Positions 1 to 64,000 are shown, counted from the stretch's first letter. The stretch: DNA of 64,000 nt from an uncultured Nitrospiraceae bacterium (GCA_963705105.1 CAVPIW010000006.1:1-64000); one strand, 5' to 3'. The notes: generated from the sequence alone by a model not told the origin. Program-made: numbers and translations.

Positions 1-470
1 CGTATGCCGCCTGGCGCCGGACGAGTCGTGTAAGAGGTTTCCCTGGTGCTGGCCGGCGGCAAAGGTTGGTTTTACGAGACGATCTTCGCTCGTGTGGCCG
101 AGCTGGACATAGAAGGCAGCGTGATCTTTCCAGGATTTGTGCCCGGCAATGAGTTGCCCTGGTGGTATCGGGCCGCGGAGTGTTTCGTGTACCCATCGTT
201 ATTCGAAGGTTTCGGGCTGCCCGTGCTGGAGGCGATGGCTGCGGCACGCCCACGATTACGTCCAGGGCGTCTTCGCTGCCGGAAGTGGCCGGGGATGCTG
301 CGCTCATGGTGGATCCGGAGGATGCCGGCGAGCTGTGCGAAGCGCTGGCTCGCGTCCTATCGGAGCCAGGGCTGGCCCGTGAGTTGCGCGCAGCCGGCCC
401 GCGCCAGGCAGCCCGGTTTTCCTGGATGCGCACCGGACCGAGACGGCTGCGGCCTATCGGGATGTGCTGA
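1..470 (+). CDS. Bacterial GT4 glycosyltransferase, C-terminal part (5'-truncated, frameshift near 245)
   Basis: Motifs LVLAGGKGW, FVYPSLFEGFGLPVLEAMA, then in the next frame GTPTITSRASSLPEVAGDAALMVDP...AARFSW. Confidence 0.85.
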
Positions 471-482
471 AGTTGTCCGGCC

Positions 483-488
483 AGGAGG
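483..488 (+). promoter_or_regulatory. Shine-Dalgarno site
   Basis: AGGAGG 7 nt upstream of the ATG at 496. Confidence 0.75.
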
Positions 489-495
489 ATGCGGC

Positions 496-1919
496 ATGAA
501 GTGGGACGTCCGGCGCTGGATGCCCTGGGTGACATTGATCACCGACGTGTTGCTGATCAATGTCGCCTTTGTGGTGGCATACTGGCTGCGCTACGATCTG
601 CAGCTCTTCCGGTCGGTGGACCCGGCGAATAACGTGCCGTACGGGGTTTACCTGCCGATGGTGGCGCTGCTCACCGTCGTGCTGTTGATGGCCAACCGGC
701 GCGAGGGCGCTTACGATGTGCGGCGCGGCCGACCATTGTTCGATGACGTTTACGGCGTGATCAACGCGACGACGACGACGATCATGCTGCTCATCGTGCT
801 GGTCTTCTTCTATCGGCGCCTTTTCTACTCGCGGATGATCTTCATCTACGCGGGTGTGGTGATCATCCTCCTGCTCGGCATCGCCAGGGTGATCCGCTCG
901 CTGGTGCTGGCGCGCCTGCGGCAGGAGGGCCAGGGTGTCGATCGCGTGTTGATTATCGGCGCGGGCGAAGTCGGCCGCACGGTCATGCGCAATCTGATCG
1001 CTCAACCCGACCTGGGCTACCGCGTCGTCGGCTTCCTGGACGATGATCCCGCCAAGAGCCTCGCCGATATCGGCCCCATCAAGGCGCTGGGCAGTCTGGA
1101 CAACCTCCCGCAGGCGATCCTGAGCACGATATCGCGCAGGTGATCATCACGTTGCCCTGGCAATATCACCGCAAGACCGTCCGGTTGGTGGCCGAAGCCG
1201 AGGGGCCGGCGTGCGGGCCAGGGTCGTGCCTGATCTGTTTCAACTCAGCCTGGGCGGCGCGGACGTCGAGGCGATCAACGGCATCCCATTGATCAGTGTG
1301 AAGGGCACCACGCTCACCGGTTTCAATCTGGCGCTCAAGCGACTTGTGGATCTTGCGCTGGCCGGCCTTGCGATCGTTCTGTTGTCGCCGATCTGGCTGC
1401 TGATCGCGATCCGCGATCGGCTGGATTCTCCGGGCAGGTATTCTTCCGCCAGCAACGGGTGGGGCGTGCCGGGAAGGTGTTCACGGTCTTTAAATTCCGT
1501 TCCATGTACGAGGATGCCGAGGCCCGGGTGACTAGTTGCGCGCCCATAACGAAGCGGACGGCCCGCTGTTCAAGATACGCGACGACCCACGCCGGACGCG
1601 CGTCGGGCAGATCATCCGCAAGACCAGCATGGACGAACTGCCCCAGTTGATCAACGTCATGCGGGGCGAGATGAGCGTGGTCGGGCCGCGGCCGGGGCTG
1701 CCGAGCGAGGTGGAGCAGTACCAGGCATGGCATCGCAAGCGGCTGGAAGTGCAGCCGGGCATCACCGGCCTGTGGCAGGTGAGCGGGCGCAGCAACCTGA
1801 CCTTCGATGAGATGGTCATGCTGGACATCTATTACGCTGAGAACTGGTCCTTGGGACTGGATCTGCGCATCATGCTGCGCACGGTGCCCCAGTTGATTTT
1901 CGGCGACGGCGCGTATTGA
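496..1919 (+). CDS. Bacterial polyprenyl glycosylphosphotransferase (WcaJ/WbaP-like sugar transferase), frameshifted near 1130, 1430 and 1530
   Basis: N-terminal TM helices, [11 protein letters not shown]ossmann-like segment, [47 protein letters not shown], ending GDGAY; spread over ORFs 46-1143, 1211-1531, 1459-1650 and 1536-1919. Confidence 0.92.
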
Positions 1920-2345
1920 TAAGGATATGGACTCGTCACGTACTTCGGGTTGTCTCTCGCAGTCGTAGATAGCTGCCGCCCTGCCTGTCCTCGAAAAAGC
2001 GCCACTGACCTGAGATGGCTCGAGCTCCTGGAAAAGGCGCTGAGGTGCGGAGCGAGTAGGCATGTGACTGTCTTCGAACGATGGCGCACACAACAGGAGC
2101 CTCTCGGCTTGCCGAGCATCGGCTTCCGCCCACCTGACGGACCGTAAGCACTACCCCAACCAAATGTGGCTCGTCGATGTTGCTCGGGTTGCTGAAAGGT
2201 ACACACAGCGGAGCGGTCGAGTTGCTCTGAGCTAAGTCCTGAACTCAGCCACGGATGTTCTGGGACTTGTCTTTTATGAGGTCACGTCGTAGAATCGATC
2301 TAGCCCCCTCGATTTGTGAGGCTCAATAACCTGGACAGAGTGTAG

Positions 2346-2846
2346 ATGTGCGCCATTAAGAACAAAACGTCTCAATCAGACCAAACAGATCGAGACTTAT
2401 CGGCATCCCACAGGCCAGAGTCTTTTGCGGCCCGATGTGGGGACTCAGCCGCGCTTCAAGAAGAAGCAAAAGCCGCGCCAGTATCGTTACGACTCTTCGT
2501 TGTCTCCCGAACTGGAGTGGGATGGCCACAACGGCGCCCGTGACCAGGCGGAGGAAGCGATCCGACAATTCGCGGCGTCTGCCAGGCGCCTGGGCGAGTT
2601 GGCCGCGATTGGAGGCTTCTCTCAGGTTGCAGCGGAGGTAGGGACAATTCCAGGCGCAGATTCGCGTACTCAAGTACGCCTGGGCCGCCTCTCCGGCCCG
2701 TTTCTCAACTGGGCGGGCAAGGCCGAGCGGCTGAGCTTCGACGTCCCCAGCCTTCCCCTGTTCGTGCACGAACGCCTCTCGGTACAAGGTATCCTGGAAA
2801 CCCTGCGCACGCACAAGAAGCAACTGGGATTCGATCTCTTCGGCGA
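2346..2846 (+). CDS. N-terminal fragment of a bacterial site-specific DNA methyltransferase (type III Mod-like), cut at the junction; start approximate
   Basis: RPDVGTQ..F.KK, YRYDSSLSPELEWDG and PFLNWAGKAERLSFDVPSLPLFVHERLS match the N-terminus I recall for this Mod family. No DPPY motif is present because the gene is cut after DLFG. Confidence 0.7.
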
Positions 2847-3313
2847 AGAACTCCGGGATGTCCGCCTCGGGGAAGTCGGGCCCGTTAATGAGGTAGACGG
2901 CGTTGGTGCCGCCAAAGTACCACGGCTTCCCGCCCAGCGTGAAATTGGTCCCGGCGGTCTTGACGAACTCGGAAGAGACGGGCTTGTTCTTCGACGGGTT
3001 GCAGGCGTAGGGGTTGTTGTTGTTGTTGGTCGAGGCGTCCATCTGGGACATCTGCATTTGTGAAGACTGCTGCTCGCTGCTGCTGCTGGGTCTGCGCCTC
3101 CATCGCCGTGGTCTGCGAGGGCATGGTCATCGAGGAGGAGGAGGAGAAGGAGGAAGACGATGAGGCGGCAGCATCCTCGGCTGTCGCGCCGCGGCCGGCG
3201 ACGAGCGCGGCAGCGGCGGCGACGAGCGCGGCAGCGGCGACGCGGCGGAGGAGAGAGGAGCGCTGCTTCTTGGCGGGCATCGATTCCACTGCAGGGGCGT
3301 GGACGCGAGCCAT
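2842..3313 (-). CDS. Eukaryotic GH5 endo-beta-mannanase-like protein, N-terminal part only
   Basis: Hydrophobic signal/anchor (VAAAALVAAAAALVAG), then EFVKTAGTNFTLGGKPWYFGGTNAVYL, a typical GH5 mannanase start. One frameshift near 3060; the sequence breaks into bacterial DNA at ~2845. Confidence 0.7.
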
Positions 3314-4291
3314 GATTGCTTTTGTCGTCTCGGAGAGAGAGACGCTGGGGTTGGTTTAGGTTGGGGGGTAGAAGAGGAGCCGGGTGAGGAAGGAGGAGTA
3401 GAAAGAAACAAGGGAGAAAGAGAGTCCTCGTCGCCTGGTCTGTGCTTGCGAAAAAGGGGGGGGGAATTCTTTTTTCCGAAGGCACGGGGTCTCTTGTTGG
3501 CCTCGTTTCCTAGGCAGAGCTCGTTCTCATACTGTTTTGACTCAGCGAGAACAAGGGGAAGAAAAGGAAAGGGGTCGAGCAAGAGAGCGGGGGACGGGAG
3601 CGAATGCGAGCATTTCGCTTTCGCCTGGAGCAGTTACATTGGCGCCTCGAGTCGAAATGCGTCCGTTTTCTTTCTTTCGCGCCACTTTATCACGTTCATT
3701 TTGTCCGGAGACGATAAGGGACATCACCAGCTAGCCTTGAGGGACAAAATGGCAAACAAAAGAAAACAAGAGAGGGAGGGACGAGGCCGCGACGGTTGCC
3801 TTTTTTTGCTTTCAATGGCGGCGGTCAATGTCGGCGCGGCGCTAGCCATTTCGCATTCTTGCTCTCGCGTGCAGGCCTCTTTCACCAGGACGACAGCGCG
3901 GCACGGCGAGACAGAGAGCGATATAGATAAGGAACGTGTGCAGTGTTCTCGCTTCAAGGCCAAGGAAGAAAACACACGACAAAGCACTCACCTCGGAGAA
4001 GAAAAAGAAGAAGGAAAGTTTTGGTTGAGGTCGAGTTTCCTCTTTCGACGAAGCAAAGCAGCGCTCGGGTGAAACCACAACGCGGGCCATCGAAACTCTC
4101 AGGGAGAGGTCGATAACCTTCTTCTCTTCCTCTGCTTCATCCTCCCCGTCCTGTGCTTCTCTCGTTCTCCTCCTCCTTGAGGAAGAGAGGCTCACATCTG
4201 TAGCTCCCCATAGTAATCACGCGCTCTCAAAAAAGTGCCGCGTAGGAGGCAGCCAGAAAGCTTTCGGAAAGCAACACGTCCCCTCGATCGA

Positions 4292-6540
4292 ATGACGAGC
4301 CGCCCTTCTTCTTCCCGCCAGGCCTCGGCCAAGGCCAAGGCTGCTGCTGTTACGGCTGCACGCTGCAGTTACTGCTCCGTTCGAATACGATGACGAGCTC
4401 ACGGAGTACGAGAGGGAGCGCCTGGCCAAGATTGAGGAGAACAAGCGCATCATGATGGAGCTGGGTGAGTGGATGTTTTTTTTCGTTCACTTCCGACCTC
4501 GCCGTTCGTCTTTGCTTGTTCCAAAAAAAACTCAACCTACCTTCCTTCTCTTCCCCCCCTACAACAACAACAACGACGACGACGACGACGACGACAACGA
4601 CAACGACAATGACAACAGACATCCACACGCACGCCGCCGCCCTCGCGCCAGAGCCCAAGAAGAAGGCCAACTCGGGCCCCTCCCGCCGAGGCGTCGGCGC
4701 CGCCACGGCCCGAGAGAAGAGGTCCGCCGCGCGCGACCCGGACGCGCCGCGCCGCACCTCGCTGCGCATCAAGGGCGAGCAGGCCGACGGCAAGTACATC
4801 GTCGAGGAGAGGCAGGGCAAGCTCATCACGACCGAGGGCGCGTTCGAAGGGGGAAGGGGCAGCGGGTGGAGGCCGCAGGAGGGGCGGGCGGCGGACGACG
4901 TCGTGAGGGCGAGGCACCCGCCGGGCCTGGTCGCGTTCGCGTCGCTGAACCAGGGGGACGACGCGAGGTATCTGAAGATGCTCCGCGAGGCCGCCGCAAG
5001 CGGTGCTGGAGGAGGAGGAGAGGCCGAGGGAAACAAAAAAGTCGACGAAGACGAAGACGCTCCGATCCTGAAGAAGAGGGCGTCGGCGGCGTCGGCGTCG
5101 GCGTCAGGACCAGCGGCAGCGACCTCTTCCTTTGTGTCGTCCCTTGCCGCCGCCGCCGCCGCCACGCCGGCCGCCGCCGCCGCCGCCGCCGCCTCGCCCT
5201 CGACAGCCACGGCCTTCGCCGCCTCGACGCTCGCCGAGCGGGACGTGGTGAAAGTCGTCCGCGACGGCTGCGTGCACCTGGCGTGGCACCCGGGGGGCGG
5301 CTCCGCGATCCTGGCCTCGGCGGACAAGAAGGGCGCGGTGTCGCTGTTTGACGCCGACTGGGCTTCTTCTTCGAGCTCCTCTTTTTCTCCTTCCTCCTCG
5401 GCGGCGGCAGGGGAAGACGCGGAAGCGGCGGACGAGGCCGGAGTTTTGGAGTTTGCCCCTCACCACTCGTACGTCTGCGGCCTCAAGTGGGCCGGTGGCG
5501 GCAGACTCTTCACGGCCTCCTACGACGGGAGCGTCCGCGTGCTCGACCCTTCGTTCGGCGCGCCGCCGCCTCCGGGCAATAGCAACCTCGGCACGGCCGG
5601 CGGCGACGTCGAGAAGAACACGCGCGCTGCCTCGGGAGGGGTCTTCGCCCCGGCCATCCTCCACACCGAGGCGGAATGGTCCGCCTTCGATTGCTCCGAC
5701 GACGGCCGGCTCGGGATCGTGGCCGACAAGGGCGGGGAGGCGCTCCTGTTCGACCCGAGGGCGGGGGCGGCGTCGGCGGTTTCGTCGGCCGCCGCTGCCG
5801 ATGCTGCCGCGAACGCGGCAGCATCGGCAGCCTCCGCGGCGGCTCCTCCTCCTCCCGCCACCACTGCCCCTCCCCCTCGCCCGACCTCGGCCCTGCCCAA
5901 GTGCGTCGTCGCGGCCTTCTCGCTGCACGAGAAGAAGATCAACACGCTCAGTATCGACTGCGCCGGGGGCGGCAACCTCTTTGCCGCGTCGGCGTCTGAC
6001 GGCTCGATCCGGATCTTCGACCTCCGGAAGTTGGTCGGCTCCGCTTCGACCTCGCCCTCTTCCGGCAAAATCAGATGCGACCTGGGTGCGGACTCTGGCA
6101 AGAGGGCCAAGGCCGCCAAGCCGGTCATGGAGGGCGGGCACGCCCAGTCGTGCCAGGGCGCCTTCTTCGCCCCTGACGGCTCCGGCCGCCTCGTCTCAAC
6201 CTCGCGCGACAACACCGTCAAGATCTGGTCGACGAAGATCAGCGGCGCGGACTCTGACGCCCTCGCTGCGCCCCTCGTCTCCATCCGCCACGACAACAAC
6301 ACGGGCCGCTGGATCACCCCCTTCCGCGCGGTCTTCACCCCGCGCGGCGACGGCGTGGTGGTGGGCGGCATGAGGCGCACGATCGACGTCTATTCTTCGG
6401 CCGACGGGAGGCAGCTCGCGGCGCTTCGCAGCGATTTCATGACGGCGATCGGGTCCCGCTGCGCGATGCACCCGGAGAGGGCCGTGCTGGCGGCGGCGAC
6501 GGCGAGCGGGAGGGCCAACGTGTGGAGGAACGAGAAGTGA
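4292..6540 (+). CDS. WDR76: WD40-repeat DNA damage-binding protein (WDR76/Cmr1 family); intron 4465-4618
   Basis: N-terminal ELTEYERERLAKIEENKRIMMEL, WD repeats (LAWHP, LFTASYDGSVR, SASDGSIRIFDLR) and C-terminal IRHDNNTGRWITPFRAVF; GT-AG intron. Confidence 0.82.
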
Positions 6541-6775
6541 TGGTTTTTCCCTTCTCCTGTTTCAAAAAAAAATGCAACAACGTCATCGTACAGAGCGCAG
6601 CCTTTACTTTTTGCTTTGAACCGGATCTCGCGAGGGAGAGACAAGGAAAGACAAGAGAGAGGGGGGAGAGAGAGTAGGGAACTTCAGGTGCGCCGTGGTT
6701 CAGGTGCGGACCTTTTTAGCAGGGAGTACGTTTGCAAAATAAAAGCGGAAAAACTCAGTGCTGCACTTTTTCCTC

Positions 6776-6878
<103 letters not shown>

Positions 6879-6888
6879 AGTCCTCATT

Positions 6889-8265
6889 TCAAATCTCAAC
6901 CGTGTGGTTGAGGATGACCCCGCCGGACAGGCCGGCGAGCACCCCGCGGAGGCCCTGGCCCCTCACAAACCCTTTCCCGTCCGTGCGGGCGCGGACAAAG
7001 GCCTTGAGCGGCGCCGGCAGCGAGAGCGCGTTGCCCCCGCCGCCGACGGCGACGCCGCCGAGGCCGCCTCCTCCGTTCCTCCCTCCTCCTTTTCCTCCGC
7101 CGCCGAGCTCCAGCGTTAGCATCGCGACGCGGTCAGCAGGAGAGAGGTGCACCGCGATCCTCGCGCCTCCTCCGCCGTCGGACTCGTCGCCGTCGCCGTC
7201 CGAGTCGCCGCGGGCGCGACGCCCGGCGCCGCCGACGAGCCCCTTGCCGCTCGTCGCGGGCGGCGCGAACGTCCTCAGCCACCCGGGCACGCGGGCCGTC
7301 TCCCTCGCGACCGCCAGGTACGGGGCGAACTTGTTGAAGTCAAAGGCCACGGCCCCCTTCCAGCGCCCTCCGGAGGAGGAGGAGGAGGAAGAAGAAGCGT
7401 CTCCCCCTCCCCTTCCGCCAAACTCGGCCTCGACCCCGGCCGCCGCGACCGCCGTCGCCGCGGTAAACGGCGAGATCACGAAGCCGCGCTCGCGCTCGAC
7501 GAGGTTGATCGCGGTCGAGTTGACCTGGTCCGCCTCATCGTTGAGCGTGTAGGTGCCCCATCCGACCGCGCGCCCGCCGAAGAGGCCGGCCTCGCCCTCG
7601 AGGCGCACATGGTTGCCCCTGCCGAACCACGTCGCGGAGCCGCCCAGCGCGCGTGAGTTTATCGAGTCGTCTCCTCCGGCCAGCGCGGAGAGCGCCTTGG
7701 AGGCCACGGCGCCGCTGACGATGCGCTTTTGCTTTTTCGGGCGCGAGACGCGGGCGATGGGGCTGGAATTGCCAAAGTCGAAGCCGACGAGGTAGGTGGT
7801 GGCGTCTGTGGTGTGGGTGTTTTTTGGGGAGGAAGGAAACGGGAAGAGGGTGAGTTCTTCTTTTTCATCGTCATCAATCGTCGGCGCTCCGTCGGCGCCT
7901 CTTTTTTTCCTCTGATCATCCTCATTTCCCTTACCGTCCGCGTTGCCCGCTTCTGCCGTCACGATCACGTCCGTGGGCTTGTCGGACCAGCCCTTGCTCG
8001 CCTTGATGTCGGCCCACGACGCGTCGGTCGCGGAGGCCGTCACCTTGAGGTGCGTGGGGCCCCTGGCGACGGCCGAGAGGTCGACGCGCCCGCCCAGAAC
8101 GTTCGGCTGGGGCGGTGAGACGCTGGGATCCTCGCCCAGGGCGGCCGCGTCGCGGCCCTTGAAGAAGAAGCCCCTGCCGGAGAGCGTGGCGGGACCGAAG
8201 AACCCTTCGATGACCCGGGGCTCGTAGCCGTGCGAGGGCGGCTCCACGTCGAAAAAGGGCGGCAT
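6889..8265 (-). CDS. Hypothetical Gly-rich protein, possible organellar outer-membrane beta-barrel; intron 7934-7806
   Basis: Long open frame with high GC3, an in-frame 129-nt GTAAG...CAG intron, amphipathic beta-strand-like segments and C-terminal GVILNHTVEI. Confidence 0.65.
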   Translation of the reverse strand: MPPFFDVEPPSHGYEPRVIEGFFGPATLSGRGFFFKGRDAAALGEDPSVSPPQPNVLGGRVDLSAVARGPTHLKVTASATDASWADIKASKGWSDKPTDVIVTAEAGNADGKGNEDDQRKKRGADGAPTIDDDEKEELTLFPFPSSPKNTHTTDATTYLVGFDFGNSSPIARVSRPKKQKRIVSGAVASKALSALAGGDDSINSRALGGSATWFGRGNHVRLEGEAGLFGGRAVGWGTYTLNDEADQVNSTAINLVERERGFVISPFTAATAVAAAGVEAEFGGRGGGDASSSSSSSSGGRWKGAVAFDFNKFAPYLAVARETARVPGWLRTFAPPATSGKGLVGGAGRRARGDSDGDGDESDGGGGARIAVHLSPADRVAMLTLELGGGGKGGGRNGGGGLGGVAVGGGGNALSLPAPLKAFVRARTDGKGFVRGQGLRGVLAGLSGGVILNHTVEI

Positions 8266-8626
8266 GATTGTTTTTTTTTTTCCCAATGCTTTTCGCCTCA
8301 ATCGAGGAGAGCAAAAGAGAGAGAAAAGTGACGTCGCATCTTTCTTTCGACCCTCTGCTTTTCTCTTTTCTCTCCCTCTCTCTCTCTTCTTCTCTCTCTC
8401 AAACTCATCCTCCGACCGGGCCTCTTCCTCGAATTATATCATCTATTTTTTTTTGGAAAAGGGCGCGTTCCTTACTATTATCCCAATCGAGAGGATTCAC
8501 ATACGATTAAAAAAGAAAAAAAGAGAAGAGAAAGAGCTCCCACAAACAAAAGCCTCGGCCCACCCTCGGTCTCGATCGCTCTTCCTCTCTTCCCGCTCCA
8601 CCTCTCTCTCTCTCTTCTCTCCTCTC

Positions 8627-10584
8627 TCAAGCCACCTGCGCCCCCTCGGGCACCTCGACCCGCAGCCTCGCCGCAAAGTCCTTGACCATGAACTTGAGCC
8701 CCTCCCGCAGCGGCACCGTGGGCTCCCAGCCGAGCGCGGCCTTGGCTTTCGAGATGTCGGGCTTGCGTCGCGACGGGTCGTCGGCAGTGTTCTCGCTGAA
8801 GACGATCTCGGCGCTGCGGGTTGACGACCTCCTTGACGACCTGCGCGAGCTCGAGCATGGTGAACTCGACCGGGTTGCCGATGTTGAAGGGGCCGGTCTC
8901 CTCGCCTGGTTTTGTGGCGGTGGCGGTTTTTTGTATTTTGTTTTGAAAAGAGTTGAGGTCGAAAGGAAAAAAAAAACAGTGAGTTTTCCCTCTTTATTCA
9001 AATAGTTTTGAATAAGAGGGACTTCCGCCGCCGAGACCTCGACACCCCCCGCGAGAGCATCTCCAGCAGCAGGAATGAAAAAACACACCCCCAGAAACCA
9101 CATGAACCTGAAAAAAAAACCCTCTCAAAAGACAAACAAAAAAACCAAAATATCTCTCTACCTTCCATCACGGCGACCATCCCGGCGACGAGATCGGAAA
9201 CGTACTGGAACGATCGCGTCTGCTGCCCGTCGCCGTAGACCGTCATCGGCTGGCCCGTCAGGGCCTGCGCCACGAAGTTGCGACACCACGCGCCCGTCGT
9301 CGAGCGCCATGCGCGGGCCGTAGGTGTTGAAGATGCGGCACGACGCGCGACGTCGAGCCCGTGCTCGCGGCGGTAGTCGAAGGTCAGGCACTCGGCGGCG
9401 CGCTTGCCCTCGTCGTAGCAGGAGCGCTCGCCGATCGGGTTGACGTTGCCCCAGTAGGACTCGGTCTGCGGGTGCTCGAGCGGGTCGCCGTAGACCTCGG
9501 AGGTGGAGGTGAGGAGGAAGCGGGCGCGGGTGCGCTGTGTTGGGGGTGAAGTTTTTTGAGGGGGGAGAAGAACAGAGAGCAAAAAGAGAAAAGTGAGTGA
9601 ACAGAAGAGGGAGAAGAAACAAATCGGGAACCCAATTCTGCACCTCTCGGAACCGCACGCGCGCACACGCTCAGATCCAAGAGCATAGCAGCAAAAGAGA
9701 AAGAGAAAGAGAGCGACAGGAGCTCCCCAGAAAGTCGAGGGAAACAAAAGAAAACAAAAAACTGCACCTTGGCCAGGCCCAGCATGTTCATCGTGCCGAG
9801 AAAGCTCGTCTTGATCGTCTTGATCGGGTTGTACTTGTAGTGCACGGGGCTGGCCGGGCAGGCCAGGTGGTAGACCTGGTCGACCTCGAGCAGGATCTTC
9901 TCGACGACGTCGTGGCGGATCAGCTCGAAGTTGGGCTTGTCGATCAAGTGCGCGATGTTGTCCTTGGAGCCCGTGAAGAAGTTGTCGAGGCAGATGACGT
10001 GGTCGCCGCGCTCGACCAGGTAGGTGCAGAGGTGGGAGCCGACAAAGCCCGCGCCGCCGGTGACGACGACGCGGTTGGACTCGACGCGGGGCTTGGTCTT
10101 GATGAGGGTGGAGTCGGGGCTCTTCTGTTTTGGTGGTGTTTTTTTGTTTTGGAGGGGAAGGAGGAGGAAAGAAGAAGAAGAGGTTGAGAAGAGAGGTCGA
10201 GGTTGAGAAAGAAGAAGAAAAAAGAAAGCGCGCCTCCTCCTCAACTGTCAGTCAAAGGCAAGCGAGTCTATATCTTTTCCTTTCGTTTTCCGCTTTCTTT
10301 CTGTGCGTTTGGATTCAAAAGTCGCAAGTGGAAAGCAAGCGTGTCGGTTTAAGCTAGGTCTAGGAGGAAGAAGAGGGCGCGAGCGACGTGCTTCGAAGGA
10401 GCTGTGGCGGCGGGAAGGATGAGAAGCGCGAGTGGAGTTCGATCGATCGACGACGGTCGGAGAAGCAAAAAAAGAGTTTTTTTTTCACTTTCTCTCCACA
10501 CGACGCGCGCGCTATTCCAGTCGGTGGTGGAAAAGCCACCACGGCTCGCGAGCCTGGCGATCATCCACTCACGGCTTCCAGCAT
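8627..10584 (-). CDS. UXS: UDP-glucuronate decarboxylase (UDP-xylose synthase), multi-exon
   Basis: [62 protein letters not shown] 12-nt first exon (MLEA, 10584-10573) splices in phase to KSPDSTLIK at 10124. Confidence 0.93.
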
Positions 10585-10912
10585 GGCGAACGAAACGTTT
10601 TAAAGGAGAAAGACAAAGAAGGAGAGAAAAGAGGAAGAGAGTTTGCTTCTCTCGCGATGGATTTTGTGTCGAATTCTTCTCTTCTCCTTCTCGACCTCTC
10701 ACGACCTCTTCTCTCTCTCTTATTTCAGTTTTTGGTATAGCAGTGTTTTGAACGTTTTCGTTCTTGTTACAGATCACAGCGGCGCTTCTTCCTGTCGATT
10801 GAATGAGTGAATGCGCGAGAGAGAGTGGTGAGCGGGGGCGGCGCGCGAGAGAGAAATTGAAGTGAGAGCGAGGGATAAAAGAAACGAAAAAGAAAAAGTG
10901 GAAAAACTTGGA

Positions 10913-11075
10913 AATCATCAGACAAATGCCTCGTTGCTTCGCTCTTCAGCACGGCGCCCATAGTGCGGGGAGGGTACGCCCGCCACGGCAGAACGCCGAT
11001 AAACGGCAGACCATCCCCCCCCGCGAGCAACTCCGGCCTCGGACTCGTCATCTATAGTTGTTGTCGTCATCTGAA
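10913..11075 (-). ncRNA. C/D box snoRNA, U15-like double guide (LSU Am2281 and Gm2288, yeast numbering)
   Basis: C box ATGACGA 11070-11064, D' CCGA 11042-11039, D CTGA 10921-10918, flanking GGAAAAAC/GTTTTTCC stem. Guides ACGAGGCATTTG and TAGATGACGAG are complementary to LSU CCAAAUGCCUCGUCAUCUA, and the D+5 rule lands on the two known methylated residues. Confidence 0.88.
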
Positions 11076-11327
11076 AACTGTTTTTCCTCTGTTTTGCTTT
11101 GTTTCGCTCGCTCGTCACGGTCTCGGGCTCGAGGTTTTTCGTTTTCTTTTTCGGACCACCGAGGAGCGCTTAACGTTTCTCATCTTCTTTCTTCGTCTTC
11201 GTCTTCATTTACTCTGCTTTTGCGAAACACAAGCGCAGCGCGTTTTGCTTGTCGAGGGGATCGGAATTTCTGGCTTGAGTACCTTTGTTCCCTCTTTGCC
11301 GAAGAACAAAAGAGGGACTCAAAGGAT

Positions 11328-11420
11328 TTAGGTCGGCACGGGGAAAAAGAATTTCCCGCGCCTTTATAAGCAATTTTCTAATCAGCTTCGATCAGAGGGG
11401 AAAGGCTCGTCATCTCCCAA
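11328..11420 (-). ncRNA. C/D box snoRNA candidate, likely targeting the LSU CAGCGGGGAAAGAAG region
   Basis: C ATGACGA 11413-11407, D' CTGA, C' CTGATTA, D CCGA 11336-11333, TTGGG/CCTAA stem. Guides CTTTCCCC and TTTCCCCG; the exact target is unclear because of homopolymers. Confidence 0.68.
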
Positions 11421-11688
11421 CGCGACAGGAGGGGAAATGTTTGTGCGGCTTGCGTGTGTCTAGAGAAGAAAAGAGAGAAGAAGAGAAGAAGGGAAGAAGA
11501 GGGGGGGGGTCTTCTTATCTCGCCACCGAACCTCAAAAAAAAACTCTCTCCCTCTCGTTTCTCACCGTTTGCTACTCTCCTACTCTTTCTCTTCGCGAGC
11601 GCTATGCTCGTGTGTCAAGCCACGGAGAGAGAAAAGAAGAAGAAAAAAGACCTGGCGTTTGTCAAAAAAAGAAATAGAGAACAAAGAA

Positions 11689-11839
11689 AAATGTCGTGAG
11701 CCAAAATTCGGCCGCAGTCAGGGAAAAGTAAAAAAAGTCTTTTCTCTTGCGGCCGACTCAACGGCGCCTTTGCTGTGCGCCCCCCCTTCCTGAAAAGGCC
11801 AGGCCACGCCCCCCCGCGGAGAAAGGAGCAAGGGCGCGC
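11689..11839 (-). ncRNA. H/ACA box snoRNA candidate
   Basis: Hairpin (GCGCCCTT...AAGGGGGGCGC), H box ACAGCA 11776-11771, second hairpin (TCGGCCGCA...TGCGGCCGA), then ACA-ttt 11694-11689. Sits alone in a host intron. Confidence 0.6.
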
Positions 11840-12145
11840 AGACGCGCAGGCCGCAAAGCTCCTCGAGATCGAGGGGAGGGGAAGAGACGGAAAGAACCAA
11901 AAAGGCCGGCCGGAAATGGGAAGGGGGGGCAAAAAGAAGCGTCGATGAAAACTCTCTCTCTCTCTCTCTCTCGACACCCGGCGCTCTTTACCTTTTTTTG
12001 TACATCAGAAGCGGAGCGGGGGTCCCCAAGGAGCCGTCGTTTCGTCGACCTGTGAGAACGAATTGGAAGATGAAGAGAGGGGAAGCGTGAGCGAAAAGGG
12101 ACGCCGCACAAGATGGAAACCCTCTCGAGGATGAAAAGTTGTCGC

Positions 12146-12264
12146 ATGGGTCAGAAGCTGAATGGATTAATATTAGCCTGATTGTTTTGCGCACGGGGAG
12201 AAGAGGGAGTTTAACCCCCCCCCGCTCCCCGCTAGCCCATCTAATTATTGATCGTCATTCCCAT
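12146..12264 (-). ncRNA. C/D box snoRNA with antisense to LSU UGAAUGGAUUAA
   Basis: ATGGG/CCCAT terminal stem, C ATGACGA 12258-12252, D CTGA 12154-12151, 12-nt guide TTAATCCATTCA (12170-12159). Target residue ambiguous. Confidence 0.75.
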
Positions 12265-12381
12265 TAAAAGCAACTGCTGTTGACGAAGAAGGGGGGAAAG
12301 AGAGGACGGGAAAAAGTGGCTGCCGTTCGTTGCCCGCTGTTTTTGCTCGGCCCGCTCAAAACAAAAGCTCCGAAAGAACAA

Positions 12382-12463
12382 GGCCTCCGGTATCAGCAGT
12401 TGCATCCTCATTAAGAAAATCGGACGGTAATTCCATTTGTGATTGAGGTTATTCGTCATGGCC
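12382..12463 (-). ncRNA. C/D box snoRNA, snR77/snoR77-like (18S Um578, yeast numbering)
   Basis: C ATGACGA 12459-12453, guide TGGAATTACCG complementary to 18S CGGUAAUUCCA, D' CCGA 12423-12420, C' ATGAGGA 12411-12405, D CTGA 12396-12393. D'+5 pairs with the U of CGGU. Confidence 0.88.
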
Positions 12464-12583
12464 CAAGGGAAAAGAGGTGAAGGAAGTGAAAAATAAGAAG
12501 ATGGGGAAAGAAAAAAAGGTTGACGTCGGCGGCGGCGACGGAAGAAAACAAACGAACCGAAGAAGAAGAGAGCGAAGCCGACT

Positions 12584-12722
12584 AAAGAGCTCATTACTTC
12601 TTAGAGGTTAAAACAAATTTTAGACATCATATCGCGCGAACATGGCGAGTGTGAGGTCGCCGCTTTTAGTGCCGCGCGTATTGATCAGTGGATTGACAGA
12701 TGTCGTTTAATCCTTGCTCTTT
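12584..12722 (-). ncRNA. Double-guide C/D snoRNA for two 18S uridines (snoR14/SNORD110-type and U61/SNORD61-type sites)
   Basis: 7-bp AAAGAGC/GCTCTTT stem, variant C AGGATTA, guide ATCTGTCAATCC (18S GGAUUGACAGAU) before D' CTGA, C' ATGATGT, guide CCTCTAAGAAGT (18S ACUUCUUAGAGG) before variant D ATGA. Confidence 0.82.
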
Positions 12723-12865
12723 TTCTTTTCTTCGTTCGACTTTTCGGTTTTTTCGTCGTCGCGGTCTTTTTTTTTCCTTTTCGTTTTTCGCCGCTGTCGC
12801 CGCCGTCTCCGCAGGAAAGGGGAAAGGGGAAAGGGGAAACAAAATCAAAACTTCAAAACTGCACT

Positions 12866-12982
12866 GCTCTCAGGCGCCGGGGAGTGTAAGTCCCCAGCAA
12901 TATTATTATTCGCTTTTATGTGCTATCAATCACTCAGGTCAGACGGCACTTCCTAACGTTTTTCAAGCAGTCTTCACCGAGC
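12866..12982 (-). ncRNA. C/D box snoRNA candidate, target not recognised (orphan)
   Basis: GCTC/GAGC stem, C-like GTGAAGA 12977-12971, D' CTGA 12942-12939, C'-like GTGATTG, D CTGA 12873-12870. Confidence 0.6.
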
Positions 12983-13231
12983 GAAGATGTTTTTTTTTGT
13001 TTTTTTTTTGTTTGCAAAGTCGAGTTTTTTGTGTAGTGGGGGACGGAGCTTTCTCTCTCTCTTTCTCTTTCTCTTTACTCCCTCTTTTTTCTTACTCAGC
13101 CTTGTCATTCGAGCGAGAAGAAGAAGAACAAGTTGAGGACCTGTGTTTTCGGATGAAAAGAAGGAGAAGGCGCGCCGCGTGAGCCTTTTCATTCCTTTTT
13201 CAAAAAAAATGAAAAAACATCGGAAAAAGTT

Positions 13232-13440
13232 TTCTGTGATCGCCGATTAAAAATGGCACCGGGCAGCGCACGAGAGAAATTAAAAAGCGAATGCCGGCTT
13301 CCTATCATGGAAGGCAGAAGCGGGAGGAGCGATGAAGCCCTTCCTCGATCTCAGCTCGACTGTGAGCAGCAGGCGTCAGCGGCCCTGGTCCCTCGATGAG
13401 GGGGGGCCTCCGCCGGCCGTGGCAAGAAGGCTAGGTGGTA
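13232..13440 (-). ncRNA. Possible H/ACA snoRNA
   Basis: H-like ATAGGA 13305-13300 and ACA-gaa 13237-13232 in a GC-rich island within a host intron; hairpins only partly convincing. Confidence 0.35.
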
Positions 13441-13612
13441 GGAAAATTTCCTCAGCGAAGAGGAAGAGAAAGAGACGAGGAAGAAGAAAAAAACGCACCT
13501 TTTTTGGAACCCCGCTCTTGTTCCCTCGACGACGACGAAGACAGACACGCAAGAAGAGCCGAGCCCACCGCAGAGACCTGCTATTTTGTTATGAAAGAGT
13601 TCAAAAGAAAGG

Positions 13613-13760
13613 AAATGTCAGGGCAGAGTTGACACGGCGTCCAGAAACTTGAAATTTTTCAAAGAATAAAAAAAATTCGTCGGGCCGCAACACGATAGCC
13701 GCCCTGGCGCGCAGTGAAGCGCGGGGCTCGGTTCTCGCACGCGTAACAGGGACGGCATAA
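13613..13760 (-). ncRNA. Possible H/ACA-type snoRNA
   Basis: Stem CAGGGCGG/CTGCCCTG closing directly on ACA-ttt (13618-13613); no clean H box found. Confidence 0.45.
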
Positions 13761-14047
13761 ATCAATGCCATTGAAGATCTTAACCTCTCCTCTTCTTATC
13801 TCTCTCCCAGGGAGAGAGAGGAAGAGAAGGAAAAAGGCGAAAGGGCCGTCCGGGGTAGATAGCGTGCTTTTTGTTTTTTTTTGGTTTCGTGTTTTCTTTC
13901 CTCTCTCTCTCTCTTCTTTTTCGACCTCCTCCGAGCGACGAAAAATCACACAGATCTTGCCTCCCTTTTTTGCCGCCGCGCTTTCCCCCCACCGTCGCCG
14001 AGAGAAAGCTGAGTGTTTGAAAGTGTTTTGAAAAAAGAGAAAACAAA

Positions 14048-14200
14048 AAGTGTACCAGCGAGACAGGTCAGCGGTGGGCCGTTTCGAAAAAAAGAAAAAA
14101 GAAGAAAACTCCTTTTTTTTTAGCAGCTCCTCTGCTGGTTTAAAATCTGGCAAGCGCCACCGGCCTTTTTCAGAGAAAAGGCCGCACGCTGCTCTCCGCC
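14048..14200 (-). ncRNA. H/ACA snoRNA candidate
   Basis: Hairpin CGGCCTTTT/AAAAGGCCG, H-like AGATTT(TA), then stem ACCAGCAGAG/CTCGCTGGT closing on ACA-ctt (14053-14048). Confidence 0.5.
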
Positions 14201-14744
14201 CCCCTTACCCCCCGAAAGGCATTAAGATATAAAATGGAAATTCGACGCCGAGCGCGGGTTCCCTCGCGGGGGAGCAGGAGAGAGGAAGGGAAGAAGAGGG
14301 GAATGAAACTCGACGCGAGAGCAGGCTCTGCATCAAGCGTTTCAATCCCCCCACTCACCCTACCTCCCTCTACCGCTCCCCGGGGTGCGCATCGTTTGGC
14401 ATACGCCGGCCAGTCGGGGAACGCCTCTAAAAAGAGCGGTTTGTTTTTGAAAGTTTTTTTTTGTCTCTCGCTTGCGCTCGCTCGCTCGCTCGCTCAACTC
14501 CTTGTCACGCTCCAACTCTTCGGCTTACCATTTTCGTTTCGAATTTTTTTCTCTATCGACCATAGCGATAGCCGATCGAGACTTCGTCTTTCTCTGTTGG
14601 TGATGATCGAAAGGAGAGCGTGGAGAGAGATTGGCGTGAGCGCGGGAGGAAGAAACAAGGTCAAAGAGGTCGGACGTCGAAAACGACGTCGAAAAAGAAT
14701 GGCCCCTTCTTCTCTTTTTTTTTGCCAAACTCGTTGGCGGCGGC

Positions 14745-14897
14745 GGCGGGCTCGGAAGTTAGTTTATAAGTATTCGATTCCTGCGGCGATTCATCCTCAT
14801 GGAGATGACGCTTCTAGGCGCCAGCTCGGTAGAGGGAGCCGATTCGTCTCTGCCCGCCGTGGAGATGTTTTGAGAAGCTTCAAGAGCATGAGCCGCC
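14745..14897 (-). ncRNA. Possible C/D snoRNA (18S CAGUUAUAGUUUAU region, Um121/123-type site)
   Basis: GC-rich terminal stem, C'-like ATGAGGA, D-like CCGA preceded by ATAAACTA--ACT, which matches the 18S complement apart from a 2-nt gap. C box poor. Confidence 0.4.
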
Positions 14898-15266
14898 GCC
14901 GACGACGAGCTCGAAAGGGAGCCTAGCCAAGGCGGAGGACAGCTCCGTAGTTTTTTCGGCGAAGCACCTACCGTCGATGCCTGCTTACCGTAGGAGATGG
15001 GGATGAGGATTCGGTGCCTCTGCGCTGGTGCTGACGAGAGAGAGAGCGAGAAGAGGGAGAGCGAGAGCGGGAGAGAGAGACGTCGACCGATGCGGACGAC
15101 GTCGCCGCTCATGGCTCTCGCCGATCGAGTTTTTCCTGATTTTTATGTCGCTCCTGCTCGCCTCGATTTTTTTTTCAGTAATCACTTTCCTTCTCTTTTT
15201 CTTCTTCTTCTTCTCCTTCCTCCTCCTTCCATCCCTTTCTCTCAACACCACTTCATCTCACACAAG

Positions 15267-17513
15267 ATGTCTGACAAGGAGGGCTCGCCCCCCAAGTGAG
15301 TGCTGCCTCCTTCTCGCATGTCGCGTGCGACGCGCGGGCAACGGCAGAGAGAGAAGAGAGAGAGAGCAGAAAGAGAAAGAGCAAGCCATAAAAAAAAACG
15401 ACGTCTTTTTCTGGCGGCCGCCGTCGATGATGGCGCGTCTTTCTCTTTCTCCTTCTCTCTTGCTCACCCTTGCCTTTCTCTCTTTATCTTTCGACATTTC
15501 TCAACGACAGGCCCGACGACGCCAGCGACGAAGAGCGCGAAGGTGAGAGAAGATGGCTTTGAGATAGAAGAAAAGAGAATTTTTCGACGTCGTCGTCGTT
15601 GTTTGCTCGCGATCGCTTTTCGTTTTTTTTTTCTCTCCAGCTCTCACCTCTCAACCTCCTCTCTCTCTCTCCTCTTCTTCCCTCCCCCAAACTTAAAAAA
15701 AACACACCAGGCCGCTCCCGCTCCCGCTCGCGCTCCAACGCCGACGGCCGCGACGGCGCCGCCGACCGCTCCCGCTCCCGCTCCCGCTCCAACCCCAAGG
15801 ACGACGGGGGCGACAAGGAAGCTCCCGCGCGACGAAAAGAAATCCGAGCAGCCTAAAAAAGATGAGAAGCCGGCGCCGATCGACTGGAAGACCAACCTCG
15901 AGAACCTCGTGTCCGAGGGCTACCTCCGCGAGGGGGACATCGACGCCGCGGCGCACGACGCGCTGGCCGCTTTGCCGCAGGAGAGCGCCAACCTGGCCGT
16001 GCAGAGGCTCCGCGAGTCGTCGCTGGCGCGCGTCACCAACAAGTCTGGTTTCCTGCTCGGCATCATCCGCAGGCTCGGCGACGCCGACGGCGGCCGCGGA
16101 GGAGGCGGCGACGACGGCGACGCCATCGCGCACCTGGCGGAGAAGCGCGACTTCCACCACGTGGGCCGCAAGCTCCAGGAGATGGTCGCCGAGGGGCGCA
16201 TCTCCAACGGCGACGTCGACCGCAGGCTGTCCCGCGCGCTCGGCGACCTGGGACCCCGTCTGGCGGAAGAGGCCGTCGACAAGTTTGCCCAGGCGAACCT
16301 GGAGTCGGTGCGCTCCAAGGCGGGCTTCTTCATGGGCATCGTCCGCAGGCTGGAGAGGGACCAGCAGGGCGGTGGGGGAGGCCGTGGCGGGGGCCGCGGG
16401 GGATACGGGGACCGCGGAGGTGAGGGAAGAGAGTTTTGGAGAGAGTTCTTTTTTCGAGAACGAAAACGAAAATGACGGCGGCGAAGAAGAAGAAAAAAAA
16501 GCTCACTTTTCAACTCTCTCTTTCAATTCTCTTTTTCAATTCTCTCTCAAAAAAATAGGCTACGGCGGCGGTGACCGCGGCCACTACGGCGGCGGCGGCG
16601 GCGACCGCTACGGAGGAGGTGGCGGTGGCTACGGCGGAGGCGGCGGGTGAGTTTTCGTCCTTTTTCTGTCTGCCTCTTTCTTTCTAAAAAAAATCTCTCT
16701 CTTTCGGCCACCTCTCTCACCTCTCTCAATTCTTTCTTATCTTTCTATCTTCTCCTCTCTTCGCATCCCAAAGCACGGCGGCGGTGGCGGCTACCAGGGA
16801 GGCGGTGGCGGCAACTACGGAGGCGGCGGTGGCTACGGCCAGCAGGGCGGCGGCGGCTACGGGCGGCGGCGGCTAGTGAGGTTTTTTTTTGGTTTTGAGT
16901 TTAGAGAGAGGAAAAGAGAGGAGAAGAAGAGAAAAGACGACGATCAAACGTCATTTGCTCATGATCGATTTTCCCCTTCATCTCATCTCCCAACCCTACA
17001 CTCACAAAACAGCGGTGGCGGCGGTCGGCTACGGCGGCGGTGGCGGCTATGGCCAGCAGGGCGGCGGCGGCGGGTGAGATTTGTTTTGTTTCCCGTTCTC
17101 TCTCTCTGTGCACAGTCGCTTCATGCGAAAAAAAACGGTCTGCGCACGAAAAAAAACTTTCAAAAAAATGATTCAAACACCATTATTTTTCCTTTTTCCC
17201 GCTCACTTTGCGCCGTTTTTCCCTTCTTTCTTTTTCTTTACTTTTCTTTGCCACGAACAGTTACTATGGTGGAAGCGGAGGAGGGCTACTACCAGGGAGG
17301 AGGCGGTGGCGGGTGAGTCCAGAAAACTCCTTTTTGATTTTCTGTTTTTTGCGTTTTCGGCGTTGGTTTTGTCTTCGTTTCGTCCTCTTCTTCTCACCTT
17401 CCTTCCCTTTCTCACTTGTTTAACCTTCGTTTCTCTCAACTCAACAGCTACAGCGGCGGCGGCGGCTACGGACAGCAGCAGGGGGAGGCGGCGGCGGCTA
17501 CGGAGGCCGCTAG
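15267..17513 (+). CDS. Putative RNA-binding protein: RS-like N-terminus, two hnRNP-Q acidic-domain-like repeats, Gly/Tyr/Gln-rich tail; about 8 exons
   Basis: Repeats ...ESSLARVTNKSGFLLGIIRRL and ...KFAQANLESVRSKAGFFMGIVRRL; GGYGG-coding small exons bounded by CAG/GTGAG. Confidence 0.72.
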
Positions 17514-18260
17514 GCGACGCGCGCAGCTTCTTTTGCTCGCTACTGCGACAAAGAGAAGAAGAGAGGGAGAGGGAGAGAAAAGAGAAAGAAAACTTGCGAG
17601 CGCGCGAGCGAGCGAGCCCCGCTGCTGCTGCTGCTGCCTCTGCACCTTTCCGCTGTCCCCCGCGTGGATTCTCTTTCTCTTCTCTCCCTCCCTTCTCTCT
17701 CTTTCTGATGTCACAGATATATAAATAAACGCACCATTTCGTCGTCGTTTATGAGAAAGAAGAAGAGAAATGAGCGAAAAAACGAGCGAGCGCGAGCAGT
17801 GGCGCCGCTCCGGCTGCTGCTGCTTTTTCTTTTTGCTTTCTTTTCTTTTTCCCCACGCTGCTGCTGCTTTCTCGACTGCTGCCGTGCTTTCCGACCTTCT
17901 TCTTCTCGTTCTGTTGCTGCTGCTGCTTCTGACGCTGCTGATGCTGCCGATTCTGCCGCTGCGATCTCGCCGTCGTCATCGCCGTTCGTCGCTTCGCCGC
18001 CGCGCGGGTCGAAGAGAGCTGCTTTTTGCTTTTGCACGCTTTTCCCCCCCAAACAACAACAATCAACAAACACAATCCATCAAACAGGGTCTTCGCAAGA
18101 GAGAGAGAGAGAGAGAGAGAGAGATAAGAGAGAGGGATTTTCCAATGAGAGAAGAAAGAGAGAGAGAGAGAGAGAGAGATTTTTTTGTGCGTGCTGGGGG
18201 TCGTTTTTTTTATTTTTGCAAAAACAAACAAGAGAGAGAGAGAAGACAAAAAAACAAAAT

Positions 18261-19406
18261 TCACTTTGGGTCCGGCGCCAGCAGCTTCTGCAGCCGCGCC
18301 ACCTTCTCCGTGTCCCCCGTCCTCGCCGCCACTTGCAGCTCGATCCGCAGCAGCTCCTGCCTCTTCATGTCCTCCTTCTTGCCCGCGTCGGAGTATTTGA
18401 GCGCGTTGTACGCTTCCTTGAGCCTCTCGGCGGCCTCTTCCTCGCGCCGCTTCGCTCGGCCTCGGCGCGCCGCGCCGCCTCGTCGTCGGCGGCGCTGACT
18501 GGGGCCTCCCCTCCTTCCCCTTTCCTTCCTCTTCCTCGCCTCCTCCTTCTCCCTCTCCTGCTGCCAGGCCGCCAAATCGTAGTACTTCCTCGAGGGCAGC
18601 GTGGCGGTGTTGAAGTCCTCGACAAAAGTCTTCCAGAGCTCGGTCTCCTCCCACTTGGCCAGCGCTTCCATGCTGGCCACCTTTTTGACCTCCGAGCACC
18701 AGGCGAAGAACTCGGAGCGCTTGAGCTCGGCGTCGTGGGGGTTCTCGGCGCGGAGGAGGCCGTGGGAGCCGTACTGGGAGGTCAGGGCTGCCGTCGTCGG
18801 CGGCTTTGCTGCCGTCGCTGTCGCTGCTGCTGCGGCCTTTTTGGCCCTTTTCTCGCCGCCGCCGCCGCTCCCGTCGGTGTCGCTGCCGCTGTCGCTCGTC
18901 GCTGCTCCGTCGCCGCTTCTTCTTCTTGCTCTTCTTGTCTTCCTTCTTGCTGTGCTTCTTCTGTGCTTCTTGCTGTGCTTTTTGGAGTCCTTCTTGTGCT
19001 TGGAGCGGCGGTGGCGGCCCTTGCGGTCTTCGTCGCTTGTCGCTCTCGTCGTCGTCGTCGTCCGAACTCGAAGTCGACGGCTTCGTCTTCTTCGCTCCGT
19101 CGCCGCCATCATCCCTCGTCTTGAAAAGCTTATCCAGCTCCTTGCCCTTGTCCGCCAAAAACTCCCTGACGATCGCCTCGGCCTCGCGCGCGTCGGCGCC
19201 CGGGGCGGCGGAGGCCGCGAGCGCGAGCACGGACAGGGGCACCTTCGGCGAAGACCCAGAGCTGAAGATCGCATGCAGCCTCGCCAGCGTCTCTTCTTCG
19301 AGAGCCCGCGCTCGCGCCTCGGCGTGGCGCTCGACGAGCGAGAGCCCGCGCGTGTCGGCGGCGCCCAGTGAGCCGCGCGTGAACTCGAGGCCGGTTCGGC
19401 GGCCAT
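18261..19406 (-). CDS. Conserved eukaryotic hypothetical Lys/Ser-rich coiled-coil protein (frameshifted)
   Basis: QYGSHGLL..EFFAWCSEVK..KWEE.ELWKTFVEDFNTATLPSRKYYDL and C-terminal EKVARLQKLLAPD resemble an uncharacterised plant/algal family. Confidence 0.75.
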   Translation of the reverse strand: MAAEPASSSRAAHWAPPTRAGSRSSSATPRRERGLSKKRRWRGCMRSSALGLRRRCPCPCSRSRPPPPRAPTRARPRRSSGSFWRTRARSWISFSRRGMMAATERRRRSRRLRVRTTTTTRATSDEDRKGRHRRSKHKKDSKKHSKKHRRSTARRKTRRARRRSGDGAATSDSGSDTDGSGGGGEKRAKKAAAAATATAAKPPTTAALTSQYGSHGLLRAENPHDAELKRSEFFAWCSEVKKVASMEALAKWEETELWKTFVEDFNTATLPSRKYYDLAAWQQEREKEEARKRKERGRRGGPSQRRRRRGGAARRGRAKRREEEAAERLKEAYNALKYSDAGKKEDMKRQELLRIELQVAARTGDTEKVARLQKLLAPDPK

Positions 19407-19527
19407 CGAGAAAGGTGGAGAGCGAGAGAGATGAGAAGATGAGAGGTCTGTTTTTTTTTGGTTTTCTAATTTTTCATCCTTTTTTCACCCTCTCTCTCCC
19501 CCGCTCGCTCTTCTCCCTTTCCCCCCT

Positions 19528-20488
19528 TCACGCCGCCGCCCTCCGCGCGCGCTTGGGCCTGCTCGGCCTGCTCGCGTCCTGGGCCCGGGACCCCTTTCCC
19601 TTGGTCTCGTCGGGGGTCTTGGGAGGAGCAGCAGCGGCCAAGGCTTTCTTGCTCTTTTGCTTCTTCCCTTTTGCGGCTGCTGCCGCTGCTGCTCCCTCAG
19701 CGGCCTTTCGCGCTCGCCCGCTGCCGCTGGCCTCTGCCGCCTCCGCTCCCGACGCCTTCATCTCCTCCTCTGGCCCCTCTGCTTCTTCTTCTCTCTTCCT
19801 CTTCCTCTTCTTCTTCTTCTTCTTCTTCTTCTTCCTCGAGATCCGGCTCGGGAACGGTCTCGTGCTCGCCCTTCGCCGCCAGCGCCCTCGCGACGGAGAG
19901 CTTCTTCCCCTCGAGGTGCCTCCGGAGCGCCGCGGGCGTCGCGCTGATGATGTGGCACGTCAGCGAGCAGTACCACTTCCCCTCGAAGTTCCTCGACTTG
20001 GTCAGCAGCGGGGGCTCCCCGGAGGAGGCGGCGAGCTGCTCGCACTCGTCGGCGTCGGCGGCGCGGCGGGTGTACTTGGCGCCGCTGAGGAGAGTATTAG
20101 TTTAGGGAGGTCGAGGTCGAGGTGAGGAGGTTGAGGAAGATGAATTCGAGGCGGCGGCGGCGGCCTGCTTTTGCGATGCTTCATTTTGCTTGGCTTGACT
20201 TTTCGCTTCAATTCGCCCTTCTCTTCAACTCATTTTTTTCCTTGAGGAAGCTCCTGTCGCTCTTATCGAGGCCACTAGAAGCAGCTAGTCCCGATTCGAG
20301 AAAATTGAAAAGAGAAAACGAGTCTTTCTTCTCTCTCACCTGACATGCGCAGAGACGACGGCCTCGTCCGCCTTCATCACGTGCCCCGTGAGCGAGCACT
20401 TGAGCCTTCCGTCGGGCTGGGAGACGAGGCGGCGCCCCGGGCCGCGCAGGAGCGCTGCCAGGGCTGGGGAGGGCTCGGCGGCCGTCAT
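19528..20488 (-). CDS. SURF2: Surfeit locus protein 2 homolog, two exons
   Basis: Two zinc-finger-like repeats, GRLKCSLTGH...HV.GAKY and WYCSLTCHII...RHLEGKK, then an acidic run and basic tail. Confidence 0.72.
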
Positions 20489-20670
20489 TTTCTTCTTTCG
20501 ATTTCGACACGCGTCGAGTTTTTTTTCTTTTCTTCGAGTTGTTTTGATTTTTTGAGGCAAGGGCAGCGTCGAGCAGCGTTAGCACTCTCTCTTTTTTCAC
20601 TTTTCTTTTTCCTCTTCTCCTTCCTCTTTTCCCTTTTCCCCTCGCCATCAAACTCTTCTTCTCTGCCGCC

Positions 20671-22649
20671 ATGGCCTCCATGTCGAGGGCCTCACCGCGT
20701 CGACGGTCGCCGCCGCGCCTGCCGCCGCACGCACCAACGCGGCCCGCCGCGCCCTCGCCTCCTCCGCGACCGCGATGCCGACGTCGACGATGCCGTCGAA
20801 GAAGATCGCATCTGGCTCTTCTTCCCCGCTCGCCCGCCTCGCAGCTGCTGCCTCGGTCCGCTCCGCCTCCTCCTCCTCTTCGGCGGGACGCCGCATCTCT
20901 TCTGTCGCTACGCGGTGAGTGATTGCTGGGCTCAGTTGGCCCGCTAGCGAGTGTCGAATTCCAGGAGGAGAGACGCTCTCTTCTGGCCGCCTCCCTAGTT
21001 TTTTTTTGCTTCTTTCTTCTTCGCTAGCTCGCTTCTCCCCAATTCGCCCATTCTTCTCCGTGTTTGTTTTCCTTCTCTTTCTCCTCCAGAAGGGCTCGAA
21101 AGATGTCGCGTTGTCGCCGCAGATGGCGATGCGATTGCGAAATGCGGCAGCCACGGAGCGACGGATGCGGGATTGAAAAGAGGTGCAGCGCCGACGGAGA
21201 AAAAGCTCGACGCTCTCTTCTCGACCTCTTCTTCCCTCTTCTTCTTCTTCTTCTTCTTTTTCTTCTTATCTCTCTCTCTCCCTCCCTCCAAACCTCTCCA
21301 ACCCTCTCTCGCTCTCTCAAAACACAGCGCCTCCGCTGCTCCCACCGCCACCCGCACCGCCCTCATCCCCCCGCACGGCAACGGCGACGCCCTCGTCGAC
21401 CTCATGCTCAAGGACGACGCTGCCAAGGAGGCCGCGAGGGCCCGGGCCACCAAGACCGTCGAGCTCTCAGACCGCGGCGCGTGCGACGTCGAGCTGCTCG
21501 TCGTCGGCGGGTTCTCCCCGCTCAGGGGCTTCATGGACGAGCGCGAGTACACCGCGGTGGTCCAGACCATGCGCCTCCCCGACGGCCTCCTCTTCGGCCT
21601 CCCCGTCGTCCTCGACACCGATGACGAGTCCATCAAGGAGGGCGACGTCCTGCTCCTGACGTACAGGGGGCAGGAGCTCGCGACGCTCGACGTCTCGAGC
21701 AAGTGGGCGCCGGACAAGCCCGTCGAGGCGAGGCAGTGCTACGGGACCACGTCGATCGAGCACCCGGCCGTGCAGATGATCGCGATGGAGCGCGGCAGGT
21801 ACTACCTGGGGGGCGAGGTCAAGGGCCTCGCGCTCCCCAAGCGCGCCTTCCCCTGCGCGAGCCCGGCCGAGGTGCGGGCGGCGCTGCCCGTCGGCGAGGA
21901 CGTGCTCGCGTTCCAGTGCCGCAACCCCATCCACCGCGCTCACTACGAGCTCTTCACGCGCGCTCTGGACGCGCCGAACGTCTCCAAGGGAGCGGTCTGC
22001 CTCGTGCACCCCACCGTGGGCCCGACGCAGGACGATGACATCCCGGGAGAGGCCCGAGTGCGCACCTACGAGGTCCTGAAGGAGGAGGTCGGCAACCCGA
22101 GGCTGCGGTGGGCGTACCTGCCCTACTCGATGCACATGGCCGGTCCCAGGGAGGCGGTGCAGCACATGGCGATCAGGAAGAATTACGGGTGCACGCACTT
22201 CATCATCGGGAGGGACATGGCCGGGTGCAAGTCGTCGCTGTCTGGTGAGAGGAGAGGAAGTTTTTTTGTATTTTTATTTCCACCACTTTTTGGGGGGGGG
22301 GGGGGGGGGGCCTCTCGCTTCTTCTTTCTTCTCCTTCCTGACCTCGACAAATTTCTATTTTTGACAAAAAACGAATAAAACACCAGGCGACGACTTCTAC
22401 ACCCCCTACGAGGCCCAGGACATGGCCCGCCGCGTCGCGCCCGAGCTCGGCATGGACACGGTCCCCTCGCTTAACATCACATACACCGAGGAGAAGGGCT
22501 ACGTCACGGCCGACGTCGCGGAAAAAGAAAACCTGCACCAGCTTAAGCTTTCGGGCACGAAGTTCAGGCAGCTGCTGCGGTCCGGGGCGGACATCCCGGA
22601 GTGGTTTGCGTTCAAGTCGGTGGTGAAGGTGCTGAGGGAGACGTCGTAG
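20671..22649 (+). CDS. ATS: Plastid ATP sulfurylase, 3 exons
   Basis: Ser/Ala/Arg-rich transit exon 20671-~20914; GGFSPLRGFM, AFQCRNPIHRAH, MHMAGPREAVQH, NYGCTHFIIGRDMAG, LSGTKFRQLL..IPEWF. Confidence 0.93.
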
Positions 22650-23063
22650 AGGAGATTAGAGGAGAGAAGGGAGGAAGGCGATTGAAAAGAGAGGAGGATT
22701 TTGTTTAGTTTTTTTAGGTTCTCGAGAGAGAAAGAGGTAGAGGTCGTTCGCTTTCAGCCGCGCCAACTCCCCGAGAGAGAGAGAGAGATCTGTTCTTAAA
22801 GTTCAATTTTTTTCCCTTTGTCAAAATCGTCTTTCGTTCTATTTTTGCCCGTGATCGCAACGAACGAGAAGAAGAGAAAGAGAAAAGAGAGCAAGAAGGG
22901 GAAGAAAAAGCATGAAGTTTTTCTTTGACTCACACTTTTTTACTCTCTCTCTCGCGCGCGCGCGTGCGCTCTCTCTGTTTCCCCACTGCGCTCTCTCTCT
23001 TTACTCCTCTCCCTGAGCCAATCTCTCTCTCTCTCTCTCTCTCTCTCCGAGTAAAAAAACAAA

Positions 23064-26000
23064 TCAGAGCTCCCCGGGAGGGACGACCTCCTCCCTCGAG
23101 TCCACCGCCTCCTCGACCTCGACAGTCGCGATCTCAAACTCCTTCTCCTTGGCGCGCTCCTCTCCCAAGGACCCTGACCCTCTCGGCCGCGAGCCACTCC
23201 GCGTACTCCTCCCTCGACGCCCTCCAGCTCCTCCACGCCTCCATCGCCGCCCTGCGCTCGGCCACGATCTCGGCGTCCGCCTCGTGCAGCAGCGCTGCGT
23301 CCTCCTCTTCGTAGGCCCGCGCGTACTTCTTCAGGTTGCGCTCGATGGTCTTTTCTGCCTCCGGGCTGAGCAGCGTGGGCGGCCTCGGCCGCCAGAGGAA
23401 CTGGTAGAAGCACTCTTTGGCGGCGGCGTAGAGGGGCCTGCCGTTGAAGGCCCAGACCTGTTTGGAGGAGAAGTATGAGAAGGAGAAGGAGAAAAGAGGG
23501 GAGTTTTTTTTTGGGGGGGGGGGAGTGAGTTTTTTTCTTCAACGTTTTCCCAAATCTCTCACCTCGCTCTCTCTCCCGCCTCTCTCTCCACGAACAAAAA
23601 AAAAAGCCTTCTCTTCTCTCACCTTGTACCCGTTCTCCATCTGGTGCACGCTCGTCACGCTCGTCGCCACGTATCGCCCAGTCGGGTCCCAAGAGACGTC
23701 GGTGGCCATGAAATGCTCGCCGGCCGACAGCGCGTCGCCGGCGTCGGCGTCGACGAAGCTCAGCTGGCCGTTCATGTTCTTGAGTCCCGCAAGGAGCACG
23801 AAGCGGCCCGAGGGGGACCAGAAGAGCGCGTTCGCCTGCTGTCCGGGAAGCGAGCACGCGAGCGCGACGCCTGAGACGCCCGCCTTGGAGGAGCCGGCCA
23901 TATCGTAGATCGAAAAGGTCGGCTTGCCAGCCGAAGCGTTGCCTCCGCCGCCGCCGCCGCCGCCCGTAGACTCCGACACATGCAGCACGCCAAATCGCGT
24001 GCCCGAGGGCTCCCAGCCAAAGTCGACCATGGCCTCGGTCTTGGCCAGATCCAGGACCTCCATCGGGACCGATGCGGCCGCGGAGGAGCCGGAGGAGGTG
24101 GAAGCGACGAGCGCGTCGTCGAAGGTGAAGAGCTCGAGGTTGGTGAAGGTCGACTTGCGCGTCTTGGTGAAGCGCGCGACCTCGACGGCGAGGTAGCGGC
24201 CCTTGGGGTGCCAGTAGCTGTTGAGGGGATGCAAGGGAAGAGAGAAAGAGAAGAAAGAGAGAAAAAGAGAAGAGAAGAAAAGAGAAGAGAAGAGAGTGAG
24301 TTTGTTTCTCCCCCCTCTCTCGACCTCGGCGCGCGCCTCCTCTCCAAAAAGGGGGGGGGACAAAATCTCACCCTCGCACGCGGGACACGGAGAACAGCTG
24401 CTTCTGCCTCAGCTCCACCCTGTCGGGAAGCCTCGTCAGCGCGATCCTGGCCGGGATCTGCTGCTGCTCGTTGCCCTGCCTGGTAGGTCCACAGGATCGG
24501 CGCGGAGGGCGACCACTGGAAGTCGACGACGCCCTCGAGCTTGATCGACCGCTTGTCGAGCAGGCCCATGCCCGGTGCCTCGTAGACGGAGACCGCGCCC
24601 TTGCCCAGCCTCGCGACGAACCTGTCCTCGTCGGCGCGGGCGGCCCGGGCGCGCACCCGGCCCATTGAACAGCGGCCAGCCCGGGCCGCACCCCGGGGGC
24701 CTGCGAGGAGCCGACGGCGAACTCGTCGGCGCCGCCCTCGAATGTGCGCAGCTTGCGCCCCGTGCGCACGCAGAAGAAGTTGATGGTCACGCGCGGCTTC
24801 TCGCGCGGGCCGCCCGGCTCCGCGGCGGAGTAGGTCACCAGGTACTTCTCGGCGGGGCGAGAAGTCGACGCGCTGGACGCCCGCGTGCGCGAACCGGCGC
24901 AGGCGCAGAACTCGGGCCCGCCCCAGAGCGCGACGCCCTGCCGGTGCACCGTCGCGAGGTACGAGCCGCGCGGCGACCACAGCACGAAGCGGTCGGACCA
25001 GAACGGCCGCGAGTGCGCGACCTCGGCCGCGAGCCGGGCGCGTCGCTCCAGGAGACCTCGGTCTCGTCGCCGAAGCGCGCCACGAACTGGTCCCGCCCGC
25101 GGCGGTCGAGCAGCCAGCTCTGCAGGTTGGGGCCCGGCTCGAAGCCGCGCGGCGCGGGCGGCTCGTAGGCGTCGGGCACGGCCTGGAACCGCGCGACGTC
25201 GTCGAAGCCGTTGACGCTAGGGCGTGGGCCTTGTCGAGCTTGTAGCCGTCGGCGTGCGCGACGGCCGCGGCGGCCTCGGCCGGGGACTCGAACTCGACGA
25301 AGGCGAAGCCTTTGGAGAGCTTGGTCTTTTCGTCGACGGGCATGGTGAGTCCCGGCCGTTGTCCTCGCGGCGATGCGTCCGACGGCGGAGAGGACTTTTT
25401 TGACGACGGCGCAGAGCTTTTCGAACTTTTCGGGGGGGACCTGGGGGAGGTTGTCGACGACTGGAGAGAAGTTTTTTTTTTGCGGGGGGGGGGGGGCGGG
25501 GGGGGAGAGAGAGAGGAAAAAGAAAAGGAGAGAGAGGAAAGGGGGTCGAGAGAGAGGTTTAAGAAGAAGACGAGAGAGGAGAAAAAAAAACTCGCTCCCT
25601 CCGTCATCGGCGGCGGCTGAAGACTCGAGCACGGGCGTCTTATTTCCTCGCTTTGCTGGCCATTGCTGATCTTTAAGCCATCACTGGGCACAGATCTCGA
25701 CGCGATCTGTACCATGGAGGGATCAGAAGGATCGACAGAGGCATCGCCAAAGAGAATCGAGCGCCACTCGATTCGAGGTCATTCGCTCTCTCTTCTTTCT
25801 TCTTTCCATCGATCGACGTCGCTCTCTTTTTTCCTTCCTTTACCGATCACACGCCCAAAGCCCGTCTCGGGCCCTTCGTCGTCGCCTCCCCCGTCGTCGT
25901 CGCCGCTCGCGATGCCCATGTCCTCGCCCTCGGGGAGCATCACGTCGTCCAGGTCGAAGCCCCCCAGGGGGAAGCCCTTGGGCTGGCCCTCGTAGAGGCG

Positions 26001-26095
26001 CTCCTCGGCTGGCGTGAGCGGCGCAAACGACGGGCCGTGCCGCCGTTGTTGTCGCGGTTGCCGCCTCGGCCGCGGGAGAGGCCGGCGGGCGCCAT
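23064..26095 (-). CDS. eIF3b: Translation initiation factor eIF3 subunit B, multi-exon, frameshifted
   Basis: VVDNLPQVPPEKFEKL RRM, KGFAFVEF, WSPRGSYLATVHRQGVALWGG, YWHPKGRYLAVEV, EHFMATDVSWDPTGRYVATSV, FYQFLWRPRPP. Confidence 0.92.
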
Positions 26096-26404
26096 GGTTG
26101 CGTTCTTGTTCGGAGAGAGCGGGTGCGTGTGTGAGAAGGAGTCCTCACGCGCTCGCGCTGGCGCTCCCTCTCTCTCGGTGACAAGAAGGAGAGAGAAACG
26201 CGGGGGAGAGAGAGAGGAAAGCAGAGTCTCTGATCGAGAAAAGTGGAGAAAACTTTGAGTCGAAAAGGGGGAGAGAACGAAAAAAACGACTCGACCTCCT
26301 CTCACTCTTCTATTCGACCTTCTTCTTCTTCGGAAGCCCAGAGGAGGAGGAGTTGAGGAAGAGGGCGTTGGGCACTAGCTCTGTTCCCGATCAATTCTGC
26401 AACG

Positions 26405-28374
26405 ATGATGGCTCGCACGGCGAGCCCTCGGATAGCCGCGGGCCAGCCGCTGCCGCCGCGCTTTGAAGAACAAAGCAGCGCGACGCGCCGCGAGTCTTTC
26501 TGCTCTTCCTCGAGCGCCGACGGCGGCGATGATGCCATCGCTGATGCCCCAACATCTTCATCTTCGCCCGCCTCCGGCCGCCTCCTCTGCGTCGCGCTCT
26601 CCCCGTCTCTTGCGCGTACGTCGGGAAGGATTTTGTTCCCTGGGTCTCCGCAAGGAGGTGAGTGGCATCGGAGCTCGCGGACCTATCTGGCTTGAGACGT
26701 TTTTTTTTTGAGACATCCAATTTGTTTCTTTGCCGCTGCTGTCTCTCGAGTCGATCAGGCGCACCTCCTCACCTCTGTCTCTGTCTCTCTTTCTCTCTCT
26801 CTTTCTCCACTCGACCTGTACCTCCACCAACAGCAGGCAGCGCGCCGCCGCCTCCGTCGTCTCCTCTCCCGCGCTCGGCAAGGACAGGCTCGTGCTCGTG
26901 ACTCTAAGCGAAGACGAAGACGAGGAGCCGGAGCGCATCTCTTCTGCTTCCTCCGCTGCCTCTTCCTCCTCCTCCTCTCATCGACGAGCAGCGACAGCGG
27001 CGGCAGCGGCCTCTCCCCGGCGACGTCGCGGCCGCCGCCGCCGCCCCTTCTCTCCCCGAGGAGGAGACGAGGAAGAAGCCACTGGTGATCCTCTTCGGGT
27101 GGCTCGGGGCCCGCGCCAAGGACCTCGCCAAGTACGCCGAGGCGTGGCAGGTGAGAAAGAGAGAAAGAGAAAAGAGAGAGAATGAAGAGAGAGAGAGTTT
27201 TTTTCGACTTTGGGTTTTTTTCTCAACTTTTTTTCGCTCCAAAAAAAAAAAAATTCTTCTCCTCTCTCTTAGGCCCTCGGACTCGACACCCTTACGGCCC
27301 GACCCCCTCTCGCCGCCGTGCTTTTCCCTCCGTTCGCGTCACACGCGCGGCCGACTCCGTGCTCTCCCTGGCCAGAAAGCCCTGGAAGGAGGAGAAGAGG
27401 AAGGAGAAGGGAAACGGTGGGGACCGAAAGGTTATCGCGCACGTTTTCTCGAATGCAGGCTTTCTGTTTTCGGGAACCTGCCTCGCGCGGGAGGCGCAGG
27501 AGGGGCGGCGACGGAGGAACCTCTTCTCTCCGCTCCAGGCTCCGAGGGGTCATCTTCGACTCGTGCCCGGCGAGCGTGGACGAGGACATGGCGCTGCGCG
27601 GGATCTCCGCGGCCGCGAGGGGCGTCCCTGCGGCGAGGGCAAAGGCGGCGGCGGGGAAGGAGAAGCGGAGGCGGAAGAAGAAGGGTCGGCCTCGACTTCT
27701 TCTTCCTCTTCGACCCTTCGTCTTCTTCTCCTCACTCGATCCTCTCCCCTCGCTCCGCCTCCCCCGTCTCTCTTCTAAACTTCCACCTCTTCCCTGCGAG
27801 ATTCGGCGCTGAAGGTGGCCCTGCGCGCCTTCCTGCGAGCGGGCCCATCGAGAGGGCGATGGAGGCCGCTTGGCGGGCCTGGGAGGGCCCGTCGAGCGGC
27901 GGCGGCAGCGACAAGAGTCGGGAGCGGCGGCGGCGGCGGCGTCAAGAAGAAGAAGAAGAAGAAGAAGAAGAAGAAGAACAAGAAGAAGAAAGAAGAAGAA
28001 GAAGAGAACGGGTTTCCTCCTCCGCCGCCGCCCCCCTCGTGCCCGCGGGTCTACGCCTACTCCCTGTCCGACGCGCTCATCCCCCCGGAGAGCGTGGAGG
28101 CGGTCGCCGCGGCCGCCGCGGCGAGGGCAAGGGGGCGGAGAGGAAGAAGGGAGGAGGAGGAGGAGGGGGAACTCGTTCTTCTTCTTCGTCCTCTTCCTCT
28201 TCCCTTCCGTTGATGCCGCTGCCGGCTGTCTCGCTCCGCGTGTTCGACTCGCCTCACTGCGAGCACCTGCGGTGGCACCCGCGGGAGTACCTCGAGCTGA
28301 TGGAGAGCTTCTCCAGGGCGATAGTGGAGGCGGAGGAAGATAAAGAAGAAGAAGACGCGATTCTACAGTTGTAA
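26405..28374 (+). CDS. TMEM53/DUF829 alpha-beta hydrolase-like protein; 5' end uncertain
   Basis: PLVILFGWLGARAKDLAKYAEAW, VIAHVFSNAGF, GVIFDSCP, YAYSLSDALIP, FDSPHCEHLRWHPREY; TGTAA at the stop. Confidence 0.8.
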
Positions 28375-28427
28375 AAAACAAACAAAGAAAAACGGAAGAA
28401 AAAAAAATCAACTTTTTTCTCTTTTTT

Positions 28428-29828
<1,401 letters not shown>

Positions 29829-30295
29829 CGAATTTCTCAAAGGAAGAAAAAAAACGACGAGAAAAATGAGTTCCCCCCTCGACCTCGACCTGAACCACCA
29901 TTTTTTTTATAATTTGAAAGAAAGAGGGGAGAAAGAGGAAGAAATAGAGTTCCCGCATCCCGGTTGCACAAAGTAGAACAAAGAAAACGAAATAGAAAAA
30001 GGAGAGACACTCTCTCGCGCGCGTCTCCCACGCCAAGTGAAGAAAAAAGTCCCGTTCTAAAAGCTCTTTTCTTTCTTTTTCTCCTCGAAAAACTCCGCCA
30101 CTTCCCAAAAACGCGCGCTCTCTCTTTCCTCCCTTTCTCCGTCTCTCTTTCTCATTTTTTCTCTCTATTATTATTCATTCTCTTCTTCTCTTTTTCTCTG
30201 AAAGGGTAGGGGGGCTAAAAAGAAGGCGCAGGCTTTAGTTGTATAAACTCGCCGCAGTCTCGACTCGAGCTTTCTCAAGAAGGACCCCCTAAGAT

Positions 30296-30397
<102 letters not shown>

Positions 30398-30669
30398 ATT
30401 TTGTCGCCGTCGTTTCGCCACCCCCCCCCAAACAGATTTGTCTCTCTCCTCTCTCCAAAACCAAAACAAGTAGCAGTGTTCATTCGTTCTTGTTTCTCTC
30501 TCCCTCCCCGATTGCGTGTTAAAAAAGGACCGTAAAAAGAAAAAAAGTGGTGTTGTTATTGTTGATGGTTGTTGTTAATTTCTCTTTCGCTCGCGCGCGC
30601 CGCACGGCGACGGAAAAAAACCCGAAAAGACGCAAAAAGTCAAAAAAGTTCTCCGACTTTTTTCAAACT

Positions 30670-33189
<2,520 letters not shown>

Positions 33190-33456
33190 CTTGATGTTGG
33201 TGTGTGAGAGAGGAGGAGGAGAGAGGAAGAAGAGGAGAAAGAGGCCGGGAGGTGGGCAAGGTATTCTCAAAAGGGTGCGAGAGAGAGAGAAGAGAGAGAG
33301 AGAGAGGAGAGAGCCTAGGAGAGAGAGAGAAGAGTGTTTTTTTGTGTGTGAAAAGAGAGTGATGGTCTTCGAGAGTTTCTTTTTTTTCATTTTCGACTTC
33401 TCGATTGATCGATTGGAACGAAACCTTTCTCTGTCCAATTTCACTTTCTCTCATCC

Positions 33457-35292
33457 ATGGCGCTCTCGCTCCGCTGCGTCGACTGCGGCGCCCAGCTCCG
33501 CAGCGTCAAGGAGGCCCAGGACCACGGAGAGGCCACGGGCCACAGCAACTTCGAGGAGTCTGTCGAGGCGTGCTGACGCTGGTGAGAGAGAAAGCGAAAA
33601 GAGAGAGCGAATGATCAAGAAAGATCGAGCAGCGCGCGAGGGGCGTGAGCGCGCTGTCTCTCTCTCTCTCTCTCTCTTCGCCGGCCGCGACCCCCGCCTC
33701 TTCCTCCTCCAACTCCACCTTTTCCCCAATCCCCCACCACCACCACCACCACCCAGGTCTGCGCCGAATGCGGCAAGCCCTGCCGCTCCAAGGTCGAGCA
33801 AGAGATGCACGAGGCTCAACCCCGGCCACGAAGAGTTCGTCGACGAGACGGGGCGAGGTGCGCGCAGAAAATGGACACCGAGGGCGAAGTGAAAGCAGCG
33901 CGCGATCGCCGCGAGGGAGGCAGCCATGGCTGCTGCGGCGGCAGATCGATGGTGAGTCCAAGGAGGGGGCCAAGAAGAAGAGGGGAAAAGGACGAGGCAG
34001 CAGCGGCGGCGGCGTTCGTGCCCTCAAGGACCCTGCGACTTTCATCGAGCCCGCGGTCGACGCCGCGGCGCTCGAGTCTTTGTGGCGATGGGCTTCTCGC
34101 GCAACAAGGCCTGCGCGCGCTGCACTTCTCGAGCGGCGGGAGCGACGCGCACGCGCGGCAACGACGGGAGCGGGGGGAGCGTGGAGGGCGCCGTTGCGTG
34201 GCTGGAGGCGAAGGAGGCCAAGTTCTCTGCTGCTGGAGGTTCTTCGGCAACTGCGACAGCGGCAAGCGAAGAAGGAGAAAAAGAGGGAAGAAGGAGGAAG
34301 AAGGCGAGGCGGGCGGCCTGGGAGCCAGAGAAACTTCTCCAGACCCCGCCGCCCTCTTCGCCGCCCAGCTCGAAGAGCCCCTGCTCCTGCCCCCTGGCCC
34401 CCCACCAAAGCCCAAGCTCTCGAAGGAGGAAGCCGCTGCGAAAGCGGCCGAGATGCTCGCCGCCGCCAAGGCCCGCCGCGCCGCCGAGGAGGCCGCCCAA
34501 GAAAAGGAGAGGGAGGCCAACCGGATCCGAGCGGGCAAGGAGCTGCTGCTCGCCAAGCGCAAGGAGGAAGAGCTCGCCGGAAAACGCGCCGCCGAGGCCC
34601 GAAGGCTGGAGAAGGAGGAGGTCGAGCGCGCGAGGCTGAAAGTGAAGGAGAAGCTGGAGGAGGACAGGGGTCCCGCCGCATGGCGCTGGGCTTGCCGCCG
34701 GAGCTGTCCGAGGAGGAGAGGGCGGCCGAGGCCGCGAAGGAGGCCGCCAAGGTGGCGGCGGAGGCGGCGAAGAGGCTCCCGGTAAATCCGTTGCGGTGCG
34801 GAACGGAAAAGGAGAGAGAAAGAGAGAAAGAAAGAGTTTGGATTGTTTTTTTTTTTCAAACGAAAAAGAAAAAAAAACTCACCCCCTTTTTTCTTTCTTT
34901 CTTTCTCTCTTTCTCTTGACCAAAAACAAAAACAACAAAACATCCCTGTCCAAACAACGCGAGATCCTGGTCTTGATGAAAAAGCACGGGCCGAAGAGAA
35001 AGCCAAGACGTGCTTCGAGACCCTCCTCAAGATTGTCGCCAACGTCGGGACCAACCCGACGGAGCCCAAGTTCCGAAAGCTGCGGCTCGCCAACGCCGCG
35101 CTGGACTCCCGCGTGTTCTCGGTGCCCGGCGCGCTGGACTTTCTCGGCCTGGCGGGCTTCGCGAGGGAGGCGGGGGAGGGAGGGGAGGCGCTGCTGGTCC
35201 TGCCAGAGGGCAGGGCGAGGCCGGCGGACCTGCAGGAGGTCGCGTCGCTGCTGGACTCGGCGCTGAACAACCCGATGTTTGGGGCTCTGTAG
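33457..35292 (+). CDS. Zinc finger + UBA + PUB domain protein (Cdc48/p97 cofactor-like)
   Basis: LRCVDCGAQL..AQDH...GH, CAECGKPC, MGFSRNKA UBA segment, coiled coil, and PUB segment TLLKIVANV..NP.EPKFRKLRLAN..GALDFL..AGF. Confidence 0.82.
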
Positions 35293-35493
35293 GAGGCGCG
35301 TTTTTTTCCTTTTTATTTTGTTCTTTTGCAGTGCAAAATATAAAAGGGGGAAAGGAAGAAGAAATATGTCTCTCCGTGCGGAGACGCGCCGCTCTGTCTC
35401 TCTCTCGATCGAGGGGGAAAAAAACCCCGAAAAAAGTTCAAAACAAAAAACTCGCTCACTCTCTCTCTTCCCTCTCCGCCTCGCTCCTCCTCT

Positions 35494-38493
<3,000 letters not shown>

Positions 38494-38677
38494 GATGGCG
38501 AGGAGCTTCCTCTTCGCTGTGCTGCGAGAGAAAAGAGAGAGGGGGGGAGGGGGAACGAAGCCACGAGGCGCGACAGAGAGAGAAAGTTGGAAAAAAAAAG
38601 TGCCTTCTTACGTTCGACCTCGACTGCGCGCTCTCTCTTTTTTTTTACAAAAAAAAAACTCTTCAAAAACCCAACTT

Positions 38678-40995
38678 TCACCGCCGCATCTGCTGCTGCT
38701 GATGCTGCATATGCTGTTGCTGCATCCTCGCCTGCTGCTGCTGCTGCTGGTACTGCTGTTGATACTGCTGCTGGAACTGCTGCTGCTGCTGGTGCTGGGA
38801 AGCGGAGCTCGCGGAGAAACGCCCATCTCCGCCATCCGCGCCGCGAGGGCGCTCTTGGCCTCGAGCATCGCCAGGAGTTCGAGCCTGCAGCGCCAGCCAG
38901 GCGCCGCAGGCCGCCCGCGTCGGGTAGGCCGGCCTGCCCGAGGGGAGGCCGCACTCGGCCAGGGCGGCCTCGAGGGCCTTGGCGGCGGCGATGCGGGCCG
39001 AGGCGGCGGCGGCGGTGGGGGTCCGGCGGCGGCGGCCGCGGCGGACGAGGCTGCTCCGGCCGAGGCTGCGGCAGCCGCGCCCGCCCCGCCGGGGGCCAGC
39101 GGGCACGCGCCGCCGGCCCTCGCCCTCGCCACCTGCGCAGCGGCGGCCTCCCTGACGCTGGCGGACCTCGAGATCACTCCGGGCCGCGGGCGGTAGGGGC
39201 GCGCGTCGGCGTCGAAGAGTGAGGGCGCGCCCCGCGGCGGCGGCGCCGAAAAGTCGAGCGGCGCCAGCAGCGGCAGCTCGTCCGAGGCCCACGGCATCGC
39301 CGACGACGCGGCGGCGGCCGCGGCCGCCGCCTGGGCGGCGGCGGCGGCGGCCGCGGCGGCGGCCGCGGCCGCCGGGTCCCCGGGAGCGGCGGCGGCGTTC
39401 GCGGCGGCCGCGTTCGCGGCAGCGGCGGTGGTGGCGACGGCGGAGGAGAAGCGGCGGCGTTGGCCGCCGCGGGCCCGCCGGCCGCGGCGGCCGCGGCGGC
39501 GGCGGCCGCGGCCGCGGCGGCCGCGGCCTGCGCGGCCCTCTGCGCCTCGGCCTTCCTCGCGGCCTCGATCCCCCTCGCCCGCTCCAGCACCTCGGCCTCC
39601 TCGCGCTCCGCCCGGGGGCTCCGCGCCAGCAGCAGCTCGACGGCGGCCTTGCGCTCGCGCTCGTGCGAGGCCGCGTAGGGGGCGCGGACGGCGACGTGGT
39701 GCGCGGCGGCGCTCTCGCCGCCCTCTCTCGCGACGAGCAGGGCGCGCGAGATGCCGAAGTAGCGCTCCTTCAGGTCCTCGACCGTGCGGGTCTGGCCTCC
39801 GGGGAACTGGGGACGTTTAGAGAGGGGGGGGGGGTGGGGGTGAGAAAAGAGGAGACGGTGGACACAAGGAGCGACCACGGGGGGAAACAGACGGGGAGAG
39901 AGCGAGGGGGCAGGGGGGCAGAAAAAGAGGAGACGACGGAACGAAGCAGCGACCTCGGGGGGGGGGTCGGCGAGGAGGCGGCGAGCGGGGAGGGGAAGCA
40001 AGGGCCCCCGCTTCTCGACGGACCTTGTACCGGTCGGCGACGACGTGGAACCGCAGCCCGAACCGGTCGAGCAGGCCCAGGAGGTAGTCGGACTCCTCCC
40101 TGTCCCAGCCCTGGGCCGGGGGGACCACGGAGGCCCACTCGTCGTCGTCGTAGCGCAGGGCCCTCGGCCGCTTGTTGAACGCGGCGAAGGGGTACGGGGC
40201 GCCGCCGTCGGCCGGCGCGGCGGCGGCGCGGGCCTGCGGCCGCGGCCGGGCGAGTCAAAGTCCGCGGCCGGCGTGCCGGGCGGCGGCGCGAGGAGCTTGG
40301 CCGGGAACAGGCATTTGACCCAGTGGACCAGCTTCAGGGGCTTGTCGCCCTCCGTCGCCGCGCGCGGCGTTCTCGAAGGGGCGGAGCTGCCAGGTGACGG
40401 CCTCGCCTTTCTTGCGCTTGCGGCCGCGGATCTTGGCGACGGCGGCGGCGGCGGCCGCGGCGGCGTTGGCCGCCGCCGAGCCCTTCTTGGGACCCGCGGC
40501 GCCCTTTCTTGCTGGACGACGCTCCTCCTGCTCCTCCTGCCCCTCCGGCTCCGAGGAGCTTCAGGAGGAGGTGCCGGCGACGGAGCGGAGGGCGTCGGCC
40601 GCGGCGGAGGGGGCGATAGGGTGCGCTCTGTTTTGCGTTTTGAGGTTTTGAGGTTTTCGTTCAAGTCGAGGTCGAGAGGGTGAGGAAGGAGAGCAACGAA
40701 AGCCGATGGATTTGTCGAGGCATCTTCTTGTTCCTCCTCTTTCTCTTTCTCTTTCTCTCGCTCTTTTTCTCCCTCGAAACTCTTCTTACCCGTCAAGGAG
40801 CGCGTACGCCTCGCGGGACATGCCCGCGGGCCTCGGCGGGCGGACCTCGCGCGGCTGGCGGTTGCCCAGCGCGGCAGCTGCGGCGGCGGCAGGGGCGGCC
40901 GCGGCGGCGATCGACGATGTCGAGCCTGGAGGGAGGGCAGGCGCCGCCCCTCCTCCTCCGCGGGCGACGCCGAGGATGTCCTTGACGTCGGACAT
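38678..40995 (-). CDS. SWC4: SWC4/DMAP1 (NuA4/SWR1 subunit), frameshifted, poly-Q tail
   Basis: MSDVKDILG, RPAGMSREAYAL, LKLVHWVK, YPFAAFNK, SANT segment WDREESDYLLGLLDRFGLRFHVVADRY, RTVEDLKERYF. Confidence 0.88.
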
Positions 40996-41246
40996 GGCTT
41001 CCTTTGCTGCCTCGTTCGAGAGCGTGTGTGTGCCCCGCGCGTTTAGCAGTCGAGAAAGAGGGAGAGAGAGGAGAGAGAGAGACGCGCCAAAGCGCCGAAG
41101 AGAAAAAAAGAGTGGAAATCACTGTCTGCGAGTTCTTTGCGCACATAAAAAATCACCCAAAAGCGAGAGCCAATCTCCTTGCTTTCTTCTCGCGCTCCAA
41201 ACACCTCGCAGGCGCGCTGCGACACTTCAATTCTCCGCGTGTCGAG

Positions 41247-41624
41247 ATGCCGATGGAAACGATCTGGGTCGCCGGAGGGGAGAGCGCCGCGCTAGGTGCG
41301 AAAATGGGGATCGCAATTGGGGTGAAGACCGGCCGAAACGAATGACAAACAAAGGGAAAACTCTCAACCCCGACCTCTTCCTCTCAAAAAAAAAAAAAAA
41401 AACTTCCTCAAAATAAAAATAAAAAAGTCCTCGGCATGATGGCCTGCGCCGCTGCCGGAGCAGCCGTCATCTCCAAGTCGACGGGGACGATGTTCTCGAG
41501 CGAGAGCGTGCCGGCGGACGAGGGGCTCTTGAAGAAGAGGAGCGGGAGGGCGGTCGAGAAAGTCGACGTTTCTTCAAAGACAAAGACGACGACGAGCTCT
41601 CCCCCTTCTCCTCCTTCCGACTGA
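41247..41624 (+). CDS. Small (~81 aa) single-TM hypothetical protein; intron 41296-41427
   Basis: Exons splice in phase to MPMETIWVAGGESAALVLGMMACAAAGAAVISKST...; TGTAA near 41685. Confidence 0.6.
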
Positions 41625-41746
41625 CTCTCACTCTGCCCCTCTCCGCCGAACTGATCGATATCGCATCAAAAGATAAAAAAGAACTGTAAAAATAAAAAAG
41701 GGACCTCGGAGGCGGGGGAAGACCATTTGCGGTTGCTTGCTTGTTT

Positions 41747-44364
41747 TTACAGTTCGATTTTTCTTTCCTTTCTGCTCGAGGCCCCCCCGGGTCCTCTTGG
41801 GTCACCGCCGCCGCCGCCGGCGCTGCCGCTCGCGCTGCGCGGCGCGGAGCCCGCTCCCCCTCCGAGGCGCGACCAATGCCCGGGCGGAGGGCCGTTGGAG
41901 GCCGGAGCCGCAGCCGCCGACGCCGACGCCGCCGCGGCATCTGTCTGAGAACGCGGGGGGAGAGAGCCCGTCGCTTCCGCCGCTGCCGCCGCCGCCGCCG
42001 TTTCTTCGCCTCTGTTCCCGCTGTTGTCGCCGCTCGCGTGGCGGATCACAGCCGGAGAGGAGCCGCGAAGCTCCGGCGAGAGGAGCTGCTGCTGCTGCTG
42101 CCTCTGCGAATGCCTCTGCGACTGCGATTGCGAGGGCCTGCGAGGCCTCTCGCGGGCGGAAGAAGGAGGAGGAGGGGCGCGGCCGCTGCCTGCCTCCCTG
42201 CTGCCGTCGGAGCTTCGCCGTCGTCGCCGCTCGTCGTCCTCCTCGAGCCACTCCCCGGTGCCGCCCCCCTCCTCTCCCTCGTCTTCGCCGCCGCCGCTGC
42301 CGGGGACGACGAGATCCTCTCCAAAAACCTGGTCGTGGGCGCTGTCGTCCCCGACCAGGGCCGCGAAGGCCTCTCCGTTCTCGTCTCGTGCTCGTTCTCG
42401 TTCCCCTCGTCGCCGTCGTCGAGGACGACGACGAGGCCGCTCTTCTCCTCTGGGCTCGGAGGAGGAGGGTGCTTCTTCGCTGCCACTGCTGCTGCAGCTG
42501 CAGCTGCCTGCCTCGCCTTCGTGCCGCGGATCAGGGCCTCGAAACGAGGCGTCGTCGTCGATGCTGCCGTTCGCTCCTGCTGCTGCTTTCGTGACGGGAT
42601 TCGCCGCCCTGCCTCTTCCTCCGCCGCCGCCGCCGCCGATTCCGTTGGCGGCAGCGGCCGCCGACCTCCTCGCCGCCAGCGCCGCCGGGCCCCCCGCCGC
42701 GGGGGCCGAAACTCCTCCCTGCCCCCCCTCCCCCGGCCGTGCCTCCTCGCGAGCTCCCTCATCGCCGACCCCACGCTCCCGTCCCCGCACGCGACCACCG
42801 CCGAGGCTCCGCCCGCGTCGTTGGCAGCGACGACGGCGAGGCGGAACGCGCGGTAGAGCCTCTCGAGCTCGGGGCGCCTCGTCGCCGCCGCCGGCGCGGA
42901 GTCGCCGCGGAGCACGCCCAGCCCGCGGAGGCGGTCCTTGAGCTCCTTGTCCTTGACGATGGAGAGGCAGAGTTTCGGGCGGGACCGGGAGGAGGAGAGA
43001 GGTGGAAGCTCCGAGGGGCGCGGAGCGAGCGCCGCCGGCGGCGCCGGGGGCGGCGGCGGCTCCCCCGCCGTTCCGTCGCCGCCGCCGCCTTGGACAAGCA
43101 CGAGTCGAGGTGGGCGTTTATCAGGGCCTCCCCCACGATGCCGCCGCAGGAGGGGCAGCGCACGGTCCCCTCGGGGAGGGGAGCGCCCGCGGCGGCGAGG
43201 GGGCCCGGAGCGCTCCTGCCTTCTTCTCCTCGCTCCCGCTCGGCGGGCGAGGGTTCGCGGCGGAAGGGGAGCGGCCGCGCTGCCGCTGCCGCTGCCGCTG
43301 CCGCCGCGCCCTGGCAGAGCCCTTGGCTCCCTCCCCCTCTCTCCTCCGAAAAGTCCTCATCCTCGTCGTCGACGTCGTCGTCGTTCTCTCTCCTCGGCGT
43401 CGAAAGAGACGTTTTCATCGGCGGCGGCGGTTTTCCTCCTCCTCGCTCTCCGTCTTCTTCGCTCTCGTCGATGTATCTCGACCCGCGCTTCTTCGCGACG
43501 GCCGCGACGGGCCGGCTGCGAGCGGAGGCGGCTGCTGCGCGCGACGGCGGCAGCAGCAGGAGGAGCAGGAGAGGAGAGCTGCTGCCGGCGAGTCCTCTTG
43601 GCCTTGGCCGCCGCGGCCGCCGCCGCAGCGAAGCAGAAGCAGCAGCAGCGCAGCGGCAGCAGACCTGCGTTCTCCCTCGGCCGACGCCGCCGCGGCGCCC
43701 CGCAGGACCGCCGCCAGCGGTCCCCTGACGTTCCTCAGCGCGGCCACGATGCTTCTCAGGGCCAGCGGCGCCCTCCTCAGCGCCCGGGCGTCGGCCGGCT
43801 CGCGGCAAGCTCGGGCAGTAGCACCCGCCGACGACGGTGCTCCCGCACTCCAGGAGGAGGGCGCCTCCTCCTTCTCCTCCTGCTCCCTCGCCCGGTGCTG
43901 CCGCCTTGCGCGTGCCCTTCTCGGGCCTGGAACTCGAGGTTGGAGCGGATGCAGGCGGAGCAGACTGTTTAGGTCTCGGTTTTTTGTTTGTTGTAGAGGA
44001 AAGAAGGGTTGAGTTTTTTTTTCGTTTCTCGTCCGCCGTCAGGGTCGATGCCATCGAGATCCTCGACAATCGCCTCTCTCTTAAAACGCCAGACGGCCTT
44101 TAAACGGTCTTTGAACTCACAGGCGTGTCCGCACTCCAGGACCATCGGCGCGTCGAGAAAGTCGCGGCATATGGCGCAACAGGCGGCGTCGTCGAGGGCT
44201 CTCAGCAGCGACGGGAGCGACGCCAATGTCGACGAGAGAAGAGACGTCGACGCTGGCGGGAGAGCCGATGCCGCCGCTGTCGCTGTCGCTGTTGTCGCCG
44301 CTGCGCCGCCGCCGCCTGGAAGCTCCTTCCAGTCTCCAGGCGAGGGGGCGACGTCCGCGTCCAT
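41747..44364 (-). CDS. RAD18: RAD18-like E3 ligase (RING, UBZ4, SAP-like), frameshifted
   Basis: RING CAICRDFLDAPMVLECGHAFCSACIR...CPSC across an intron, UBZ VRCPSCGGIV...INAHLDSCL, SAP-like PKL..SIVKDKELKDRLRGLG. Confidence 0.82.
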
Positions 44365-44499
44365 TCCTCCTCCTCGCTGATCCCTGGGCAGAGAGGAGCG
44401 GAGGCGAGGAGGGAAAGAAAAGAGAGAAGAAAAAATGGTGCGATCTCTTCTTTTCTTCACTCTTTCTCAAAGCGCTCGCGTCGTGCTTCTCGCCTCCTT
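43734..44499. repeat. Segmental duplication copy 1 (RAD18 5' end and promoter)
   Basis: Near-identical to 47709-48436, from CTCAGCGCGGCCACGATG to TCGCCTCCTT. Confidence 0.92.
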
Positions 44500-45069
44500 T
44501 GCCGTCTTCTTCCTCCTCCTCGCCCTCGTCCTCCTCCGACCCCTGGACCTCGCCGTTCGAGAAGCCGCTCGCGGACCTCGACGCCGAGGACGCCTCTGGA
44601 AAATTCCGTGGAGAAGGAGCCCGAGCTGGTGGACAGGATGATCGAGGAGGCGACGGAGGCGAGGAAGAGGGCGGCGGCAGCAGCGGCAGCAGCGGCAGCG
44701 GCAGCGCCCGAGCGCAGCTGCCCCTCCCGCTTCTGCAGGCGGCCTTGCAAGGCCTCATCGCTCATCCCGATTTCTTCGGCCTCGACGGCGACTTCTCCGA
44801 CCCCGTCTGCATCTTCGAATTCGCAGGACTCGAGGCGCTTCTTCGCGGGCGTGTTTCGCTTCGGGGAAGGGGCGACCAAGTACTCGCAGTTCATCCTCTC
44901 GGTGTCGAAGAACTCGAACCCTGCTGATGGCCTCTCGGGCCCTTTTATCTTCAGGAACGACGGGCTCGACAGGCACGCCTCGGAAACTTCTCCCCTCGCT
45001 TCATTCGTTTGGCGCACTCGAGTTCAGGACGGCGGCCGTCTCGCGGCCCATTCCCCGAAACCGGGCTGA
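44500..45069 (+). pseudogene. Coding-like fragment(s) with no start, directly after duplication copy 1
   Basis: High-GC3 reading DPWTSPFEKPLADLDAEDA / VEKEPELVDRMIEEATEARKR; no family recognised. Confidence 0.35.
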
Positions 45070-45358
45070 AAGGAGCTCTGATGAAGACGGGATTGTCGCC
45101 ATGATGCTTGATATTTCGACCGGCGGGAGGAAGAGGCACATTTGGCGAGTGGGAGGAGAAAGGAGAAGGAAGAAAGGAGAAAGGAGAAAGAATAAGAAAA
45201 AGAGACTCTTGCAAGTCACCAGGATGAAGAGGAAACAGAACTCAGGGGAGGTGTGAAAAAAAAACAGAGCTCCCTCTATCTCTCTCCCCCTTTTCTCTCT
45301 CTCTCCCTTCTCTCTCTCCCCCCTCTCCCCCCTCTTCTCTCTCTCTCCCCCTCTCTCC

Positions 45359-45540
<182 letters not shown>

Positions 45541-46081
45541 AACAGCAGAAATCATTTTTTTCTTTCCCCGCAGATGAAAGCTCCTCCGAATGCCCGTTTC
45601 GACCTGTTTTTTTCTTACGTTACATACAGGCAAGATTAGGCAGAAAAAAGGTTACGGGGCTTTCTTGATCATGGAAAAGGTCGAGCCGGGGGGAAAATCG
45701 AGGACTCTCAAGACGGGATGGAGTGAGCAAGCGTTTTTTATTGCCGGGCGCGCGCCCGACAAGAAAAAACGCTCTGTTCCGTCGTCTTTTGATTCACTCG
45801 CACATCCGACTTGAATCGCGAAGAGTGCAAAGCAAAAAGGTCGACAACGAAAACGTAAAAGATGAAAAGAGAGCGCGCTCGAGGAGACAAGTCCGAGCTG
45901 CGCTGCCGTCAACTCTCTGCTTCTCCCTAGATGTTCTTTCTATTTGCTCCCTAGATGGGTTTTTTCTGTCCGTCAGTCCGTCGGTCTCTGGTCCATCCCC
46001 CTCCTCCTTCGATGTTGCACCTGGCGCCAGCATGCTTGGAGAGCCAGACGTCGGAACCGCGGGGGCGGGGGGAGGGGGGGC

Positions 46082-47208
46082 TCAGCAGCCCTTGCCCTTT
46101 CTGCCGCACGCGGTCCAGCCCGCGTCGGCGTTGACGGGCCCGGGGCCAGTCGTCGCGGCGGCGGCGCCGGCTGCGCCGGTCGTGCCGAACGCGTTGCCGC
46201 AGCCTTGGACCTGGACGCAGGTCCCGGTGCCGAGGTCGAAGCTCTGGCAGGGACCGCAGTCGGCCGAATCCGTGTTGGTGGAGACTGTGCGGCACGAGCC
46301 ATTGTCCCAGTAAGCACCTCTGCCGCAGGACTGTTGGGAGCCGCAAGCCCAAGTGCAGACAAAATTACCGCTGTTTTTTGTTTTCGTTTTTGTTTTTCGT
46401 TTGTCAAAAAGTCGCCGGTTAGGGTTCCAAGATTGTGGTGACTACGGCGAATGTTTCGGATCTGAGCACCTGTTGACACGCGGTACCGTGTCCGCAGCGG
46501 GCTAGTTAGTGCGCGACTGCCAGAGCAGTTGCGGGAGCAAACGTGGGGCGGGAGTGTGCGCGTGTTCGCTGAGTGGCAACAGGGAGCGAGTGGCAACAGG
46601 GAGCGAGTGGCAGCAGGGAGCGAGTGGCAGCAGGGAGCGAGTGGCAGCAGGGAGCGAGCGAGCGAGCGAGCGAGAGGGAGAGAGAGAGAGAGAGAGAGAC
46701 AGAGAGAGAGAAAAAAAGGCTTGCGCACCAGCCAAAGCCGGCGCCCGACCAGAAGCCCGCCCCGCGCCAAGGCGTGCGGAAGATGAAGCGCCCATTCTGG
46801 TCCCAGCCGATCGCCTGCCAGCCGGCGACCTGCGAGGAGCCGGGACAGGCGCCCGGGGTGTTTCCCTGGTAGTAGTTCCAACCTCCGAAGCGGAACCAGC
46901 CGCTGCCGCTGCCAATCCAGGGCGGCGACCATCCTGAGGAACAAGAATATGTGGTTTTTTTTAGCTTTTTTTAGTACCGCGAGGCCGGCCTCCGTCGCGA
47001 GCTGACATGGCCACCCAACGGCTCTCTTTGTTACTAGAAAACCACACGCTCGTCGAAGGGTCGGCCCGTATCCAGAAACCAGAAAACCCACTCACCGGTC
47101 GACCCATTCGTCGCTTCAACGGTCGAAGACGCGAAGCAGAGGAGCGCGACTGCTTGTGCGCCGAGTTTGGAGAGGAGGGAGGTTTTTGATTGAGACAAGG
47201 GAAGGCAT
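46082..47208 (-). CDS. Putative secreted Trp/Gly/Cys-rich small protein (~200 aa); exons 47208-47096, 46933-46729, 46370-46082
   Basis: GT-AG introns join in phase, assuming one homopolymer indel in exon 1: ...AQAVALLCFASSTVEA...WSPPWIGSGSGWFRFGGWNYYQG...CGNFVCTWACGSQQSCGRGAYWDNGSC...CGPC...CGRKGKGC*. Confidence 0.65.
46571..46655. repeat. Minisatellite, 5 x 17 bp GAGTGGCARCAGGGAGC (intronic)
   Basis: Direct reading. Confidence 0.9.
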
Positions 47209-47708
47209 GTTCAGTTTCAATCCATTCGGCTTTGATGGGGAGACCGTCCCTGCTAAACCCGCGTCTGCCCCACTTTCATCTCACCAAAGGCGACTAAGAG
47301 AGTTGTGCGATGCATTATGGCGAGGGTTTGTGAGCCCGGATACTCGGGAATGGGCTTTTTGAGACGGAAGGTTGGAGAGTTTTTCGTTTTGAGTTGGAGA
47401 GAAGTGACACGTCCCTCGAGAAGAAAAAAGAACTTTTAACTTCAGAAGTGGAAGCGAGGATTTAGCGAAAGTTAGGTAAAAAGTTATCAAGCCAAAGAAG
47501 CGACTTTCGCGTTTCGACCTCTCCGTCGTGTTCTTCTTCTTCCTCCTCTTCTTCTTCGACCTCCTCTCCTTCTCTCGCTCTCGTCTTTCTCTCCTCTCTT
47601 CCCCGATAAATCAATCCCGCTGGGTGGTGTGCAACGACTTTCTTTTCAAAAAGAATGGATATATGATTTCAATCGTGAGCAAAAAACACGAAGCCATCCC
47701 TCTTTTCT

Positions 47709-48436
47709 CTCAGCGCGGCCACGATGCTTCTCAGGGCCAGCGGCGCCCTCCTCAGCGCCCGGGCGTCGGCCGGCTCGCGGCACTCGGGGCAGTAGCACCC
47801 GCCGACGACGGTGCTCCCGCTCTCCAGGAGGAGGGCGCCTCCTCCTTCTCCTCCTGCTCCCTCGCCCGGTGCTGCCGCCTTGCGCGTGCCCTGTCGGGCC
47901 TGGAACTCGAGGCTGGAGCGGATGCAGGCGGAGCAGACTGTTTGAGAGAGAGGTCTCGGTTTTTTTGTTTGTTGTTGAAGAAGAAGGGGTGAGTTTGTTT
48001 TTCTCGTTCGCCGCAGGTCGATGCCATCGAGTCCTCGACAATCGCCTCTCTCTCAAAACGCAAAGACGGCCTTTAAACGGTCTTTTAACTCACAGGCGTG
48101 CCCGTACTCCAGGACCATCGGCGCGTCGAGAAAGTCGCGGCATATGGCGCAACAGGCGGCGTCGTCGAGGGCTCTCAGCAGCGACGGGAGCGACGGGAGA
48201 GCCGACGCCACCGCTGTCGCTGTCGCTGTTGTCGCCGCTGCGCCGCCGCCGCCTGGAAGCTCCTTCCAGTCTCCAGGCGAGGGGGCGACGTCCGCGTCTA
48301 TTCCTCCTCCTCGCTGATCCCTGGGAAGAGAGGGGCGGAGGCGAGGAGGGACAGGAAAGAGAGAAGAAAAAATGGAGCGATCTCTTCTTTTCTTCACTCT
48401 CTCTCAAAGCGCTCGCGTCGTGCTTCTCGCCTCCTT
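47709..48436 (-). pseudogene. Truncated RAD18 pseudogene (duplication copy 2)
   Basis: Start ATG changed to ATA, RING Cys changed to Tyr (LEYGHA), a ~30 nt deletion, and truncation after the RING. Confidence 0.85.
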
Positions 48437-48446
48437 GTCGCAAAAA

Positions 48447-48671
48447 ATGAGCTTCTTCGTTCTCCCGCCCTTCTCCTTCAAGACCCCGCGCGGCGGGCGC
48501 GTGACCGTGTTCGGGGCGCTCCTGACGATCCCTCTTGTCCTGGGAGTGAACGAGTACCTCGATCATAGGAAAGGGAAAGCGAAAGAGAAGAAGGAGACTT
48601 CTTCGAAAAAGGCGACGAGAGGGAGCGGCGGCGGCCGCGGCGGCGGCGGCGATGACGAGAGGTCGGGTTAA
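48447..48671 (+). CDS. Small (74 aa) single-TM hypothetical protein
   Basis: MSFFVLPPFSFKTPRGGRVTVFGALLTIPLVLGVNEYLDHRK...; high GC3; TGTAA near 48750. Confidence 0.55.
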   Translation: MSFFVLPPFSFKTPRGGRVTVFGALLTIPLVLGVNEYLDHRKGKAKEKKETSSKKATRGSGGGRGGGGDDERSG

Positions 48672-48844
48672 AAAAAAAAAAGAGAGAGAGGAAGGGGGAG
48701 GTCAAAATACCGCAGCGCCGCAGGAAGCGGCTCCGCCGCTCCCGCCCTTGTAAATCAATGCTGTCTGAGAGCCTCCCCGGGAGTATAGTATTACAGTTTC
48801 TGTTCGGAGTTTTTCCCCCCGTCGCGAAAGGAGGACGAGAGAAC

Positions 48845-51800
48845 TAAAATCGGCCCCACCACTGTGCCGCCTTCCTCGCCTCTTCACGCCTCGCCGCCGC
48901 CGCTTCCCCTCCCCGCCCCCGCCCCCCGTTCTCGCGAACGGGCTGTGGTCGAACTTGCAGCAGGCGCCGTACTTGCACGCGCCCGTCCTCTCGAAGAACG
49001 AGCACCTCGGCTCCCCGGGCCGCACGGGCAGCCCCGACTCGCGGCACAGGCCGACCGCAAAGGCGCGGGGGTGGTCGAAGCGACAGAGCTCCCCGTACCG
49101 GCAGTGGCCGGTCTTGGCGAAGAAGTCGCAGGGAGGGGCCCCCGGGCGCTCGGGGAACGCCGGGATGACGGCGTCGGGAGGGGGAGGGAGAGGGGGCTGC
49201 GGGAGAGGAGCGGTGGCGTCGGCGCCGTCGCTTGCTGCCGCCGCCGTCGCCGACGCCGGGAGCGGCGAAGCGGCGGCGGCGGCGGCGGCGGTGGCGGCCT
49301 CCTCGGCCTGCTGCTGCTGCCTCGGCTGCGGCGGCGGCGGCAGCCTCTGGGGCGGCGGCGGCGGCGGCGGCCTCTGCTGCGGCGGCGGCGCCGCGACGAC
49401 GACCGCGGCGGCGACCCCGAGCGTCGGCAGCCACGCCCTCGCCTGCGGCGGGAAGAACGGGGCCAACGCCGGCTCCCGGGGCGCAGCGGACGAGGCGCCG
49501 CCGCCGCCGCCGCCCCGCGGGGACGGGAGGGCGAGGTGCGCCAGCGCGACACCCCAGCAGACCAGCACGAGCCTCGGGAAGCGCTCCTCGAAGTACGAGA
49601 AAAAGGCCCCGGGCGGCGCGCCGACCTCGGCGCGCGCCCTCGCGGGGAGCTCGGAGAAGTGGGCGGCCTTGTTGCGGACGAGGCGGAGGAGGTCGCGAGC
49701 CGAGCGGCCGTCGTAGCGGCGGAAGAAGAGGGCCGGCGGCGCGGTGGGGCCCGCGGGGCGGCCGCTCCCGCTCCCGCTCCCGCTCGCGTCGGCGGCGCCC
49801 GCGGCCGCTGCGGCTGCCTGCGCGGCAGCGGCGAGGCGGCTCGCCGGGGGAGCCAGGAGGTCCGGGTGCACCCTCGGGGCCCAGGGGAAGGGCTGGAGGG
49901 AGCCCTCGGCGAAGGAGGACGAGAGCGGCGCGCCGAGGCTGCTCCCGCCAACGCCGCCGCCGCCGCCGCCTCTCCCGCCGCCGCCCCCGCCGACGCCGGG
50001 GGCGGCGCCCGGCAGCAGAGCCTCCGCCGACGCCGCCTCCAGCGCCGCCAGCGCCGCCCTCCCCTCCCTCGTCGCCGACCCGGCCCTGTCTTCGGGCTCG
50101 AGCCGGTCCGACAGCGCCACCAGGAAGGCCAGCTTGCGCTCCCGCGGCCAGAACAGCGGGTGGCACAGCACCGCCGCCGCGGGCGGGCGCGCCTTGGGGC
50201 TCCTCGAGAGCAGCGCCGCGACGGCGTGGTGCGCCTCCGGCAGGTGCGCCAGCGCGCGCAGCGAGAGCCTGCCGCGCAGGATGTTGAAGTCGCGCTCGAA
50301 GGGCCTGCCCGCGGGGTGGTGCGAGCCGCCCGTGAGCAGGTGGGCGAGAAAGAGGCCGAGGGCCCAGAGGTCGACGCCCTTGCCGAGGCGCGGGCGGGGG
50401 CCGGGCGCTCGGCGGCGGCGGCGGCGGCGGCGGCGGCGGGCGGGGCTCCGGTGCTGGTGCCGCCGCCGCCGCCGTTCCGTCGCTCCCGCCGCTGCTGCTG
50501 CCTCGGACCCGGGAGGGGGCGCATCGCGGCGGGGAATGTGTGCATCCTGCGCCGGAGCTCGAGCTGCTCGGGGGCCTGCCAGCCCGTGGAGCCGGCGGCG
50601 CCGCCGCCGATCGTCGTGGTCGTCGTCGTGGTCGTCGTCGTCGTTTGTCTTTCTGCGCCGCCGCCGCCGTTTTTCCGCCGCTGCCGCTGCCTCCTCCGAC
50701 GACGACCGTCGTCCTCGCCGCGCCCGCCGTCGTCTCGAACGACGAGGCGCCGTCCGGGAGGAGCCTGCAGAGGCCCATGTCCGAGAGCTTGGCGACCCGC
50801 CTCGCGCGTCGTCGGCGGCGGGGGCGACCGGGAGGCGGAGGAGGAGGAGCCGAGGCCGAAGAGGAAGGGGACGCTTCCCGCGAAAAACCGGGGTCTGAGG
50901 ACAACGAGAGCGAGACCAGCACGTTGGCCGGCTTGAGGTCCCTGTGGACGATCCCGCGGGAGTGCAGGGCCGCGAGCCCGCGCGTCGCGCCCTCGGCCAA
51001 CCGCATCGCGAACGGGGAGGGGCGGAGGAGGGGGCCGGTCGAGGAGCGGAGGAGAAGGAGATGACGACGAGGGAGAGGAGGCGAGAAACCGCGGAGCAGC
51101 AGCGACGCCCTCCCCTCGGGCGACGCGACGAGGTCCGCCACGCTCCGCTCGCACCGCTCCAGCGCCAGGTACACGAACGGCTCGTCTTCCTCGAGAGCGA
51201 AGCAGCGCACGATGTTCGGGTGCGCGTCGGCCTCGACGCAGGGCGCGGACCTCTGCGGCCGCGGCCGCCGCGAACTGCCGCAGCAGCCGCTTGACGGCGA
51301 CGGGCCGCGAGACGCCGCCGTCGACGAGCTCTCCGCCGAAGACCAGGGTTCCCCCCGAGCCGTAGCCGAGAATCTCTGGCCCGAAGCGGAGGCGGCCGAC
51401 AGCGCCGGCGCCGGGTTGTAGGGGAGGGGGGGGTAGGGCGAGGGAGCGCTGGCGGGTGAGCGCGGCGGTTGTGAGCGCGGCGGTCGTGAGCGCGGCGGGA
51501 GAAGAGGGGAGACTGGGGGGGCGGCCGCTGTCGCCGTTGGACGGCGCCGCTTCTTCGGCCTCGCCTGGTCCTTCGTCGTCCTCCTCCTCCTTCTTCGAGC
51601 TCTTTGCGCGCTGCTTCTTCTCCTTGGCGGGGGCAGAAGCAGTGGACACCTGCTGCTGCTGCTGCTGCCTCGTCGTCGCCCTCCTCCTCCTTGCTGCCCG
51701 CCTTCTTGGTGAGCGCCTCTGCTGTCGCCGTCGCCGCGGCCGCGGCGGCCGCGGCTGCCGCGGTGGCCTCGCTCGAGCTGCCGCTGCATCTGCTGCTGCT

Positions 51801-54235
51801 GCTGGTGCTGCTGCCGCTGCTGCTGGCGGGCCAGAGACAAAGGCCGCCGCGGCGGCCAGACCGAGGAGAGCGCGAGAGCGCGAACGGCGGCCCCGGGGAC
51901 AGCCAGAGCGGCCGCGTCGAGGGGGAGCTGCAGCTCGCTCTCCGCCGCCGCCCCCGCTCCCCGCGCCCTCTGCTCCGCGGCCTCCGCCGCGGCCTCCGCC
52001 GCCAGGACCCGCGCCCGCAGCGCCTCGGCCTCCTCGGAGGAAGCGGGAAGGAACAGGGGCCCCCCCTGTAGGAGTAGGGGGAGGGGGCCGGAGGGGCCGG
52101 CGGCGAGGAGAAGAGGCCGAAGCCGCCGAGGAGCCCGGAGCCGAGCCGGAGCCGAAGCGGCGAAGAAGAGGGAGGCGAGTCGGGCGCCGCCACCGGCGCC
52201 AAAGGGCGAGGAAGAGGAAGCGGGGAGCGACAGCAGAGGGTGCGCGCCCAGGGGGCACCCGCCGCCTCCGCCCCTCTCCGAAGAGCACTGCTGCTGCTCT
52301 CCTCGAGCAACTTCGGAAGAAGAAGGAAGCGGCGGCTGCTTCGGCGAGGCCAGAGCCGCTGTGCGTCGGCAGCGCGTAGAGCGAGCCCTCGAGCTCGCCG
52401 ACGACGACGACGGAGGCGGCAGCTGCTCCTCCTCCGGTCCTCCGGAGGCGTCTTCGCCGTCGTTCCCGCTGGCTCCCGCTCCCGCCGCCGAGGCCGAGCA
52501 GGGGCAGAGAAGCTCCTTGGGAGTCGAAGGCCGCGACGGCGGGAGAGGGGAGCCGCAGCGTCCAGTCGCCTCCGCCGCCGCCCTTGCCCCGCCGTTCCCG
52601 CGCCTCGCGAGGGCGTGGCCGCCGGCGTCGGCGACGGCGGAGATGGCGAGCAGCCCCGGCTCGGCCGTGGAGACCCCCCGGTCGGATTTGGCGGCAGAGG
52701 AGGAAGAGGAGGATGGAGCAGCGGAAGCGCTTCGCCGAGGACGACGACGCCTACGCCGGCGTCGCCGGAGCAGCAGACGCAGCGAGCGCCGCGCCCCTTC
52801 GTTCCGCTTCCTCGCCTCCCCCGCCTCCGCTTCCAGAGGCGCTCAGCCGCGCCAGCTTCGACCAGGTGATGTTCCACACGGGCTCCCCCGTCGCGGCGTC
52901 CACGGCGCGGACCAGGTAGTCGTGCCTGCCGATGACGAGCGGGCGGCGGCGCGGCGGGGAGAGGAGGAGGAGGAGGGGGGGAGTCGAAGAGTAGGGAGGG
53001 GGAGGAAAAGGCACTTGGCTCTCGTCGCCGCCGCCCTCCTCGGCCGCCGCAAAGGCGCCGAGTCCCTGCGTCGGCCCCGGCTCCTCCCGCCCTCCTCCTC
53101 CTCTTCGTCGTCCGCCTCAGATTCTCGTCAGTTCCTCGTTCGCGAGCAGCTGCAGCAGCGAAGCTGCGCCGGCGTCTTCTCGGCGGCGCCGCCTTCGTCT
53201 CGTCCGTCGTCTTCGTCGTAGACGAGGCAAACGCGCGCCGCAGCGCCCCGGAGACGGGGTCGAGGACGAACACCGTCGTCCTCCTCCCTCCCAGCACGAC
53301 GGTGCGCCGTCGGCCGCCAGCGACGGCGACGCGTCGACGAGGTCGGCGACGCCCGTGGGAAGCCTTGCGAGGCCCGCTCCCTCTCCCCCTCCCCTCCGTT
53401 GATGGCCGCTTCCGCGGGGCGTAAGCGTAGAGGGAGCCGTCGACGCCGGGGACGAGCGCGGCGCCGCCTTCGTTTTCGTTCCCGTCGCCGCCGCCGCCGT
53501 CCTGGCGCCGCCCTCCGCCGAGCCCTCCCGAGGAGACCAGCGGGCTCCCGCTGTCAAAGGCCCACAGTGGGGCTCCCGTGGTGGGCTCTACCGCGATGAG
53601 GGTGCCGTCGAGCAGGGAGACGAGGAGGGGGTCGGAGGAGGGAGAAAGAGGCCTGTTTTTTTTTTTAGATTGGGGAAGGAGAGAGCGAGAGGTCCGAGGT
53701 TGAGACTGGGGACATCAGAACGATTCGCTTTTTTTTTTCCTTCCCGTCTCCATCGGTCTTCCGAACAAACAAAATGCCTCTCTGCGGATGTTGAATCAAG
53801 CCCGGCTTCTGCGAGAGTAGCACAGTACGCATCGGAGAAGCCTCCAGAGGAGCGAAAAGCCGGAAAGAAAAGAGCCCCAGAGAGGTGGCGAATTGGGGAA
53901 AGAAACACAAAAAAAACTCCCGCTCAATTGTCTCCTCCTGCTGCTGCAAGGAAGCCAATGCTCGAGCCCTCTTCGTTTCTTCCTCTCCCAATCCTCACCT
54001 GCTGCTCAGCAAGCCTCGCCGATGACGCAGAGTCCTTGGCTACCACAAGCGTGCCATGTTGTGGCAGCAGCCGGATCGGTCGCTGGCGCCCCGAAGGCTG
54101 AGCCAGACACGACGAGGAAGAGGAGGAGGAGGAGGAGAGCGCCGACAGAAGAAGAGGCCAAGATCGACCAGCTCTTCGCTGCTGCCGCCTCCGGCCCCTC
54201 GGCGGCCTCTGTCCTCCGCCATCGCCTGGCATCAT
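48845..54235 (-). CDS. IRE1: IRE1 kinase/endoribonuclease with C-terminal tandem CCCH zinc fingers; frameshifted, 3' end approximate
   Basis: Luminal LLVSLLDGTLIAV..TG..LWAFDSG, kinase ILGYGSGGTLVFGG, VAVKRLL, HRDLKPANVL, KLSDMGL, GSTGWQAPE, KEN domain RDLLRLVRNKAAHF, two C-x8-C-x5-C-x3-H fingers. Confidence 0.92.
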
Positions 54236-54503
54236 CGTGGTGGGCTCGTGTGTAGCTAATCAATCTTTTCCCGTGTGAAGAGCGGTGCAATTGATCGTTG
54301 CGAGAGAGAAAACGAGAACTCTTCTTAACTAGAGTTCTGCTTCTCGATTGGAGCAGAAGTGCAAGGCGGAAAAATCTGACATAGCACTCGAAAACTTCAC
54401 AAAAAACGAGACTTAAATGCCCGTTGCTGTCGTCTCACCCCCAGAACTCTGTCGAGGCAGCGCGTCGACAGACGCCGCCGCCGCCCTCGCCAAGGCCAAG
54501 AAG

Positions 54504-57500
54504 ATGGGACCGCGGGATGCTCCTGCTGCAGCTCATACAGTAGGCGGCGCCAGAGCTGCCGGCGGCAGTGGCAAGCAGCCAGGCCGAATGAACGCGCCTG
54601 CTGCTCCTGCTCAAGTGCCTCTGACGCCGCATGGCATTGCTTCCTCGGCCGCCGCGGCGTCCCTGGCCGCCCGCGATCAGCTCCTGGTCGCTGGGGCCAC
54701 GCCTGAGTCCAGCTTCCTTGCTCTACTGGTAAGAGAATCGGAAGCACTCGAGAGAGAGAGCCCGAGAGAGGAGGAGAACCGAATGCCATTTCGAAGAGCC
54801 GACGAGCGGCGGCGGCTAGACTCGCTCCCCCCTCCCCCCTTCGTCAACCTCTCGAGTCTCCTCTCCCCCTCGATTCCAACTCCACCAGGTCGAGGAGGTC
54901 CTCCTCGAGTCCCTCCCGGACTACGGCGCGCTCCTCCCTCAGGCGGAGGCGGCGGCGGAGGCCGTCGGCGCGGAGCTCGCCGCGGCGGAGAGCTGCCCGG
55001 TGCCGGGAGCGCGGTCGCCGGTTTCGCCAAGGCCCTCCTCCTCGGGGGCGTTTCGGATCCGGGGAGGGGAGAAGATCATAAACATCATCCCTCCTCTCTG
55101 CTCTCCCGCCTGCGCTTCGCCCCGCCGGCCCAGCCGCTGCGCCTGACGGGCTCGGCGCCGCTGCGGGCAGCGCTCCCCGGCTCGTCGGGCTCCTCGAACT
55201 TCTTCCTCCTCTTCGCTCCTCGTCGTCGACCTCTCTGTCGAGCTCCCGCGCTCGGTCCTCGACGAGAAGGACTTGAAAGGAGGGCGGTACCTCGTCCGTC
55301 GCGCCGCGTGGCTGCAGGGGGCCAGGGCGGTGCTCGAGAGGGCAGCAGCGGTCTCGAAAGCCGAGAAGAAGAAGAAGAAGAAGAAGAAGAAGAAGAAGAG
55401 AGAAGAAGAATGAGAAGAAGGATACCAAGAAGGAGAAGGCCAGTAGCAGCAGCCTCCTAAGCGGCGCGGCGCTTCCTGGAGCGACCTCGGCGGCGACGCG
55501 AGGAAACCTTGCCTCGTCGGTTTCTTTTCGGGCAACTCGGGGGGTCGCCCTCAGGCTGGTGCCGGCCGCGCCGAGGGAGCTGGCGAGGAGCTGGCTGCCT
55601 CGCCTGGCGCCGGACAGGGGCAACCTCGGCGGGGGAAGCGGGGAAAGCGGAGGAAACGGAAGGGCTTCTTCGGCCCTCCTCCGCCGCCGACCCCGAGGTA
55701 CAACGCTCTTGTCGTTGCTGACTTCTTCCCCGAGGCCGAGGGCGACGACCTCTCGCTTGCGCTGGGGCACTGCCCGGCGGCGCCGACGGGGTGACGCTCG
55801 TCAGGCTGTGGGCCAGGGCGCAGAGCCGTCGTCTCGAAAGCGGGAGCGGGAGCGGGAGCGGAGCGGGAGCGGGAGCGGCGGGACCGAGGACCCGCCGCGG
55901 CGCCGCTGCTCTCCTCGCGCGCGCTCGCCGCCGCGGCCGCCTCGGCCGCCGCCGCGGGGAGGCTCGCCAGGCCCATGAGCGCCCTGCAGGCCGCGAGGGC
56001 CGTGTGGAGGGAGGTCGAGGCCGCCGCGGGGAAGGGGGCGAGCCCGCGCTTCGGCGAGAGCTGGGAGGCCGCGGCTTCTCCTCCTCCTCCTGCTTCTTCG
56101 CTCCTTCCGGCCGCGACGGTGCTTTCTTCTTCGTCGTCCTCCTGCTCTTCCTCCTCCCCCTCTGCCAACTCCTCCTCCTCCTCCTACCCTCCGCCCCCTC
56201 CCGTCTCCTCCTTTGTCAGGAGCGGCGGCGGCGCGGAGCTGGTCGTCCTCTGCTGCGGCGGGCACCTCAACCTCGCGGCGGGCGACGGCGGCGACGGCCG
56301 CGGCGGGGAGGCGCGTCGCCGCCGCCGCGGCCGCCGCCGTCGCGGCGCTCGACGCTGCGAGGGCGCCGGGGGGGACCCGGAGGGTGCGTCGCAGCGCTCT
56401 GGCTCAGGAGGAGGGTGGCTCCCTGGCTCGGGGACTACGACGCGTTCTGGAGGGTCGAGGTGCCGCTGCTGCTCGTGGCGGGAGGAGGGGAAAAGGGAGG
56501 GGGGAGCGGGAAGAAGAAGAAGGGTTTGACGACGGCCGCTGCTGCTTCTGCTGCTGCTGCTGCCGCTGCTGCAGGCTTGCCGCGCCTCCTCGACCTCCTC
56601 TTCTCCTTCTTCCGCCCCTCCTCTCTCCGGGGACCTCCCCCAGCTCCAGGCCCTGGAGTCCCGCGTCGAGGCCATCGCGCGGACCGCCCTCGGGGGCCGC
56701 GTCACGGAGGTGAGAGCGGTGCCGCGCCCGAGGCCGCGGTCGGACCCGGCGAGGGGCCCGCCGCCGCGCCTCGGCATCTCTCTCTTCTTCTTCCCCGTCC
56801 CCTTCGGCCGCTCCGGCCGCCGCCGAGGCCGAGGCCGGAAACGCTTCCTCTTTCGTGACGCTCGCCGCGCGCGCCAACCCCTCCGCTTTCTCCCGCCGGG
56901 CCGACGTCGGCCCGCCCGCAGACTCCGCGCGCGCCGCGGCGGCCTTCCGCGCCTTCTGGGGCCCGCTGGCCGACCTGAGGCGGTTTGGCGACGGCGCGAT
57001 CCGGGAGGCAGTGGTCTGGGGGTGCTCCTCCTCCTCTTCCTCCTCATTCTTCTCCTGCTGCGGCGGCGGCGGCGGACGCCGCGCTTTCCGCCGCGATGCG
57101 CAGGCACGTGGCTCCGGGGTCGAGCGTGTCGGGTCTCACGGACGCGCTGGAGCCGGCGCTGGCCGAGCGCGGCGGGGGAGGGAGCGGAGGAGCGGAGTCG
57201 GGCTCACGGAGGAGCTTTGAGAACGAGAACAGCAGCAGCAGCAGCAGCAATCCGAGATCATTTCTTCCGCCGCCGCCCTCGACGCCGCTCTTTCAGCAAG
57301 CTCTCCAAGGCCCTGCGGGGCCTCCCCGGGGCGTCTTCGAGCGAAGCAGGAGGTTCAGGGGCAGCGAACGGAGAGAGCTGCGGTGTCGCGCTCCGGCCGG
57401 TGGGCGTCGCCGCGACCTCCGGCTTCCTCGGCCGAAGGACGGCGCCGTTCCCGCCGGCGCCGCACCCCTTGCTCCTGGCTCTTCAGCAGCAGCAGCAGCA

Positions 57501-59830
57501 GCAGGGTACTTCCTCTTCTGCGTCGTCTCGAGGGAAGAGAGCAGCAAACGGGAGCGGAAACGGAAACGGAGGCTTCGTTTTGCCTCCGTCGTCGTCTTTG
57601 TCGTCTTCGCCGCTCATCCCGCGGACGCTGCCGGCGGTCGAGGTCGCGGTCCAGCTCGAGGGGAGCGGCCGCTGGCCGCCAGGACGCCGGCGCCGCGGCC
57701 AAGATGAAGGCGGCCTTGCGTGCCAGCTCGCGGAGAGGCTGGAGTCGAGACTACGGGTTCCGGGCGCGCGCGTTCGAGGTGGATGCCGCTGCTCGAAGGA
57801 AGGCGGCGCCGCCAACGGCGGCGGCGGGGCCGGAGAGGGCGGCAGCTCCGGGGGTGGAGGAGGTGGCGGCGGCTTCGATGCCTTTGTTGACGGTTTCGCG
57901 TTCCGCTGCCTGCTCTGGTCCCCAAGGGATGACGCCGCGGTCGTCGCTGCCAGGGCCCGGGAGCGCGCCGCGGCGAAAGCGGCCGCGGCGAGAGCTGCAG
58001 CTGCGGCAGCGGCAGCGGCAGCGAAGGGCAACGCCGCCGCCGCTCTCGCGCCGCCGCCTCCGCCTCCGCCGACGACGACGACGCCGGCGGACGCCGCGGC
58101 GCTGCGCTCCTACTCGCAGCTCAGGGCCCGCATCGACCACGCCGCGGCCCTCGCCGCCGTGGCCGGGACCAACCCCGGTTTCTCCCGCGGAGGGAGGCTG
58201 CTGGTCCGCTGGGCCGGGGCGCACCTCCTGCTCTCTCCCCCTCCTCCTTCCTCCTCCTCGCTGGGTTCTTCTTTCTTCTTCTTCTTCTTCTTCTTCTTCT
58301 TCTTCTCCGACTTTGAAATCAAACGCCGTGCCAGTCCCGGCGCTCGAGCTCGTCGCCGCGGCGGCCTCGGGCCCCAGGCTCGCCGGAGGGTCCGGGAGCG
58401 GGCTCTGCCCGCCTCCGAGCGCCGCCAAGGCCGGCGACGACGACGAGGAGGGAGGAGAAGGAGGAGGAGGAGGAGGGGCTCTGCTTCTGAGGCCGGGCGC
58501 GCAGGCGGCGGCCGGCTCGGCGGCGGCGCCGCCGTCGACGGCGCTCGCCGTCTTCGCCGCGGCGCTGCGCCTGCTCGCGGAGAAGGGACTCTCCTCCTCC
58601 GCAGAATGCGGAGAGGAAGCAGTTTCCAGGCCGCTGCTCGTCGACCCGCTGGGGCAGATGGAGCCCTCGGAGCGGGCCAGGGCCCTGCGAGGGGAGGCGG
58701 AAGGGGAAGAGGAGGATTTCGCCGCGTTGAGCCGGAGGCAGCGGCAGCAGCAGCAGCCGCAGCAGCAGGAGCTCTCGCAGAAGCAAAAATCCTCTCCTTC
58801 CAGGCGACGCCTCTCGCGCTCGCCTCCGCCGTCGACCCTTCGGGAACCCTCTGGACCCGCGGCATGGACCAGGCGACGGTCCTCCGCCTGTCGAGGCTCG
58901 CGCGGAGGGCTTTGTCGGGGATGGAGGCGGCGCTGCTGTTTGGCGGAGGAGGAGCAGGAAAGAAAAACGACGGCGGCGGCGGCGACGGCGGCGACGGCGA
59001 CGGCGACGGCGACGGCGCTCGACCCTCTCCTCCTCACTCTTCTTCGTCCTCCTCCTCCTCCTCGCTCCTCGAGGCCGCCTTCGCCCCGGCGCTCGCGGAC
59101 TGGGACGCCCTCCTCTGGCTCAAGCCCGCGTCCTTGCCTGCCGGCGGGAGGAGGGCCCCTCCCAGGCCCGCTGCCCCGCCGGCGGCCCCTCCCGGGAGGC
59201 CGGGGAGGCTGCCGGCCGACGGCAGCGCGGGGAGGTGCGGCGCGGCCATCGCGGCGCTGCCGCCGCCGACGACGAAAAACGGGTTTTCGTCGTTGGGCTC
59301 TTCTCCGACCAACCTCGACGAGCTGCTGGTGGGCTTCGACCCCGTCGCCTGCTTCGTCCGCGCCCTGCAGCGGCGCTTCGGCCGCGTCGCTGCCTTCGGG
59401 AGCGACGGCGCCGGAGGGGAGAGCCCGGTGGTAGGGGTGCGGTGGCGCAAGGAGGCGAAGAGGGCGTGGCCCCCGGGCGCGGCGGGTCGCCGCTGGCGCA
59501 GGCGGCGACGACCCCAACGACGACGACGACGGCGGCGACGACGACGATGGTCGAATCTTCAACTTCGATTCCTCCTCCCTCCCGCTGGTCCTTTCCGTCG
59601 AGCTGGACGAGGAGGCCACGCTGGCGGCGATGTGCGCCGCCGGGGGAGGGATCGCGGACGGGTTACAGCGTGGTGCGGCCCCTGAAGAGGAAGAAGGAGA
59701 AGGAGGAAGAGAAAAGCAACAAGAAGAAGAGGAGGAGCAGTGACGACGACGGTGACGACAGCGACGAAGAAGAGGTAGAAGAGGAGAAAGTCTCGTCGCC
59801 GCTCCAGCAAGGCCAGGCGCCGCCTCTGAT
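54504..59830 (+). CDS. NOL6: Nucleolar protein 6 / Utp22 (Nrap family), heavily frameshifted; ends approximate
   Basis: GPPADSARAAAAFRAFWGPLADLRRFGDGAIREAVVW, VQLEGSGRWP, FDAFVDGFAFR, LLVGFDPVACFV. Confidence 0.82.
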
Positions 59831-59910
59831 TTTGCTTTTTTCGCCTCGCCCCAGTCCCTTTCGCAGCAGGCAGAACCGAAAGTGTAAAAGGGAAAAAAGA
59901 ACGTCCCAGC

Positions 59911-60032
<122 letters not shown>

Positions 60033-60269
60033 AGCAGAAGCAGAAGCAGAAGAGGAACAAAGTCTTTTTTCTTTCATTTTTTCAAAAAAGAAAGCGATCA
60101 AATGAAGCAAATGCAAAAAAGCGCGCGTTAAACACCTGAAATCTAGCGAGAGGACGCTGCGAAGAAAGAAACAGAATAATCGAAACGGCGACTGGAAAAA
60201 AGGTCTGCGGAGAAGAAAGCAACAGAAAGGCTCTCTCCGTCTCAACTTTTGATTTTAAATTGTTACACT

Positions 60270-62767
60270 CCGAAAAGAAAGAGTTTGCACTCGAGCCCGC
60301 CGCCGCACCGCCGCTCCGCAAAGGCCGCCAGCGCCGCCGCGGCCGCCGCGGCGTCGTCGCCGCCCCGCACGCCGCCGGGACGCAGGAGGAGGTTCAGGGA
60401 GCGGGAGCCGCAGCGCGACGCGCAGGCCCAGGTGCCGCCCGAAGCAGCGGAAGCGAAGGGGGGAGGAGGCGAGCGGCGTCGCTGCCGTCGTCGCCACCGT
60501 CGTCGCCGCAGCTGCCTTCCCTCCTCCTCCTCCTCCTCCTCCTCCTCCGCCGCCGCCGCCAGCGGGCCTTATCAGCACCTCCGCGTCGCCGGCCTCCCCC
60601 TCCCACCCGAGTCCCTCGCTCGCCGCGGCCCCAAGCGCCGCCTCCTGCTGCGTCAGCGTGCGGGTTGCGAACCCGAGGCCTGCGAGGGCGCTCGACGCCG
60701 CCGAAGCCGCCGCCGGGGTCGAAGGCGTCGGCCTTGGCCGAGGGGCTCGCCCATCCGAGCCCCCCCGCGAGGTCCTGAAGGCGGTAGCGGGCGCCTCGGA
60801 CGTGGCCCCCGGGGCCCAGCGTCGCCGCGGCGTCGAGGGGGTCGGCGGTCGGTCGCCGAGGGCGGAAGGAGAAGGAGGGGAGGCGGCGGCGGCGGCGGCG
60901 TCGGCGGCGGCGGCGGCTGGCAGCGCGGCGAGCGCGGAAAAGGCGCCCCGCGCCAGCGCCGAAGACAAAGCTGCTCTGCCGCCGTCATCGTCGCCGCCGT
61001 GCCCCTCGAGGAAGAGGAGGGCGCGGTAAGGGGCCGCGAGAGAACGCCGGCGGCGGAAGGGCGGAAGCGAGGAGGAGGAAGAAATGTTTTCGAAGGCGAG
61101 AGAGAGAGGCGTGGAGCGTCGCTGCGGGGACCAGCGCTGGCGTCGCGACGACCCTCGCCTTGCTCTCCCCTCCCTCCTTCCCTCCCCCTCCGCCTCGGAG
61201 CCAGACCCGAAGGGGACGGACGGCAGCGGCAGCAGCGGGAGAGGACTCGGGAGCAGCGGCGACGACTCCCAGGAGAGAGAGCGGGTCCGCGGGGTCGAGC
61301 GGGAGCCAGCGCGTGGGGGTGGCAAGCGCCGGGCGAGGAGGGAGGAGGGCGAGCTGTTGCTGTTGCCGCTGCCGCCGCCGCTGCCCGTCGCTCCTCGTCG
61401 TGCTCTTCTCCTTCTCTCTTCCTCTTCTCCTCCCTCTCCCTCTCGCTCTCCTGCTCCCTCCTCTTCGATCTTCTTTCTTCTTCCGCGAGAAAAGCCCTGA
61501 GAAGCGCGTCGCGACGTCAGAGGCCGCCCTGGACGCGGCGTCAGCGGCGGAGGAGAGCACGGAGGAAGAGGAGAGGAGGAGGAAGCGGCGCCGCCGGAGG
61601 AGGAGTTCCGCTCCCGGCGGCAGCGGGCGGCGAAGGGCGGGCCCAGCGCGGCCAACAGCGCCACCGCCGCCGCGTCCAAGGGCGGCAGGTTCGTCCAGAG
61701 CAGTCCCGAGTCGGCGTCTCCTCCCTTGGGGCACCGCGAGATCCAGACGCCGAAAGCGGAGAGAGGGAGGGGGAGAAGAAGGAGAAGGAGGGAGAAGAAG
61801 AGAGTCTGCGTTTAAATTTCCCTCAAAGTCGTCGAGGAGCGCCGCGCCGGCCGAGGCCGCCGCGGCGGCGAGCCTGGGGCCCGTCGCCGCCGCGGCGCGC
61901 GCGCACGAGGCCGGCCCGGGCCTGAAAGCTCCCTCCAGGGCCGCGAGGGAGAGCAGAGGGCTGATGCGCTGCCGCCGCTGCCGCCGCCGCTGCTGCTGCC
62001 CGCGCCGCGCCGGCGCCGGCGCCCGAAGAGGGCGGCGCCCAGCGAGGCGACGGGACCCGCCAGCGCCGCCCGGGCCGCGAGCGGCGCGCCTCCGGTTCCG
62101 TCGCTCCCCTGCTCCTGCGCCTTCTCCTTCTCCTTCTCCTTCTTTATCTTTCGGCGGCTGCAGCAGCAGCTTCTCCACGGGGCCCGTCAGAAGGGAGGCG
62201 ACGTTGGCCGCGGCTGCCGCGGCCGGCCCTGAAGCGAGGCGTCTGTCGGGGAGGACTGGCCGATCCAGGCGGCGTCGGCTATCTGTTTTTTGATGGGGGG
62301 GGGGGTCGAGTTTTTTCTTTTTGGCCGTGAGTTTTTCATCAATCAAAATGGCAAAAACTTGGTCTCTTTTCTTCTCTTTCTCGCGCGCTATCTCTCCTCT
62401 GTCTCCTACCAGAAGCCACCACACCCCGGGGCTCGCCCGATGCATGACCCAGCGGGACTGCTCGAGGTGGACAGCGAAGCCCCGCTCTAGAGGGCGGGAC
62501 GGCCGACCGAGAAGATTGGCATCGACGTTGCCTTTGGCGTCGACTTCATCGGTTTCGTCGTCGTCGCCATCGTCGTCGCCGTCGTCGTCGCTCCTCCGAT
62601 CGCCTTCCCACGCGGCCCCGTACGCGATGAGCCCCCCGGCGAGCCCGACGACCGCCCTTGTCGATGAGGCGGACGCGCAGGAGGGTACGACGCGAGCAGC
62701 TTCTGCCCGTCGTCTCCCTCCCGCGGCGCCGAGGCGGGAATCGAAGACGATCAGGCGGGCACGACAT
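60270..62767 (-). CDS. CCZ1: Vacuolar fusion protein CCZ1-like (longin domain), frameshifted; 3' end approximate
   Basis: Reconstructed N-terminus LIVFDSRLG...QKLLASYP...AVVGLAGGLIAY...WVMHRASPGVWWLLV resembles the CCZ1 first longin domain; TGTAA near 60263. Confidence 0.6.
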
Positions 62768-62895
62768 GAGGGTGTGGTGGTGCTTTTTTTCTTCTCCCTC
62801 GTCGACTGCGGTTTTTTTTCGACAACATTTTTTCACTCTTTTGTCCCTTCAATTCTCTTTCTGCATCCCCCGTTCGTCACCCCCCAACTGGCGAT

Positions 62896-63803
62896 ATGAG
62901 CCTCGCTCTGCTCTCTCCTTCCGCTGCTGCAGCCGCGGCGGCAGCGCGCGCGGTCCCTCTACGAGCGTGCGCGCAGCCTAACAGGGAACCCGCGAGGGCG
63001 ACAGCCACCGGCGATGTAGCCGTCGCCGCGAGCAGCGGCGGCGGCGAGGACGGCGACGGCTAGCCTCCTTCGCGCCGCCGACCCGGACTCTCCGCGAGGA
63101 CTCGCCGCCGCCGCCGCCGCCACCGCCGCCGCCGCCGGGGGGGGACGCCTCGCCGAGCGAGGGGACATGGTGACCGTCCACTACACTCTGTACGAGGAGG
63201 TCCTCGATGACTCCGGCCCCTCTTCTGCTTCTTCTGCTTCTTCTTCTTCTCCCCCAGCAGAGGGCGGCGCGCCGGCGCCAGTGGCGGCGGAGAGGCCTCG
63301 CCCCCTCCTCCCCCTGCCCCCGCCACCGCCGTCGTCGTCGAGGACCCGGCCAAGAAGAAGAAATACCGGGTCCTCGACTCTTCCAGGGAGGGCGACGGCC
63401 GCGGAGAGCCGCTGACCTTTGAGGTCGGCGCCGGGGACGTCTTTGGGAACGAGCTGTTCCAAGCGTTTGACGAGGTCGTCAGGGGCCGCGCCGCGGGGGA
63501 GAGCGTGCGCCTCTCGTGCCCCAGCCCCCCCGCGTGGGACCCGGAGCTCCTCTTCAGGGTCCCGGGCGACCACCCCGAGGTGGAGAGGATGCGCGGGAGG
63601 TACAAGAACGTCGGCGGCCTGGCCGAGGGCCTCGTCGTCGAGCTGTCCAACGGGAAGAGGGCGGTGGTCGTCGCCGTGAGCGAGGAGGAGGTCACGCTCG
63701 ACGCCAACGAGATGCTGGCAGGTGGCGGCGGAGGGGAAGGGTGTTTGAGCTGGAGCTCGTGAGGGTGGAGGAAGGGAAGAAGAAAGAGCAGGGGGAGGAG
63801 TGA
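62896..63803 (+). CDS. FKBP-type PPIase, SlyD/FkpB-like with insert-in-flap domain and likely transit peptide
   Basis: GDMVTVHYT, LDSSRE..EPLTFEVGAG, GLVVELSNG..AVVVAVSEEEVTLDANEMLAG...FELELV; Ala/Ser/Arg-rich N-terminus. Confidence 0.8.
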
Positions 63804-64000
63804 AGCGGTGGAGGAATGTGTTGCCTTGCTCGTTTTTTTTTCAGGTCGTTGCTCAGATTTTACAAGTGGGTTTGCGTTTGCGCTTCTCTTTCTCCTTTCT
63901 ACGCTGCTGCTCCTGTCCCGGGCCGCACCAGAAGCAGCAGCAGCAGAAGCGGCGGAGCAGCAGCCCACCACGAGTGCCAGGCCGCCGCCTGCTGCCACCG

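Follow-up and report, generated by a model that had tools for sequence, protein, structure and literature searches.

The question raised by this locus is what a green alga (chlorophyte) encodes in the 4.4 kb that separate two of its genes. The window (the whole 64,000-nucleotide stretch of DNA that was analyzed) belongs to an 83-kb algal piece that is fused to a bacterial contig in an assembly that is otherwise bacterial. The first-pass annotation had interpreted the gap as a spliced non-coding host gene with intronic snoRNAs, and this interpretation is supported, with the non-coding status resting on a comparison of five lineages. Very probably, the minus strand of the gap carries a spliced chlorophyte gene with likely non-coding exons and with 11 snoRNAs in its seven predicted introns. 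Excision of the introns likely frees these RNAs, whose predicted role is to direct 2′-O-methylation and pseudouridylation in 18S and 25S rRNA.

Exons of the host gene and their coding potential

The RNA data are assembled, unstranded metatranscriptome contigs (denoted X1, X2, and X3) from two studies, and they represent close strains that differ from the window. The exons are as follows, with slashes marking splice sites.

Exon 1, 14989..15120, minus strand: donor ACG/GTAAGC; 14555 and 15038 are contiguous in an X1 contig; 5′ end placed provisionally at 15120.
Exon 2, 14529..14593, minus strand: CAG/ and /GTAAGC; partly covered by the X1 contig (14531-14555).
Exon 3 (predicted), 13961..14008, minus strand: CAG/ and GAG/GCAAG, a GC donor.
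Exon 4, 13499..13577, minus strand: CAG/ and /GTGCGT; X1 contig spans 13500-13542 and is joined to 14531.
Exon 5, 13096..13140, minus strand: CAG/ and /GTAAGA; X1 loose end at 12043 enters the version of an L168-type strain.
Exon 6, 11992..12049, minus strand: in X1 and X2, its sequence sits between the joint sides at 11653 and at 12017/12021.
Exon 7, 11566..11651, minus strand: an X2 contig contains 11565-11653 with a joint at either end.
Exon 8, 10703..10791, minus strand: TGTAA at 10771-10767; an X2 contig passes from 11565 into this exon and continues to 10703.

Spliced RNA of the predicted kind is present in these unstranded data: contigs of close strains skip introns 1, 2+3, 5, 6, and 7, which is six of the seven introns (intron 4 is the exception), with the upstream joints resting on one contig of depth 5.2. 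The five junctions first listed (14989/14593, 14529/13577, 13499/13140, 13096/12049, and 11992/11651) all use CAG/…/GT sites, but an exon at 14008-13961, which has a GC donor and would split the 14529/13577 intron, is probably missed by joining these two sites directly. An exon is found at that position in all five lineages, with a GT donor in three. Counting it gives a total of eight exons, in agreement with the approximately eight short minus-strand exons and terminal TGTAA expected from the first reading; a further junction, 11566/10791, lies beyond the original list. Eight exons with canonical sites are present in 5/5 lineages.

None of 11 tested ORFs in the gap matches Pfam at an E value of 0.01, in line with the initial view that the gap has no credible protein. 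It is highly improbable that the spliced RNA codes for a small, fast-evolving protein or peptide. The window's spliced form does have ORFs of 89, 65, and 54 aa, a ~13-residue stretch over exons 6 and 7 is similar in three close lineages, and the best window/L177 peptide score (48, reached by 1 of 100 shuffles) is at the edge of the shuffle range. In contrast, starts, lengths, and frames vary even between strains that are 63 to 71% identical in exons. The longest ATG ORFs across the five lineages (89, 27, 68, 39, and 42 aa) are not kept, the exon 1 ATG at 15112 is absent from L168 and L166, and internal exon lengths differ by non-multiples of three. The exons are also kept barely better than the intron spacers: identity between the window and L166 is 88.7% in snoRNA islands, 63.4% in exons, and 56.5% in spacers, in a comparison in which H/ACA-9 has a 5′ bound of 11866, so that ~65 conserved bases count as spacer, and for which some relatives' boundaries were later revised. 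A blastn search of the window's exons against the distant relatives L177 and L180 gave no match. Based on the five-lineage comparison and the Pfam search, and allowing for one borderline peptide score, the exons do not appear to join into a conserved protein, and we consider it likely from sequence that they encode none.

The evidence on the 3′ end is mixed, and it bears on the possibility that the exons are instead a long, intron-rich 5′ UTR of the next gene. The downstream neighbor on the same strand encodes an NAD-dependent epimerase (UDP-glucuronate-decarboxylase-like), with a probable start codon ~185 nt past TGTAA, and the host and epimerase pair is syntenic in every lineage that keeps the cluster. 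One X2 contig continues beyond TGTAA for at least 64 nt. The snoRNAs would then lie in introns of a protein-coding gene, as is usual in Chlamydomonas and Ostreococcus, and as PMC7671301 describes for Ostreococcus. However, TGTAA is present in the last exon of 4/5 lineages, an X1 contig from a polyA library stops ~4 nt past it, and the ORFs of the spliced form would stand upstream of the epimerase start. Among the contigs listed, there is none that connects the host with the epimerase gene or extends over several spacers, although holes in contigs are not evidence. We regard a 5′ UTR as quite unlikely and favor a separate host gene.

On the other side of the host gene is its divergent neighbor.

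Divergent neighbor gene, 5′ part, 15267..16475, plus strand: protein with two hnRNP_Q_AcD domains; context, outside the host.

This protein (Pfam PF18360, E value of 5e-25; nearest named match from Myrmecia bisecta, 43%) is encoded from an ATG that is 278 nt from the host's first donor, confirming that an RNA-binding-protein gene is divergent from the host. RNA polymerase II may transcribe the host from a compact promoter common to both genes.

Predicted intronic snoRNAs and their rRNA targets

Eleven intronic snoRNAs are predicted, 7 box C/D and 4 box H/ACA, and introns 1 to 7 contain 1, 1, 1, 1, 4, 1, and 2 of them. Both the claim of one to four islands per intron and that of mixed single- and multi-snoRNA introns agree with this count.

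C/D-1, 14744..14859, minus strand: intron 1; SnoR30-like, 18S G392; extra antisense element beside the target.
H/ACA-2, 14048..14438, minus strand: intron 2; long; H 14195, ACA 14053; an X2 contig of depth 731 has its end at 14051, and one from X3 (depth 567) extends as far as 14427.
H/ACA-3, 13613..13868, minus strand: intron 3; atypical H box, ACA 13618; 13616 is the end of an X2 contig (depth 384) that carries adapter.
H/ACA-4, 13232..13433, minus strand: intron 4; ACA 13237; conserved in L177 and L180.
C/D-5, 12866..12983, minus strand: intron 5; U49/snoZ112-like, predicted guide for 25S C2880; 12864 is the end of an X3 contig (depth 207) that carries adapter.
C/D-6, 12584..12721, minus strand: intron 5; dual guide, 18S U1235 (SnoR14-like) and U1384 (U61-like).
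C/D-7, 12380..12464, minus strand: intron 5; snoR77Y-like, 18S U582, 11-bp guide.
C/D-8, 12146..12264, minus strand: intron 5; probable guide for 25S C2294 via a non-canonical D′.
H/ACA-9, 11689..11931, minus strand: intron 6; H 11776, ACA 11694; X2/X3 contigs (depths 366 and 313).
C/D-10, 11257..11419, minus strand: intron 7; snoZ103-like; three conserved antisense elements.
C/D-11, 10915..11074, minus strand: intron 7; U15-like dual guide, 25S A2282 (D) and G2289 (D′); X2 contig (depth 126), matching stops at 10915.

C and D boxes are found in 7/7 C/D RNAs, several of them variant; C/D-1 has D′ CCGA at 14829, D CCGA at 14755, and an atypical C box. C/D-5 to -8 have terminal stems of 4 to 7 bp whose sequences differ among relatives, and the stems of C/D-1, -10, and -11 were read outside the box-pattern script, which missed them or picked the wrong box. 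The hairpin-H-hairpin-ACA anatomy is present, with ACA in all four H/ACA RNAs and an H box that is canonical in H/ACA-2 and -9 and variant in H/ACA-3 and -4. H/ACA-9 folds as two hairpins with a z score of -4.05, matched by 0/200 shuffles. Abundant short contigs lie on several islands, and five of these deep contigs stop 0 to 7 nt from predicted snoRNA 3′ ends, although contigs are unreliable for ends and levels.

Targets were read on rRNA of other eukaryotes (L161 and L143) rather than the alga's own, with rRNA loci compared by BLAST; a pattern scan of viral contigs for rRNA gave 120 loci, none in an rRNA context. In a box C/D guide, an antisense element of about 9 to 20 nt directly precedes D or D′, and D+5 falls on the rRNA ribose that is modified. 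Eight D/D′ guides in six of the seven C/D RNAs place D+5 on Arabidopsis Nm sites, one of them via a non-canonical D′. The known sites include G392 (SnoR30), C2880 and C1518 (dual targets of U49), and C2294 (SnoR131-133) (PMC8053127, Table 1), and A2282 and G2289 were compared with the same source as U15 dual targets. The C/D-1 guide (10 bp, D+5 on G392 of L161) belongs to an RNA that is kept in L177 and L180; a second guide before its D box was rejected since it is not conserved. C/D-5 has 11/12 pairs at C2880 and a possible second target at C1518 (8 pairs). An rRNA U-to-A variant was rejected as the cause of the C/D-5 mismatch, as the snoZ112 consensus has the same letter, which pairs perfectly at C1518. 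In L143 rRNA, C/D-8 has antisense matches of 9 and 12 nt and C/D-11 has matches of 10 and 11 nt; C/D-8, aligned in five lineages, has an extra element that pairs 20 nt downstream. None of the three antisense elements of C/D-10 puts D+5 on a known site.

Perfect 10-nt rRNA antisense ending 1 nt before CTGA, CCGA, or ATGA occurs six times on the minus strand of the gap and not at all on the plus strand. In 1,000 dinucleotide shuffles, the mean count is 0.39 and the maximum is 4 (0/1000 reach 6), and the remaining 77.6 kb of algal DNA has 11 such cases on both strands, or 0.31 per equal length and strand. One of the six, 14430-14419, was rejected as a C/D guide (the pairing partner of the CCCC that follows is a conserved run of G, and a D-like box is missing at this place in L177). 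An H/ACA pocket is the better reading, so that the count becomes 5, still above every shuffle.

An H/ACA pocket is bipartite and frames a U about 14 to 16 nt from H or ACA. Seven pockets were tested (both of H/ACA-2, -3, and -4, and the 3′ pocket of H/ACA-9), with boundaries set by eye and targets in mind. For five of them, a single rRNA site is the best one in three lineages, and four of these sites equal yeast Ψ1187, Ψ1191, Ψ2880, and Ψ2975 (yeast sites from the table in PMC5699541). Among 1124 U, both H/ACA-2 pockets have a top-ranked site in three lineages, the 3′ pocket at the 25S site equal to Ψ2975 (snR42) and the 5′ pocket at a 25S U ~135 nt further 3′. The 3′ pockets of H/ACA-3 and H/ACA-4 also rank first of 1124 U, at the 18S site equal to Ψ1191 (snR35) and the 25S site equal to Ψ2880 (snR34), respectively. 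The H/ACA-9 3′ pocket matches the 18S site equal to Ψ1187 (snR36), where a neighboring U ties for first of 1124. When a single species is searched, two of the five favored sites are not first (H/ACA-3 3′ is tied, and H/ACA-9 3′ is outside the top four). The rRNA search gave no settled target for the 5′ pockets of H/ACA-3 and H/ACA-4, the latter strongly conserved.

The suggested Rfam check did not go in favor of the prediction: over the whole window, there are only sub-threshold matches and none at the gathering score. The best is snoR77Y for C/D-7 (36.3 bits versus 52; E value of 5e-5), with lower scores for snoZ103 for C/D-10 (22.2 bits in the window and 32.1 in L180, gathering 44), SNORD61 for C/D-6 (21.5 bits; SNORD110 and snoU61 in relatives), and snoZ112 for C/D-5 (18.6 bits, same guide). 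C/D-11 matches snR75, SNOR75, and SNORD15 below threshold, and the H/ACA RNAs and C/D-1 have not even a sub-threshold snoRNA match. Many miRNA-family matches were rejected as purine/pyrimidine hairpins far below threshold. The likeness to named guides is homology by target and guide only: predicted target nucleotides are common to the C/D guides and Arabidopsis SnoR30, SnoR77Y, SnoR14, U61, U49, U15, and SnoR131-133, and to the H/ACA pockets and yeast snR34, snR35, snR36, and snR42. The dual targets of U15 and U49 recur in the C/D-11 and C/D-5 predictions, whereas the SnoR14 and U61 guides, unlike in Arabidopsis, are fused in one RNA (C/D-6).

Conservation of the cluster and proposed release of the snoRNAs

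Synteny in other algae had been proposed as a check, and L177 and L180 keep all 11 RNAs, with order and flanking genes unchanged. With one mismatch at most, 18 of the 20 window elements recur in order in L177, and 16 do so in L180. Three of 20 related loci (L183 to L185) lack the cluster beside the hnRNP-like gene.

Single-snoRNA introns would be debranched and then trimmed by exonucleases, the four- and two-snoRNA introns would need extra internal cuts, the released RNAs would direct each rRNA modification, and the spliced exon RNA may decay as a by-product. If the snoRNAs were instead mostly cut by endonucleases from an un- or part-spliced precursor, as in plant polycistronic clusters, splicing would be incidental. 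Internal cuts are needed in the multi-snoRNA introns regardless, the spacer exon shifts (after C/D-8 in the window and after C/D-6 in L177 and L180), and one polyA contig of depth 51.6 retains the last intron, intron 7. Even so, seven canonical-site introns persist in 5/5 lineages despite lost exon sequence, and spliced RNA is present in two studies, which makes this route very unlikely compared with release from spliced introns.

Relation to known snoRNA hosts

Like the algal gene, the vertebrate and Drosophila GAS5/UHG (SNHG) hosts are spliced, and their short exons are poorly conserved while their intronic snoRNAs are kept; they have a 5′TOP start, and their spliced RNA is decayed by NMD. 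The algal host differs in having two multi-snoRNA introns and mixed C/D and H/ACA classes, and no sequence homology to the animal host is claimed. Intronic snoRNA clusters were reportedly described by Chen et al. in 2008 in Chlamydomonas reinhardtii, also a green alga and also with several snoRNAs in an intron. Our literature search, which did not reach Chen 2008, found no paper on a GAS5/UHG-type host in green algae.

Non-coding hosts exist in vertebrates according to PMC5122169, and Neurospora crassa clusters I to V (PMC2780460) are UHG-like spliced hosts with short ORFs only, conserved content, and alternative splicing. All RNAs of these clusters belong to the box C/D class, and most introns hold a single one, while the algal host has 4 H/ACA RNAs, multi-snoRNA introns, and another snoRNA set. 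The first-pass annotation named only animal hosts; this fungal precedent lowers the novelty. PMC7671301 describes Ostreococcus tauri, a chlorophyte with intronic and clustered snoRNAs, as having 72 intronic snoRNAs in protein-coding genes and two intronic clusters. Its other clusters are described as polycistrons between genes, and some of these overlap small CDS of doubtful status.

The algal gene has a layout known from animals and fungi, which makes it a genuine but rather unremarkable case, and the current view of how snoRNAs work is unchanged. A more ambitious set of proposals is, taken jointly, doubtful: that this dedicated, order-conserved chlorophyte non-coding host co-delivers guides for neighboring positions in the decoding site (Ψ1187, Ψ1191) and in the peptidyl-transferase region (Cm2880, Ψ2881, Am2282, Gm2289, Cm2294), that retention of intron 7 controls release of the last two snoRNAs, and that the Z103-like RNA is non-methylating and bridges two distant parts of 25S as a folding chaperone.

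In practical terms, the analysis flags a bacterial genome assembly that contains an 83-kb algal segment. A further product is a set of aligned algal counterparts for about a dozen plant and yeast guides missed by standard homology search, a failure remarked on in PMC5122169. Spliced non-coding snoRNA hosts, so far described in animals and fungi, are thereby extended to the core chlorophytes in one lineage, and the five lineages, with their fixed snoRNA order and shifted spacer exon, form a small natural series on the gain and loss of host exons.

Exon-intron anatomy and genomic setting

The minus-strand gap gene has eight exons, and both of its flanking genes are listed with them.

Exons of the host gene and its neighbors
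..14989, minus strand: exon 1, 5' end open
14593-14529, minus strand: exon 2
14008-13961, minus strand: exon 3, predicted
13577-13499, minus strand: exon 4
13140-13096, minus strand: exon 5
12049-11992, minus strand: exon 6
11651-11566, minus strand: exon 7
10791.., minus strand: exon 8, 3' end open
ATG at 15267, plus strand: hnRNP-domain neighbor, with two hnRNP Q acidic domains
Flanking the gap, minus strand: NAD-dependent epimerase gene

The first-pass annotation had proposed short minus-strand exons with good splice sites, and these are borne out: every acceptor is CAG, and the donors are six GT and one GC. The GC donor (13960) is found in the window and in the related algal locus L168, with GT in its place in loci L166, L177, and L180. 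Predicted exon 3 lies within the 14529/13577 junction of that annotation, while its other junctions match the exon bounds. The expected ~11 intronic snoRNAs, one to four per intron, are also present, as 11 islands distributed 1, 1, 1, 1, 4, 1, and 2 over introns 1 to 7 (seven with C/D anatomy and four with H/ACA anatomy). Box variants recur at window positions 13351, 12389, 12594, and 14755 and at their L177 and L180 equivalents (H ending in G; D as CCGA, CGGA, or ATGA; C as RTGACGA). H/ACA-2 is ~390 nt long in the window (14438-14048), 164 nt in L177 (8501-8338), and 236 nt in L180 (8872-8637); the long form is present in RNA contigs.

The assembly (4.2 Mb, 19 contigs) has tRNA clusters of bacterial appearance. 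Because the first 83 kb of contig C6, of which the window is positions 1 to 64000, is rich in introns and microsatellites and then, by our reading of the sequence, changes abruptly to bacterial-type coding sequence near 82950, beyond the window, we place the locus in a segment of algal DNA that has become attached to a bacterial contig. The assembly is, as judged from sequence, chimeric, with the two kinds of DNA joined directly. A second microsatellite-rich, algal-looking 10 kb opens another contig (C4:1-10000). The hnRNP-domain protein has a named match in Myrmecia bisecta (43%), and a nearby WD40 protein has named matches in Micractinium, Gonium, and Chlorella (32 to 39%). The source is probably a core chlorophyte, perhaps a trebouxiophyte.

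Predicted guides and their rRNA targets

An Rfam scan, to which the first-pass annotation had looked for support, gave no match at the gathering score. Below it, C/D families fell on the correct islands and strand (snoR77Y, 36.3 bits, E of 5e-5; snoZ112, SNORD61, snoZ103, snR75, and SNORD15); even at this level no snoRNA family matched the H/ACA RNAs or C/D-1. We thus regard the islands as C/D and H/ACA snoRNAs by their anatomy and predicted targets, not as named Rfam family members by score.

Targets were sought on rRNA of other eukaryotes, not the alga's own: contig L161, with 120 nt of contig L143 filling a gap. L161 is taken as plant-like because its numbering agrees with that of Arabidopsis within 1 nt. 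Perfect 10-nt rRNA antisense matches that stop 1 nt short of a D-like box number six on the minus strand of the gap and zero on the plus strand; the same count in 1000 shuffles had a mean of 0.39 and a maximum of 4, and the remaining algal segment has 0.31 per equal length. One of the six was rejected as a C/D guide since it is an H/ACA pocket, leaving five. The guide element of C/D-1 has one perfect 13-nt match elsewhere (C6:15300-83000), by chance or in a paralogue.

The D+5 positions fall on G392, U581, U1234, and U1383 of L161 18S rRNA. In 25S rRNA they coincide with the C preceding the Ψ2880-type site and, in L143, with two nucleotides of the U15 region, an A and a G. Table 1 of PMC8053127 lists measured Arabidopsis methylations at G392 (SnoR30), U582 (SnoR77Y), U1235 (SnoR14), U1384 (U61), C2880 and C1518 (U49), A2282 and G2289 (U15), and C2294 (SnoR131-133). 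The C/D-5 guide pairs at 11 of 12 positions at the C2880 site and at 8 at a second site that we equate with C1518, so that C/D-5, like Arabidopsis U49, has both as predicted targets. C/D-8 reaches C2294 only via a noncanonical D'. Both C/D-1 and C/D-8 carry additional antisense elements adjoining their targets, a pattern reported at 45 of 104 sites (PMC8053127). Three antisense elements of C/D-10 are kept in five lineages, and none of them gives a known D+5 site. In this Z103-like RNA (11419-11257), conserved elements match, in antisense, two stretches of 25S rRNA on either side of the C1518 site and also the G2816 region; the G2816 element is always 5 nt before box D.

When H/ACA pockets of the window, L177, and L180 were scored together against all 1124 U of the reference, five of seven had a single top rRNA site; this test is partly circular because pocket edges were chosen by eye. 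By offset from methylation anchors, four pocket sites correspond to yeast Ψ2975 (snR42), Ψ1191 (snR35), Ψ2880 (snR34), and Ψ1187 (snR36), as tabulated in PMC5699541; the Ψ1187-type site is tied with a neighboring U. In a window-only search, the 3' pocket of H/ACA-3 was tied and that of H/ACA-9 was not among the top four. The H/ACA-4 5' pocket is nearly invariant on both of its strands (13431-13417, 13371-13358) across distant lineages. It has no clean target in the reference rRNA; an snRNA target or bulged pairing is possible.

Conservation and coding potential

A metagenome scan with the hnRNP-domain protein found 20 loci, including close strains (L168, L171, and L172 at 88%; L166 at 78%) and two distant lineages with the cluster (L177/L179 and L180). 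Wherever their DNA extends far enough, close and distant lineages share one arrangement, from the WD40 gene through an unknown gene and the epimerase gene to the gap and the hnRNP gene. The unknown gene (6889-8433, minus strand) contains introns, has no Pfam match, and is syntenic in L177 and L180. In a check covering 12 of the 20 loci, window elements recurred in the original order, each with no more than one mismatch, in L177 (18 of 20) and L180 (16 of 20). No snoRNA cluster adjoins the more distant hnRNP-domain genes of L183, L184, and L185 within the available DNA. Identity to L166 is 88.7% in islands, 63.4% in exons, and 56.5% in intron spacers; identity to L168 is 87.4%, 71.0%, and 77.9%, respectively.

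Eight exons with canonical sites were built in all five lineages (window, L168, L166, L177, and L180). A spacer exon separates C/D-6 from C/D-7 in L177 and L180, and C/D-8 from H/ACA-9 in the window. That the spliced RNA encodes a small peptide is less well supported: internal exon lengths differ among lineages by amounts that are not multiples of three, the longest ATG open reading frames are 89, 27, 68, 39, and 42 amino acids, and blastn of window exons found no match in L177 or L180. The best peptide scores were equaled in 27 (window/L180), 7 (L177/L180), and 1 (window/L177) of 100 shuffles.

RNA evidence and the type of host

Expression data are assembled contigs of related strains from three metatranscriptome runs of two studies. 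In one contig (run X2), exons 8, 7, and 6 are contiguous. In a polyA contig (run X1, depth 51.6), exon 7 is contiguous with exon 6 and the sequence continues into exon 5 of an L168-type strain; this contig retains intron 7 (11565-10792, two C/D RNAs), which the X2 contig lacks. A second X1 contig (depth 5.2) has joins 13542-14531 and 14555-15038. The proposed spliced transcript is thus seen, unstranded, with six of seven introns skipped, introns 2 and 3 as one; intron 4 is not among the displayed joins. Short contigs (depth 126 to 731, two cDNA runs) lie on H/ACA-2, -3, and -9, C/D-5, and C/D-11 and end at 14051, 13616, 11696, 12864, and 10915, 0 to 7 nt from predicted 3' ends; two have adapter letters at the 3'-end side. 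Because contigs show neither strand nor level, these short contigs support presence only.

Most likely, a polymerase II precursor would start from a compact promoter common to the host and the hnRNP gene, whose ATG is 103 to 289 nt from the first host donor in four lineages. The precursor would be spliced and the snoRNAs trimmed out of the excised introns; the two introns that hold several snoRNAs would be cut further. These steps and the rRNA modifications are modeled on plants, yeast, and animals. Less well supported are a long 5' untranslated region of the epimerase gene, which shares the strand and stays beside the gap in related lineages, and snoRNA processing independent of splicing, to which the retained and removed forms of intron 7 are relevant.

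Noncoding spliced snoRNA hosts are described in vertebrates (PMC5122169) and Neurospora (PMC2780460); the green-algal hosts covered in PMC7671301 and PMC8226300 are described as protein coding, and the Arabidopsis intronic examples in PMC2875012 are in coding genes. A literature search found no noncoding snoRNA host in algae; Chen et al. 2008 was outside its reach, so one may already have been published. The snoRNA host proposed earlier is real and well supported. It probably works like a GAS5/UHG gene and is a further example of an already-described type of noncoding host.
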